Virus record (IMG/VR): IMGVR_UViG_2802429224_000013
DNA: 8,403 nt
Reading direction: 5' to 3' (one strand)
From: a virus
Lineage: Duplodnaviria > Heunggongvirae > Uroviricota > Caudoviricetes
Part shown: piece by piece, positions 1-8,403 of the stretch
How the letters are laid out: each line of letters opens with the position of its first letter
Position numbering within the stretch: the first letter of the stretch is position 1
Notes under the pieces: generated by a model
The model's database searches: none
Told to the model about the DNA's origin: nothing
Seen by the model: the letters and a program-made list of their open reading frames with translations, nothing else
Position numbers and translations under genes: made by a program

Positions 1-32
1 AAAACAGCCATGTGTAACGCTCTGACCGTTAC

Positions 33-63
33 AAAAAGAGAAAGCGCCCCGTTGCCGGAGCGC
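33..63 (-). terminator. Rho-independent terminator closing the leftward repressor unit
   Basis: Seen in sequence: GCGCCCCG (44-51) pairs with CGGAGCGC (56-63) around a 4-nt loop. On the minus-strand RNA this is an 8-bp stem with one G.U pair, followed by UUUCUCUUUUU (complement of 33-43). On the plus strand only CTTTGTG follows the stem, so it is mainly a minus-strand terminator. Confidence 0.6.
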
Positions 64-314
64 CTTTGTGAACGAATTACCTGTAGCACCGCGATGTTTG
101 CTATATGGGTGAATTTTAGCGACAAGTTCGTTCAATGTGAAGGCGCTGATCACCGTTACTACAGCACGCCAGAAATGCAGAATATTTTGCTGCAAAATGC
201 CGTTGGCCACGCCGTCCGGAAAGCAAAAAATTTTGCTGGTGGCGCGACCGATACGATTTTTTCTGGTAGCCCGGTGCTGATCAACTTAGCTTGGATTTAT
301 GTGCAACATTGCAA

Positions 315-467
315 CTATTCCGACTTTAAGCTGAATGTGACTTTACCTATATCTTTAGAGGTGTGGTCGCGCTTGACCTCTATTTCACCATTTTGTAGCC
401 CTGCTACAAAAAAATATAAAAGTGTCAATGCTGCTGCAATCAGTAACCATTTTCTAGGAATATACAT
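315..467 (-). CDS. Small single-pass membrane protein (50 aa), function unknown
   Basis: Hand-translated minus-strand ORF, below the length cutoff of the supplied track: MYIPRKWLLIAAALTLLYFFVAGLQNGEIEVKRDHTSKDIGKVTFSLKSE. It has a basic N-terminus, an ~18-residue hydrophobic helix and a charged tail. It starts 21 nt after the RHH stop, on the same strand, upstream of the terminator at 33-63. The SD is weak (AAGGG, 11 nt upstream). No homologue recognised. Confidence 0.45.
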   Translation of the reverse strand: MYIPRKWLLIAAALTLLYFFVAGLQNGEIEVKRDHTSKDIGKVTFSLKSE

Positions 468-488
468 TCTTGATTTTACCCTTAATCA

Positions 489-662
489 TCAACCTTTTGG
501 CTCGATGCCCCGCTGTTGTAATTCTTTGCGGAGTACTCGTTTAATCCAAGTAGCTAATGAGGTGTCGCCGTCTGCTTTGGCTGCCTCCTCAAGTTGCGCT
601 CTAAATTCTTCTGGTAGTCGCATTTGGTATGGTGGCGATCGTTTCTCTAATGGTGTTGACAT
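489..662 (-). CDS. Arc/Mnt-family ribbon-helix-helix DNA-binding protein (57 aa), probable island repressor
   Basis: Hand-translated minus-strand ORF, not in the track: MSTPLEKRSPPYQMRLPEEFRAQLEEAAKADGDTSLATWIKRVLRKELQQRGIEPKG. The segment PPYQMRLPEEFRAQL...DGDTSLATWIKRVL aligns by eye with P22 Arc (PQFNLRWPREVLDL...NGRSVNSEIYQRVM), giving beta-strand, helix, helix. The SD AAGGG lies 8 nt before the ATG. The start codon abuts a perfect palindrome. Confidence 0.72.
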   Translation of the reverse strand: MSTPLEKRSPPYQMRLPEEFRAQLEEAAKADGDTSLATWIKRVLRKELQQRGIEPKG

Positions 663-684
663 GGTAATTACCCTTAATTACTAT
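656..684 (+). promoter_or_regulatory. Putative sigma70 promoter for the rightward operon
   Basis: Seen in sequence: consensus -35 TTGACA (656-661), a 17-nt spacer, then TACTAT (679-684, 4/6 to TATAAT). The spacer contains the GGTAATTACC palindrome. The predicted start near 691 gives a ~100-nt 5' UTR before the ATG at 793. A possible leftward -10 TACAAT is the complement of 703-708. Not experimentally supported. Confidence 0.4.
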
Positions 685-714
685 AGTTACATGGTAATTA
701 CCATTGTACTTACC
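659..714. promoter_or_regulatory. Operator region: two copies of palindrome GGTAATTACC plus an extra half-site
   Basis: Seen in sequence: the 14-bp exact direct repeat ACATGGTAATTACC occurs at 659-672 and 689-702, 30 bp apart centre to centre. Each copy contains the perfect 10-bp palindrome GGTAATTACC (663-672, 693-702). A further TTACC half-site lies at 710-714. The repeats sit between divergent genes, overlap both putative promoters and abut the RHH start codon. Assigning them to the RHH protein is inference. Confidence 0.55.
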
Positions 715-720
715 ATTACG

Positions 721-762
721 CAAAAAACAACGCCCCGCAGTGCTGGAACACATGCAGGGCGT
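721..762 (-). terminator. Orphan minus-strand intrinsic-terminator-like hairpin inside the rightward 5' UTR
   Basis: Seen in sequence: ACGCCCCGCA (730-739) pairs with TGCAGGGCGT (753-762), a 10-bp GC-rich stem with one mismatch and a 13-nt loop. On the minus strand it is followed by UGUUUUUUG (complement of 721-729). No minus-strand gene lies upstream of it, so it may end a small antisense RNA. Confidence 0.5.
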
Positions 763-792
763 CTAACCAAACCGTTAAACGAGGTAACGATT

Positions 793-1161
793 ATGGCTGG
801 AACACAGCATACCCAAACTCACCCTAAATTTATATACACCTTCCTGGCGGTGCACCGTGATTGCATCGCTGACGGTAAAAATACTGTTCATGTAGCCGCC
901 GATACGCTGGTTGATGCCTGCGAGATGCTCAATGACATGGGCTATATCTCGGCAACATGGAAAGGGCGTGAAGAAAACACGTTGTTTATTCAGAAATGCG
1001 AAAACAATTTTATCTGGCGTTTTATCGCCCTGAGTACGGCACAACCGCGCGTGATTCACATCGAGGCCACCAGCGAACAGGAAGCACGCCAGCAATCTCC
1101 TGATGGCTGCGTGATGGTATTCGCTGCCCGTATTCGCCAGGAGGTGCATCATGTGCAATAA
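793..1161 (+). CDS. Icd-like (host cell division inhibitor-like / Ash-region) protein, 122 aa
   Basis: This is the C-terminal part of track ORF 10..1161. GAGG (781-784) lies 8 nt before the ATG at 793. The motif THPKFIYTFLAV...NFIWRFIAL...RVIHIEATSEQEAR...VMVFAARIRQEV matches my memory of proteins annotated 'host cell division inhibitor Icd-like' in P4-like and PICI-like islands. That family call is from recall and is not verified. Confidence 0.6.
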   Translation: MAGTQHTQTHPKFIYTFLAVHRDCIADGKNTVHVAADTLVDACEMLNDMGYISATWKGREENTLFIQKCENNFIWRFIALSTAQPRVIHIEATSEQEARQQSPDGCVMVFAARIRQEVHHVQ

Positions 1162-1369
1162 AAACACGCCGGACGCAGCCGCCGAAGCCATCAAAACGCT
1201 AATGCACGCGCTGATTGATATTAATTACACGGCAGGGCTGGCAAAGAATAAAAAAGATGCGGTATTCACATCGAGCGTACTGGAATCTATTCAGATTATT
1301 GCTGAGCATGCACTGAATAAATCTCAAAATATTCTGATTGCTGATGTGCAGGAGGTGCACCATGCATAA
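1151..1369 (+). CDS. Hypothetical small protein (72 aa)
   Basis: Track ORF. AGGAGG (1139-1144) lies 6 nt before the ATG at 1151, and the start overlaps the upstream gene end by 11 nt, which indicates translational coupling. No family recognised. Confidence 0.6.
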   Translation: MCNKNTPDAAAEAIKTLMHALIDINYTAGLAKNKKDAVFTSSVLESIQIIAEHALNKSQNILIADVQEVHHA

Positions 1370-1730
1370 CCTGTCAATTTCTGACCTTAACAGCATTCAG
1401 TTTGACGAGAAATTTACCGGGCAGTTGCTGGTCAATGTGGAGAACGGGCGCATAGTGCGTAATTACCACCTGCCGGATGGTGCAATTGCCGGAAGCGTTG
1501 AAGCATTGCTGGAACTGGCGGAACGTGCGCGACTGATTAAGCCGTCAACGTGCCATCACGATGATGATCTGCATTTTACCGGGTGTATGGTGAGTCACTA
1601 CGAAAACGGCGTTGAAGTATCCTGCGAACGTCTGCGTGATGATTGCTGTTTCGGCACACTGCCGGAATTTATCGAATTGCTGACCAGTTGCGGTTATCAG
1701 GTCATTCAGGGGGGGGTGAATCATGGGTAA
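1362..1730 (+). CDS. Hypothetical protein (122 aa) with two copies of an ~45-aa FTG...(E/D)(N/K)G repeat
   Basis: Track ORF 1338..1730, with the start moved to the ATG at 1362 because AGGAGG (1350-1355) lies 6 nt upstream. It overlaps the upstream stop. The internal duplication is visible in the translation (FTGQLLVNVENGRIV... and FTGCMVSHYENGVEV...). Confidence 0.68.
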   Translation: MHNLSISDLNSIQFDEKFTGQLLVNVENGRIVRNYHLPDGAIAGSVEALLELAERARLIKPSTCHHDDDLHFTGCMVSHYENGVEVSCERLRDDCCFGTLPEFIELLTSCGYQVIQGGVNHG

Positions 1731-1923
1731 TAAGCCAGCAACAATGACAATTACCCTGAATGTGCCAGAGGATTTCACCGGACGCATACTGGTTTACCTG
1801 GATAAAGGGAAAGTGAAATCACAATGCCGGCTGCGAAATAATGAAATTGTAAGTACGGCAGAAGGCTTTTCTGAACTCTGTATTAGTGCAGGAATAAAAC
1901 CGGAACTGCTGACAGGAAAATAA
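1723..1923 (+). CDS. Hypothetical protein (66 aa) with one copy of the same FTG repeat
   Basis: Track ORF. A G-rich SD (GGGGGGGTG, 1710-1718) precedes the ATG at 1723, and the start overlaps the upstream stop (TAA 1728-1730). The segment FTGRILVYLDKGKV... is paralogous to the repeats in 1362-1730. Confidence 0.62.
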   Translation: MGNKPATMTITLNVPEDFTGRILVYLDKGKVKSQCRLRNNEIVSTAEGFSELCISAGIKPELLTGK

Positions 1924-1927
1924 AACC

Positions 1928-2218
1928 ATGAAAAAGAAAAATTCTGGCTTTACTGCCAGCGGTCTCTCTCGGCCTGAAATCAGACACGGAGATATTTACC
2001 GCGACACCAGACGTGGGGGACGAGTGGTTATTCGTCACGTTACGCCAGGCAATATCACCTACCGCCGTGAGGCTTACGAATATGACTGCGTAATGCCGCG
2101 CCGTCAGTTTGAGCGTGATTTTATTCTGGTTGAAAACAAACAACAGGCAGTGGCAAGACGTGCAGCCACGAATATTAAAAAAATCCGGGCAATGTTGGTT
2201 GCGGGAGGTAAGAAGTGA
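1928..2218 (+). CDS. DUF4222-like small protein (96 aa)
   Basis: Track ORF. AGGAAA lies 8 nt upstream of the start. The pattern GDIYRDTRRGGRVVIRHVTPGNITYRREAYEYDCVMPRRQFERDF resembles DUF4222 proteins common in enterobacterial prophage-like islands. That call is from recall. The stop overlaps the next start (GTGA at 2215-2218). Confidence 0.65.
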   Translation: MKKKNSGFTASGLSRPEIRHGDIYRDTRRGGRVVIRHVTPGNITYRREAYEYDCVMPRRQFERDFILVENKQQAVARRAATNIKKIRAMLVAGGKK

Positions 2219-3627
2219 AAAACGCACCGAATTTAAAATATCAGCCGAAGGATAAATTCACCGAGGTAATCATTTTTGCCGGGACGGACGCTTACTCCCA
2301 TGCTCAACACTGGATTGAAAGCGAAGGACGAAAACACGGCGATAACGTACCACCTGTTTACCTGGGGCCGAAGCAACTGGCAGACCTGGCGAATATCCGC
2401 ATTATTGACGAGAAACGCCGCTTTGCGCGTGTCTATCTCGCGGGGGAGATCGAACCAATCCAGATCAATGCTATCGCTGAAAAACTGGCGCTGGCTGGCG
2501 TACAGGAGGCGAAATTATACAAAGGCATCACCGACCGGGAGCCGGAGAACTGGCGCGATTACCTGCAACGAATCCGCGAACAGCCAGAGCACGAAGAAAT
2601 GCTTACTGACGAGCAATACAGCCAGCGAAAAACCACACTACCAATGAGCATTGGATCGGAAGGATATGATTCACAGCTTAGCTATGTAGTTAAGGGCGTG
2701 ATTCCGGCTAATTCGCTATGTAGCACATACGGTGCGAGCGGTTCTTATAAGTCGTTCCTTGCGTGTTCGTGGGCATGTCATGTTGCTACCGGTATCCCGT
2801 GGGGAGGTCGCAGGGTTGTACATGGTGCGGTTATGTATGTCGTTGGTGAGGGCGGGATCGGTGTTCCTCGTCGTATCAAGGCATGGGAACTGGTGAACAG
2901 TGAGCAGGTGAAAAATCTGTACCTGGTAAATCGTCCAATTTTTCCGGCCGCACCGAGTGATGTTGATGAAATGGTTATTGCTGCCCGACAGGTTGAGCTG
3001 GAAACGGGTAAACCTGTACGCATGATTATTCTGGATACTCTGGCGCGTTGCTTTGGTGGCAGCGATGAAAATGATGCGCGGGATATGGGGGCATTTGTCC
3101 ATGGATGTGACGAACTGAAACGGCGTACAGGCGCTACAGTGCTGGTAATTCACCATTCCGGCAAGGATGAAACAAAGGGTGCGCGCGGTTCCAGTGCGTT
3201 TCGTGCAGCACTGGATGCAGAGTACCGGATACGCCGTGAAGGTGCAGGCAGTGAAGCCCTGGTTATCGCATGTACCAAGATGAAGGATGCGGAGGAACTG
3301 AAAGAAATGGCTTGCGATTTGCGCGAGGTTGAGCTTTTCAAGGATGAAGGCGGGGAGTTAATCACGTCGTTGGTGCTGGAGGATAAACCCCGTCCGCCAG
3401 TTGAACTGGAGCGCATCGAGTACGTTGCTAACAAGACAGAGAATCACGCCGCGCTATGGGGCTGTATCCGTTCACGCACGCAACGCGGAGATAAATGCAC
3501 TATCCCGTTGTTGCGCGATGACATGAAAAAGCTGGGGTATGAGATGAAAAACTTCCGACGCTGGCTGTACAAGCTGGAAGGTGACGGCGTAATCGCTATT
3601 GACGATGATGACGTGCGCCCACTGTAA
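2215..3627 (+). CDS. Replication initiator/helicase-type RecA-fold ATPase (AAA_25/RepA-DnaB-like), 470 aa, with C-terminal winged-helix-like domain
   Basis: This is the longest ORF. It has a GTG start coupled to the upstream stop. The Walker A-like motif is GASGSYKS (nt 2731-2754) and the Walker B-like motif is MIILD (nt 3022-3036). LARCFGGSDENDARDMGAF and VLVIHHSGKD are typical of AAA_25/RepA-type proteins. The basic C-terminal ~70 aa is consistent with a DNA-binding domain. Iterons begin at its stop codon. Confidence 0.88.
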   Translation: MKNAPNLKYQPKDKFTEVIIFAGTDAYSHAQHWIESEGRKHGDNVPPVYLGPKQLADLANIRIIDEKRRFARVYLAGEIEPIQINAIAEKLALAGVQEAKLYKGITDREPENWRDYLQRIREQPEHEEMLTDEQYSQRKTTLPMSIGSEGYDSQLSYVVKGVIPANSLCSTYGASGSYKSFLACSWACHVATGIPWGGRRVVHGAVMYVVGEGGIGVPRRIKAWELVNSEQVKNLYLVNRPIFPAAPSDVDEMVIAARQVELETGKPVRMIILDTLARCFGGSDENDARDMGAFVHGCDELKRRTGATVLVIHHSGKDETKGARGSSAFRAALDAEYRIRREGAGSEALVIACTKMKDAEELKEMACDLREVELFKDEGGELITSLVLEDKPRPPVELERIEYVANKTENHAALWGCIRSRTQRGDKCTIPLLRDDMKKLGYEMKNFRRWLYKLEGDGVIAIDDDDVRPL

Positions 3628-4013
3628 AAAGTGAGGCGTAAAAGTGAGGGGGACAGGGAATATTTAAAAATCACCCCTGTTTCCCTCACTTCTCAACCTG
3701 TATATATACCAAAAAGTGAGGAGTTAATTTTGTACTAAAAAAACAAAGAGTTAAGTGTATTCGCATTTTCTATTTTTGAATATAGGGCAAATAATAAATG
3801 TGAGTAGTAAATGTGAGGAATAGTGAGTAAATAGAATAAATTCTCTGGAAATTACAAACAGGTAAAAAATAAAACAAATAAAGATTTTAACTAAAACTTA
3901 ACTATTTGCCTCATATTTGCGTATATATAGGGGTTTTAAAGTGAATACTTAAAAATACATTTAAAATCATATTGTTATTAACTTCATAAATTCTCACTGT
4001 GTAGCAGGTGAGG
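3626..4013. other. Putative origin of replication: GTGAG(G) iterons flanking an AT-rich core
   Basis: Seen in sequence: AAAAGTGAGG occurs at 3627-3636, 3640-3649 and 3712-3721, with an inverted copy CCTCACTT at 3684-3691. Variants are AAATGTGAGT (3796-3805), AAATGTGAGG (3809-3818), AATAGTGAGT (3819-3828), an inverted CTCAC (3993-3997) and GTGAGG (4008-4013). The clusters flank a very AT-rich stretch (~3829-3992) containing GTATATATA at 3700-3708 and 3921-3929. A 15-bp imperfect inverted repeat spans 3644-3658 and 3675-3689. The origin function is inferred from its position next to the replication gene, as in SaPI/PICI ori. Confidence 0.62.
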
Positions 4014-4038
4014 AATTAAAAAATCAGGAATGTTAAAA

Positions 4039-4812
4039 ATGAAAACAGAACGTTACATACCTCAGGGTATGACTTACATAGAGCGTGAAGAACTGAAAAG
4101 TTTTGCGACATCATGTGGACTACGCGGCGATATTCAGAGCCTTACCAGAACTCTGATAATGATTGCGCACTGGATGAGGCAGGGTAAGCCAGTGAGCTTC
4201 ACAGAATACGCCAGCCAGTGGACAGAGGCACAGCGCGAACGGGACGACGGTAATCACTCAACGCCTGAAATGGCGAAGCAATGGCCTTTCAGTGGCAAAC
4301 GATGCATTTATCCCAGGTGCTCCGATTACTACCCATACGGAACGGAAAGAGAACATCAGGATGACGAAACGGAAATTAAACACGCAGTAACGGTAATTCT
4401 TGCCAAATACCCGTTTTTTAACCGCAATGGTCTTGTTCGGTATAGCCGTGACAAGCCATGGGAGCACCCGCTTGATTATGTCTGTTTTATGGAGGAGGCA
4501 AAAAGCTGTTTGCGCTGGATAAGGGAGAACAATCTTACCGACTGCAAAATTGCATCATTCCCCGGTAAAAATCCGACATCCTACGGCCTGAAACATTGTG
4601 TTGAACGGGCGAATCAAATAAGAGCAAAGGCAAACGGAAAACCCACGGAGCCGACGTATATCACAAACGGTGCTCTAATTGCCGCAATGGTCGCGGCTGG
4701 TTATCAGATAAAGCCTGAAGGAAGGATGAATTGCCGATTCAATATTTCGCGTAAGCAGCTTAAGAGTGTATTGAGCGGGGAATCTTACAAATCAGGAGAG
4801 TGGACGATATAA
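4039..4812 (+). CDS. Hypothetical protein (257 aa), no family recognised
   Basis: Track ORF 4030..4812. The ATG at 4039 is preferred because AGGA (4026-4029) lies 9 nt upstream and abuts the ATG at 4030. It is the first gene after the AT-rich ori region and contains several Cys residues (for example CIYPRC). I cannot assign a domain by eye. Confidence 0.72.
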   Translation: MKTERYIPQGMTYIEREELKSFATSCGLRGDIQSLTRTLIMIAHWMRQGKPVSFTEYASQWTEAQRERDDGNHSTPEMAKQWPFSGKRCIYPRCSDYYPYGTEREHQDDETEIKHAVTVILAKYPFFNRNGLVRYSRDKPWEHPLDYVCFMEEAKSCLRWIRENNLTDCKIASFPGKNPTSYGLKHCVERANQIRAKANGKPTEPTYITNGALIAAMVAAGYQIKPEGRMNCRFNISRKQLKSVLSGESYKSGEWTI

Positions 4813-4835
4813 CAGAAACATCTATGGGGCAAAGC

Positions 4836-5366
4836 ATGACTAAGCTGACCATTAACAGAAAACCAAAAGGCATTTACGGCACGCCGCAGAAAACGACGCA
4901 GGCGGCGCAAGAGCAGGATAAAACCACGTCGGCGCATAAAGTGATGCCCGGTAACCAGAAAGCGCAGCAGAAGCCCACAGGGGCGACACCGTGGCGGCAT
5001 ATGACCAAACGCCAGCGCAAAAACCGCAGGCGCGTTAACCGCCTCACTGAGTTGTGGCCTGACTTATTCAGCCGGGAAGCACCGAAGCCGCTTAAGGTGG
5101 GGATATTCGACGACCTGATGCAGGATCTCGCCGTCAGGGGGCTGGCATTCGGGCCAGGGGCATTGCGTGCGACGCTGGCATCTTATGCGCAGTGTCCGCG
5201 CTATTACCGCGCCTTAATGGCTGGTGGGGTACGCTACGACCTGAAAGGCCAGCCGTGCGGCGAGGTGACACCACAGGAACAACAGGACGCAGAAACGCGG
5301 CTGGTGGCGCTGAATGAGAAGCGCAAACGTCAGCGCCGGGCAGCAAAGGAGAAAACAGGCGCATGA
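4836..5366 (+). CDS. ProQ/FinO-domain RNA-binding protein (RNA chaperone family)
   Basis: Track ORF 4800..5366. The start is uncertain: GTG 4800, ATG 4824 or ATG 4836, with 4836 having GGGG 6 nt upstream. The N-terminus is basic and Gln-rich. The segment LTELWPDLFS..PKPLKVGIFDDLMQD...GALRATLASYAQCPRYYRALMAGGVRYDLKGQPCGEVT matches the ProQ/FinO domain signature as I remember it. Confidence 0.78.
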   Translation: MTKLTINRKPKGIYGTPQKTTQAAQEQDKTTSAHKVMPGNQKAQQKPTGATPWRHMTKRQRKNRRRVNRLTELWPDLFSREAPKPLKVGIFDDLMQDLAVRGLAFGPGALRATLASYAQCPRYYRALMAGGVRYDLKGQPCGEVTPQEQQDAETRLVALNEKRKRQRRAAKEKTGA

Positions 5367-5650
5367 TTCACGACAGCAAAGCGGAAGCACTGGAAGCGCG
5401 TGGTCTGTACCGGAGAGCGGCGGCGCGGTGGGCTGAGGTCATCATGCTGGCGAATGATGACAAGGCACGGGAACAGGCGGCAAAACGTCGCGCGGAATGT
5501 ATCCGCAAGGCAGCACGCCCACCAGCAAGGCAGGATAATTTCGGAGAGATGCGCGAAACCATCAGCCGGGCACATGCCGGGATGGGATTACATCAGCCCA
5601 ATGGTAAGGCATTCAGGAAATACCCTGGATCGAAAAATTGCAGTCAGTGA
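5363..5650 (+). CDS. PerC-family transcriptional regulator-like protein (95 aa)
   Basis: Track ORF. The ATGA overlap with the upstream stop (5363-5366) indicates coupling. The segment KAEALEARGLYRRAAARWAEV...RRAECIRKA...QPNGKAFR matches the PerC/Pch family motif (A..LE..G.YRRAA.RW) as I remember it. Confidence 0.7.
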   Translation: MIHDSKAEALEARGLYRRAAARWAEVIMLANDDKAREQAAKRRAECIRKAARPPARQDNFGEMRETISRAHAGMGLHQPNGKAFRKYPGSKNCSQ

Positions 5651-5655
5651 CGGAG

Positions 5656-5679
5656 GCCGGGATTTTTCCCGGCTTTTTT
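5656..5679 (+). terminator. Rho-independent terminator ending the first rightward operon
   Basis: Seen in sequence: GCCGGGA (5656-5662), TTTT loop, TCCCGGC (5667-5673), then TTTTTT (5674-5679). It starts 6 nt after the PerC-like stop. Confidence 0.78.
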
Positions 5680-5685
5680 GTGCCA

Positions 5686-5726
5686 GTAAAAAACCCGCAG
5701 CCAGAAGTGTTGCGGGCTTTGTTTTT
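5686..5726. terminator. Second, bidirectional-looking terminator hairpin
   Basis: Seen in sequence: CCCGCA (5694-5699) pairs with TGCGGG (5711-5716), extendable by a G.U and a C-G pair. An A-run precedes it (5686-5693) and CTTTGTTTTT follows (5717-5726). Confidence 0.55.
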
Positions 5727-5786
5727 CAGGTGATTGAAGTCAATGGGAAGAACGCGATCATCATGCGTTATTGTTTCATAAATTGC

Positions 5787-5802
5787 AACGATGTAGATCG
5801 TT
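5787..5802. promoter_or_regulatory. Palindrome AACGAT-gtag-ATCGTT upstream of the second operon (candidate operator/activator site)
   Basis: Seen in sequence: perfect 6-bp inverted arms with a 4-bp spacer, ~50 bp upstream of the ATG at 5852 and between the terminators and the next operon. I could not find a convincing sigma70 -35/-10 pair nearby. A regulatory function is inferred. Confidence 0.3.
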
Positions 5803-5851
5803 ATTTTAGTTTGTGCAATCATAACCATTGTTTTGTTCAGGAGATATGACT

Positions 5852-6025
5852 ATGAGAAAAGCCAGCGTGAAACCCGTTTTACTCGCTCGTGATCAGATTG
5901 AAGCATTACAGCGCATCCAGGACGAGGAACGCCGCAATTCTCCGCTGGGGATTGCTCCGAGCATTCATGAGGTCGCCCGGCGTTTAATGCAGCGGGCGCT
6001 TTATCCCGTAGAACGTCCGGCCTGA
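5852..6025 (+). CDS. Small RHH-like (CopG/Arc/MetJ-type) protein, 57 aa
   Basis: Track ORF 5828..6025, with the start moved to the ATG at 5852 because AGGAG (5839-5843) lies 8 nt upstream. KPVLLARDQIEALQRIQ...SIHEVARRLMQRAL fits a strand-helix-helix pattern. The fold assignment is by eye only. Confidence 0.55.
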   Translation: MRKASVKPVLLARDQIEALQRIQDEERRNSPLGIAPSIHEVARRLMQRALYPVERPA

Positions 6026-6064
6026 TGGTCGTGATTTTTTGGTGAAAAAAGAGAGGTGGTAAAA

Positions 6065-6649
6065 ATGCCAGCAAGCAAAGAAGATTTGCGATTAAAACTG
6101 ATGGAGGTGGTTAACGCTCTGTCAGAGTCGCAGGGCAGCACTCCGCAGGAGATTATCGAAATTCTGAATGCGATCCCCGCACAGGATTTCACAAAAGCGG
6201 ACGAGGATGACGCGAATAAAAACATCGTCGCGTCAGTCGAAGATGAATCCTCACTGGCAGAAGCCCAGGCTAAAGCGGATTCCGCATACAGCAATATGGG
6301 CCGTCGCGCTCCAGCCCCGTTTGCTGGTGAAAAGTCGATGGATTACCGCAAGCGTGCATTAATTGGTGCACAGAAGCTGGCTAAAAAATTCAGTGATGTG
6401 GATATTCGTTCCGTTTCAGATTCTGCAACGCTGGCGGTGCTGGAAGATCAGATTTACCAGGCTGCAAAAGACAGTGTTCAGTGGGCTGTGGAAAATACGC
6501 CGGGCTATTTGCGTAAAACCGTAAGAATGGATGAAGCCGGACGGCGGATTACTGAATATCAGGGGGATCCGAATAACTGGCTTAGTGCTTTCAAAATCCC
6601 TCCCCGTCGCCTGGTTAAAATTAACGTTGCAAGCCTCGCGGGGGCATGA
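6065..6649 (+). CDS. Hypothetical protein (194 aa), acidic N-terminal half
   Basis: Track ORF 6056..6649. The ATG at 6065 is preferred because GAGAGG (6051-6056) lies 8 nt upstream. No family recognised. It is co-oriented with and close to the flanking genes. Confidence 0.72.
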   Translation: MPASKEDLRLKLMEVVNALSESQGSTPQEIIEILNAIPAQDFTKADEDDANKNIVASVEDESSLAEAQAKADSAYSNMGRRAPAPFAGEKSMDYRKRALIGAQKLAKKFSDVDIRSVSDSATLAVLEDQIYQAAKDSVQWAVENTPGYLRKTVRMDEAGRRITEYQGDPNNWLSAFKIPPRRLVKINVASLAGA

Positions 6650-6713
6650 AAAACGTGCTGATTTCAGCCCTGCCGGATTTGGTGGGGCTTATTGCTTATA
6701 ACCGGGGGACATT

Positions 6714-7385
6714 ATGCTTTTAACAGAAATTGAGGCGGCAAAGCAGATTCGGGACGGTCAGCTACCGTCGCCTTATCAGTTTTCCAACATGTGGCTGATT
6801 AACCTGCGTATCACAGGAACCGGAATGGCCTATCGCGCCGAAGAAAAAGAATTTGTCTGGCGTTCACCGCAAACTTATCTCAATCCGCAGTTCCTGGAAC
6901 GTTGCGCCGGAGTACCCGTCATCATCGACCATCCCGAAAGCAAAACCCTTGAAGACGTGGGCGAACGGTCGCGCATTATTGGCACCGTCATGTTGCCGTA
7001 TATTCGCGGTGACGAGGTGTGGGGCGTATGCCGGATTTACGGGCAGGAAATCATCGATTACATCCAGAAAGCCCGGGGGGAGATATCCACCAGCCCGTCG
7101 GTTGTGTTTTGTGGTGCGTCCGGTGGGGCAGAAGTTCCTGATGTAATGGGCGAGGACAATTTTTTTATTGAGGGTACGCCATTTCTTATCGATCACGTTG
7201 CACTCGTACCGTTGGGCGTATGGGATAAGGGCGGGAAACCATCAGGTGTGGAAGTAACAACGCCGACAGAAGAAGAACAGCTCGCCGGAATGGTTCGTGA
7301 AGTTATTGATGCGGCCTGCAAGCCAGCCCTGGAAAAACTGGAAGAAATATCCGGGCGGCTGGCTCAACTGGAAAAAGAAGGGTGA
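6714..7385 (+). CDS. DUF2213-like phage head-assembly (scaffold/protease-like) protein with C-terminal coiled-coil tail, 223 aa
   Basis: Track ORF, with a GGGGG SD before the ATG at 6714. GVPVIIDHPE...IIGTV...GEISTSPSV...FLIDHVALVPLG resembles the DUF2213 pattern (..EHP.., ELS.GY, NHLALV..GRAG) as I remember it. The tail EEEQLAGMVREVIDAACKPALEKLEEISGRLAQLEKEG looks helical or coiled-coil. The family call is uncertain. Confidence 0.7.
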   Translation: MLLTEIEAAKQIRDGQLPSPYQFSNMWLINLRITGTGMAYRAEEKEFVWRSPQTYLNPQFLERCAGVPVIIDHPESKTLEDVGERSRIIGTVMLPYIRGDEVWGVCRIYGQEIIDYIQKARGEISTSPSVVFCGASGGAEVPDVMGEDNFFIEGTPFLIDHVALVPLGVWDKGGKPSGVEVTTPTEEEQLAGMVREVIDAACKPALEKLEEISGRLAQLEKEG

Positions 7386-7391
7386 GTCATA

Positions 7392-7919
7392 ATGCTAATG
7401 AGCAAGGCAGAATATGCCAAACACAAAGGCGTAAGCCGCCAGACAGTTTACGACTGGATCGAGAAAGGCGAAGTGATCATGTCTGGCAAAAAAATTGATG
7501 TGGAGGCGACAGAGCAGCGGAACAGCCCACCGGAACAAGGGAAAGACACCGTTTCTGAAATGTGGCCAGAAAGAACGCTGGAAATGACGTGGGGCGAGTT
7601 CTGGAAAGCAGTTAAGGCCAGAGACGGTAAAGACCCAGCGCCAGTAACTGACGATGATATAGAGCAGCGCGTGCGGAATGCAGCCGAAGAATTAGGCTGG
7701 GAAGTGCAATTTCTTGATGGTGGTGCTATCTGCCTTGAGGATTGCGACGGACAGCATTACTTTGAGCAATACGATTTGCTGGGTAATGCTCGTCTGGCAA
7801 TTCGTATGCTGCGTTGCGAACTCTGCTATGTTGCAGGTGATTATCCCGATGAACTGGAATCATGGAGTGAAGCCGGGCTAAACGCCCTGGCTGAATGGGA
7901 AAAATCAGACCATCAATGA
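7392..7919 (+). CDS. N-terminal HTH DNA-binding protein (MerR/excisionase/Nu1-type HTH), candidate small-terminase-like or Rpp-like packaging factor, 175 aa
   Basis: Track ORF, with an alternative start at ATG 7398. MSKAEYAKHKGVSRQTVYDWIEKGEV matches the HTH_17/Nu1-like helix-turn-helix pattern. The C-terminal ~120 aa is unrecognised. A dense repeat array follows immediately. The packaging role is inferred from context. Confidence 0.7.
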   Translation: MLMSKAEYAKHKGVSRQTVYDWIEKGEVIMSGKKIDVEATEQRNSPPEQGKDTVSEMWPERTLEMTWGEFWKAVKARDGKDPAPVTDDDIEQRVRNAAEELGWEVQFLDGGAICLEDCDGQHYFEQYDLLGNARLAIRMLRCELCYVAGDYPDELESWSEAGLNALAEWEKSDHQ

Positions 7920-7925
7920 CATCAA

Positions 7926-8219
7926 AAAGTGTCAAGTTGAGCAGCTTGCCAGGTTGACACTTTGCACTCTGAACGCGAAAAAGTGTCAACCTCGCTGTAA
8001 ACCCCGCCGTTACTGGCTTTGCGCCAGATTTACCACGTCAAAAAGCCGAAAAAAATCGCGAAAAGTGTCAAGTTGCCATGCTTAGAAATGCTAAGGTTTG
8101 ATAAGGTTTGATAAGGTTTTTCGCGAAAAAGTGTCAAGTGTGTCAACCTGCGATGTTAAGATTTGTTAAGGTCTCAAGCCGGAAAGTGTCAACCAGCCCC
8201 TAAGATTTCCTAAGGTGTA
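7926..8219. repeat. Composite array of two interleaved short motifs: AAAGTGTCAA boxes and 10-bp phased TAAG(G/A)T units
   Basis: Seen in sequence: AAAGTGTCAA occurs at 7926-7935, 7980-7989, 8062-8071, 8128-8137 and 8183-8192. There is an inverted copy TTGACACTTT at 7954-7963 and a partial GTGTCAA at 8140-8146. The tandem 10-bp units are CTAAGGTTTG/ATAAGGTTTG/ATAAGGTTTT (8091-8120), GTTAAGATTT/GTTAAGGTCT (8155-8174) and CTAAGATTTC/CTAAGGTGTA (8200-8219). A palindrome CTTAG-aaatg-CTAAG lies at 8081-8095. Confidence 0.85.
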
Positions 8220-8223
8220 AATC

Positions 8224-8403
8224 ATGACCATCACCGAAGCCGATTTGCTGGAGATGATCCGCAGCATTGCCGGAATCAAACAACCTGCAAGCAAAATTAA
8301 CAGGTGTTCAGCGCCTGTTTCCGTTGTGCTGCAACAGGAACGCCACCAGCATGATGATGTGAGGCCGTATCAGTGGCGGAAACCGGATAGGCCACGACGG
8401 TGA
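8224..8403 (+). CDS. Small hypothetical protein (59 aa) with basic C-terminal tail
   Basis: Hand-translated and absent from the supplied track: MTITEADLLEMIRSIAGIKQPASKINRCSAPVSVVLQQERHQHDDVRPYQWRKPDRPRR. AAGGTG (8212-8217) lies 6 nt before the ATG, and the TGA falls at the window end. The SD is formed by the last TAAGGT repeat unit. Confidence 0.5.
   Translation: MTITEADLLEMIRSIAGIKQPASKINRCSAPVSVVLQQERHQHDDVRPYQWRKPDRPRR

What the first reader, a model, noticed from the sequence alone, without database searches (positions are those of the whole stretch)
489..717. Arc/Mnt-type RHH repressor with twin GGTAATTACC operators as the satellite master switch
Described Gram-negative PICIs are reported to use AlpA-type activators, and SaPIs use Stl repressors. 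Here the divergent control region is organised like phage P22 immI. A 57-aa Arc-like protein has a start codon that abuts a perfect 10-bp palindrome. An identical copy, within a 14-bp exact repeat, lies 30 bp away, which is about three helical turns. One copy lies in the spacer of a TTGACA-17-TACTAT rightward promoter. The other lies next to a possible leftward -10 (TACAAT, complement of 703-708). This geometry suggests cooperative binding that represses the replication operon and autoregulates. If so, helper-phage induction would have to target an RHH protein.
Basis: partly seen in the sequence, partly recalled or inferred. Interest (0 to 1): 0.5.

Follow-up and report, generated by a model that had tools for sequence, protein, structure and literature searches.

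The report
Satellite repressor plus hidden antisense RNA
A small Arc-like DNA-binding protein with three conserved binding sites, together with a previously unnoticed 77-base antisense RNA, most likely keeps the replication genes of an E. coli phage satellite switched off; this fills a gap, because no repressor has been described for such satellites in Gram-negative bacteria.

Summary
A 57-aa ORF (489-662, minus strand) abuts GGTAATTACC (663-672). An identical copy lies 30 bp away (693-702). TTGACA-17-TACTAT (656-684) brackets the first copy.

The ORF is a real gene under strong purifying selection (pN 0.009, pS 0.74 against an 85%-identical relative). It has ribbon-helix-helix (RHH) character: PHROG 'Arc-like repressor' E 5e-7, and nearly all top fold matches are RHH proteins. 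Pfam Arc is below its cut-off.

Across about 60 loci from Gammaproteobacteria the same layout recurs next to P4-type integrases and primase/helicase operons. The palindrome sequence changes together with the protein's predicted DNA-reading strand. This is the best available evidence that the protein binds these sites.

- A third conserved site, O3, 12 bp from the second.
- A conserved ~77-nt cis-antisense RNA (about 798 to 722, minus strand) covering the ribosome-binding site and start codon of the first operon gene.

'Master switch' is not shown. AlpA is present in the nearest relative and is essential in the model island EcCICFT073. That island has an equivalent module of different specificity. 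Verdict: a real dual-lock repressor module, a new member of a known kind, of moderate-to-good interest.

The parts
489..662 (-). Gene for the 57-aa Arc-like ribbon-helix-helix protein: predicted strand about residues 11-17, helices 18-31 and 36-50
   Evidence: ORF. pN 0.009 and pS 0.74 against L002. 93 homologues at E 1e-10 to 1e-28. PHROG 228 'Arc-like repressor' E 4.9e-7. AF2 model and RHH-dominated Foldseek list. Pfam Arc 16.5 bits, below the 20.4 cut-off.
656..684 (+). Rightward promoter P_R: -35 TTGACA 656-661, 17-bp spacer, -10 TACTAT 679-684; predicted start near 691
   Evidence: 10 of 12. The -35 is nearly invariant and a TAnnAT-type -10 is conserved in 24 related loci. The -35 overlaps RHH codons 1-2.
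663..672 (.). Operator O1, GGTAATTACC, in the P_R spacer, abutting the RHH start codon
   Evidence: Present at the same offset in nearly all loci of the same beta-strand class.
691..704 (.). Operator O2, ATGGTAATTACCAT (core 693-702), at about +1 of P_R and next to the leftward -10
   Evidence: Conserved as GGTAAnnACC in relatives.
705..714 (.). Operator O3, degenerate site TGTACTTACC (TGTAATTACA in relatives), centre 12 bp from the O2 centre
   Evidence: family D1, pairs I2 and I3. A second site at the same offset is seen in the GG and TG classes.
703..730 (-). Putative leftward promoter P_L for the RHH gene: -10 TACAAT (708-703), weak -35 TTGTTT (730-725), 16-bp spacer
   Evidence: Read from the sequence. 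A TAnnAT hexamer directly after O2 recurs in relatives. This is inference; it was not picked up by the consensus scan.
722..798 (-). Predicted ~77-nt cis-antisense RNA: 5' stem-loop (798-765) with CCUC anti-SD in its loop, terminator stem-loop (762-730), U-run (729-722)
   Evidence: Terminator call. Covariation: 12 of 17 pairs with double changes, 0 of 500 shuffles reach this. Minus strand -35.2 kcal/mol (z -5.2) against plus strand -22.5. Minus strand more stable in 36 of 36 homologues. No Rfam family reaches threshold; weak SymR-like hit at 798-726.
806..811 (-). -10 hexamer (TATGCT) of the antisense-RNA promoter, inside codons 5-7 of the first operon gene
   Evidence: TAnnnT at exactly this offset from the ATG in 55 of 55 distinct loci with 45 different coding starts. 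The next most frequent position has 25 of 55.
793..1161 (+). First gene of the rightward operon, Icd-like protein; SD GAGG at 781-784
   Evidence: NCBIfam phage_ICD_like 80.6 bits. Annotated as such in the 95%-identical island.
1151..3627 (+). Rest of the operon under P_R: small ORFs, DUF4222 (1928-2218), RepA-type helicase (2215-3627)
   Evidence: Pfam DUF4222 69.8 bits and AAA_25 150.5 bits. Annotation of H1.
41..66 (.). Hairpin, terminator-like on the minus strand, with a weaker T-rich tail on the plus strand; lies between the upstream antA gene (ends at 17) and the leftward unit
   Evidence: The end of antA comes from the H1 annotation.

Best explanation
The region is the negative-control cassette of the early/replication operon of a PICI-type phage satellite, and it has two locks.

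Lock 1, protein. The 57-aa gene (489-662, minus strand) encodes an Arc-like ribbon-helix-helix dimer. It binds three related sites:
- O1 (663-672), inside the spacer of the rightward promoter P_R (TTGACA 656-661, TACTAT 679-684).
- O2 (691-704), at its transcription start.
- O3 (705-714), 12 bp further on.

Occupancy of O1 and O2 would exclude RNA polymerase from P_R. This would shut off the operon from the icd-like gene through DUF4222 to the RepA-type helicase (793-3627). O2 and O3 overlap the -10 and start of the protein's own leftward promoter, so the protein would limit its own synthesis.

Lock 2, RNA. A ~77-nt RNA is made from the minus strand. Its -10 is at 811-806, its start is near 798, and its intrinsic terminator is at 762-722. 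It is perfectly complementary to the Shine-Dalgarno sequence and start codon of the first operon gene, and it presents CCUC in its 5' loop. It would block translation of transcripts that escape lock 1, possibly with polar effects downstream.

Shown here: the sequence features, their conservation, operator/protein co-variation, RNA covariation and strand asymmetry. Inferred: actual binding, repression, autoregulation, RNA expression, and how induction relieves the locks. AlpA and/or an antirepressor most likely act upstream of this cassette or in parallel with it.
For: A real protein-coding gene:
- pN 0.009 against pS 0.74 versus L002, and low pN throughout.
- 93 homologues across Enterobacterales, Pasteurellales, Aeromonadales and Orbales.

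RHH and Arc-like character:
- PHROG 228 E 4.9e-7.
- hhalign aligns RSPQYQMRL with Arc KMPQFNLRW and Mnt DDPHFNFRM.
- The AF2 helices fit the beta-alpha-alpha layout.
- Nearly all top-ranked Foldseek matches are RHH proteins: AmrZ, Arc, CopG, ParG, NikR and RHH antitoxins.

Operators:
- Chance is excluded.
- The conserved blocks are exactly -35/O1, -10, O2 and O3.
- Operator type tracks the beta-strand class:
  - RSP[QP][YF]QMRL with GGTAATTACC
  - RSPQFPMRL with GGTATATACC
  - KTDQYQ[IL]RL with TGTAATTACA
  - GNPPFQFRL with GTTAATTACAC / TGTAATGACA

Satellite context:
- The 95%-identical island has int, AlpA, AntA, then this module and a RepA helicase.
- 24 of 52 loci have a P4-type integrase behind the RHH gene.
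- Primase/helicase families lie on the operon side.
- The protein is nearly absent from phage records, 4 of 50,697. The best of these is a 15-kb record with cf-PICI-like gene content.

Antisense RNA.
Against: - There is no experimental evidence of binding, repression or RNA expression.
- Pfam Arc is below its gathering score (16.5 against 20.4).
- Foldseek E-values are all above 1 because the protein is tiny.
- The AF2 monomer shows no strand.
- Operator/protein co-variation is confounded by shared ancestry, because there are only about five classes.
- The leftward promoter is weak by consensus and was not detected by the scan.
- The antisense promoter has a poor -35 in the window's own subtype.
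- AlpA over-expression alone induces EcCICFT073, which carries an equivalent module (PMC6092414). The cassette can therefore be overridden and may not be the primary decision point.
Confidence: 0.7

Rival explanations
1. The RHH protein is the master repressor, the Stl/Rpr equivalent. Helper-phage induction works by a helper-encoded or island-encoded antirepressor that binds and removes it.
For: - The divergent repressor/replication-operon layout mirrors the Gram-positive PICI layout described in PMC6092414.
- The same paper states that a global repressor in Gram-negative PICIs is 'unclear'.
- An AntA/AntB antirepressor gene lies between alpA and the module in the nearest relative.
- The module is conserved across many satellites.
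Against: - AlpA is required, and its over-expression is sufficient, for induction of EcCICFT073, which has an equivalent module (PMC6092414).
- AlpA is also required in EcCIEDL933 (10.1101/2022.09.08.507074).
- No partner protein or derepression phenotype is known.
- A second, RNA-based lock means that removing the protein alone may not suffice.
Confidence: 0.25
2. The cassette is mainly a replication-dosage and immunity circuit, not the induction switch. Like CopG plus RNAII of pMV158-type plasmids, the RHH protein and the countertranscript rise with copy number after excision. They feed back on the replication operon, and they silence incoming copies of the same specificity type.
For: - The pairing of an RHH repressor with a short countertranscript over the translation start of the first gene of a replication operon is the design of pMV158 copy control (established knowledge).
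- Distinct operator/protein specificity classes exist on an otherwise common scaffold, as expected for immunity types.
- AlpA genetics leave room for this role (PMC6092414).
Against: - The RHH gene is divergent from, not part of, the regulated operon.
- In the integrated single-copy state the same circuit would still repress, so this reading overlaps with the best explanation rather than excluding it.
- There are no data on copy number.
Confidence: 0.3
3. The palindromes are bound by another factor, such as AlpA or a host or helper protein, and the RHH protein acts elsewhere.
For: Binding has not been tested. The AlpA binding sites in these islands are unknown.
Against: - The palindrome sequence changes in step with the RHH beta-strand class.
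- It stays at fixed positions next to the RHH start codon in about 60 loci.
- Ten-to-fourteen-bp inverted repeats fit RHH dimers.
Confidence: 0.07
4. The RHH protein is the antitoxin of a toxin-antitoxin pair with the downstream 50-aa membrane-like ORF (315-467, minus strand).
For: - RHH antitoxins are common.
- Some sources label homologues 'HicB family antitoxin'.
- A small hydrophobic ORF follows in this window.
Against: - In most loci the RHH gene has no such neighbour.
- Only 10 of 5,426 E. coli genomes cover 300-800, whereas 454 carry 489-720.
- The operators sit on the promoter of the divergent replication operon.
- The 50-aa ORF matches no family.
Confidence: 0.03

Closest known systems
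Phage P22 immI region (Mnt and Arc RHH repressors, Pant/Pmnt, sar antisense RNA)
   Same: - Small Arc-type RHH repressor.
- Operators inside and just after a strong promoter.
- An oppositely oriented promoter for the repressor gene that shares the operators.
- A short cis-antisense RNA over the ribosome-binding site of a downstream gene.
   Different: - There is one RHH gene, not two.
- The regulated operon encodes an Icd-like protein and a replication helicase, not an antirepressor.
- There are three 10-bp palindromes rather than a 21-bp Arc or 17-bp Mnt operator.
- Sequence similarity to Arc and Mnt is marginal.
pMV158/pLS1 copy control (CopG RHH repressor plus countertranscript RNAII)
   Same: Dual control of a replication operon: an RHH transcriptional repressor plus a short antisense RNA that masks the translation start of the first replication-operon gene.
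   Different: - CopG is co-transcribed with repB and binds a 13-bp pseudo-symmetric element.
- Here the RHH gene is divergent, and the element is an integrative satellite rather than a rolling-circle plasmid.
SaPI Stl / Gram-positive PICI Rpr master repressors
   Same: A repressor gene transcribed divergently from the excision/replication operon of a phage satellite.
   Different: - Stl and Rpr are large helix-turn-helix proteins that are inactivated by binding helper-phage proteins.
- Neither property is shown here.
- AlpA-dependent induction operates in the related E. coli islands (PMC6092414).
Phage P1/P7 immI (c4 antisense RNA, icd, ant)
   Same: Translation of an icd-type first gene is controlled by a small RNA complementary to its ribosome-binding site, with consequences for downstream genes.
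   Different: - C4 is processed from the same transcript and acts in trans on repeated target sites.
- Here the RNA is a true cis-antisense transcript.
- It is not matched by the Rfam C4 or isrK models in the window. One relative, L032, carries C4 and isrK further downstream.
EcCICFT073 control region (model Gram-negative PICI)
   Same: - Same position between alpA and the icd-like/primase operon.
- A small divergent gene.
- TTGACG-17-TATAGT promoter with one repeat in the spacer and one after the -10.
- The same two leader hairpins.
   Different: - The small protein is annotated YlcI/YnfO family and is not significantly similar to the window's protein (hhalign E 0.054).
- The repeats are GTGGGCCACACC.
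- This module is not discussed in the papers I could search.

Membership tests
Ribbon-helix-helix (RHH/MetJ-Arc) superfamily | N-terminal beta-strand followed by two helices joined by a G-x-S/T/N turn | tested here: met
   The AF2 model has an extended N-terminus and helices 18-31 and 36-50. The turn D-G-D-T-S at 31-35 is conserved. The strand itself is not formed in the monomer model, as expected for a fold that needs a dimer.
Ribbon-helix-helix (RHH/MetJ-Arc) superfamily | Structural similarity to solved RHH proteins | tested here: inconclusive
   Nearly all top-ranked Foldseek matches are RHH proteins (AmrZ with rmsd 1.5 over 39 columns, Arc, CopG, ParG, NikR, RHH antitoxins). All have E above 1 because the query is 57 aa. 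A PDB sequence-profile search gave only designed helical repeats.
Arc/Mnt family (Pfam PF03869) | Score at or above the Pfam gathering threshold | tested here: not met
   16.5 bits against a cut-off of 20.4, E 0.0079. Supporting but weaker: PHROG 228 'Arc-like repressor' E 4.9e-7, and hhalign to Arc E 6.7e-4 and to Mnt E 1.5e-3. It works like Arc, but strict family membership is not established.
Arc/Mnt family (Pfam PF03869) | Base-contacting residues at alternate beta-strand positions (Arc Q9, N11, R13) | tested here: met
   The alignment register gives Q/P11, Q13 and R15. R15 is invariant, matching the invariant GTA..TAC core. Q13 to P accompanies a change of the operator centre from AATT to TATA. 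The residue-to-base assignment is inference.
Gram-negative PICI (phage-inducible chromosomal island) | int and alpA at one end, co-oriented replication module (primase/helicase), small size, no full phage gene set | tested here: met
   The window holds the replication and late zones: RepA helicase, DUF4222, ProQ, PerC, DUF2213. int and AlpA (Pfam 65.9 bits) lie just upstream in the 95%-identical island inserted in yifB. int and alpA are outside the window itself.
Gram-negative PICI (phage-inducible chromosomal island) | Induction and packaging by a helper phage | not testable with these tools
   Needs experiments. A 15.3-kb record with cf-PICI-like gene content that carries the module was deposited as 'Pasteurella phage Pmp8'.
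Stl/Rpr-type satellite master repressor | Loss of the repressor derepresses the island; a helper protein binds and inactivates it | not testable with these tools
   Only the divergent gene layout is shared. No genetic or interaction data were found.
Rfam SymR (RF01809) or any Rfam family, for the antisense RNA | Score at or above the gathering threshold | tested here: not met
   SymR 26.2 bits against 61, E 0.13. No family reaches threshold at this site in 16 sources. The similarity is one of shape only.

The most novel reading that the evidence does not exclude
PICI-type satellites of Gram-negative bacteria carry a so-far undescribed immunity cassette. It consists of an exchangeable small RHH-type repressor with matching operators, in several specificity classes on one scaffold, plus a near-universal cis-antisense RNA over the first gene of the replication operon. 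On this reading the RHH protein is the missing Stl equivalent, and its removal is the step that commits the island to replication. Removal could be by a helper protein or by the island's own AlpA-controlled AntA-type antirepressor.
Probability: 0.2. Interest if true: 0.8.

Novelty: new member of a known kind. Interest (0 to 1): 0.55.

Why it matters
[quoted passage not shown] I found no later paper in the searchable library that describes a repressor.

A conserved divergent RHH gene sits exactly where Gram-positive PICIs keep Stl/Rpr, with co-varying operators on the promoter of the replication operon. The module is present in 454 of 5,426 complete E. coli genomes, including O157:H7, O145 and O111 strains. 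In those genomes it is usually unannotated, or it is overlaid by a spurious plus-strand gene call. It therefore offers a concrete, testable candidate for how these islands stay silent.

The antisense RNA adds a second layer and a candidate new RNA family. The distinct protein/operator classes suggest immunity types among satellites. This bears on satellite-satellite exclusion and on engineering PICIs as delivery vehicles.

Tried and rejected
- The PDB sequence-profile search returned only designed helical repeat proteins, which is uninformative.
It was re-run on alignment A2.
- The Rfam scan of the window gave only two sub-threshold hits. C4 and isrK, which mark immunity RNAs in some PICIs, are absent here.
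- I considered that the hairpin at 730-762 acts in the plus-strand mRNA leader. I rejected this because:
  - the U-run is on the minus strand;
  - mismatches are mostly G.U on the minus strand, 40 against 17;
  - the minus strand folds about 11 kcal/mol better in 36 of 36 homologues.
- I considered that the long plus-strand ORF 10-1161, which some PGAP annotations call 'Icd-like', is the real gene over this region. I rejected this because the open frame upstream of the ATG at 793 ends within 12-100 nt in most relatives, and the minus-strand ORF shows strong purifying selection.
- I checked whether genes c1499 and c1500, deleted without phenotype in the 2018 study, were the small divergent genes. 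They are the capsid and decoration genes, so that result says nothing about the module.
- I tried to tie the O157:H7 copy to the characterised cf-PICI EcCIEDL933. The O55/O157 island at roxA-phoQ is about 11 kb and lacks portal and terminase-large genes, so I make no such claim.
- Literature searches for an RHH or Arc repressor in PICIs found nothing relevant.
Full report
**1. The observation**

A 57-aa ORF runs on the minus strand from 662 to 489. Its start codon (660-662) abuts GGTAATTACC at 663-672, and a second perfect copy lies at 693-702. With one mismatch allowed the window holds 3 matches against 0.14 expected, and none of 200 shuffles reaches 3.

The exact repeat is 14 bp long (ACATGGTAATTACC, 659-672 and 689-702, spacing 30). 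The second copy sits in a 14-bp perfect palindrome at 691-704. A third, degenerate copy lies at 705-714, and a TTAATTAC lies at 674-681. TTGACA(656-661)-17-TACTAT(679-684) is the only plus-strand promoter-like site in the first 1,300 bases. The complement of 703-708 is TACAAT. The -35 hexamer is encoded by the first two codons of the ORF (ATG TCA).

**2. Where the window comes from**

The window is 95% identical over 97% of its length to an island inserted in yifB of E. coli ETEC1748. It has no match among 50,697 phage records. That island reads as follows:
- tyrosine integrase
- a 62-aa HTH protein
- an AntA/AntB protein
- an unannotated gap corresponding to window 17-793
- an Icd-like protein and small ORFs
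- DUF4222
- RepA-family helicase
- ProQ/FinO, PerC, NUDIX, DUF2213

The 62-aa protein is AlpA (Pfam 65.9 bits). This is the published layout of a Gram-negative PICI: integration, 'Bro', replication and late zones (PMC10111431). The RHH gene is not annotated in that genome. In many others a plus-strand 'Icd-like' (pseudo)gene is laid over it.

**3. Is the ORF a gene, and what fold?**

The protein has 93 homologues at E 1e-10 to 1e-28 in Enterobacterales, Pasteurellales, Aeromonadales and Orbales. Nearly all are 56-58 aa. A few are named 'Arc family DNA-binding protein'.

Against an 85%-identical E. coli relative the non-synonymous difference is 0.009 and the synonymous one 0.74. All comparisons show the same pattern. 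The long plus-strand ORF 10-1161, which runs through the region in this window, is closed within 12-100 nt upstream of the ATG at 793 in most relatives. The minus-strand ORF is therefore the real gene.

Evidence on the fold:
- Pfam Arc scores 16.5 bits, below its 20.4 cut-off.
- NCBIfam YlcI/YnfO scores 20 against a cut-off of 30.
- PHROG 228 'Arc-like repressor' gives E 4.9e-7 over residues 6-55.
- The AlphaFold model (pLDDT 77.6) has an extended N-terminus and helices 18-31 and 36-50.
- Nearly all top-ranked Foldseek matches are ribbon-helix-helix proteins (AmrZ, Arc, CopG, ParG, NikR, RHH antitoxins), though every E-value exceeds 1 for so small a query.
- hhalign places RSPQYQMRL on Arc KMPQFNLRW and on Mnt DDPHFNFRM.

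I conclude that the RHH fold is well supported. The protein works like Arc, but strict PF03869 membership is not met.

**4. Do the palindromes belong to the protein?**

I fetched 60 loci from species-representative genomes and read the DNA upstream of each RHH gene. The same layout recurs everywhere:
- the start codon overlapping TTGACA
- a palindrome in the promoter spacer
- a TAnnAT -10
- a second palindrome 29-35 bp from the first
- a third site about 12 bp further on in every locus I read

In 24 distinct loci of the window's class the conserved columns are exactly these blocks, while the spacers vary.

The palindrome sequence follows the protein's predicted DNA-reading strand:

| Beta-strand class | Operator |
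|---|---|
| RSP[QP][YF]QMRL | GGTAATTACC |
| RSPQFPMRL | GGTATATACC |
| KTDQYQ[IL]RL | TGTAATTACA |
| Pasteurellaceae variants | TGTAATTAC- |
| GNPPFQFRL | GTTAATTACAC and TGTAATGACA-CATTACA |

The invariant Arg15 goes with the invariant GTA..TAC core. Gln13 to Pro goes with a centre change from AATT to TATA. The residue-to-base assignment is inference. There are only about five classes, so shared ancestry confounds the statistics. Even so, this is the pattern expected if the protein reads these sites.

The O2-O3 pair is the constant one.

**5. Context of the family**

- In 24 of 52 loci the largest ORF within 4 kb behind the RHH gene is a P4-type integrase.
- On the other side lie D5_N/DUF5906, Toprim/zinc-ribbon primase or DUF927 proteins.
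- Only 4 phage records carry a homologue. The best is a 15.3-kb 'Pasteurella phage Pmp8' with the gene content of a capsid-forming PICI.
- 454 of 5,426 complete E. coli genomes carry at least 80% of 489-720.

**6.

Between O3 and the first operon gene lies a hairpin (730-762). It is preceded on the plus strand by an A-run, which makes it an intrinsic terminator on the minus strand. A second hairpin (773-789) holds the Shine-Dalgarno sequence in its loop.

Evidence that these hairpins act in a minus-strand RNA:
- On an alignment of 38 distinct homologues, 12 of 17 pairs show changes on both sides, and none of 500 shuffles reaches the observed values.
- Non-Watson-Crick cells are mostly G.U on the minus strand, 40 against 17.
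- The minus-strand RNA of the window folds at -35.2 kcal/mol (z -5.2), against -22.5 (z -2.2) for the plus strand.
- In 36 of 36 homologues the minus strand is the more stable, with means of -32.2 and -21.5. All have the same two stem-loops, CCUC or CUCC in the first loop, and a U-rich tail.

A TAnnnT hexamer lies on the minus strand at +14 to +19 of the first gene's ATG in 55 of 55 distinct loci, which have 45 different coding starts. The next most frequent position has 25. In the window it is TATGCT at 811-806, which puts the start near 798 (AGCCAU...).

This explains why unrelated first genes all begin ATGGCT. The predicted product is a ~77-nt cis-antisense RNA covering the SD and start codon of the Icd-like gene. 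No Rfam family reaches threshold there. The only hint is a sub-threshold SymR-shaped hit at 798-726.

**7. Mechanism**

The most economical reading is a dual negative control of the early/replication operon.
- RHH dimers at O1 and O2 exclude polymerase from P_R.
- O2 and O3 overlap the -10 and start of the leftward promoter (TACAAT, with a weak TTGTTT -35), giving autoregulation.
- The antisense RNA blocks translation of transcripts that escape.

All binding and expression steps are inferred.

The design resembles P22 immI (Arc/Mnt plus sar) and pMV158 copy control (CopG plus RNAII). It also resembles P1 immI in that an icd-type gene is the RNA's target.

**8. 'Master switch'?**

Published genetics show the following:
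- AlpA is required for induction of EcCICFT073.
- Its over-expression is sufficient for induction of EcCICFT073.
- Helper phages turn on alpA in that island (PMC6092414).
- AlpA is also required in EcCIEDL933 (10.1101/2022.09.08.507074).

I located EcCICFT073 in the CFT073 genome. Between alpA and the icd-like/primase operon it has a divergent 59-aa YlcI/YnfO-family gene. It also has a TTGACG-17-TATAGT promoter with GTGGGCCACACC once in the spacer and once after the -10, and the same two leader hairpins. That protein is not significantly similar to the window's. The scaffold is therefore shared while the specificity is exchanged, as expected for immunity types.

The genes deleted without phenotype in 2018 (c1499, c1500) are capsid genes, not this module. 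The module has therefore not been tested. It coexists with AlpA control, and whether it is the committed step or a feedback/immunity device remains open.

In the window's island a hairpin that is terminator-like on the minus strand (41-66) separates the alpA-antA unit from the module. An AntA-type protein is encoded just upstream. This makes an island-encoded antirepressor route conceivable but unproven.

**9. Novelty and score**

RHH repressors with promoter-overlapping palindromes and cis-antisense RNAs are both well-known kinds. What is new:
- their conserved pairing at the head of the replication operon of Gram-negative satellites
- the specificity classes
- the fact that the gene is largely unannotated

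I found no paper describing it, but the library lacks most subscription journals. I rate it a new member of a known kind, interest 0.55. The stronger reading, the missing Stl equivalent, has a probability of about 0.2.

Noticed in passing
window 722-811 (minus strand): A conserved ~77-nt cis-antisense RNA candidate lies over the SD and start codon of the first operon gene. It has two stem-loops, CCUC in the first loop, an intrinsic terminator, and an invariant TAnnnT promoter box inside the target gene. It is not in Rfam.
   Followed up: yes
window 10-1161 (plus strand); H16, H60-H75; L002 3554-4147: A 383-codon open frame runs on the plus strand through the RHH gene, in frame with the Icd-like gene. 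PGAP annotates it, or pseudogene pieces of it, as 'Icd-like' in many E. coli genomes, while the RHH gene is left out. The open frame is not conserved in relatives, so these calls look like mis-annotations.
   Followed up: partly
L067 8473-8860 (EcCICFT073, NC_004431.1 1380473-1380860): The model PICI EcCICFT073 has an equivalent module. It has a divergent 59-aa YlcI/YnfO-family gene, TTGACG-17-TATAGT with twin GTGGGCCACACC repeats in the same geometry, and the same leader hairpins. The papers I could read do not mention it.
   Followed up: partly
window 315-467 (minus strand) and 67-314: A 50-aa ORF with a hydrophobic stretch follows the RHH gene, and about 250 bases before the terminator at 41-66 have no clear gene. 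This stretch is rare: only 10 of 5,426 E. coli genomes cover 300-800. It matches no protein family.
   Followed up: no
L004 4001-8318; L068 (IncX1 plasmid NZ_OY754837.1): The GNPPFQFRL class of the RHH module, with its leader hairpins and an Icd-like-type gene start, sits in front of a hypothetical gene, a WYL-domain protein and a BREX system on the two plasmids examined. About 100 further plasmid records carry homologues at 60-80% identity, but I did not inspect their context. This may be a satellite remnant carrying a defence cargo.
   Followed up: no
L032 3507-3723: In Pasteurella testudinis the operon downstream of the RHH module also contains Rfam C4 (65.6 bits) and isrK (60.7 bits) elements. 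Protein, cis-antisense and P1/P4-type immunity RNAs can therefore co-occur in one satellite.
   Followed up: no
L069 (OR544139.1, 'Pasteurella phage Pmp8', 15,321 bp): This record, deposited as a phage, has the gene content of a capsid-forming PICI: integrase remnant, AlpA-type regulator, primase, TerS/TerL, HNH, portal and protease. It carries the RHH module at 5007-5183.
   Followed up: no
L036, L038-L041 (Photorhabdus), about 2600-4160: Two copies of the RHH module lie about 1.2 kb apart. One copy has isoleucine where the other has the start methionine, and its terminator stem is degraded. This looks like a tandem or decaying satellite.
   Followed up: no
window 1458-1467: A one-mismatch copy of the operator (CGTAATTACC) lies inside the third operon ORF. 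It could be chance or an auxiliary site.
   Followed up: no
window 5654-5723 (plus strand): Two consecutive GC-rich hairpins with U-runs follow the PerC-like gene. They gave a sub-threshold Rfam hit to a Bacillus sRNA (28 bits against 60). They are most likely a tandem terminator.
   Followed up: no

What the first reader, a model, noticed from the sequence alone, without database searches (positions are those of the whole stretch)
721..840. Possible FinP/FinO-like antisense RNA circuit at the immunity switch
A strong minus-strand terminator hairpin (730-762 plus a U-tract from 721-729) sits inside the ~100-nt 5' UTR of the rightward operon, with no minus-strand gene to terminate. Its 13-nt loop contains GCTGGAACACA (742-752, plus-strand sense). 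The same 11-mer recurs exactly at 796-806, immediately after the ATG at 793 of the first operon gene. A minus-strand RNA ending here would be antisense to the UTR. If it starts near a TATAAA element (complement of 829-834), it would be ~100 nt and would cover the SD, the start codon and both 11-mers. Even a shorter RNA would display a loop complementary to the translation initiation region. The island also encodes a ProQ/FinO-domain protein (4836-5366). That family is known to bind terminator hairpins with 3' U-tails of antisense or small RNAs (FinP/FinO, RocR/RocC). The link between the two loci is inference.
Basis: partly seen in the sequence, partly recalled or inferred. Interest (0 to 1): 0.7.

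Follow-up and report, generated by a model that had tools for sequence, protein, structure and literature searches.

The report
SymR-like antisense RNA over icd start
The hairpin is very likely the terminator of a conserved ~77-nt antisense RNA, a relative of the E. coli antitoxin RNA SymR, that covers the ribosome-binding site and start codon of the island's first rightward gene (an Icd-like cell-division inhibitor); the striking 11-base repeat looks like a quirk of this one copy.

Summary
The sequence facts hold. There is a minus-strand GC-rich hairpin (729-763) with a U-tract (721-728). The 11-mer occurs exactly twice. A ProQ/FinO-domain gene sits at 4836-5366.

Comparison with 113 distinct relatives from Enterobacterales satellites and prophages shows selection on the minus-strand RNA. 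Of the pair cells, 97.7% are paired and 14 of 24 pairs carry compensatory changes. About 16% of cells are G·U, which would be A·C mismatches on the plus strand. The minus strand folds better in 113 of 113 sequences.

A covariance model built from this family finds the genuine K-12 symR gene with matching ends (34.7 bits, E about 1e-7). A TAnnnT -10 box (811-806) is invariant in 39 of 39 independently sampled relatives. It aligns with the experimentally proven symR -10. This predicts a start at A798 and a 77-nt RNA (798 to 722) whose 5' hairpin loop carries the anti-Shine-Dalgarno sequence.

The '13-nt loop' is really an apical stem plus a 6-nt loop. The TATAAA box is not conserved as a -10. 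The 11-mer repeat occurs in 1 of 120 relatives and shows no co-variation (p = 0.39). The ProQ link is untested, and only 18 of 81 related loci carry such a gene. No expression data were available.

The parts
722..798 (-). Predicted SymR-like cis-antisense RNA, about 77 nt. Predicted start is A798; the 3' end falls in the U-tract at 722-728.
   Evidence: MFE is -35.2 kcal/mol with z = -5.2, a two-hairpin fold like K-12 SymR. The consensus structure is kept in 113 distinct relatives. Family model R1 hits the real symR with both 5' and 3' ends coinciding. Rfam symR aligns full length to 726-798(-) at 26.2 bits. The transcript itself has not been observed.
729..763 (-). Rho-independent terminator hairpin: a 10-bp lower stem, an internal mismatch, a 3-bp apical stem and a 6-nt loop at 743-748.
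   Evidence: Twelve of its 13 pairs show compensatory changes across relatives and 97.4% of cells are paired. There are 94 different alleles among 120 elements. The G.U pairs exist only on the minus strand.
721..728 (-). U-tract of the terminator (UUGUUUUUU on the minus strand).
   Evidence: Sequence, terminator scan, and a U-rich tail retained in most relatives.
766..797 (-). 5' hairpin of the antisense RNA. Helix 794-797/766-769 and helix 785-791/771-777. The loop at 778-784 carries CCUC, the complement of the Shine-Dalgarno sequence. The complement of the AUG lies at 793-795.
   Evidence: Cells are 97-99.6% paired. The frequent A-U<->G-U and C-G<->U-G switches keep pairing only on the minus strand.
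806..811 (-). Predicted -10 box of the antisense promoter (TATGCT), embedded in codons 5-7 of the target gene.
   Evidence: T1, A2 and T6 are invariant in 39 of 39 independently sampled variants (TATGCT, TAGACT, TACTAT, TACCAT), although the encoded residues differ (H, S by two codon families, G). The box aligns with the symR -10 TAGAAT, 7 nt before the start site. That box was proven by the CATTCT->CACTCC mutation (PMC1891008).
829..835 (-). Weak candidate -35 region of the antisense promoter.
   Evidence: It lies 17-18 bp upstream of the -10 box and matches the consensus at only 3-4 of 6 positions, here and in relatives. The simple promoter scan did not report it. It coincides with the right-hand limit of the shared cassette.
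793..1161 (+). Target gene: Icd-like cell-division inhibitor, a tandem two-domain form of 122 aa. The Shine-Dalgarno GAGG lies at 781-784.
   Evidence: NCBIfam NF033153 matches at 80.6 bits against a cut-off of 25, over aa 73-116. RefSeq names it the same way.
742..752 (+). First copy of the 11-mer GCTGGAACACA. It covers the apical stem and loop of the terminator.
   Evidence: Not conserved.
796..806 (+). Second copy of the 11-mer. On the minus strand it is the last base of the -10 box, the 7-nt stretch before the start site and the first 3 nt of the RNA. On the mRNA, 796-808 can form GCUG-GAACA-CAGC.
656..684 (+). Rightward promoter-like site (TTGACA, 17 nt, TACTAT) that would transcribe the icd-like operon.
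   Evidence: 10 of 12 matches.
659..717 (.). Three ACATGGTAATTACC-type palindromic repeats, presumed operators. They overlap the rightward promoter and the start of the leftward gene.
489..662 (-). 57-aa ribbon-helix-helix-like ORF, the presumed island repressor.
   Evidence: Only weak matches: Pfam Arc E = 0.0079 and NCBIfam YlcI/YnfO_N E = 4.8e-4, both below cut-off.
4836..5366 (+). ProQ/FinO-domain protein. It is a possible but untested partner of the antisense RNA.
   Evidence: PF04352 E = 1.1e-23. FinO and ProQ NCBIfam models match below their cut-offs. A homologue is present in only 18 of 81 related loci.

Best explanation
Window 722-798, minus strand, most likely encodes a ~77-nt cis-antisense small RNA of the SymR type.

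Inferred transcript. Its promoter sits inside the first codons of the Icd-like gene, with -10 TATGCT at 811-806 and a start at A798. The RNA forms two hairpins. The 5' hairpin carries the complement of the start codon in its stem and the complement of the Shine-Dalgarno sequence (CCUC) in its loop. The 3' hairpin is the Rho-independent terminator at 729-763, followed by the U-tract.

Inferred action. The RNA is perfectly complementary to positions 722-798 of the rightward mRNA. By analogy with SymR, pairing would occlude the ribosome-binding site and block translation of the Icd-like inhibitor. Because the following ORFs overlap one another, this probably also lowers expression of the downstream replication operon through polarity. 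The RNA would then act as a threshold or second lock on the island's switch, alongside the ribbon-helix-helix repressor and its operators at 659-717.

Shown here: the structure, its strand, its conservation, the conserved -10 box and the similarity to symR. Inferred: transcription, the exact ends, translational repression and polarity.

The cassette, meaning the leader plus the first ~14 codons that hold the promoter, is portable. It sits in front of different ORFs in many Enterobacterales satellites and prophages.
For: Strand. The RNAalifold consensus energy is -32.7 kcal/mol on the minus strand and -9.5 on the plus strand. The minus strand is more stable in 113 of 113 sequences, by 10.5 kcal/mol on average.

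Structure. In 113 distinct sequences, 24 pairs are 97.7% paired, against 34-45% when the partners are slid. Fourteen pairs and 197 cells have double changes, and 0 of 500 shuffles reach the observed value. By my sum of the counts, about 423 of 2692 cells are G.U, which would be A.C mismatches on the plus strand.

Promoter. TAnnnT is invariant in 39 of 39 variants sampled without bias for that region, despite amino-acid changes. It is followed by 7 variable nt and then an invariant AGCCAU.

Homology. Model R1, built only from this family, hits K-12 symR at 9836-9923 (annotated 9836-9912) with 34.7 bits and E = 1.4e-7; the next hit scores 14.4 bits. Rfam symR matches 726-798(-) over model positions 1-77 at 26.2 bits, E = 0.003 for the local search. 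The -10 boxes and start sites align in the same codon register. The symR -10 box was proven by mutation, and SymR blocks symE translation without needing Hfq or RNase III (PMC1891008; PMC4147584).

Portability. The same leader and N-terminal 14 codons precede Icd-like proteins of 61-122 aa, primase-like proteins and an unrelated ~170-aa protein. BLAST matches repeatedly start at 721 and often end near 799, 811, 835 or 852.

Spread. The element occurs in 1367 of 5426 complete E. coli genomes and in Xenorhabdus, Pantoea, Serratia, Rahnella, Hafnia, Kluyvera and others. An O157:H7 copy that was not used for training scores 60 bits.
Against: No transcript data were accessible, so the RNA, its 5' end and its abundance are unverified.

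The -35 region is poor (3-4 of 6 matches), and the generic promoter scan did not call this promoter.

The Rfam symR score is far below the gathering threshold (26 against 61).

Helices 1 and 2 are mostly conserved rather than co-varying (2 of 11 pairs with double changes). Part of their conservation could therefore come from the Shine-Dalgarno, AUG and coding constraints of the plus strand.

The -10 positions could in principle be held by codon or amino-acid preferences.

The target protein is unrelated to SymE (BLASTP E = 19), and there is no LexA box at the target promoter.
Confidence: 0.65

Rival explanations
1. A ~100-nt FinP-like antisense RNA starts at a TATAAA promoter (829-834). It carries both 11-mer complements and uses the terminator loop to contact the translation initiation region. 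It depends on the island's ProQ/FinO protein.
For: The architecture resembles FinP: two stem-loops, a 3' U-tail, and antisense coverage of the UTR, ribosome-binding site and first codons. A FinO-domain gene is present in the window. ProQ/FinO proteins bind terminator hairpins with 3' tails and structured antisense RNAs, including type I antitoxins (PMC5391140). The exact 11-mer repeat is real.
Against: TATAAA is not conserved as a -10 box, whereas TATGCT/TAnnnT 18 bp downstream is invariant. The 11-mer repeat is found in 1 of 120 relatives and shows no co-variation. The 'loop' is largely base-paired. No FinP match was found at E <= 10. Only 18 of 81 loci carry a ProQ homologue, all within one closely related island lineage.
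Confidence: 0.1
2. The hairpin is only an insulating terminator. It stops stray antisense transcription from running into the repressor promoter and operators, and no regulatory RNA is made from a dedicated promoter.
For: It lies immediately upstream of the leftward promoter region. Hairpin alleles track the left-hand (immunity) flank almost one to one. No consensus promoter was detected by the scan.
Against: This does not explain the minus-strand-specific conservation of the 5' hairpin (G.U switches), the invariant TAnnnT box and AGCCAU start, or the end-to-end similarity to SymR.
Confidence: 0.15
3. The functional structure is in the plus-strand mRNA leader, for example a stabilising 5' hairpin or a processed sense regulator such as P1 C4 or P4 CI RNA. 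On this view the minus-strand features are incidental.
For: In phage P1, icd is controlled by the sense-encoded C4 RNA (from memory). The plus-strand hairpin still folds at -18 kcal/mol. Rfam gives a weak plus-strand match to the R1162 antisense RNA, at 18 bits and E = 0.42.
Against: The plus-strand consensus fold is only -9.5 kcal/mol. About 16% of pair cells would be A.C mismatches on the plus strand. No C4 or IsrK match was found. No sequence complementary to the loop occurs elsewhere on the plus strand.
Confidence: 0.05

Closest known systems
SymR / symE (E. coli type I toxin-antitoxin; Rfam RF01809; Kawano et al. 2007, PMC1891008)
   Same: A 77-nt cis-antisense RNA with two hairpins. The 5' end lies 6 nt into the target ORF (AGUCAU in SymR, AGCCAU here). 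The -10 box is embedded in codons 5-7 of the target, 7 nt before the start site. The RNA covers the Shine-Dalgarno sequence and the AUG. There is recognisable sequence similarity (GUGUU...GCAC apex, UG(A/G)UUAG linker) and reciprocal covariance-model hits.
   Different: The target is an Icd-like division inhibitor, not the AbrB-fold SymE. The target promoter has repressor operators rather than a LexA box. A canonical U-tract is present here. The element lies at the head of a satellite or prophage early operon. It scores below the Rfam gathering threshold.
FinP / traJ / FinO of F-like plasmids
   Same: An antisense RNA of about 79 nt with two stem-loops and a 3' tail, complementary to the 5' UTR, ribosome-binding site and first codons of the first gene of a mobile-element operon. 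Hairpin sequences vary between alleles. A FinO-domain gene is present in this particular island.
   Different: No sequence or structure match to FinP. The FinO-domain gene is absent from most elements that carry the RNA. Binding has not been tested.
P1/P7 C4 RNA (c4-icd-ant) and P4 CI RNA
   Same: An RNA regulator that acts at the ribosome-binding site of an icd gene at the head of an immunity or antirepressor operon, with polarity on downstream genes (from memory of the P1 literature).
   Different: C4 and CI are encoded in sense orientation, processed from the same transcript, and pair through short complementary boxes. Here the RNA is a separate countertranscript. No Rfam C4 or IsrK match was found. 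This Icd-like protein is too distant from phage Icd proteins to be found by tblastn: only one hit in 50,697 phage records.

Membership tests
SymR (Rfam RF01809) | Reaches the Rfam gathering score (61 bits) | tested here: not met
   26.2 bits. E = 0.13 for the whole window and 0.003 for the 191-nt search.
SymR (Rfam RF01809) | Significant similarity in sequence plus structure to a bona fide symR gene | tested here: met
   Model R1, built from 113 family members, hits K-12 symR with coinciding ends at 34.7 bits and E = 1.4e-7; the next hit scores 14.4 bits.
SymR (Rfam RF01809) | Countertranscript whose -10 box lies inside the target ORF and whose 5' end lies just after the start codon, covering the Shine-Dalgarno sequence and AUG | tested here: met
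   The conserved TAnnnT box, 7 nt and AGCCAU stand in the same register as the proven symR promoter. The start site itself has not been mapped.
SymR (Rfam RF01809) | The target is SymE (AbrB fold) under LexA control | tested here: not met
   BLASTP of the Icd-like protein against SymE gives E = 19. There is no LexA box near 656-720.
Type I toxin-antitoxin system | The antisense RNA represses synthesis of a toxic protein | not testable with these tools
   The Icd-like annotation (NF033153) implies a division inhibitor. Neither toxicity nor repression has been measured.
FinP/FinO | Homology to FinP RNA | tested here: not met
   No FinP match at E <= 10 in 690-880.
FinP/FinO | A dedicated FinO-domain protein is encoded with the RNA and needed for it | tested here: inconclusive
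   The gene is present here but in only 18 of 81 related loci. Binding and dependence are not testable with these tools.
C4/CI antisense RNA (P1, P7, P4, N15) | Sense-encoded, processed RNA that matches Rfam C4 or IsrK | tested here: not met
   No such match at E <= 1 in the window or E <= 10 locally. The selected strand is the antisense one.
Rho-independent terminator | GC-rich stem followed by a U-tract on the transcribed strand | tested here: met
   The stem is maintained by compensatory changes in 12 of 13 pairs.

The most novel reading that the evidence does not exclude
The leader together with the first ~14 codons is a self-contained, portable 'SymR cassette' of RNA gene, promoter and target ribosome-binding site. 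Satellites and prophages across Enterobacterales would shuffle it in front of different toxic or early genes, and chromosomal symER would be a domesticated copy. Its nearly invariant 5' hairpin would give cross-repression between co-resident elements. The hypervariable terminator hairpin (94 alleles) would set specificity or serve as the ligand of the FinO-domain proteins that some islands carry.
Probability: 0.15. Interest if true: 0.75.

Novelty: new variant of a known kind. Interest (0 to 1): 0.55.

Why it matters
Phage-inducible islands and P4-like satellites are currently described as being controlled by protein repressors and helper-phage antirepressors. The papers I could search list the Icd-like, PerC and ProQ/FinO genes only as accessory genes. 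A conserved countertranscript over the first gene of the early operon would add an RNA layer to satellite induction and to control of a host division inhibitor. The element is present in about a quarter of complete E. coli genomes. It would also extend the SymR family well beyond symE and suggest a mobile-element origin for that chromosomal locus. Finally, it would give a concrete and testable candidate ligand for satellite-encoded FinO-domain proteins.

Tried and rejected
1. I first read the 76%-identical copies in phage mEp460_ev081, a Morganella phage, a Klebsiella phage and E. coli prophages as a stand-alone non-coding module, because the ORF there is only 14 codons. This was wrong. mEp460 has a TGG->TAG nonsense mutation, and its relatives keep a small unannotated Icd-like ORF.

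2. Neither is conserved in the unbiased set.

3. I tested co-variation between the terminator apex and the start-proximal sequence, which a four-sequence alignment had suggested. With 120 sequences it disappears.

4. I briefly considered a C/A-rich plus-strand RNA acting as a mimic of GcvB targets. I dropped it once the strand test favoured the minus strand.

5. The Rfam match to the R1162 antisense RNA on the plus strand (18 bits, E = 0.42) was treated as noise.

6. A tblastn search with the Icd-like protein against phage records, meant to compare P1-type loci, gave only one hit.

7. Nine literature searches found no report of an antisense RNA at Icd-like genes. They also found no statement that SymR binds ProQ. 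Melamed et al. 2020 was not held.

Full report
**Context.** The window is part of a phage-inducible-island or P4-like satellite of E. coli. Its closest relatives (about 95% identity) lie next to an integrase, an AlpA-type regulator and an AntA/AntB antirepressor. They carry, in order, an Icd-like gene, small ORFs, DUF4222, a RepA-type helicase, a ProQ/FinO protein, PerC, DUF2213 and a small-terminase-like gene. The first rightward gene (793-1161) matches NCBIfam 'host cell division inhibitor Icd-like' at 80.6 bits against a cut-off of 25. Upstream lie a sigma-70-like promoter at 656-684 and three ACATGGTAATTACC-type repeats at 659-717. A divergent 57-aa ORF at 662->489 has only weak Arc/YlcI-like matches.

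**The observation.** The hairpin, the U-tract and the two exact copies of GCTGGAACACA are all present. The hairpin region is more stable on the minus strand (-24.6 kcal/mol, z = -5.2) than on the plus strand (-18.1 kcal/mol). The C736.A756 mismatch on the plus strand is a G.U pair on the minus strand.

**Relatives.**
- BLAST shows that 721 to about 850 is a recurrent module boundary. Many hits begin exactly at 721, while the left flank (repressor and operators) and the body of the downstream gene vary.
- I collected about 120 loci from IMG/VR using a pattern inside 805-824.
- I collected 49 loci from one-genome-per-species contigs using a pattern over the Shine-Dalgarno region and ATG, which leaves the downstream sequence unbiased.
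- The hosts span Escherichia, Salmonella, Citrobacter, Klebsiella/Raoultella, Kluyvera, Pantoea, Serratia, Rahnella, Hafnia, Cedecea and Xenorhabdus.
- Two Clostridia hits were chance matches and were removed.

**Which strand is selected?**
- On 113 distinct sequences the consensus fold is -32.7 kcal/mol for the minus strand and -9.5 for the plus strand.
- Every one of the 113 sequences folds better as minus-strand RNA, by 10.5 kcal/mol on average.
- The minus-strand consensus has 24 pairs in three helices. Of the cells, 97.7% are paired, against 34-45% when partners are slid by 1-3 columns.
- Fourteen pairs and 197 cells carry changes on both sides, and 0 of 500 shuffles reach the observed values.
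- The terminator helix co-varies at 12 of 13 pairs.
- The 5' hairpin varies mainly by A-U<->G-U and C-G<->U-G switches.
- About 423 of 2692 cells are G.U, by my sum of the counts. These would be A.C mismatches in the mRNA.
- This asymmetry excludes a structure selected in the plus-strand leader.
GUG/CAC, co-varying with CUG/CAG, closes the apex and leaves a 6-nt loop at 743-748.

**Where does the RNA start?**
- In the 39 distinct variants sampled without bias for this region, the minus-strand hexamer at 811-806 is always T-A-n-n-n-T. The forms are TATGCT, TAGACT, TACTAT and TACCAT.
- The codons it overlaps encode different residues: His, Ser by both codon families, and Gly.
- Seven variable bases follow, and then an invariant AGCCAUA.
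- That is the signature of a -10 box, a spacer and a start site at A798.
It is only a 3-4 of 6 match and is not conserved as a -10 box.
- Neither promoter passes the simple consensus scan, so this promoter is inferred from conservation and homology.

**Relation to SymR.**
- Rfam's only notable match is symR, aligned end to end over 726-798(-). It scores 26.2 bits, E = 0.13 for the window and 0.003 for a 191-nt search, well below the gathering score of 61.
- For the reciprocal test I built a covariance model (R1) from the 113 family members. I then searched 22 kb around the K-12 hsd-mcr region.
- The top hit is the annotated symR gene (9836-9923 against the annotated 9836-9912) at 34.7 bits and E = 1.4e-7. 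Model position 1 falls on the SymR +1. The next hit scores 14.4 bits.
- A pairwise alignment puts TATGCT on the symR -10 TAGAAT. In both cases the box lies 7 nt before an A start, in codons 5-7 of the target ORF.
- Kawano et al. proved that box by the silent CATTCT->CACTCC mutation, which abolishes SymR and raises SymE synthesis. Repression needed neither Hfq nor RNase III (PMC1891008; PMC4147584).
- The predicted RNA (798->720) folds into the same two-hairpin shape as SymR: -35.2 kcal/mol (z = -5.2) against -37.8 (z = -5.3).
- The targets are unrelated (Icd-like against SymE, E = 19), and no LexA box is present at the target promoter.
- I therefore call it SymR-like and probably homologous, but not a member of RF01809 as Rfam curates it.

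**A portable cassette.** Translating the ORF behind each element gives the same first ~14 residues, MAxxQHTQT(H/R)PKF. These lead into Icd-like proteins of 61-66, 80-96 or about 121 aa, into primase-like proteins, and in one clade with a variant N-terminus into an unrelated ~170-aa protein. The promoter inferred above lies inside exactly these codons. That explains why they travel with the leader and why BLAST matches often stop near 799, 811, 835 or 852.

**The 11-mer.**
- With a start at 798, the second copy (796-806) is the last base of the -10 box, the 7-nt spacer and the first 3 nt of the RNA. It is therefore not displayed by the RNA.
- Across 120 elements, the longest run shared by the terminator apex and the start-proximal sequence averages 4.28 nt. 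Permuted pairings average 4.26 nt, and 389 of 1000 permutations reach the observed value.
- Only the window reaches 11 nt; the next best reaches 8 nt.
- There is a family-wide compositional resemblance (AACAC, GCUG...). Runs average about 4.2 nt against 3.5 nt for internally shuffled sequence, which makes such a coincidence easier.
- I conclude that the exact repeat is an allele-specific accident, not a conserved device.

**The ProQ/FinO link.**
- The gene is real.
- The family is known to bind terminator hairpins with 3' tails and structured antisense RNAs, including type I antitoxins (PMC5391140).
- But tblastn finds a homologue in only 18 of 81 related loci with at least 6 kb downstream. 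All 18 belong to one closely related lineage, with 92-99% protein identity.
- The RNA therefore cannot generally depend on an island-borne FinO protein. Host ProQ remains a possible partner.
- Nothing here tests binding.

**Mechanism proposed.** A countertranscript pairs with 722-798 of the rightward mRNA and hides the GAGG (781-784) and the AUG (793). This blocks translation of the Icd-like inhibitor, as SymR does for symE. The next ORFs overlap (for example ATG 1151 against the stop at 1159-1161), so loss of translation should also reduce downstream expression through polarity. This step is inference, by analogy with P1 c4-icd-ant as I remember it. The two promoters face each other about 110 bp apart, so strong rightward transcription could in turn interfere with the RNA's promoter; this too is inference.

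**Limits.**
- There are no expression data.
- The -35 region is weak.
- The 5' hairpin shows little double co-variation.
- E-values from the home-made model are rough.
- Most IMG/VR sequences were retrieved with a pattern that fixes 805-824. I therefore used only the independently retrieved set for statements about the promoter.

**Novelty.** Nine full-text searches found no description of an antisense RNA at the Icd-like genes of satellites. Recent satellite papers list Icd-like, ProQ/FinO and PerC only as accessory genes.

Noticed in passing
window 659-717: Three copies of the palindromic motif ACATGGTAATTACC (659-675, 689-705, 701-717) overlap the rightward promoter and the ATG of the leftward 57-aa ORF. 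They are presumably the island repressor's operators.
   Followed up: partly
window 728-764 compared with L001 4731-4767 and L055: The terminator hairpin is hypervariable: 94 alleles among 120 elements. Alleles track the left-hand immunity flank almost one to one. Even so, islands with the same left flank as the window (L001, and L055 with one base different) carry quite different hairpin interiors.
   Followed up: partly
window 793-1161: The 122-aa protein looks like a tandem duplication of the Icd-like unit: PKFIYTFLAV...VHVAADT near the N-terminus and NNFIWRFIAL...VIHIEATSEQEAR at aa 73-116. Most relatives have a single unit of 61-96 aa.
   Followed up: partly
window 10-1161 (+): An open frame runs from 10 to 1161 across the repressor gene and operators. 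Database proteins of 184-212 aa named 'Icd-like' with 98-100% identity (P0001, P0003, P0005, P0008) probably start too far upstream and are over-extended gene calls.
   Followed up: no
L014, L027, L131 (ORF at the element's ATG): The same leader and first 14 codons (MADIQHTQTHPKF) are fused directly to a zinc-finger, primase-like protein instead of an Icd-like protein.
   Followed up: partly
L133, L139, L148, L152, L165, L166, L174: A clade in Cedecea, Dryocola, Buttiauxella and Enterobacter has a variant N-terminus (MANADSNTQARPEI...) on an unrelated ~170-aa protein. It keeps the hairpins and a TACTAT -10 box preceded by TGT, which is extended -10-like.
   Followed up: partly
L002 2501-2632, L003, L005 4001-4132: In lambdoid prophages and a Morganella phage, the element with a small unannotated Icd-like ORF sits about 110 bp upstream of a divergent 449-aa gene of unknown function. 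The mEp460_ev081 copy has a TGG->TAG nonsense mutation.
   Followed up: partly
window 5654-5723 (+): Two tandem terminator-like hairpins with U-tracts lie directly after the PerC gene. They give a weak Rfam match to Bacillus ncr1175 (28 bits, E = 0.076), which probably only reflects the double-terminator shape.
   Followed up: no
window 728-800 (+): There is a weak Rfam match to the R1162-like plasmid antisense RNA (18.3 bits, E = 0.42 locally) that shares CUAACCA...GAGG...AUGGCU. It is probably noise, but the shared leader motifs are curious.
   Followed up: no
window 41-66 (-) and 6666-6689 (+): Two further strong terminator-like hairpins (11 and 10 pairs) lie at the left edge of the window and after the 6056-6649 gene.
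   Followed up: no

What the first reader, a model, noticed from the sequence alone, without database searches (positions are those of the whole stretch)
3626..4013. Iteron origin begins at the stop codon of the replication gene; its motif shares an AAAAGTG core with the distal array
At least nine GTGAG(G) elements in both orientations form two clusters around a ~160-bp AT-rich core, and the first iteron overlaps the TAA of the ATPase gene. Two inverted iterons form a 15-bp imperfect inverted repeat (3644-3658 / 3675-3689), which could extrude as a hairpin or act as an RNA stem-loop at the 3' end of the replication mRNA. The ori iteron AAAAGTGAGG and the distal box AAAAGTGTCAA (7926-8192, ~4.2 kb away) share the 7-nt prefix AAAAGTG. 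This recalls phage P4, where the alpha protein binds repeats both in ori and in the distant crr region. The 3' halves differ here, so a shared binder is only a hypothesis.
Basis: partly seen in the sequence, partly recalled or inferred. Interest (0 to 1): 0.5.

Follow-up and report, generated by a model that had tools for sequence, protein, structure and literature searches.

The report
Replication origin of a phage satellite
This AT-rich stretch packed with GTGAGG repeats is very probably the replication origin of an E. coli phage-satellite island of an already described kind, and it has no detectable link to the distant repeat array.

Summary
Nine of the window's 19 GTGAG pentamers lie in 3626-4013, a region of 15-30% GC. 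The first repeat shares an A with the TAA stop codon of the 470-aa ATPase gene.

The window is part of a PICI-type phage satellite of E. coli. In this family the origin is known to sit directly after rep, as two sets of short repeats flanking AT-rich DNA. The published island EcCIDI14 has an 81%-identical Rep with GTGGGG repeats.

New evidence comes from comparison. In a relative whose Rep is 97% identical, 11 of the 12 repeat positions read GTGGGG/T instead of GTGAGG (the twelfth has lost the motif). Across 119 distinct loci, one Rep residue predicted the fourth repeat base in 118: N gives A, H or K gives G, S or G gives C. In this window that residue is N446, just before the third helix of a predicted C-terminal winged helix.

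The P4-like ori/crr idea is not supported. The AAAAGTGTCAA array persists in islands with unrelated replication proteins and repeats. It is absent from two RepA-type islands examined whole, and it travels with the adjacent 175-aa HTH gene. The long hairpin is real but is not a conserved feature of the family.

Verdict: a new member of a known kind, of modest interest.

The parts
2215..3627 (+). rep: 470-aa RepA-family (AAA_25, RecA-fold) helicase-initiator
   Evidence: Pfam AAA_25, E = 6e-44. PHROG 2850. RefSeq annotates relatives as 'helicase RepA family protein'. It is 81% identical to the Rep of the published PICI EcCIDI14.
3427..3624 (+). Coding region of the Rep C-terminal winged-helix domain (about residues 405-470). 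The predicted specificity residue N446 is codon 3550-3552.
   Evidence: The model of residues 395-470 has pLDDT 88.8 and pTM 0.77. It shows helices 409-424, 430-439 and 447-456 plus a beta hairpin at 460-469. The best structural matches are winged-helix DNA-binding domains such as DtxR, Fur, LexA, H1 and ORC, with TM 0.6-0.8 but E-values above 0.1. Residue 446 co-varies with repeat base 4.
3627..3636 (+). Iteron 1, AAAAGTGAGG; its first A is the last base of the TAA stop codon
3640..3649 (+). Iteron 2, AAAAGTGAGG
3642..3691 (.). Inverted repeat or hairpin: arms 3642-3658 and 3675-3691, 17 pairs including 2 G.T, 16-nt loop. It is built on the convergent iterons 2 and 3.
   Evidence: The extended stem is not general in the family. 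No terminator-like site was found.
3684..3693 (-). Iteron 3 in inverted orientation (reverse complement AGAAGTGAGG)
3691..3698 (-). Degenerate inverted iteron (TCTCAACC); relatives read TCTCACC or TCCCACC here
   Evidence: alignment
3700..3708 (.). GTATATATA box 1, lying between a divergent iteron pair whose cores are 32 bp apart
   Evidence: This motif is found only in the ori (3 hits against 0.01 expected). The module of inverted iteron, TATAYA and forward iteron is present in 53 of 82 relatives. Core-to-core spacing is 30 bp in 43, 32 bp in 7 and 42 bp in 3.
3712..3721 (+). Iteron 5, AAAAGTGAGG
3722..3795 (.). AT-rich spacer 1 (about 25% GC), a candidate unwinding region
3796..3828 (+). Middle cluster of three direct iterons: AAATGTGAGT (3796-3805), AAATGTGAGG (3809-3818), AATAGTGAGT (3819-3828)
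3829..3907 (.). AT-rich spacer 2 (15-25% GC)
3908..3917 (-). Degenerate inverted iteron (GCCTCATATT); relatives read ACCTCACTTT or ACCCCACTTT
3921..3929 (.). GTATATATA box 2
   Evidence: invariant in all five aligned long-type oris
3937..3946 (+). Degenerate iteron (TAAAGTGAAT); relatives read AAAGTGAGT or AAAGTGGGG
3947..3990 (.). Non-iteron block of about 45 bp, nearly invariant (two variable positions) in all long-type oris; function unknown. It contains one IHF-like match with 1 mismatch at 3965-3977.
   Evidence: IHF-like matches are not enriched in the window.
3991..4000 (-). Inverted iteron (TTCTCACTGT, core GTGAGA)
4004..4013 (+). Last iteron (GCAGGTGAGG), 26 nt before the annotated start of the next gene (ATG at 4039)
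7926..8192 (+). NOT part of the origin. Array of 7 GTGTCAA boxes (6 exact AAAGTGTCAA, plus GTGTCAA at 8140-8146), interleaved with TAAGRT repeats, directly after the 175-aa HTH gene 7392-7919. A solitary further AAAGTGTCAA box lies at 419-428.
   Evidence: Independent of the Rep type. Linked to the HTH gene.

Best explanation
Positions 3626-4013 are the vegetative replication origin of a PICI-type phage satellite island. The proposed sequence of events is as follows.

1. After induction, the island's Rep protein (2215-3627) is made. It has a RecA-fold, hexameric-helicase-type ATPase core and a C-terminal winged helix.
2. The winged helix binds the roughly 12 (A)AAGTGAGG repeats. The residue just before its third helix, N446, reads the fourth base (A) of GTGAGG.
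3. The repeats lie in both orientations around two TATATA boxes and two AT-rich spacers. Rep therefore assembles on both sides, melts the AT-rich DNA and loads itself as the replicative helicase without a separate loader.
4. The island then replicates for packaging by a helper phage.

Shown here: the repeat anatomy, its concerted change between near-identical islands, the residue-to-base co-variation, the predicted winged helix and the PICI context. Inferred: binding, melting, self-loading and origin activity, by analogy with SaPI Rep and with the EcCICFT073 pri-rep-ori test. The distant AAAAGTGTCAA array belongs to a different module.
For: Context:
- The best E. coli relative (ETEC1748, L001) shows the order int, alpA-like HTH, antirepressor, icd-like, DUF4222, rep, gap, ProQ/FinO, PerC and further genes. 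All are on one strand and the island is inserted in yifB.
- That insertion site matches the att core listed for the published PICI EcCIDI14. EcCIDI14's Rep is 81% identical to this one and is followed by GTGGGG repeats.
- The literature describes E. coli PICI origins as lying directly 3' of rep, with two repeat sets flanking AT-rich DNA. The EcCICFT073 rep-ori fragment drives plasmid replication (PMC6092414).
- SaPI Rep reads 5-6-nt repeats with a C-terminal winged helix and loads itself (PMC9371898).

Anatomy:
-.

Concerted change:
- The L001 Rep is 97% identical (13 differences), and the island as a whole is 95% identical.
- Its ori, however, is only 71% identical. It reads GTGGGG/T at 11 of the 12 repeat positions; the twelfth (window 3691-3698) has lost the motif in L001.

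Specificity code:
- In 68 distinct loci from genomes of many Enterobacterales plus E. coli, and 51 from metagenomes, the residue preceding [F/L/M/Y]xRW predicted base 4 in 118 of 119. N gave A in 35 of 35, H gave G in 35 of 35, K gave G in 28 of 29, and S or G gave C in 20 of 20.
- The adjacent rep coding sequence holds only 0-3 copies of any one core type in all but one locus.

Fold:
-.

Other:
- No DnaA box within 2 mismatches lies inside 3626-4013. This fits a self-sufficient initiator.
Against: - No experiment on a RepA-type PICI origin was found in the searchable literature. The one tested E. coli PICI origin, EcCICFT073, uses a different Rep family (primase-type).
- The co-variation is not phylogenetically independent. 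The CTD and ori may move together as one recombination unit, so the number of independent switches is small.
- Two N-type loci (L007, L177) have mixed right-hand clusters, and L011 carries a second complete GTGGGG-type ori.
- Three of the roughly 12 repeats in this window are degenerate compared with relatives, so this particular copy could be weakened.
- The full-length Rep model is poor (pLDDT 63).
- The winged-helix structural matches have non-significant E-values because the domain is short.
Confidence: 0.85

Rival explanations
1. P4-like bipartite origin. Rep would bind both the ori repeats and the distal AAAAGTGTCAA array (as P4 alpha binds ori and crr), and the distal array would be needed in cis for replication.
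For: The 7-nt prefix AAAAGTG is shared. My rough estimate is that two unrelated 10-11-mers share a 7-mer in some register with a chance below about 1%. The family-invariant half of the RepA-type repeat is (A)AGTG.
Against: There is a double dissociation.
- The same array, with box sequence unchanged, sits in islands whose rep is DUF927 with GGTTGTCTCA repeats (L002), or primase-type with GGGTAGAT repeats (L003).
- RepA-type islands read end to end have zero boxes (L136; EcCIDI14).
- When the ori repeats switch from GTGAGG to GTGGGG (L001), the distal boxes do not change.
- No exact ori repeat (AAGTGAGG) occurs outside the ori.
- The boxes stay with the 175-aa HTH gene down to 59% protein identity. 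They change to GTGTAAA-type boxes next to a 60%-identity homologue.
Confidence: 0.03
2. The repeats are mainly transcriptional control sites rather than an origin. Rep or another protein would bind them as operators, and the hairpin would terminate rep mRNA, setting the expression of rep and the downstream genes.
For: - The region lies between two co-oriented genes.
- The stem is strong (-35.7 kcal/mol, z = -5.5) and contains two G.U pairs that pair only on the + strand.
- In several relatives the inverted repeat is followed by a T-run supplied by the A-tract of the repeat itself.
- The last repeat lies 26 nt from the next start codon.
Against: - The scan found no terminator-like site and no sigma-70-like promoter.
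- The tail after the stem is TTCTCAAC.
- Across 63 distinct oris, the stem extension beyond the repeats is not general: median z = -0.27, and only 16% have z < -1.64. There is no strand bias (27 against 20).
- About 12 repeats in both orientations around 15-25% GC spacers and TATATA boxes is the published origin layout.
- This reading is compatible with an origin rather than exclusive of it.
Confidence: 0.08
3. A decayed or non-functional origin copy. The window's island would carry a degenerate ori that no longer fires.
For: Three repeat positions are degenerate compared with L004 and L005 (3691-3698, 3908-3917, 3937-3946). L003 shows that fossil RepA fragments with their oris do persist.
Against: - rep is intact and 470 aa long.
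- Nine exact cores remain.
- The same ori variant is 99.5% identical in an independent genome, ARS-C101.
- N-type Rep with GTGAGG repeats recurs in metagenome contigs with 96-98% identical Rep (L139-L141 and L144).
Confidence: 0.04

Closest known systems
Replication origins of Gram-negative PICIs (Fillol-Salom et al. 2018, ISME J, PMC6092414), in particular the RepA-type island EcCIDI14 listed there
   Same: - Same island architecture, and the same att core as EcCIDI14 in the closest relative.
- Rep is 81% identical to EcCIDI14's.
- The origin lies directly after the rep stop codon, with short repeats in two or more sets around AT-rich DNA.
- It has the same left module: two or three direct repeats, an inverted repeat, a TATATA box, then a direct repeat.
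   Different: - Repeat core is GTGAGG with Rep N446, against GTGGGG with H in EcCIDI14.
- This ori is the long form (about 390 bp, three clusters, a second TATATA module) rather than the roughly 200-bp form.
- The cargo and packaging modules differ: no capsid genes here, but DUF2213, an HTH protein and the box array.
- Only EcCICFT073, which has a primase-type Pri-Rep and GTCTACC-type repeats, has been tested for replication.
SaPI Rep/ori of Staphylococcus aureus (Ubeda et al.; Qiao et al. 2022, PMC9371898)
   Same: - 6-12 penta- or hexanucleotide repeats immediately downstream of rep.
- An AT-rich centre, with repeats in opposite orientations on each side.
- An initiator that is also a helicase, and a C-terminal winged helix that gives origin specificity.
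   Different: - SaPI Reps are AAA+ helicases (superfamily-3/MCM-like), whereas this Rep has a RecA-fold AAA_25 (RepA/DnaB-like) core.
- No sequence similarity was detected to any solved structure except a weak match to RSF1010 RepA (E = 0.048).
Phage P4 alpha protein with ori and crr
   Same: A satellite of enterobacterial phages. Its initiator-helicase has a C-terminal DNA-binding domain that recognises short repeats.
   Different: - In P4 the same repeat occurs in both ori and crr, and both are needed. This rests on my own knowledge and on the discussion in PMC6092414.
- Here the distal boxes differ in their 3' half and are genetically independent of Rep.
- Rep has no alpha-type primase domain.
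RSF1010 (IncQ) RepA helicase
   Same: RecA-fold hexameric helicase core (AAA_25). It is the only solved structure matched by sequence (1g8y, E = 0.048).
   Different: IncQ RepA has no DNA-recognition domain; a separate protein, RepC, binds the repeats (my own knowledge). Here a winged helix is fused to the helicase.

Membership tests
PICI-type origin (rep-adjacent iteron ori) | The origin lies immediately 3' of the replication initiator gene | tested here: met
   Repeat 1 (3627-3636) overlaps the stop codon 3625-3627. The same holds in 45 of 82 relatives.
PICI-type origin (rep-adjacent iteron ori) | Several short repeats in two or more sets flanking an AT-rich region, with copies in opposite orientations | tested here: met
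   About 12 repeats in three clusters, 4 of them inverted. The spacers are 15-25% GC.
PICI-type origin (rep-adjacent iteron ori) | The initiator has a helicase ATPase and a C-terminal DNA-binding domain matched to its own repeats | tested here: met
   AAA_25. Predicted winged helix. Residue 446 co-varies with repeat base 4 in 118 of 119 loci. Physical binding was not tested.
PICI-type origin (rep-adjacent iteron ori) | Island context: integrase, alpA, rightward unidirectional genes and a specific att site | tested here: met
   Seen in the closest relative L001, whose att core matches EcCIDI14. The window itself starts after int/alpA.
PICI-type origin (rep-adjacent iteron ori) | Rep-dependent autonomous replication of a rep-ori fragment | not testable with these tools
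   Shown only for EcCICFT073, which has a different Rep family.
P4-type bipartite origin (ori + crr) | The same repeat sequence is present in ori and in a distant cis element | tested here: not met
   AAGTGAGG occurs only in the ori. The distal boxes read AAGTGTCAA.
P4-type bipartite origin (ori + crr) | The distant element is inherited together with the initiator | tested here: not met
   The array is present with DUF927-type and primase-type rep. It is absent from the RepA-type islands L136 and L138.
P4-type bipartite origin (ori + crr) | An alpha-type primase-helicase initiator | tested here: not met
   Only AAA_25 was found by Pfam. There are weak partial PHROG primase matches to the N-terminus only.
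Plasmid iteron replicons (RepA/pi/TrfA type) | DnaA boxes in the origin; the initiator is made of winged-helix domains and has no helicase | tested here: not met
   No TTATCCACA-like site within 2 mismatches lies in 3626-4013. The initiator carries a helicase core.
Intrinsic terminator at the 3' end of rep | A GC-rich stem with a short loop, followed by a T-run | tested here: not met
   The scan found none. The loop is 16 nt and the tail is TTCTCAAC. The stem extension is not conserved.
Lambda-type cos / Rpp-directed cosB (considered for the distal array) | cosN next to the array and an Rpp homologue | tested here: not met
   No cosN-like site was found in L001 within 2 mismatches, other than a chance hit in rRNA. 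The 175-aa protein has no sequence match to any solved chain at E <= 0.1, although RppC structures have been solved. Only its N-terminal HTH resembles terminase small subunits (phrog_57, E = 3e-7).

The most novel reading that the evidence does not exclude
A one-residue recognition code sets replicon specificity in RepA-type satellites. The residue just before the winged-helix third helix (N, H, K, or S/G) would read the fourth base of GTGNGG (A, G, G, C). Switching specificity would require changing that residue and all of the roughly 10-12 repeats together. This would create separate replication specificity groups among otherwise near-identical islands. It would also leave hybrids and orphan second origins (L007, L011) that may allow cross-activation between co-resident satellites.
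Probability: 0.55. Interest if true: 0.5.

Novelty: new member of a known kind. Interest (0 to 1): 0.3.

Why it matters
The origin itself is an expected part of a PICI, so it mainly helps with annotation. It marks the replicon of a widespread E. coli satellite type and corrects 'AAA family ATPase' to 'replication initiator-helicase'.

The comparative result is more useful. It gives a simple, testable rule linking one Rep residue to the repeat sequence. The rule could be used to predict which satellites can cross-replicate or interfere with one another, and to design orthogonal rep-ori pairs for PICI-based delivery vectors.

Showing that the distal array is not a crr-like element redirects attention to the adjacent HTH protein. 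That protein may have a packaging or regulatory role.

Tried and rejected
1. P4-like ori/crr link: rejected by the double dissociation.
2. Hairpin as a conserved RNA or DNA structure. I folded the interior between the convergent repeats in 63 distinct oris. The median z was -0.27 with no strand bias. The long stem is particular to this window and a few other lineages.
3. Intrinsic terminator or promoter in 3500-4100: none found by the consensus scan.
4. DnaA boxes and IHF sites. No DnaA-like site lies in the ori. IHF-like matches are not enriched.
5. Rfam: no family matched at the ori. There were only two sub-threshold hits elsewhere.
6. Full-length Rep model: poor quality (pLDDT 63), and its fold search was uninformative. 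Only the C-terminal domain model was used.
7. Phage database: no nucleotide match, so the element is not a deposited phage.
8. Lambda cosN next to the distal array: not found.
9. Rpp homology of the 175-aa protein: not found by sequence against solved structures.
10. Literature search for a described residue-to-repeat code in Gram-negative PICIs: nothing found in the searchable library. This does not prove that none exists.
Full report
**What the window is**

The 8.4-kb window matches chromosomal islands in 1611 of 5426 complete E. coli genomes and matches no deposited phage. The closest full-length relative is in strain ETEC1748 (L001), where the island is inserted in yifB. From left to right it carries an integrase, an AlpA-like HTH gene, an antirepressor, an icd-like gene, small ORFs and DUF4222. 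It then carries a 'helicase RepA family' gene, a roughly 400-bp gap, ProQ/FinO, PerC, a DUF2213 protein, a 175-aa HTH protein and a repeat array. All genes are on one strand.

This is the gene order of Gram-negative phage-inducible chromosomal islands (PICIs) as defined by Fillol-Salom et al. 2018 (PMC6092414). The right end of L001 holds the att core listed in that paper for EcCIDI14. EcCIDI14 itself (L138) encodes a Rep that is 81% identical to the window's.

**Checking the observation**

- GTGAG occurs 19 times in the window, and 9 of these lie in 3626-4013. That is 23 per kb against 1.2 per kb elsewhere (binomial P = 6e-8).
- The 8-mer AAGTGAGG occurs exactly four times, all in the left part of the region.
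- GC falls to 15-30% between 3700 and 4000.
- The stop codon is 3625-3627, and the first repeat AAAAGTGAGG is 3627-3636.
- Alignment with four relatives adds three degenerate copies at positions where the relatives have intact repeats.
- The layout is three clusters (3627-3721, 3796-3828, 3908-4013) separated by two AT-rich spacers of about 75-80 bp.
- The motif GTATATATA occurs only here, at 3700-3708 and 3921-3929 (0.01 expected). Each copy lies between an inverted and a direct repeat.
It folds at -35.7 kcal/mol, z = -5.5.

**Evidence that these are functional repeats read by Rep**

The strongest evidence is comparative. The Rep of L001 differs from the window's at 13 of 470 residues, and the islands are 95% identical overall. 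The region after rep, however, is only 71% identical. In L001, 11 of the 12 repeat positions read GTGGGG or GTGGGT instead of GTGAGG; the twelfth (window 3691-3698) has lost the motif there. The TATATA boxes and a block of about 45 bp stay constant or nearly so. A change at nearly every copy at once is what is expected of sites read by a single protein.

Among eight E. coli oris, the Rep motif GYEMK-N-FRRWL goes with GTGAGG and GYEMK-H-FRRWL goes with GTGGGG. I then collected 80 loci from one genome per species and 80 from metagenomes. In 119 distinct loci with a recognisable ori, the residue before [F/L/M/Y]xRW predicted base 4 of the repeat in 118:

| Residue | Repeat base 4 | Loci |
|---|---|---|
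| N | A | 35 of 35 |
| H | G | 35 of 35 |
| K | G | 28 of 29 |
| S or G (after an R-K insertion) | C | 20 of 20 |

In a stricter tally of 72 loci the table was fully diagonal: KN with GTGAGG (23), KH with GTGGGGA (8), KK with GTGGGGG (32), KS with GTGCGG (7) and RKH with GTGGGGG (2). In the adjacent rep coding DNA no single core type exceeds 3 copies, apart from one locus with 5.

The caveat is relatedness. The C-terminal domain and the ori may be exchanged together as one unit, so the number of independent events is much smaller than the number of loci. Even so, N and H variants both occur inside several otherwise very similar E. coli Rep lineages.

**The Rep protein**

Pfam finds only AAA_25 (E = 6e-44). 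The only solved structure matched by sequence is the RSF1010 RepA helicase, and weakly. The full-length model is poor and its fold search was uninformative.

The model of residues 395-470 is confident (pLDDT 88.8, pTM 0.77). It consists of three helices followed by a beta hairpin. Its best structural matches are winged-helix DNA-binding domains: DtxR, Fur, LexA, linker histone and an ORC winged helix. TM scores are 0.6-0.8, but the E-values are not significant because the domain is short. N446 sits immediately before the third helix (447-456), which in winged-helix proteins usually lies in the major groove. That last point is established knowledge about the fold, not something tested here.

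**Family-wide architecture**

In most relatives the order after the stop codon is:

1. two or three direct repeats;
2. a spacer of 15-35 nt;
3. one or two inverted repeats;
4. a TATAYA box;
5. a direct repeat;
6. AT-rich DNA;
7. a further cluster of direct repeats.

The divergent pair around the TATA box has a fixed core-to-core distance: 30 bp in 43 of 53 loci, 32 bp in 7 (including this window) and 42 bp in 3. No DnaA-box-like site lies in the ori, and no Rfam family matches it.

This layout matches what is described for SaPI origins and their self-loading Rep helicases: 6-12 repeats right after rep, an AT-rich centre, opposite orientations on the two sides, and a C-terminal winged helix (PMC9371898). 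It also matches the description for E. coli PICIs (PMC6092414). The one E. coli origin tested experimentally, EcCICFT073, uses a different, primase-type Rep with GTCTACC-type repeats. Origin activity of the RepA type is therefore inferred, not demonstrated.

**The hairpin**

The convergent repeat pair that forms the base of the stem is present throughout the family. I folded only the interior between the two repeat cores in 63 distinct oris:

- The median z-score against shuffles was -0.27, and only 16% fell below -1.64.
- The window (-3.5) is among the exceptions.
- Neither strand folded better consistently (27 against 20).
- The consensus scan finds no terminator and no promoter.

I conclude that the inverted repeat is mainly a by-product of two oppositely oriented Rep sites. 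A local role of the extended stem in this lineage, as an RNA 3' end or a cruciform, cannot be excluded.

**The distal array and the P4 analogy**

The array at 7926-8192 is real: 7 matches to AAAGTGTCAA in the window against 0.72 expected. It is interleaved with TAAGRT repeats. It does not belong to the Rep replicon, for these reasons:

- In STEC719 (L002) the replication gene is a DUF927 primase-helicase followed by its own ori, with nine GGTTGTCTCA repeats in two opposed sets around an AT-rich stretch. The distal array is nevertheless the same.
- In PapRG-04-4 (L003) a primase-type rep with GGGTAGAT repeats is followed by a fossil RepA fragment, and the array is again unchanged.
- Conversely, the RepA-type islands in RM9975 (L136) and clone D i14 (EcCIDI14, L138), read end to end, contain no such box.
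- When the ori repeats switch from GTGAGG to GTGGGG, the boxes stay the same.
- The boxes accompany the 175-aa HTH gene. All 42 IMG/VR homologues of at least 78% identity that have enough downstream sequence carry 5-7 boxes directly after the gene.
- A 59%-identity homologue keeps five boxes in otherwise unrelated spacer DNA.
- A 60%-identity homologue has GTGTAAA-type boxes instead.

The N-terminus of that protein resembles the HTH of terminase small subunits (phrog_57, E = 3e-7) and, more weakly, Cox-like excisionase-repressors. No lambda-type cosN lies nearby, and the protein has no sequence match to any solved chain. The function of the array therefore stays open; it may be a packaging recognition site or a regulatory site. 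A solitary eighth box is conserved far upstream (window 419-428).

**Novelty and verdict**

The segment is the origin of a PICI-type satellite, a kind of element and a kind of origin already described. It is an allelic variant: GTGAGG repeats with N446, in the long three-cluster form. I file it as a new member of a known kind.

The P4-like link is not. The part that goes beyond published descriptions, as far as I could search, is the one-residue rule relating Rep to its repeats. That rule is a prediction to be tested by an N446H swap.

Noticed in passing
L011:2527-2990 (Xenorhabdus beddingii): After an N-type Rep there are two complete origins in tandem. The first is a GTGAGG-type ori. It is followed by a full GTGGGG-type ori with the same architecture, which may be an orphan origin that an H-type Rep from another island could fire.
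   Followed up: partly
L007:1828-2030, also L177: N-type Rep whose right-hand repeat cluster mixes GTGAGG and GTGGGG copies. This looks like a recombinant or transitional origin.
   Followed up: no
window 419-428 (also L001:8422-8431, L002:702-711): A solitary copy of the distal box AAAGTGTCAA is conserved about 7.5 kb upstream of the array. It lies between the antirepressor and the icd-like gene, inside a small minus-strand ORF (315-467). This hints that the box-binding protein also acts in the early region.
   Followed up: partly
window 7392-8222: The 175-aa protein has a terminase-small-subunit-like or Cox-like N-terminal HTH. It is followed by 7 GTGTCAA boxes interleaved with TAAGRT repeats. 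The boxes persist with the protein down to 59% identity and vary in a 60% homologue (L133, L134). It may be a packaging-recognition or regulatory module of unknown type.
   Followed up: partly
L112:2030-2090: A sevenfold tandem expansion of CAGCTTGC lies between the first two distal boxes in one IMG/VR contig.
   Followed up: no
window 1928-2218: The DUF4222 gene overlaps the rep start codon. It is kept directly upstream of all three unrelated replication genes (RepA-type, primase-type, DUF927-type) in related islands, so it is probably a replication accessory factor.
   Followed up: no
L003:5672-8560 (E. coli PapRG-04-4): A primase-type rep with its own GGGTAGAT-repeat ori is followed by a C-terminal RepA pseudogene fragment and its GTGGGG ori. 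This is a fossil of a replication-module replacement. Its last two repeats are GTGAG-type.
   Followed up: partly
window 3700-3708 and 3921-3929; L002 about 4585-4595: A (G)TATATATA box sits between divergent repeats in RepA-type oris, with a fixed core-to-core spacing of 30 or 32 bp. A similar TGTATATATAG also occurs in the unrelated DUF927-type ori. It may be a shared melting site or host-factor site.
   Followed up: partly
window 6056-6649 and 6714-7385: These two adjacent ORFs match successive parts of one 545-residue PHROG family (phrog_6216). The second also matches DUF2213 and, weakly, head-maturation proteases. RefSeq labels the first as a NUDIX hydrolase, which Pfam does not support.
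   Followed up: no
window 315-662, minus strand: A 57-aa Arc-like ribbon-helix-helix ORF (489-662) lies next to a 50-aa hydrophobic ORF (315-467), in the only minus-strand segment of the island. Relatives annotate a YlcI/YnfO family protein here. It could be a small toxin-antitoxin or regulatory pair.
   Followed up: no
window 5650-5730: Two GC-rich hairpins with T-runs follow perC and are likely terminators. There is a sub-threshold Rfam hit here (ncr1175, E = 0.076) that is probably chance.
   Followed up: no

What the first reader, a model, noticed from the sequence alone, without database searches (positions are those of the whole stretch)
4039..4812. Orphan 257-aa gene in the post-origin cargo position
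The gene sits alone between the AT-rich origin and the ProQ/FinO gene. It has its own SD and a visibly AT-rich 5' end. I cannot assign any motif to it: no P-loop, no obvious nuclease, HTH or transmembrane signature, only scattered Cys/His such as CIYPRC and KHC. In P4-like satellites and PICIs, variable slots outside the replication and packaging cores are published hotspots for anti-phage or host-modulating cargo. This makes it a reasonable candidate for an undescribed accessory function.
Basis: inference. Interest (0 to 1): 0.5.

Follow-up and report, generated by a model that had tools for sequence, protein, structure and literature searches.

The report
Uncharacterised winged-helix gene after satellite origin
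This is a real, conserved but unstudied gene of a phage-parasitic island; it encodes a two-part, probably nucleic-acid-binding protein that sits next to the replication genes of many mobile elements and is not a one-off defence cargo.

Summary
The ORF at 4039-4812 is real. It has a Shine-Dalgarno site, about 26 full-length homologue clusters in Enterobacterales, and dN/dS of 0.09-0.17. The window is an E. coli PICI: DUF4222, RepA helicase, iteron origin, this gene, ProQ/FinO, PerC, DUF2213.

The protein is not an orphan. It fuses two unannotated domain families (no hit in Pfam, NCBIfam, PADLOC or PDB). Both are widespread as small stand-alone proteins (906 profile hits).

Family members lie directly downstream of the replicase in all 19 satellite loci examined, across four replicase classes. 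An SSB gene often follows. Members also occur in Mu-like early regions, and the C-domain follows DNA polymerase A in environmental phages. Near-identical proteins coexist with unrelated iterons, so the protein does not read iterons.

Within this island's own family the gene is optional. It is usually absent, and it is cleanly deleted or truncated in close relatives.

The best reading (about 0.4) is an auxiliary nucleic-acid-binding factor of mobile-element replication or DNA metabolism. Defence, interference or counter-defence cargo remains possible. The function is untested. Interest is moderate.

The parts
4039..4812 (+). Coding sequence of the 257-aa protein, stop codon included
   Evidence: ORF list and sequence. 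RefSeq annotates the same CDS in a 98.6%-identical island. Homologues. dN/dS 0.09-0.17.
4026..4029 (+). Shine-Dalgarno-like AGGA, 9 nt before ATG 4039
   Evidence: Read directly from the sequence. The alternative ATG at 4030 has no usable spacing.
4039..4350 (+). N-terminal helical domain (aa 1-104; motifs MIAHWMRQ and FTEYAxQW)
   Evidence: Occurs alone as proteins of about 90-115 aa. Helices at 13-29, 32-46, 54-64 and 76-81 in the model, pLDDT above 90. No Pfam hit.
4351..4809 (+). C-terminal domain (aa 105-257), which also occurs alone as proteins of about 120-145 aa; matches PHROG 9576
   Evidence: PHROG hit E=1.6e-8 over aa 143-248. 82-sequence alignment A2. Model pLDDT 89.7, pTM 0.86. 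No Pfam hit.
4486..4779 (+). Predicted winged-helix core (aa 150-247; pI 9.8)
4579..4605 (+). Invariant motif S181-Y182-x-x-K185-H186-x-x-E189 at the start of helix 181-199. Its partner, N210-G211, is at 4666-4671.
   Evidence: S, Y, K, H and N are invariant, and E and G at least 90% conserved, across 82 diverse C-domain proteins. The same holds in the full-length family.
3627..4019 (.). AT-rich replication origin with AAAAGTGAGG-type iterons. The last copy (4008-4019) lies about 20 nt before the gene's start codon.
   Evidence: Repeats, enrichment, composition. This organisation matches that described for Gram-negative PICI origins (PMC6092414).
2215..3627 (+). RepA-type replicative helicase/initiator (AAA_25), the upstream partner in the conserved gene order
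   Evidence: Pfam AAA_25 E=5.9e-44. RefSeq name 'helicase RepA family protein'.
4813..4835 (+). Module junction. Homology to islands that lack or have replaced the gene resumes here, just before the ProQ/FinO start at 4836.
   Evidence: BLAST break-points at 4813 (L003, L020, L019), 4824 (L095) and 4805 (L096). Alignment.
4836..5366 (+). ProQ/FinO-family gene, the downstream neighbour (an alternative GTG start at 4800 would overlap the target's stop)
   Evidence: Pfam ProQ E=1.3e-23. RefSeq start equivalent to 4836. ORF list.

Best explanation
The gene encodes a two-domain, basic protein. The N-terminal part is a helical module of about 100 aa. The C-terminal part is a module of about 140 aa that ends in a winged helix and carries an invariant S-Y-x-x-K-H...E...N-G surface. 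I propose that it is an optional auxiliary factor of mobile-element DNA replication or DNA metabolism. In this model the winged-helix domain binds nucleic acid (DNA or replication intermediates) without reading the element's iterons. The N-domain would act as an adaptor to another protein, most plausibly the element's or the host's SSB or replisome, so that the satellite's amplification after induction is boosted or protected.

Shown: the gene is real and under purifying selection; it has two independent domains; a winged-helix fold is predicted; it lies next to replicases and SSB; it is independent of iteron type; it is dispensable in this island family.

Inferred: nucleic-acid binding, the adaptor role, and any effect on replication.
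For: (2) Charge. The winged-helix core has pI 9.8, and stand-alone C-domains have median pI 8.9.
(3) Gene order. In 19 of 19 satellite loci a replicase ends 200-675 nt upstream. The replicase classes are RepA/AAA_25, P4-type Zn_Ribbon_Prim-Toprim_3-DUF5906, 'P4 family primase' and DUF927.
(4) N-only, C-only and N+C versions all occupy this same post-replicase slot.
(5) An SSB gene lies within 300 nt downstream in 14 of 47 loci. Its start overlaps the target's stop by 4 nt in L002, L022 and L023.
(6) In environmental viral contigs, 17 of 43 C-domain genes directly follow a family-A DNA polymerase. Nineteen are followed by a PD-(D/E)XK nuclease, usually with an SNF2 helicase shortly downstream.
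(7) Other contexts include a VapE/PriCT_2 primase and a staphylococcal DUF5906/prim-pol plasmid region.
(8) A full-length member lies between Gam and GemA in a Mu-like early region.
(9) One N-domain protein is fused to an RNAP alpha-CTD-like helix-hairpin-helix domain, a second architecture in which the N-domain is joined to a domain of a DNA-binding type.
(10) dN/dS is 0.09-0.17.

Against: The gene is absent from most islands of this PICI family and is deleted or truncated in close relatives. In EcCICFT073, rep plus ori alone drive replication (PMC6092414). Any replication role is therefore non-essential.

Replication and early modules of phages also house host-takeover and counter-defence genes, so adjacency does not prove a replication function. 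N-domain-only proteins also occur in non-replication slots: after a Mu F-like head gene beside HicAB, and beside a serine recombinase. The environmental loci are largely one phage lineage and are not independent.
Confidence: 0.4

Rival explanations
1. Counter-defence or host-takeover protein. It would be an early-expressed accessory protein that neutralises a host nuclease, nucleoid protein or immune sensor, so that the element's replicating DNA survives.
For: The gene is optional and frequently lost or gained in this island family. A full-length member sits next to Gam, a RecBCD-blocking protein, in a Mu-like semi-essential early region. N-domain-only proteins appear in moron-like slots beside HicAB and recombinases. 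The position between DNA polymerase and exonuclease in environmental podophage-like contigs recalls, from my own knowledge, the T7 gp5.5-5.9 host-inhibitor slot.
Against: The protein is basic (pI 9.0), so it is not a DNA mimic of the Ocr, ArdA or gp5.9 type. No known anti-defence family matches in Pfam or PHROGs. The very tight positional link to replicases of four classes, and the translational coupling to SSB, are not required by this model.
Confidence: 0.22
2. One reading: anti-phage or helper-interference cargo. The protein would block a competing or helper phage, for example by binding phage DNA or a phage replication protein.
For: The slot is variable. In PICIs the genes just after the origin are described as interference genes (PMC6092414). 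A DNA-binding fold could target phage DNA.
Against: There is no PADLOC match. The alternative occupants of the slot in L019 also have none. In the sister island L001 the candidate-defence hit (PDC-S02) lies at the 3' end of the island, not here. The family is encoded by phages themselves (Mu-like and environmental DNA-polymerase modules), which is unexpected for an anti-phage effector. It is a single small protein with no recognisable effector domain.
Confidence: 0.17
3. Transcription factor. The winged helix would bind an operator and control the downstream ProQ-PerC-packaging operon, or autoregulate.
For: The predicted fold is a winged helix, and GntR- and Fur-type regulators are among the structural hits. 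The gene sits at the head of the downstream gene block, with an iteron copy about 20 nt before its start.
Against: Downstream genes differ completely between contexts: ProQ, SSB, ejection proteins, delta-like, PD-(D/E)XK nuclease. Islands with a near-identical ProQ-PerC block lack the gene. No sequence membership in any HTH family was found.
Confidence: 0.1
4. Origin-specific co-initiator or copy-number regulator that binds the island's iterons, that is, a free-standing analogue of the P4 alpha origin-binding domain.
Against: Proteins 77-78% identical coexist with unrelated iterons: AAAAGTGAGG in the window, GTATCCGCCC in L023, ACCTRTACC in L012. Mu-like phages, which replicate by transposition, also carry it. 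Profile-profile comparison with replicase C-termini gives under 1% probability.
Confidence: 0.05

Closest known systems
Winged-helix DNA-binding domains (RFX DBD 1dp7/8zjr, GntR-type 3ihu, Cdc6/ORC and Cdt1 winged-helix domains)
   Different: Sequence identity is 6-13% and no profile hit to any Pfam HTH or winged-helix family exists. There is an extra N-terminal helical extension (aa 105-149) and a distinctive invariant SYxxKH...E...NG motif. The loop between the second and third helices is unusually long, about 10 residues.
Phage P4 alpha origin-binding domain (PDB 1ka8)
   Different: No detectable profile homology to the C-termini of the neighbouring primases or RepA (hhalign probability below 1%). 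There is no covariation with iterons. It is a separate gene, not part of the replicase.
PHROG 9576 (and weakly 17839), phage protein families of unknown function
   Same: The C-domain matches at E=1.6e-8 over aa 143-248.
   Different: The PHROG has no annotated function and covers only the C-domain. The N-domain has no PHROG match.
PICI replication module (pri/rep/ori) and post-origin interference genes, as described for Gram-negative PICIs (PMC6092414)
   Same: Same island architecture. The gene is the first one after the rep-ori unit and is transcribed in the same direction.
   Different: It is not one of the defined module components. Rep plus ori suffice for replication in EcCICFT073. No similarity to described interference proteins was detected with these libraries.
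Semi-essential early-region proteins of Mu-like phages (Gam, GemA neighbours)
   Same: A full-length homologue lies between Gam and GemA in a Salmonella Mu-like prophage. An N-domain protein lies after MuA/MuB/Kil.
   Different: There is no homologue in the 50,697 deposited phage genomes by tblastn, which should include Mu itself, so it corresponds to no named Mu gene.

Membership tests
Winged-helix (wHTH) fold superfamily | Helix-strand-helix-helix-strand-wing-strand topology | tested here: met
Winged-helix (wHTH) fold superfamily | Sequence-profile membership in a curated HTH or winged-helix family | tested here: not met
   No Pfam or NCBIfam hit for the protein. None was shared among the 82 C-domain relatives. 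No PDB sequence or profile hit.
Winged-helix (wHTH) fold superfamily | Binds nucleic acid | not testable with these tools
   Only indirect support: pI 9.8 for the core and median pI 8.9 for stand-alone C-domains.
P4 alpha-type origin-binding domain / iteron-binding initiator | Homology to the replicase origin-binding domain | tested here: not met
P4 alpha-type origin-binding domain / iteron-binding initiator | Specificity covaries with the iteron sequence | tested here: not met
   Proteins 77-78% identical sit beside GTGAGG, GTGGGG or GTATCCGCCC iterons. The family is also present in transposing Mu-like phages.
Known anti-phage defence systems (PADLOC-DB v2) | Match to a defence-protein model | tested here: not met
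   0 families at E<=1.
Known anti-phage defence systems (PADLOC-DB v2) | Located in a variable hotspot whose alternative occupants are defence systems | tested here: inconclusive
   The slot varies, but the alternative occupants in L019 have no PADLOC hit. The PDC-S02 candidate hit is at the island's 3' end in L001.
Core PICI replication module (pri/rep/ori) | Present in all islands of the family | tested here: not met
   Absent from L003, L020, L095 and L096, which carry the same ProQ-PerC block. In contrast it was present in all 10 sampled EcCIMP1-like rows that contain the primase.
Core PICI replication module (pri/rep/ori) | Required for autonomous replication | not tested
   The literature reports that rep+ori of EcCICFT073 suffice (PMC6092414). 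I did not check whether that island carries a homologue.
DNA-mimic anti-restriction / anti-RecBCD proteins (Ocr, ArdA, gp5.9 type) | Strongly acidic, DNA-like surface | tested here: not met
   pI 9.0, with 38 K+R against 30 D+E.
SSB-linked replication/recombination accessory genes | Conserved adjacency or translational coupling with an SSB gene | tested here: met
   SSB lies within 300 nt downstream in 14 of 47 loci, for N-only, C-only and N+C forms. There is a 4-nt stop/start overlap in L002, L022 and L023. The window itself has no SSB.

The most novel reading that the evidence does not exclude
The two unannotated domains define a new accessory factor that is indifferent to replicase type and is shared by phage satellites, Mu-like transposable phages, phage-plasmids and environmental phages. 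It would couple a novel winged-helix nucleic-acid-binding module (SYxxKH...NG) to SSB or the host replisome, or alternatively shield replication intermediates from host nucleases. That would be a previously unrecognised component of how small mobile elements take over or protect DNA synthesis.
Probability: 0.3. Interest if true: 0.6.

Novelty: new variant of a known kind. Interest (0 to 1): 0.4.

Why it matters
PICIs and P4-like satellites are major vehicles of gene transfer and phage interference in Enterobacterales. Their replication modules are usually described as just primase/helicase plus origin. This work shows a conserved, selected but unannotated two-domain protein that follows unrelated replicases. 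A blastn-detectable relative occurs in 203 of 5,426 complete E. coli genomes, and 129 genomes carry the EcCIMP1-type primase-to-homologue segment in full. Its domains recur in Mu-like phages and next to DNA polymerases in environmental phages.

If it proves to be a replication or SSB-linked helper, or a protector of replicating DNA, it would add a new component to satellite biology. It would also give two new domain families a function. If it proves to be interference cargo, it would mark a second hotspot in PICIs. Either way there is now a concrete, testable target, including invariant residues to mutate.

Tried and rejected
- Sequence-family searches of the protein found nothing: Pfam, NCBIfam, PADLOC, PDB by phmmer and by profile. 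PHROGs gave only an unknown-function family.
- Pfam scans of 82 C-domain and 38 N-domain relatives found no shared family. Scans of 20 longer relatives found only one informative fusion, to RNA_pol_A_CTD.
- tblastn against 50,697 deposited phage genomes gave no match.
- tblastn against plasmids gave 6 weak or partial hits. I opened two: a satellite fragment in Klebsiella and a staphylococcal replication region.
- Foldseek against BFVD gave one unnamed hit. The afdb50 library was unavailable.
- A profile search of the 5.8-billion-protein set with the C-domain returned only 'hypothetical protein' entries with no Pfam domain.
- The search for related loci with the diverse domain alignments failed for lack of a conserved stretch. 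I replaced it with a degenerate DNA pattern search.
- I rejected the idea that the protein is a detached copy of the replicase's origin-binding domain, using hhalign. I rejected iteron specificity by comparing iterons.
- A Cys/His metal site is unlikely: C94 and C187 are not conserved, and no Cys is invariant across the C-domain family. The spatial proximity of C89 and C157 was not checked.
- No Rfam RNA is present in the window.
- Literature searches by accession number and in PICI papers found no mention of this gene.
- An apparent link to phage P4 through an 11,624-bp contig turned out to be a coincidence of length.

Full report
WHAT IS THERE. The window is a phage-inducible chromosomal island (PICI) of E. 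coli. Pfam identifies DUF4222 (1928-2218), a RepA-type AAA_25 helicase (2215-3627), ProQ/FinO (4836-5366), PerC (5363-5650), DUF2213 (6714-7385) and a small HTH protein (7392-7919). A 98.6%-identical copy lies at tRNA-Thr in E. coli ARS-C101, between an integrase and 3' cargo. An IMG/VR contig encodes a 99%-identical protein. Between RepA and the finding lies an AT-rich stretch (GC 0.25-0.32) carrying AAAAGTGAGG-type iterons in both orientations. This is the origin organisation described for Gram-negative PICIs (PMC6092414).

THE OBSERVATION. The ORF runs from ATG 4039 to the stop at 4810-4812 (257 aa). AGGA at 4026-4029 gives a 9-nt spacer. The upstream in-frame ATG at 4030 has no usable Shine-Dalgarno site, and RefSeq annotators chose the 257-aa form. 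The gene is real. There are 26 homologue clusters at 39-85% identity in Escherichia, Salmonella, Raoultella, Buttiauxella and Xenorhabdus. Pairwise dN/dS is 0.09-0.17. The strings CIYPRC and KHC exist, but only C89 and H186 are conserved, so they are not metal motifs. No Rfam RNA overlaps the region.

THE PROTEIN. No match was found in Pfam, NCBIfam, PADLOC or PDB, either by single sequence or by profile. The only library hit is PHROG 9576, of unknown function, to aa 143-248. An exhaustive profile search of 1.84 billion representative proteins gave 906 hits. It showed that the protein is a fusion of two independent modules.
- The N-domain (aa ~5-100) is found alone as proteins of about 90-115 aa.
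- The C-domain (aa ~108-246) is found alone as proteins of about 120-145 aa.
Neither domain family has a Pfam model, and all database names are 'hypothetical protein'.

WHERE ITS RELATIVES LIVE. This is the main result. In every satellite locus examined (19 of 19), a replicase gene ends 200-675 nt upstream of the family member. The replicases belong to four classes:
- RepA/AAA_25: the window, L001, and capsid-forming PICIs such as L002.
- P4-type Zn_Ribbon_Prim-Toprim_3-DUF5906: EcCIMP1-like islands L012 and L021, Xenorhabdus L014, Buttiauxella L016, and a P4-like element with epsilon and delta homologues, L024.
- 'P4-family primase': L022 and L010.
- DUF927: L017 and L023.

Full-length, N-only (L010, L022, L038-40) and C-only (L017, L024) versions all occupy this same slot. 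An SSB gene follows within 300 nt in 14 of 47 loci. Its start overlaps the stop of the family member by 4 nt in L002, L022 and L023.

Outside satellites:
- A full-length member lies between Gam and GemA in the early region of a Salmonella Mu-like prophage.
- An N-domain protein lies after MuA/MuB/Kil in metagenomic Mu-like phages.
- A degenerate-pattern search of IMG/VR recovered 43 C-domain genes. Seventeen directly follow a family-A DNA polymerase. Nineteen are followed by a PD-(D/E)XK nuclease, usually with an SNF2 helicase a gene or two further on. Others sit by a VapE/PriCT_2 primase.
- A staphylococcal plasmid has a C-domain gene in its DUF5906/prim-pol region.
- N-domain-only proteins are less consistent. 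One follows a Mu F-like head gene beside HicAB, and one is next to a serine recombinase.
- One N-domain is fused to an RNAP alpha-CTD-like helix-hairpin-helix domain.

IS IT CORE OR CARGO? Both, depending on the lineage. In the EcCIMP1-like family the homologue appears fixed. All 10 sampled rows that contain the primase also contain the gene, and 129 genomes carry the whole segment. EcCIMP1 is a functional PICI (PMC11773190), but I found no discussion of this gene in the sections read.

In the window's own family the gene is optional. Most islands with a near-identical ProQ-PerC block go straight from the origin to ProQ, as in L095 and L096. L003 and L020 keep the RBS and first five codons but have lost 4055-4812. 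L018 and L019 keep 61-66 codons, followed by about 2.7 kb of unrelated DNA that includes a Clp-fold serine protease. All these variants rejoin the window within about 20 nt of 4813, which is a module junction. Only 12 of 5,426 complete E. coli genomes carry at least 80% of this gene at blastn level, although 203 carry a detectable relative.

WHAT IT IS NOT.
- It is not an iteron reader. Proteins 77-78% identical sit beside unrelated iterons (GTGAGG, GTGGGG, GTATCCGCCC, ACCTRTACC), and Mu-like phages have no such origin.
- It is not a detached replicase origin-binding domain (hhalign probability below 1%).
- It is not a DNA mimic (pI 9.0).
- It is not a known defence protein. The alternative slot occupants are not either, and the one candidate-defence hit in the sister island (PDC-S02) is at the 3' end.

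MOST LIKELY MECHANISM. I favour, at about 0.4, an optional auxiliary factor of mobile-element DNA replication or DNA metabolism. In this model a basic winged-helix module binds DNA or replication intermediates without iteron specificity. It is joined to a helical adaptor domain that links to SSB or the replisome, and the protein boosts or protects amplification after induction.

What is shown is the fold prediction, the charge, the gene order, the SSB coupling, the iteron independence and the purifying selection. Binding, partners and any effect on replication are inferred.

The main rivals are:
- an early counter-defence or host-takeover protein (0.22), supported by the Gam neighbourhood, the gene's optional nature and the moron-like N-domain contexts;
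- a transcription factor (0.10);
- an iteron-binding co-initiator (0.05).

COMPARISON AND NOVELTY. At fold level the protein resembles winged-helix DNA-binding domains, including replication-linked ones. It fails every sequence-based membership test, and it fails the two tests specific to origin-binding domains. Neither domain has been described or named in any library or paper I could search. I rate it a new variant of a known kind: a winged-helix accessory protein of mobile-element replication or early modules, with a new N-domain and a new motif. It is of moderate interest. It is not a surprise to a specialist, but it is a well-defined, widespread and testable unknown.

Noticed in passing
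L019:5434-8170 (also L018); the equivalent slot in the window is 4222-4812: In some sister islands the target gene is cut after about 61-66 codons. It is replaced by about 2.7 kb carrying a fragment resembling a primase/helicase, two small ORFs, an 'SDH family Clp fold serine proteinase' (298 aa) and a transposase remnant. None of these matches PADLOC.
   Followed up: partly
L001:14450-15517 (sister island, beyond the window's 3' end): A 355-aa protein at the 3' end of the sister island matches the PADLOC candidate defence family PDC-S02 (E=3e-10). This fits the known 3' cargo hotspot of PICIs better than the post-origin slot does.
   Followed up: no
L012:7634-7736 and 8745-8840: In EcCIMP1-like islands, 10 of the 11 ACCTRTACC iterons in 16 kb fall in two clusters. 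These bracket the cassette formed by a 76-aa ORF plus the target homologue, so there the gene lies inside a bipartite origin. In the window all iterons are upstream of the gene.
   Followed up: partly
window 2215-2610 (RepA aa 1-132): The first ~130 residues of the AAA_25 RepA helicase are 48% identical to the N-terminus of the DUF927 replicase of L023. They are also similar to the N-terminus of a 'DNA primase family protein' (L020). Otherwise different replicases therefore share an N-terminal module of unknown role.
   Followed up: partly
window 6056-6649: RefSeq calls the orthologue a 'NUDIX hydrolase', but the window's protein has no Pfam NUDIX hit (only a sub-threshold Aminotran_4 match) and no PADLOC hit. 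The annotation looks doubtful.
   Followed up: no
window 4800-4836: The ProQ/FinO ORF can start at GTG 4800, overlapping the target's stop codon, or at ATG 4836, the RefSeq choice. Homology to islands lacking the target resumes at 4805-4824, so the junction of the two modules lies inside this ambiguity.
   Followed up: partly
L003:8438-8490 and L020:5251-5303: Islands that lost the gene retain its RBS, its ATG and five codons. This creates a 16-codon mini-ORF (MKTECCVSAVGQRSNQ) just before ProQ.
   Followed up: no
window 3642-3691: A 24-nt-arm inverted repeat (79% complementary, 2-nt loop) built from iteron sequences lies just after the RepA stop. It could be a terminator-like hairpin or part of the origin.
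   Followed up: no
L006:5698-6675 (Raoultella); protein P0026: This is a degraded copy of the family. The N-domain is fused in frame to an Rz-like i-spanin N-terminus, and the rest is broken into overlapping frames. It is probably a pseudogene remnant in a prophage.
   Followed up: no
L012:7781-8011, L004:5777-5992, L008, L009: A conserved ORF of about 73-76 aa with no Pfam hit always sits between the P4-type primase and the target homologue. It overlaps the homologue's start by 11 nt in L012 and may be a partner protein.
   Followed up: no

Follow-up and report, generated by a model that had tools for sequence, protein, structure and literature searches.

The late operon of a PICI-type phage satellite carries a split copy of a helper-type head protease/scaffold gene and a putative Rpp-like packaging factor

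What does the second operon of this viral DNA do for the element that carries it, and on which phage would it act? The stretch analysed here (the window, 8,403 nucleotides of the Caudoviricetes record IMGVR_UViG_2802429224_000013) had been given a preliminary description in which four co-oriented genes, here called g1 to g4, were proposed to form a helper-hijacking module made of unassigned proteins. We found that g1 to g4 make up the late operon of a phage satellite, of the Gram-negative PICI type, and that two of the four products can be assigned: g2 and g3 are clearly homologous to a head maturation protease/scaffold gene of the helper type. The gene content of the operon points to capsid assembly and packaging. 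We give about even chances to the reading in which this PICI late operon supplies a helper-derived short scaffold and a protease, for capsid redirection or interference, together with an Rpp-like packaging specificity factor, all three being predicted functions. As a split head protease/scaffold copy is combined with a g4 that occupies the Rpp position, it is likely that the module interferes with both the assembly of helper capsids and the packaging of DNA. The way in which it would do so is probably not yet described, and no description of the four-gene module was found in the literature searched.

The operon consists of four ORFs in one orientation (Table 1), each with a plausible ribosome-binding site, and all four are present as annotated CDSs in RefSeq E. 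coli genomes. They are conserved and under purifying selection, the dN/dS values across the four genes being 0.08-0.23. Their location 3' of tandem terminators, as first described, was confirmed by two strong hairpin/U-run terminators after perC; the 88-nt fold holding both hairpins has a dG of -34.2 kcal/mol (z = -3.07), and the position of the second hairpin is kept in ETEC1748 and EcCICFT073. Downstream of them lies a motif shared by the window, the E. mori island and EcCICFT073, from which the operon may be activated or its late transcription started; no strong sigma-70 promoter was found in this region. Between g2 and g3 there is a GC-rich hairpin, and at the same position in the E. mori island a hairpin with another sequence is followed by a U-run. 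We regard it as a candidate partial terminator, and only tentatively, because the shuffle z-scores are weak (-0.2 and -1.9). The unit reaches beyond the coordinates first given for it (5852-7919), through a repeat array and a small ORF.

Table 1. Position of the late operon genes and the associated sequence features in the window
Feature	Coordinates	Strand	Description
Terminator 1	5652..5683	+	Intrinsic terminator after perC; GGAGGCCGGGA/UCCCGGCUUUU hairpin and U-run, read from the sequence
Terminator 2	5694..5727	+	Intrinsic terminator; CCCGCAGC...GUUGCGGG and CUUUGUUUUU; scan: 8 pairs, 6 GC
Upstream motif	5774..5823	+	TTTCATAAATTGCAAC ... TGTGCAATCATA; aligned 5' of the first late-zone ORF at three loci
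g1	5852..6025	+	57 aa, basic; first gene of the late operon; core gene
g2	6065..6649	+	194 aa, scaffold-like; homologous to the C-terminal domain of the phage DUF2213 protein
g2-g3 hairpin	6666..6699	+	GC-rich hairpin and U-rich tract; terminator scan, 10 pairs
g3	6714..7385	+	223 aa; DUF2213/Pa193_gp24-family head-maturation-protease domain and C-terminal tail of ~40 aa
g4	7392..7919	+	175 aa; winged HTH (1-43), disordered linker, orphan alpha/beta domain (60-170)
Repeat array	7920..8223	.	Six AAGTGTCAA boxes and five TAAGRTTTNNTAAGG-type repeats
orf59	8224..8403	+	Small terminal ORF; both ends homologous to the 93-aa ORF after rppA in EcCICFT073

Gram-negative PICIs are islands of 10-20 kb in which int, at one end, is followed by a co-oriented AlpA-type regulator (Fillol-Salom et al. 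2018). The left end of the island lies outside the window and this feature was read from relatives: a close relative (L001) is an island of ~11.6 kb in yifB with int and then a 62-aa HTH regulator, and the E. mori island (L004) has an HTH_17 gene after int. The gene order in relatives is int, HTH regulator, antA, icd-like, DUF4222, RepA, ProQ, PerC and the four genes, and close relatives share the size of ~11.6 kb and the integration site yifB/comM. As is typical of PICIs, the window encodes its own replication initiator with an origin immediately downstream, namely a RepA/AAA_25 helicase (2215-3627) and, after repA, an AT-rich ori (30% GC) that bears AAAAGTGAGG iterons. No capsid, portal, terminase, tail or lysis genes were found in the window or in L001, so that the virion gene set is incomplete and accompanied by captured helper late genes, a head-gene origin applying only to g2 and g3. 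The proposal of a satellite late operon was further strengthened by the layout, which matches the late zone of the model PICI EcCICFT073 (Fillol-Salom et al. 2018, 2019). Both have PerC, the terminators, the upstream motif and a small ORF, and then captured helper head genes, a wHTH protein (RppA in EcCICFT073), a repeat-bearing intergenic region and a homologous terminal ORF. In the island lineage g1 and g4 are the conserved core of the operon and g2 and g3 an accessory cassette, which is carried by only 34 of the ~166 E. coli genomes with a g4-type gene and is thus dispensable to the lineage.

By sequence homology, g2 and g3 derive from a single gene of Rac-SA53-like phages, of the rac43 type. 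In Escherichia phage Rac-SA53, rac43 sits between the portal/head-morphogenesis genes and the MCP gene and encodes a head maturation protease/putative scaffolding protein of the DUF2213/Pa193_gp24 family, whose members match head-maturation-protease PHROGs. The satellite has two genes in its place with the order swapped, the scaffold-like part coming first and the protease part second, and the ~70-residue Glu/Ala/Lys-rich charged linker of rac43 is absent from the satellite copy. This split architecture is kept in E. coli, Citrobacter, Enterobacter, Pantoea and Klebsiella at 55-75% identity.

The protease part, g3, is 53% identical to rac43 residues 3-226 and has a dN/dS of 0.08-0.17. Its early recognition as a DUF2213-like protein was borne out by a match to Pfam PF09979 of 28.7 bits, above the curated cut-off of 22; all 18 aligned relatives match this family, and 12 of the 18 also match phrog_530 'head maturation protease' (best E = 2.5e-13). 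Residues H73, S127 (STSP motif) and H161 (DH motif) are invariant in satellite and phage members and are candidates for a catalytic His/Ser/His set. We consider g3 a predicted protease; no experimental demonstration of protease activity in the DUF2213 family was found in the literature covered. PF09979 proteins are encoded in phage head modules beside the capsid gene and carry a C-terminal capsid-side extension, whereas g3 is a satellite gene that ends after its post-domain tail, the extension being encoded separately by g2. The helical tail of g3 had been read as a scaffold feature, but it is homologous to the helix after the protease domain in the phage protein (z = 6.1), and the scaffold-like component is g2. 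In a PDB profile search with the full g3 alignment, the NUDIX domain that phage homologues carry dominated the matches, and the trimmed DUF2213 profile matched no solved structure among PDB sequences.

For g2, first described as an acidic protein of 194 aa with no assignment, the length holds and the whole protein has a pI of 5.2, while it is neither without relatives nor acidic throughout: acidic N-terminal helices (pI 4.05) and a disordered acidic linker are followed by a basic C-terminal domain (pI 9.7), which is the phage homologue. Residues 60-187, about the last two thirds of g2, are 65% identical to residues 295-422 of rac43, its C-terminal domain, and g2 matches positions 405-544 of phrog_6216 (E = 8e-47), with a dN/dS of 0.16-0.20. 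Two phages (L014 and L015) have the two parts in separate genes, and the one for the g2 homologue immediately precedes their rac44-like and MCP genes. In RefSeq g2 is misannotated as 'NUDIX hydrolase', one instance of the widespread 'NUDIX hydrolase' or 'TolA' labels that our analysis corrects. The AF2 model of g2 (pLDDT 75) is mainly helical with one beta-hairpin, and in a Foldseek search of BFVD it retrieved only one UCP029215 phage protein (E = 0.04), which we take to belong to the DUF2213 family; a profile of the C-terminal domain matched no solved structure among PDB sequences. The N-terminus has a weak similarity to the phage post-protease helix (p = 0.008), and its homology with the g3 tail was rejected as not significant (p = 0.11).

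The arrangement of the phage parent, a protease domain and then a scaffold-like part, is also that of lambda gpC/Nu3, Mu gpI/gpZ and P2 gpO, in which protease and scaffold share one reading frame. In the satellite, by contrast, the nested-scaffold part and the protease part are the distinct genes g2 and g3, and those phage proteins have no sequence homology to the proteins of the module. Rac-SA53 and Chronis both have an internal Met with a preceding SD-like sequence at the protease/scaffold domain junction, and nested translation may operate in the Rac-SA53 family. Pa193 gp24 of a Pseudomonas phage, the namesake of the Pfam family (PF09979) to which g3 and rac43 belong, is a putative scaffold that was observed attached to the inside of the capsid at its vertices (PMC11456595). 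It has an N-terminal DUF2213 domain, a charged region and a C-terminal capsid-side region, and its gene, like the phage parent, directly precedes those for the cement and major capsid proteins. Unlike the satellite pair, Pa193 gp24 is one protein of 478 aa; its identity in the DUF2213 domain is ~22%, and its C-terminal part has no detectable similarity to the g2 C-domain, with which its capsid-binding helix-turn-helix could not be aligned as an equivalent.

By analogy with the family, the C-terminal domain kept in g2 would touch the capsid interior. With such a contact g2 would enter helper procapsids and compete with the long scaffold of the helper, and because g2 is much shorter, shell assembly would be changed or poisoned, for example towards small capsids. 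The matching protease would be provided by g3, with the His/Ser/His set intact, and the g2-g3 hairpin may hold the amount of g3 below that of g2. The logic proposed for g2, a competing short scaffold, is that of CpmB, which together with CpmA is the capsid size determinant of S. aureus SaPIs. CpmB is reportedly a small scaffold inside the shell, akin to the C-terminal end by which the helper scaffold binds the capsid, and competes with that scaffold (Dearborn et al. 2017, cited in PMC6092414). It has no sequence relationship to the module, whose donor is a DUF2213-family protease-scaffold fusion with the protease half kept as a separate gene, and CpmB determines capsid size, whereas size redirection by the module is a prediction.

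Alternatively, g2 and g3 could be passively captured helper late genes, back-up or redundant copies with no size redirection or interference, so that only g4, with or without g1, matters to the satellite. Gram-negative PICIs often carry helper late genes. EcCICFT073 can be transferred without its captured capsid gene, and its DNA goes into capsids of full size (PMC6092414; PMC10111431), which means that captured head genes need not redirect size. EcCICFT073 captured capsid and decoration genes, the module a protease/scaffold gene in two pieces. Passive capture also agrees with the fact that most g4-bearing islands are without g2 and g3, and that one island variant holds an additional gene 80% identical to rac52 of Rac-SA53, an unrelated tail-region gene. 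Nevertheless, g2 and g3 are old copies that have moved far from the phage gene (53-65% identity) and yet are under purifying selection, and their non-phage architecture (split, reversed, with the linker lost and a new acidic N-terminus) is kept across several genera, where a simple back-up copy would be expected to retain the phage arrangement. We hold passive capture to be rather unlikely, and favour the short scaffold and protease.

As helper we consider a phage of the Rac-SA53 type likely. Its kind of head genes and the module occur together in at least 12 E. coli genomes against 0.55 expected (p <= 6e-14), the rac52-like gene of one island variant points to the same helper, and a Klebsiella relative adjoins the truncated PF09950 capsid gene of a prophage. 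In STEC719, the idea that the island is embedded in its helper was rejected, as a few host genes separate the island from the prophage. A helper of this type differs from that of EcCICFT073 in its TerS, which in Rac-SA53 is of the Terminase_2 family and not of the Nu1 type. Toxin genes are present in the proposed helper family, with LT-IIa in Rac-SA53 and subtilase-family AB5 toxin genes in the STEC719 prophage, so that interference with these helpers would affect the spread of toxin phages.

Packaging would be the task of g4, which indeed has an N-terminal HTH and a C-terminal domain without family match, as initially noted. The HTH is near-invariant, the modelled DNA-binding domain gives fold matches to lambda-TerS, RppC and Xis, and the best PHROG match is common to g4 and RppA. 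The earlier statement that no product matches a known effector by eye is not supported for g4, which agrees with Rpp in DNA-binding fold class, best PHROG match and place in the island. It is a positional and DNA-binding-fold analogue of Rpp. Like Rpp, it has at its N-terminus a MerR-like winged HTH similar to the domain by which lambda TerS binds DNA, but in place of the C-terminal three-helix dimerisation region with its long coiled-coil helix it has the orphan alpha/beta fold, and no sequence homology extends beyond the HTH. We rejected a close Rpp homologue, since blastp with RppA aligned only 25 HTH residues (36% identity, E = 1e-3), short of Rpp homology, and neither the single sequence (phmmer) nor the family profile matched any PDB sequence, RppC chains included. 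A complete TerS was likewise rejected: matches to TerS profiles are confined to residues 1-42, g4 is not similar to the TerS of Rac-SA53, and the fold of the C-domain differs from that of TerS chains in the PDB, with no counterpart of the central oligomerisation domain and the C-terminal TerL-binding region of a TerS. Foldseek of the g4 model against the PDB gave nothing at E <= 0.001 and high probability only for small wHTH proteins, and an exhaustive HMMER search with the C-domain returned only 19 cluster representatives, of which one, a repetitive protein of 837 aa, was uninformative and the others belong to the g4 family itself.

Directly 3' of g4 lies the array, in all island variants, whatever the replicon and with or without g2 and g3. 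Its AAGTGTCAA boxes start at 7927, 7954 (minus strand), 7981, 8063, 8129 and 8184, and six of the seven matches in the whole window (0.10 expected) fall within it. The array is a candidate g4 binding and packaging-recognition site; where EcCICFT073 has a lambda-type cosN, the module has the six boxes instead. Its interpretation as ori iterons was rejected, given that it follows g4 regardless of the replicon, the AAAAGTGAGG iterons being present only in the window among the loci examined. In our model, g4 would bind the array by its winged helix of the lambda-TerS/RppC class, and the orphan C-terminal domain would engage the helper terminase and steer packaging to satellite DNA, as Rpp does for EcCICFT073. 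Several findings speak against the model of a short scaffold, protease and packaging factor as a whole: the full-size capsids and dispensable capsid gene of EcCICFT073, the scarcity of g2 and g3 among genomes with a g4-type gene, the want of a solved structure matching the DUF2213 domain or the g2 C-domain by sequence, the failed alignment of that C-domain with the Pa193 gp24 hairpin, and the Terminase_2 type of the Rac-SA53 TerS. A bolder version, which we put forward as a possibility only, is that this PICI lineage re-sizes or sabotages Rac-SA53-type heads with a spacer-less scaffold (g2) and a protease (g3), the helper gene un-nested and shortened, and adds in g4 a new class of redirector, an Rpp/TerS-like winged helix on the AAGTGTCAA array with an orphan domain capturing a non-lambda (Terminase_2/Terminase_6N) terminase. 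In another reading, which we judge unlikely, g4 is a transcriptional regulator of the island or a recombination directionality factor (excisionase) and not a packaging factor, and the array is its operator or an architectural site. That the module mainly serves the host as anti-phage interference, dominant-negative scaffold and protease fragments aborting helper heads without satellite-sized capsids, appears quite improbable: g3 with the phage helix but no capsid-side domain and g2 with the capsid-side domain but no spacer are typical dominant-negative shapes, and in sister islands defence cargo (AAA ATPase and DUF4435; SIR2) adjoins g4, yet no PADLOC defence model matched, all candidate catalytic residues of g3 are conserved, which a pure poison would not need, and such interference is compatible with redirection, the two not being mutually exclusive.

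Capsid-size redirection is known from P4 (Sid), SaPIs (CpmAB, Ccm, Rcm) and PLE (TcaP), and we know of no such function in EcCICFT073, the model enterobacterial PICI. With a PICI in which a diverged, split and shortened copy of a helper protease/scaffold gene is preserved by purifying selection, there is a concrete example in which to look for scaffold-length size control or assembly poisoning in Enterobacteriaceae. If the bolder version is true, enterobacterial PICIs would have in g2 and g3 their first size-determination system based on an internal scaffold, and g4 would represent a second, structurally distinct Rpp-type mechanism. The structure of g4 suggests that packaging redirection may be modular, with a conserved TerS-like DNA-binding head and varied helper-binding tails, and this would extend the Rpp paradigm past lambda-type cos phages.

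The remaining two products are small. Islands of both E. coli and E. mori keep g1 (6.6 kDa, pI 10.7) with an identity of 65-98%, also where g2 and g3 are absent. The protein had been called RHH-like, but no family match was found in Pfam (up to E = 10, six orthologues), PHROGs or NCBIfam and no match in a profile search of PDB sequences, so that an RHH fold (Arc/MetJ/CopG) was not confirmed. The terminal orf59 matches phrog_1561 and phrog_7271 and aligns by blastp with the 93-aa ORF of CFT073 at E = 1.6e-6, and its C-terminus, ...W(K/R)KPxxRR, recurs in the Klebsiella and E. mori islands.

The late operon of the satellite consists of four co-oriented genes, g1 to g4, lying downstream of perC (see table). 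Each of the four ORFs has a reasonable ribosome-binding site, all four are annotated as CDSs in RefSeq islands of E. coli that are nearly identical (96.5% at the nucleotide level), and the 88-nt fold at the perC terminators reaches -34.2 kcal/mol (z = -3.1); therefore the gene calls and tandem terminators of the preliminary description are confirmed. When compared by the Nei-Gojobori method with one E. coli and one Enterobacter mori orthologue, g2 gave a dN/dS of 0.16-0.20 and g3 of 0.08-0.17, while for g4 the value is 0.23 and refers to E. coli alone, synonymous sites being saturated in the E. mori comparison. All of these values are similar to those of perC, proQ and repA of the same island. 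The g1 product, a 6.6-kDa basic protein (pI 10.7), had been taken to be RHH-like, but Pfam, PHROGs, NCBIfam and PDB-profile searches detected neither RHH nor any other family. Where g2 and g3 are missing from an island, g1 is still conserved and opens the late genes; a role in operon regulation is our guess.

Features of the late operon and other elements of the window
Feature	Position	Strand	Remarks
RHH-like gene	489-662	-	57 aa; borders TGGTAATTACC copies
Putative ori region	3626-3727 (up to about 4019)		AT-rich, 30% GC; AAAAGTGAGG iterons and other direct repeats
perC	5363-5650		two hairpin and U-run terminators directly 3'
Terminator 1	~5652-5683		good hairpin and U-run
Terminator 2	5694-5727		good hairpin and U-run
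Third hairpin	5751-5769		weak; 3' of the two perC terminators
TTTCATAAATTGCAAC ... TGTGCAATCAT motif	5774-5823		in three different PICIs: also E. mori island (L004 about 9040-9100) and EcCICFT073 (L010 about 330-400)
g1	5852-6025	+	57 aa
g2	6065-6649	+	194 aa
g2-g3 hairpin	6666-6699		GC-rich, with U-rich tract; E. mori island L004 9939-10000
g3	6714-7385	+	223 aa
g4	7392-7919	+	175 aa
Repeat array	7920-8223		between g4 and terminal ORF; six AAGTGTCAA boxes and five TAAGRTTTNNTAAGG-type repeats

The products of g2 and g3 had been regarded as unassigned, but both turned out to be related to parts of a single phage head protein. In a tblastn search of 50,697 phage records, g3 and g2 matched the same 14 phages, and in 14 of 14 both matches fell within one gene. 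In Escherichia phage Rac-SA53 this gene, rac43, encodes 430 aa, of which residues 3-226 are 53.5% identical to g3 residues 3-221 and residues 295-422 are 64.8% identical to g2 residues 60-187; the intervening Glu/Ala/Lys-rich repeats (227-294) are missing from the satellite. PHROG 6216 spans g2 and g3 in the same two-part manner. The g3 tail strongly matches the helix following the protease domain of the phage protein (z = 6.1), and the g2 N-terminus is weakly alignable to the same helix (shuffle p = 0.008), which fits a possible origin of g2 and g3 from two copies of the phage gene, each having lost the complementary part. In two metagenomic phages the two parts are encoded by separate neighbouring genes, ordered protease, C-domain protein, rac44-like and capsid. 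At the domain junction in Rac-SA53 and Chronis we noticed an internal Met with an SD-like sequence, reminiscent of lambda C/Nu3, though only suggestive. Phages reach a scaffold-over-protease ratio by nested translation; in the satellite, the hairpin between g2 and g3, the position but not the sequence of which is kept in the E. mori island, may act as a partial terminator holding the protease below the scaffold-like protein.

Several observations bear on the family of g3 and rac43. rac43 is flanked by portal and head-morphogenesis genes on one side and by genes for a 205-aa protein and the major head protein on the other; PHROG 530, 'head maturation protease', was matched by 12 of the 18 members of the g3/rac43 family (best E = 2.5e-13), and rac43 additionally matches PHROGs 2229 and 12864. 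Satellites and phages share three invariant residues, His73, Ser127 (within STSP) and His161 (within DH). PF09979 bears the label 'Pa193_gp24' in the collection's precomputed Pfam labels, and Pa193 gp24 itself (478 aa; DUF2213 match, E = 2.4e-33), whose gene lies just ahead of those for cement and capsid, is named head maturation protease in RefSeq. In its AF2 model (pLDDT 75), g2 has helices at the N-terminus, long helices and a beta-hairpin, a disordered acidic stretch at 40-56 and a flexible yet conserved C-terminus; searches with this model and with the profile gave no informative structural neighbour. The public names 'NUDIX hydrolase' for g2 and 'TolA' or 'cell envelope biogenesis protein TolA' for g3 are wrong, as a NUDIX domain was found in neither protein and g3 has no TolA domain; they have been taken over from phage relatives with several domains (NUDIX, DUF2213 and a charged linker).

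Among 5426 complete E. coli genomes, g2-g3 was present in 34 and a Rac-SA53-type rac43-45 in 88. At least 12 genomes, counted over the 60 listed phage-positive records, carried both, against 0.55 expected (hypergeometric p <= 6e-14). In the STEC719 island (L013 40589-43310) g3 and g4 are separated by two additional genes. The product of one has 205 aa and shares 80% identity with Rac-SA53 rac52; that of the other has 679 aa and includes a lytic transglycosylase domain. This indicates a recent further capture from the helper. Also, a Klebsiella island relative adjoins a prophage with tail genes of the E217 type; the adjoining gene is a truncated PF09950 capsid gene. Therefore, Rac-SA53-like phages are the most likely helpers.

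The g4 family (about 100 clusters, 100% Enterobacterales) has a near-invariant N-terminus, MLMSKAEYAKHRGVSRQTVYDWIAKGEVVMSGxKIDVEATE, and is otherwise variable. The predicted HTH was borne out by a confident AF2 model (pLDDT 89) in which residues 1-43 form a winged HTH and residues 60-170 an alpha/beta domain, with a disordered linker (46-56) between them. Its fold matches were Pukovnik Xis (7.0), TerS (7lxs; 6.4), lambda TerS (6hn7_B; 6.4), BldC (6.1), RppC (6hn7_A; 5.8) and P2 Cox (5.8). The array 3' of g4 was found in all variants examined from E. coli and E. mori, regardless of which replication gene they carry (RepA or DUF927) and of g2-g3 presence, with related boxes (GTGTAAA/GTGTCAA) in Klebsiella islands; only 0.10 AAGTGTCAA boxes are expected in the whole window, and the observed count was reached in 0 of 200 shuffles. 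Because the HTH is invariant and the array co-conserved, we suggest that g4 binds the array, and its position and the analogy with Rpp suggest that the array may be a packaging-recognition site. Within the second repeat after g4, TGATAAGGTTTGATAAGGTTTTTCG, a 26-nt stretch (8099-8124) agrees with the Rac-SA53 terS gene (L002 2801-2826) at 22 of 26 positions, 15 of them consecutive. Mimicry of a pac site or mere coincidence could explain this and, as the repeat varies among island variants, it is a lead only.

g4 is far commoner than g2-g3 (about 166 versus 34 E. coli genomes), and sister islands keep g1, a 90-aa ORF and g4, followed by defence-like cargo; therefore g1 and g4 are the core and g2 and g3 an accessory cassette. 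Directly after the g4 array, the E. coli O104:H4 island carries a PARIS-like pair of AAA ATPase and DUF4435 protein (L011 10154-12110) and the AH01 island a SIR2-family and a hypothetical protein (L012 8605-11323); in these PICIs the right end seems to act as a hotspot for cargo. A Klebsiella island with a g4 homologue and without g2 or g3 has another accessory cassette in the pre-g4 slot (L007 8832-9500), encoding a 222-aa protein with a HEAGH zinc-metalloprotease-like motif and a 185-aa protein.

In E. coli ETEC1748 the same DNA forms the right part of an approximately 11.6 kb island inside yifB/comM, in the order integrase, small HTH regulator, AntA/B, Icd-like, DUF4222, RepA helicase, 260-aa protein, ProQ/FinO, PerC, g1-g4 and 59-aa ORF, an organisation which is that of Gram-negative PICIs (PMC6092414). 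The iteron-bearing region 3' of repA is probably the island replication origin; of the loci examined, this window alone has the exact AAAAGTGAGG iteron, which even the 96%-identical island of ETEC1748 lacks. A stretch of E. coli CFT073 starts with the right end of EcCICFT073, which reads PerC, 68-aa ORF, major capsid homologue, decoration homologue, 137-aa ORF, RppA (144 aa, as also in PMC6739421), 93-aa ORF and phoQ. Both late zones begin after PerC and terminators, both have TTTCATAAATTGCAAC ... TGTGCAATCAT upstream of the first late ORF, and the 93-aa ORF is homologous at both termini to the window's 59-aa ORF (8224-8403; E = 1.6e-6), whereas EcCICFT073 has, in place of the window's array, lambda-type cosN copies on either side of rppA and three ACCGGACAT repeats. 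The shared motif may serve as a late promoter or as an activator site, with PerC, a helper factor or AlpA as candidate regulators. Thus, from the shared organisation and parallel layout, g1-g4 are the late zone (the term of PMC10111431) of a PICI, and the proposal of a satellite late operon holds.

The evidence best supports a reading of g1-g4 as a PICI late operon in which a spacer-less scaffold and a protease are joined with an Rpp-like factor. g2, as a helper-derived scaffold without the spacer, and g3, as its cognate protease partner, would enter or disturb helper procapsid assembly, the hairpin between them could set scaffold in excess, and g4 would act as an Rpp-like specificity factor on the neighbouring array. 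Alternatively, the head genes might be dispensable captures, as in EcCICFT073, g4 might be a regulator or excisionase, or the g2-g3 cassette might be purely a dominant-negative poison. In architecture and logic the module follows Gram-negative PICIs and CpmB-type scaffold mimicry. Its new elements are the protease/scaffold cassette in split form, the orphan C-domain of g4 and the AAGTGTCAA array, and no description of the g1-g4 module was found in the literature searched.

At the left of the window, two TGGTAATTACC copies (palindromic core GGTAATTACC) at 660-705, between the RHH-like gene on the minus strand and the early genes on the plus strand, look like the operator of the island repressor at a divergent promoter. 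Downstream of the RHH-like gene lies a minus-strand 50-aa hydrophobic ORF (315-467), and together they might constitute a small pair of the toxin/antitoxin-like or membrane-peptide kind. The sole AAGTGTCAA box outside the g4 array (420-428) falls inside this ORF, probably by chance.

What the first reader, a model, noticed from the sequence alone, without database searches (positions are those of the whole stretch)
7920..8223. Modular two-motif repeat array downstream of the HTH gene: candidate packaging (cos/pac-like) or centromere-like site
Three successive modules each consist of one or two AAAGTGTCAA boxes followed by 2-3 tandem 10-bp units built on TAAG(G/A)T. The modules are 8062-8120, 8128-8174 and 8183-8219. 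Two more boxes form a 10-bp perfect inverted repeat (7926-7935 / 7954-7963), and another box lies at 7980-7989. Three boxes share the longer context GCGAAAA(A)GTGTCAA. The 10-bp phasing places the TAAG units on one face of the helix. This is the architecture seen at sites that nucleate protein-DNA complexes, such as lambda cosB R sites for gpNu1, pac sites, parC/parS centromeres and iteron operators. The array starts one base after an HTH protein gene and ends as the SD of a 59-aa ORF. The complement of each box contains TTGACA, so the array also offers many -35-like hexamers. If the HTH protein is TerS- or Rpp-like, this would be the satellite-specific packaging recognition site.
Basis: partly seen in the sequence, partly recalled or inferred. 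Interest (0 to 1): 0.72.

Follow-up and report, generated by a model that had tools for sequence, protein, structure and literature searches.

The report
Satellite packaging-recognition repeat array
The repeat array is real and is most likely the DNA site where a phage-satellite island's own terminase-like DNA-binding protein assembles to get the island packaged into a helper phage's capsids; this is a new variant of a known piracy trick, and it carries an unexplained replication-origin-like element at its centre.

Summary
Positions 7920-8223 hold seven GTGTCAA-core boxes (six are exact AAAGTGTCAA) and seven TAAGRT units in strict 10-bp phase, at the stated coordinates.

The window is the 3' part of an E. 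coli PICI-type phage satellite. The adjacent 175-aa protein ("HTH-A") has an N-terminal winged helix-turn-helix homologous to the DNA-binding domain of lambda-like small terminases (TerS). It lacks their C-terminal region.

In phiNP/BZS1-like phages a constant, annotated cosN is followed by repeats that co-vary with the TerS N-domain. A sister satellite protein ("HTH-B") sits behind that same cosN with GTGTCAA/GTGTAAA boxes in the cosB position.

The locus is syntenic with EcCICFT073: Rpp-like protein, repeats plus cos, then a conserved small ORF. The array stays the same across islands with three different replication modules, and each of those has its own origin.

Best reading (about 0.55): a satellite-specific cosB/pac-like packaging site read by an Rpp-like protein.

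Three things remain unresolved:
- No lambda, P2 or phiNP/BZS1-type cosN is present.
- The central conserved 20-mer is identical to an element found in plasmid and phage replication origins.
- The partner of the TAAGRT units is unknown.

Verdict: new variant of a known kind, moderate interest.

The parts
7392..7919 (+). Gene for HTH-A (175 aa). It has an N-terminal TerS-type winged HTH (residues ~1-44), a disordered linker, and a confidently predicted alpha/beta C-terminal domain of unknown fold family. It is the presumed reader of the AAAGTGTCAA boxes and a positional analogue of RppA.
7926..7989 (.). Left box group: AAAGTGTCAA at 7926-7935 (+), 7954-7963 (-) and 7980-7989 (+). These are R-site-like elements directly after the HTH-A stop codon.
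   Evidence: The inverted pair is conserved across genera with variable spacer lengths (18-38 nt) and no compensatory change, so it is a protein-binding site rather than a hairpin. It parallels the three ATGTCCGG repeats between rppA and the inverted cosN in EcCICFT073.
7995..8022 (-). Central conserved core, CTGTAAACCCCGCCGTTACTGGCTTTGC (minus strand GCAAAGCCAGTAACGGCGGGGTTTACAG). It sits where EcCICFT073 has its inverted cosN. It is also the same element found inside iteron arrays of plasmid and phage origins. Its role is unresolved: cosN-equivalent or priming/origin-type element.
   Evidence: It is conserved in Escherichia, Raoultella/Klebsiella-like, Pantoea and Scandinavium islands. A variant (CCAGTAATGGCGGGGCTTACAG) is identical to the sequence next to the Rep iterons of a 4.9-kb plasmid. 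It lies between iterons in O-like genes, including a Stx2a phage. It lies downstream of primase genes. It resembles the G4 primer start.
8028..8061 (.). A-rich spacer (ATTTACCACGTCAAAAAGCCGAAAAAAATCGCGA) between the core and the right-hand modules.
   Evidence: Read from the sequence. It is conserved among E. coli variants.
8062..8121 (+). Module 1: box 8062-8071, the conserved ATGCTTAGAAATGC (8078-8091), and three 10-bp units GCTAAGGTTT/GATAAGGTTT/GATAAGGTTT (8090-8119) with phased T-tracts.
   Evidence: The unit copy number varies between strains. Box-plus-GCTTAGAAATGC is conserved in homologous islands that are 52% identical.
8128..8176 (+). Module 2: box 8128-8137, overlapping second GTGTCAA 8140-8146, and the units GTTAAGATTT/GTTAAGGTCT (8155-8174).
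   Evidence: This module is deleted in L020 and is a recombination breakpoint to cargo in L019.
8183..8223 (+). Module 3: box 8183-8192 and the units CCTAAGATTT/CCTAAGGTGT (8199-8218). The last unit doubles as the ribosome-binding site of the small ORF.
   Evidence: It is present whenever the small ORF is present and absent when cargo replaces that ORF.
8224..8403 (+). Small conserved ORF (59 aa, MTITEADLLEMIRSIAGI...YQWRKPDRPRR). It serves as a synteny marker that follows RppA, HTH-A and HTH-B alike. Its function is unknown.
   Evidence: BLASTP matches the EcCICFT073 93-aa ORF (E 7e-5), the L092 63-aa ORF (E 1e-6) and the L024 ORF (E 4e-8). It gives a weak phrog_1561 hit.
3627..4020 (.). The island's Rep-linked origin: an AT-rich region with AAAAGTGAGG/CCTCACTT iterons directly after the RepA-family helicase gene (2215-3627). 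It is listed because it shows that the 7920-8223 array is not the cognate origin.
   Evidence: Islands with a DUF927 protein or a primase instead carry GCGGGATAT or GGTAGACAG iterons at the same place, but have the same HTH-A array.

Best explanation
The array is the island's packaging-specificity site. It is a cosB/pac-like nucleoprotein assembly site read by the adjacent protein HTH-A, which acts like an Rpp protein.

What is shown:
1. The element is a PICI-type satellite.
2. HTH-A carries a small-terminase-type winged-helix DNA-binding domain but lacks the terminase oligomerisation and TerL-binding region.
3. The AAAGTGTCAA boxes are the conserved partner of that domain across genera.
4. 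In related phages, and in a sister satellite family, such 7-bp repeats sit between cosN and the terS-like gene and co-vary with the N-domain.

What is inferred:
1. After helper induction and island replication from its own origin (3627-4020), HTH-A binds the boxes on both sides of the central element.
2. The 10-bp-phased TAAGRT/T-tract units lie on one face of the helix. They either bend the DNA (the role IHF plays in lambda cosB) or bind a second protein, such as the helper's TerS DNA-binding domain.
3. The complex recruits the helper's terminase to island concatemers, directly or by heterodimerising with helper TerS as Rpp does.
4. Island DNA is then packaged in preference to helper DNA.
For: Satellite context:
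- The island runs int, alpA, antA, icd-like, Rep, ProQ/FinO, PerC, DUF2213, HTH-A, small ORF. It is inserted in yifB in strain ETEC1748.

HTH-A N-domain is TerS-like:
- It matches PHROG phrog_57, terminase small subunit.
- It is 35-41% identical to TerS N-termini of phiNP-like phages, E 2e-9 to 2e-7.
- There is no similarity to the TerS C-terminal regions.

Boxes are linked to the gene:
- In protein-fetched loci from Rouxiella, Raoultella, Buttiauxella, Pantoea and Scandinavium, AAAGTGT(C/A)AA boxes follow the gene.
- 49 of 67 viral-collection loci that carry the inverted box pair have HTH-A directly adjacent.
- The ordered architecture is kept at 52% protein identity.

Phage paradigm:
- ACGG|GCATTGCGCGCC|G is an annotated 12-nt cohesive end in Serratia phage BZS1.
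- It precedes terS in at least 120 contigs.
- The intervening repeats co-vary with the TerS N-domain: TGTCCCA, GGTAACA, GTGTGAA or GTGTCAA.

Sister family HTH-B:
- It has this cosN followed by GTGTCAA/GTGTAAA boxes, at the 3' end of PICI-like islands.

Synteny with EcCICFT073:
- The order there is rppA, three ATGTCCGG repeats, an inverted cosN, then a homologous small ORF.
- Rpp-TerS recognition of a PICI-specific cosB is experimentally established in PMC6739421.

Not the cognate origin:
- The array is constant across RepA-helicase, DUF927 and primase islands, and each of these has its own iterons.
Against: - No lambda (GGGCGGCGACCT), P2 or phiNP/BZS1-type cosN occurs in the window or in the whole island.
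- The only conserved non-box element, the core, matches an element of plasmid and phage replication origins, and was found in no temperate coliphage of the phage collection.
- Two of the more distant homologous loci have boxes but no core (L005, L008).
- HTH-A has no detectable sequence relation to RppA/B/C beyond the HTH.
- Its C-domain has no informative structural match.
- The same wHTH fold is used by excisionases, Cox and BldC-type regulators.
- No helper phage is identified.
- No binding, cleavage or transfer data exist.
- L024 keeps the right half of the array without the HTH-A gene.
Confidence: 0.55

Rival explanations
1. The array is a replication or priming element. The boxes act as iterons for HTH-A around a conserved origin-type core, possibly a G4-type start site for host DnaG primase. 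That would make it a second origin or a primer-start site for the island.
For: The core is found in several origin contexts:
- Next to Rep iterons in a 4.9-kb plasmid, with 22 contiguous nt identical to an E. coli island variant, and between repA and parA of an IncP-like element.
- Between O-protein iterons inside lambda-O-like genes, including a Stx2a phage, followed by an AT-rich region and a lambda-ori-like palindrome.
- Immediately downstream of primase/helicase genes with element-specific iterons on both sides.

The + strand, CCGCCGT-TACTG, resembles the annotated G4 complementary-strand primer start, GCCGCCGTCCCTACTG. An A-rich tract adjoins the core.
Against: - Each island already has a canonical AT-rich iteron origin directly after its rep gene. 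That origin co-varies with the Rep type, while this array does not.
- HTH-A's DNA-binding domain is of the TerS type, and its sister family sits behind a genuine cosN.
- The locus is syntenic with a proven cos region.
- Some homologous loci lack the core but keep the boxes.
- The G4 similarity is short, and the hairpin support is weak.
Confidence: 0.15
2. The array is a transcriptional operator or regulatory region. HTH-A, a MerR/Xis/Cox/BldC-like wHTH protein, binds the boxes and/or the tandem units to control the small ORF and the downstream variable cargo, or to autoregulate in the HTH-B family.
For: - The closest structural matches include Xis, Cox, BldC and AlpA-type regulators, which bind tandem direct repeats about one helical turn apart.
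- The array ends at the ribosome-binding site of the small ORF and precedes a variable cargo region that holds defence-like genes.
- In the HTH-B family the boxes lie upstream of the protein's own gene.
- Each box contains TTGACA on the complementary strand.
Against: - No sigma-70-like promoter or terminator is predicted in the array.
- The boxes and their order are conserved whether or not the small ORF or a given cargo follows.
- Seven sites plus a conserved core spread over 300 bp is far more than an operator needs.
- The N-domain groups by sequence with TerS proteins rather than with regulators.
Confidence: 0.12
3. The array is a centromere-like partition site (parS/parC type), or a hotspot sequence for site-specific exchange of the downstream cargo.
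For: - The two-motif repeats around a central element resemble P1 parS in layout (from general knowledge).
- Variant islands break to different cargo exactly at boxes, and modules are gained and lost.
Against: - No ParA/ParB/ParM-type genes and no second recombinase are annotated in the island.
- The breakpoints are explained by ordinary recombination between repeats.
- The island is an integrative element and does not need a centromere.
Confidence: 0.04

Closest known systems
Rpp proteins and the PICI-specific cosB of EcCICFT073 (Fillol-Salom et al. 2019, PMC6739421; 2018, PMC6092414)
   Same: - Both are E. coli PICI-type satellites.
- A small protein with a TerS-like wHTH domain and a different C-terminal part lies at the 3' end of the island, followed by a homologous small ORF.
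- Short repeats specific to the satellite lie between that gene and a central site, where EcCICFT073 has three ATGTCCGG repeats and an inverted cosN.
- The proposed logic is the same: redirect helper terminase to satellite DNA.
   Different: - There is no detectable sequence homology to RppA/B/C beyond about 24 residues of the HTH.
- The protein is longer (175 versus 144-153 aa) and has an alpha/beta rather than helical C-domain.
- The island has no lambda cosN.
- The array is larger, contains two motifs, and extends on both sides of the central element.
- The central element is origin-like.
Lambda-family cos sites: cosQ-cosN-cosB with R sites for gpNu1 (TerS) and an IHF bend, here represented by the phiNP/BZS1 group
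   Same: - Both have 7-10-bp repeats in both orientations read by a TerS-type wHTH.
- The repeats lie adjacent to the gene for that protein.
- Repeat type co-varies with the N-domain.
- The phased T-tracts could replace the IHF bend.
   Different: - In the phages the repeats lie between cosN and the start of terS. Here they follow the 3' end of the gene and lie on both sides of the centre.
- The conserved GGGTCC(T)TTCC element and the known cosN sequences are absent.
- HTH-A lacks the TerS C-terminal region.
Satellite-encoded TerS with its own pac site (SaPI type), and the P1 pac site (hexamer repeats on both sides of the cleavage region)
   Same: - A satellite-encoded specificity protein has its recognition repeats next to its gene.
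- Repeats flank a central region.
- No fixed cosN would be needed.
   Different: - HTH-A shows no sequence similarity to the C-terminal (oligomerisation/TerL-binding) regions of the phage TerS proteins compared, and its predicted C-domain is alpha/beta.
- There is no evidence for headful packaging.
Iteron replication origins (lambda ori in gene O; plasmid oriV), optionally with a G4-type primase start site
   Same: - Element-specific repeats lie on both sides of the same conserved core, with an adjacent A/T-rich tract.
   Different: - The array does not co-vary with the island's Rep protein, and a separate Rep-linked origin exists.
- The presumed binder has a terminase-type rather than a Rep-type DNA-binding domain.

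Membership tests
Lambda-type cos site | A cosN sequence shared with a helper phage (cohesive-end cut site) | tested here: not met
   GGGCGGCGACCT (lambda/phi80), GGCGAGGCGGGGAAAGCAC (P2/P4) and ACGGGCATTGCGCGCCG (phiNP/BZS1) are all absent from the window and from the whole island at up to 3 mismatches. The core aligns only loosely with lambda cos.
Lambda-type cos site | cosB: repeated R sites for a TerS-type wHTH, next to the gene for that protein, with repeat type co-varying with the protein | tested here: met
   The boxes are conserved next to HTH-A/HTH-B genes across genera. Repeat type co-varies with the N-domain in phages and in the HTH-B variant L250 (GTGTGAA with SRRAFYNW, versus GTGTCAA with SRQALYSW).
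Lambda-type cos site | Physical genome ends at the site in packaged DNA | not testable with these tools
   Contig ends of family-A islands in the collections do not cluster at the array (inspected). No virion sequencing data are available.
Rpp (redirecting phage packaging) proteins | Sequence homology to RppA/B/C | tested here: not met
   phmmer and profile searches against PDB, which holds RppC as 6HN7, found nothing. BLASTP against RppA (c1503) gives 37% identity over 24 residues, E 0.012.
Rpp (redirecting phage packaging) proteins | N-terminal domain with the fold of the TerS DNA-binding domain | tested here: met
Rpp (redirecting phage packaging) proteins | Genomic position next to the PICI cos/cosB at the 3' end of the island | tested here: met
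   The order is the same as in EcCICFT073: Rpp-like gene, repeats and central site, then a homologous small ORF.
Rpp (redirecting phage packaging) proteins | Forms a complex with helper TerS, blocks helper packaging and promotes island packaging | not testable with these tools
   This requires interaction and transfer assays. No helper phage is identified.
Small terminase (TerS) | Central oligomerisation region and C-terminal TerL-binding region | tested here: not met
Iteron origin of the island's Rep protein | Iterons adjacent to, and co-varying with, the rep gene | tested here: not met
   Rep-linked iterons differ: AAAAGTGAGG for the RepA helicase, GCGGGATAT for DUF927, GGTAGACAG for the primase. 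They lie directly after each rep gene. The HTH-A array is the same in all three island types.
Origin-associated conserved core / G4-type priming signal | The same conserved sequence as in bona fide origins | tested here: met
   CCAGTAAYGGCGGGGCTTACAG is shared with a plasmid oriV region. The shorter core is shared with O-gene iteron arrays and primase-adjacent arrays.
Origin-associated conserved core / G4-type priming signal | Primer synthesis by DnaG at the CTG of the single-stranded site | not testable with these tools
   The only evidence is sequence resemblance to the annotated G4 primer start. Support for a hairpin is weak.
Partition centromere (parS/parC) | Linked partition ATPase and centromere-binding protein genes | tested here: not met
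   None is annotated in the island, and none was found by Pfam in the window ORFs.

The most novel reading that the evidence does not exclude
The array may be a composite site. A terminase-type specificity protein (HTH-A) assembles around a conserved replication-origin element, the roughly 20-nt core (A/G)(G/C)CCAGTAAYGGCGGGGCTT.

That core may be a so-far undescribed, widely shared component of iteron origins in plasmids, lambdoid (including Stx) phages, virulent phages and satellites. It is possibly a start site for host primase, like the G4 complementary-strand origin.

On this reading the satellite either couples the start of packaging to a priming/origin element, or has recruited a TerS-type domain as an origin-binding protein. 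The TAAGRT units would be sites for the helper's TerS in a two-protein (Rpp-like) recognition code.
Probability: 0.2. Interest if true: 0.8.

Novelty: new variant of a known kind. Interest (0 to 1): 0.5.

Why it matters
Phage satellites move virulence and anti-phage defence genes between bacteria, and the variable cargo region of these islands lies directly downstream of the array.

For Gram-negative PICIs only one packaging-hijack mechanism (Rpp with a PICI-specific cosB) has been worked out, and its DNA recognition elements were never defined.

This analysis adds the following:
- Two further protein families unrelated in sequence to Rpp, HTH-A and HTH-B, that occupy the same genomic slot. 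They are spread over Escherichia, Klebsiella, Serratia, Yersinia, Pantoea and other genera.
- A concrete recognition motif, AAAGTGT(C/A)AA, with natural co-variation, which makes the specificity code directly testable.
- For HTH-B, a named candidate helper type: phiNP/BZS1-like phages with the cohesive end GCATTGCGCGCC.

The origin-like core is a separate lead on how iteron origins are built.

Tried and rejected
Searches that found nothing:
- Lambda, P2 and phiNP/BZS1 cosN sequences in the window and in the full island.
- BLAST of the array and tblastn of HTH-A against 50,697 phage genomes. The only hit was one chance match.
- Rfam over the whole window. There is nothing in the array.
- Promoter and terminator scan. 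There is nothing in the array.
- Sequence and profile searches of HTH-A against PDB chains. No Rpp or TerS hit.
- Literature search for the core sequence and for G4-type priming signals.

Readings rejected:
- RNA hairpin or terminator for the 7926/7954 inverted pair. The arm sequence is conserved without compensatory change, while the spacer varies from 18 to 38 nt.
- Cognate origin of Rep. Rep-specific iterons lie elsewhere.

Inconclusive or uninformative:
- A collection scan for TAAGGTTTGATAAGGT, intended to find a helper cosB with such units. Hits were mostly the same satellites or chance matches. Two unexplained loci (L332, L360) carry similar 10-bp unit pairs.
- Hairpin covariation for the core. 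The flanks are mostly just conserved, with few double changes.
- Many raw hits of the 15-mer CCAGTAAYGGCGGGG are ordinary terminator hairpins or chance matches and were set aside.
- EcCIMP1 (PMC11773190) was checked as a possible relative. It shares PerC but not this module.
Full report
**1. The observation**

- AAAGTGTCAA lies at 7926-7935 (+), 7954-7963 (-), 7980-7989, 8062-8071, 8128-8137 and 8183-8192. An extra GTGTCAA lies at 8140-8146.
- Seven TAAG(G/A)T units lie at 8092/8102/8112, 8157/8167 and 8201/8211, all on the + strand and exactly 10 bp apart within each group.
- AAGTGTCAA occurs 7 times in the window, 6 of them within 270 bp. The expectation is 1.9 even with one mismatch allowed.
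- Each unit carries a T-run, so T-tracts recur every 10 bp (read from the sequence).
- The array begins 7 nt after the stop codon of the 175-aa ORF (7392-7919). Its last unit is the ribosome-binding site of the 59-aa ORF (8224-8403).

**2. What the window is**

The window is 95% identical to chromosomal islands in E. coli.

- In strain ETEC1748 the island interrupts yifB. Its gene order is integrase, AlpA-type HTH, AntA/B, Icd-like, small ORFs, RepA-family helicase, a hypothetical protein, ProQ/FinO, PerC, a "NUDIX" protein, DUF2213, the 175-aa protein, the 59-aa ORF, then about 850 bp to the other half of yifB. This is the layout of a Gram-negative phage-inducible chromosomal island (PICI; PMC6092414).
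- Pfam confirms AAA_25, ProQ, PerC and DUF2213 in the window.
- The array region itself occurs in 166 of 5426 complete E. coli genomes.
- Those islands are mosaics. The same 175-aa gene plus array is found with a RepA helicase (window, L001), a DUF927 protein (L018) or a DNA primase (L019). The genes upstream and the cargo downstream also differ. L018, for example, carries an AAA ATPase plus a DUF4435 protein, and other islands carry other genes.

**3. The array is not the cognate replication origin**

- Directly after each rep gene lies an AT-rich region with its own iterons: AAAAGTGAGG/CCTCACTT after the RepA helicase (window 3627-4020), GCGGGATAT after DUF927, and GGTAGACAG after the primase.
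- These iterons change with the Rep type. The 7920-8223 array does not.

**4. The neighbouring protein, HTH-A**

- The family occurs in Escherichia, Citrobacter, Klebsiella, Raoultella, Enterobacter, Serratia, Yersinia, Pantoea, Rouxiella and others, and is always annotated as hypothetical.
- Its first 42 residues are almost invariant (MLMSKAEYAKHRGVSRQTVYDWIAKGEVVMSGxKIDVEATE), while the rest diverges.
- PHROGs places residues 1-42 in a small-terminase family (phrog_57, E 3e-7).
- A confident AlphaFold model (mean pLDDT 88) shows a three-element wHTH, a disordered linker and an alpha/beta C-domain.
- No PDB chain, including RppC, is found by sequence or by profile.
- No phage genome in the collection encodes a detectable homologue.

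**5. The boxes go with the protein**

- In loci fetched by the protein alone from one genome per species, AAAGTGT(C/A)AA boxes follow the gene in Escherichia ruysiae, Rouxiella, Raoultella, Buttiauxella, Pantoea and Scandinavium. They typically start with an inverted pair right after the stop codon.
- The spacer of that pair varies from 18 to 38 nt, while the arms stay identical. This argues for protein-binding sites and against a hairpin.
- A scan of the viral collection for the inverted pair gave 67 loci, and 49 of them have HTH-A immediately adjacent.
- In islands whose protein is only about 52% identical, the whole order is preserved: box(+), box(-), a degenerate box...CGCCGTTACTGG..., box, GATGCTTAGAAATGC..., box...TAAGAT....
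- Over 51 distinct loci the median is 5 boxes in the 360 bp after the gene, against 0.03 per kb elsewhere. The core is present in 39 loci.
- A TAAG 10-bp pair is present in 38 loci, mostly in the Escherichia clade. These numbers are biased by how the loci were fetched.

**6. A sister family and the phage paradigm**

A sister family, here called HTH-B:
- Eight of the pair-containing loci lack HTH-A. They carry dense GTGTCAA/GTGTAAA clusters upstream of a roughly 195-aa protein that begins MSLMSVSQYAKHAGMSRQALY.W.
- HTH-B is equally widespread.
- In E. coli it lies at the 3' end of a PICI-like island: DUF927, PerC..., boxes, HTH-B, a 63-aa ORF, then hpt.

The shared cos sequence:
- The box cluster is preceded by a conserved sequence, TTTTTGGGTCC(Y)TCC-N~17-ACGGGCATTGCGCGCCG.
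- That sequence also lies just upstream of terS in Citrobacter phage phiNP, ahead of the gene order terS-terL-W-portal.
- The 17-mer occurs in at least 120 contigs, mostly 40-47 kb.
- In Serratia phage BZS1 the depositors annotate GCATTGCGCGCC as the left cohesive end, and the right end of the record finishes ...GGGTCCTTCC...GCACGG.
- Two contigs end at this sequence: one starts exactly at it and another stops 1 nt after it. It is therefore a real cosN.

Co-variation between cosN and terS:
- The repeat type co-varies with the TerS N-domain. MTTMNQSQYAQHSGVDRKTIGRWIKAG... goes with (A)TGTCCCA. MNQSDFAKLHGVSRKTVTTWKARG... goes with GGTAACA. HTH-B goes with GTGTCAA/GTGTAAA. An HTH-B variant with SRRAFYNW in place of SRQALYSW goes with GTGTGAA/TTCACAC.
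- This is the lambda cosB/gpNu1 relationship (established knowledge; summarised in PMC6739421).

How HTH-A and HTH-B relate to TerS:
- HTH-A aligns with these TerS N-termini at 35-41% identity over about 50 residues, E 2e-9 to 2e-7.
- It aligns with HTH-B at 51-62% identity over the HTH.
- Neither HTH-A nor HTH-B matches the conserved C-terminal part of the phage TerS proteins.
- Both are therefore a TerS DNA-binding domain joined to a different C-terminal domain, which is the design of Rpp.

**7. Synteny with the experimentally studied island**

In EcCICFT073 (CFT073 chromosome) the 3' end reads as follows:
- cosQ-cosN (GGGCGGCGACCT, + strand)
- rppA (144 aa, c1503)
- three ATGTCCGG repeats, two in one orientation and one inverted
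- a second, inverted cosN
- a 93-aa ORF, MTEAEILRLIRRVAGI...YHWKKPERLRR

The window's 59-aa ORF (MTITEADLLEMIRSIAGI...YQWRKPDRPRR), the 63-aa ORF after HTH-B and the ORF in L024 are all homologues of that ORF.

RppA, HTH-A and HTH-B therefore occupy the same slot, and the window array lies exactly where EcCICFT073 has its rppA-distal repeats plus cos.

For EcCICFT073 it was shown experimentally that Rpp binds helper TerS and that the complex prefers the island's own cosB (PMC6739421).

**8. What does not fit: the central core**

No known cosN is present. Lambda, P2 and phiNP/BZS1 cosN are all absent from the window and from the whole island.

The only conserved non-box element is CTGTAAACCCCGCCGTTACTGGCTTTGC (7995-8022). 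Read on the minus strand it can be laid against lambda cos as ...GTAACG|GCGGGGTTTACA|GCGAGG versus ...GTTACG|GGGCGGCGACCT|CGCGGG. The match is loose, and the GGGTCCTTTCC element is missing.

The same core turns up in quite different places, always among element-specific iterons:
- Immediately downstream of primase/helicase genes, with iterons GTGTCGGG, CCGACAC, TGTGCAG or GGTAAC.
- In the large non-coding regions of virulent phages Greed, Berlingot/Y2 and JH01.
- Inside lambda-O-like genes between O-type iterons and ahead of an AT-rich stretch and a lambda-ori-like palindrome. This includes a Stx2a phage (CCGCACATGA iterons).
- Next to the Rep iterons of a 4.9-kb Klebsiella plasmid, where CCAGTAATGGCGGGGCTTACAG is identical to the E. 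coli island variant L019. It also lies between repA and parA of an IncP-like element.

No temperate coliphage in the phage collection has it near a terminase gene. The core is therefore an origin-associated element.

A possible function, offered as a hypothesis only:
- The + strand reads CCGCCGT-TA-CTG-G.
- The annotated primer start of the phage G4 complementary-strand origin reads GCCGCCGTCCCTA-CTG-C.
- E. coli DnaG starts at CTG (established knowledge). A host-primase start site is thus a possible function.
- Support for a hairpin around the core is weak, and I found no paper describing the sequence.

Two of the more distant HTH-A loci (Rouxiella, Buttiauxella) have boxes but no core.

**9. 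The TAAGRT units**

- A box followed by a pair of xxTAAGxTTT units is seen in Escherichia, Raoultella/Klebsiella-like, Pantoea and Scandinavium islands. The number of units changes between strains, and modules are lost or gained at boxes.
- Nothing identifies their reader.
- Three possibilities are compatible with the data. All are inference.
  1. A static bend from phased T-tracts, replacing the IHF bend of lambda cosB.
  2. Sites for a second wHTH protein, such as the helper's TerS domain in an Rpp-like heterocomplex. The GGTAACA repeats of the phiNP group are of similar form.
  3. Cooperative head-to-tail binding of an Xis/Cox/BldC-like protein.
- Two unrelated loci (L332, L360) carry runs of similar unit pairs (CCTAAC, ACTAAG, GATAAC, GCTAAC, GATAAG) without boxes. 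They remain unexplained.

**10. Conclusion**

- The array is best explained as the island's packaging-specificity site: cosB/pac-like R sites for an Rpp-like, TerS-domain protein. Confidence is about 0.55.
- Shown: the satellite context, the TerS-type domain, the box-protein linkage, the co-variation paradigm, the synteny with rppA-cos, and independence from the Rep origin.
- Inferred: binding, recruitment of helper terminase, and the role of the phased units.
- Main rival: the array is, or contains, a priming/origin element. That reading rests on the identity of the core.
- Regulatory and centromere readings are less likely.
- Relative to the literature this is a new variant of a known kind. 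Two new protein families do the job ascribed to Rpp, with an explicit recognition motif and an unexpected origin-type element at the centre.

Noticed in passing
window 7995-8022; also L152 371-385, L112 3229-3243, L167 4289-4303, L177, L200, L205 (phage Greed), L204 (Berlingot), L206 (JH01), L362 about 2697-2720, L363 about 4001-4026, L366 about 770-790: A conserved core of about 20 nt, (A/G)(G/C)CCAGTAAYGGCGGGGCTT, lies in the middle of element-specific iteron arrays. The contexts are plasmid oriV regions, lambda-O-like genes (including a Stx2a phage), regions next to primase/helicase genes, and virulent phages of Erwinia, E. coli and Alteromonas. Its complementary strand resembles the phage G4 primer start (CCGCCGT..TACTG). 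No description was found in the searchable literature.
   Followed up: partly
L096 4966-5078 (phage phiNP); L367 1-74 (phage BZS1); L208-L327: A large group of roughly 40-47-kb lambdoid phages shares GGGTCCTTCC-N17-ACGG|GCATTGCGCGCC|G; GCATTGCGCGCC is annotated as the cohesive end in BZS1. It is followed by cosB repeats (TGTCCCA, GGTAACA and others) that co-vary with the TerS N-terminal domain. TerS N- and C-terminal parts are shuffled between phages.
   Followed up: yes
L092 9700-10588; L053, L061, L082, L250: A second satellite protein family (HTH-B, about 195 aa) has GTGTCAA/GTGTAAA (or GTGTGAA) box clusters between a phiNP/BZS1-type cosN and its own gene. This points to phiNP/BZS1-like phages as helpers. 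L053 shows the module next to myovirus tail genes, so the satellite may be embedded in or adjacent to a prophage.
   Followed up: partly
window 3627-4020: This is the island's Rep-linked origin: an AT-rich region with at least six AAAAGTGAGG/CCTCACTT iterons after the RepA-family helicase gene. Sister islands with a DUF927 protein or a primase have different iterons at the same place.
   Followed up: yes
L018 12656-14612 and the equivalent positions in L019-L024: The region just downstream of the array is a variable cargo slot. It holds an AAA ATPase plus a DUF4435 protein in O104:H4 and 55989-type strains, and an RNA-binding-domain protein, a zinc-ribbon protein and others elsewhere. Breakpoints fall exactly at boxes of the array.
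   Followed up: partly
L024 2960-3160: One island lacks the HTH-A gene and the left boxes but keeps the core, two modules and a variant of the small ORF. It is either a decaying island or evidence that the right half can act without HTH-A in cis.
   Followed up: no
L332 8640-8850; L360 13060-13350: Runs of paired 10-bp units (CCTAACAAAT/CCTAACGTTT, ACTAAGTTTT/ACTAAGTCTT, GATAACATTT/GATAACGTTT, GATAAGGTTT/GATAAGGTAA) resemble the TAAGRT units of the window. They have no GTGTCAA boxes and lie in unrelated viral contigs upstream of apparent cargo genes.
   Followed up: no
window 6056-6649 and 6714-7385: Two adjacent ORFs match one 545-position PHROG profile (phrog_6216) in swapped order. The upstream ORF matches profile positions 405-544 and the downstream DUF2213 ORF matches 115-328. 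The second also weakly matches a head-maturation protease family. RefSeq labels the first ORF 'NUDIX hydrolase', which Pfam did not support here.
   Followed up: no
window 5654-5723: Two consecutive GC-rich hairpins with T-runs lie directly after the PerC gene. They were picked up as a weak match to an unrelated sRNA model and are probably a tandem terminator that splits the island's operon.
   Followed up: no
window 8090-8119 versus L001 19879-19898: The TGATAAGGTT unit is present three times in the window but twice in most related E. coli islands, consistent with slippage or unequal recombination.
   Followed up: yes
L364 3094-3374 (EcCICFT073): The rppA-distal, inverted cos of EcCICFT073 has three ATGTCCGG(T) repeats between rppA and cosN. 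The rppA-proximal cos has no obvious repeats. These repeats are candidate R elements for the Rpp-TerS complex and could be compared with the published cos1/cos2 data.
   Followed up: no
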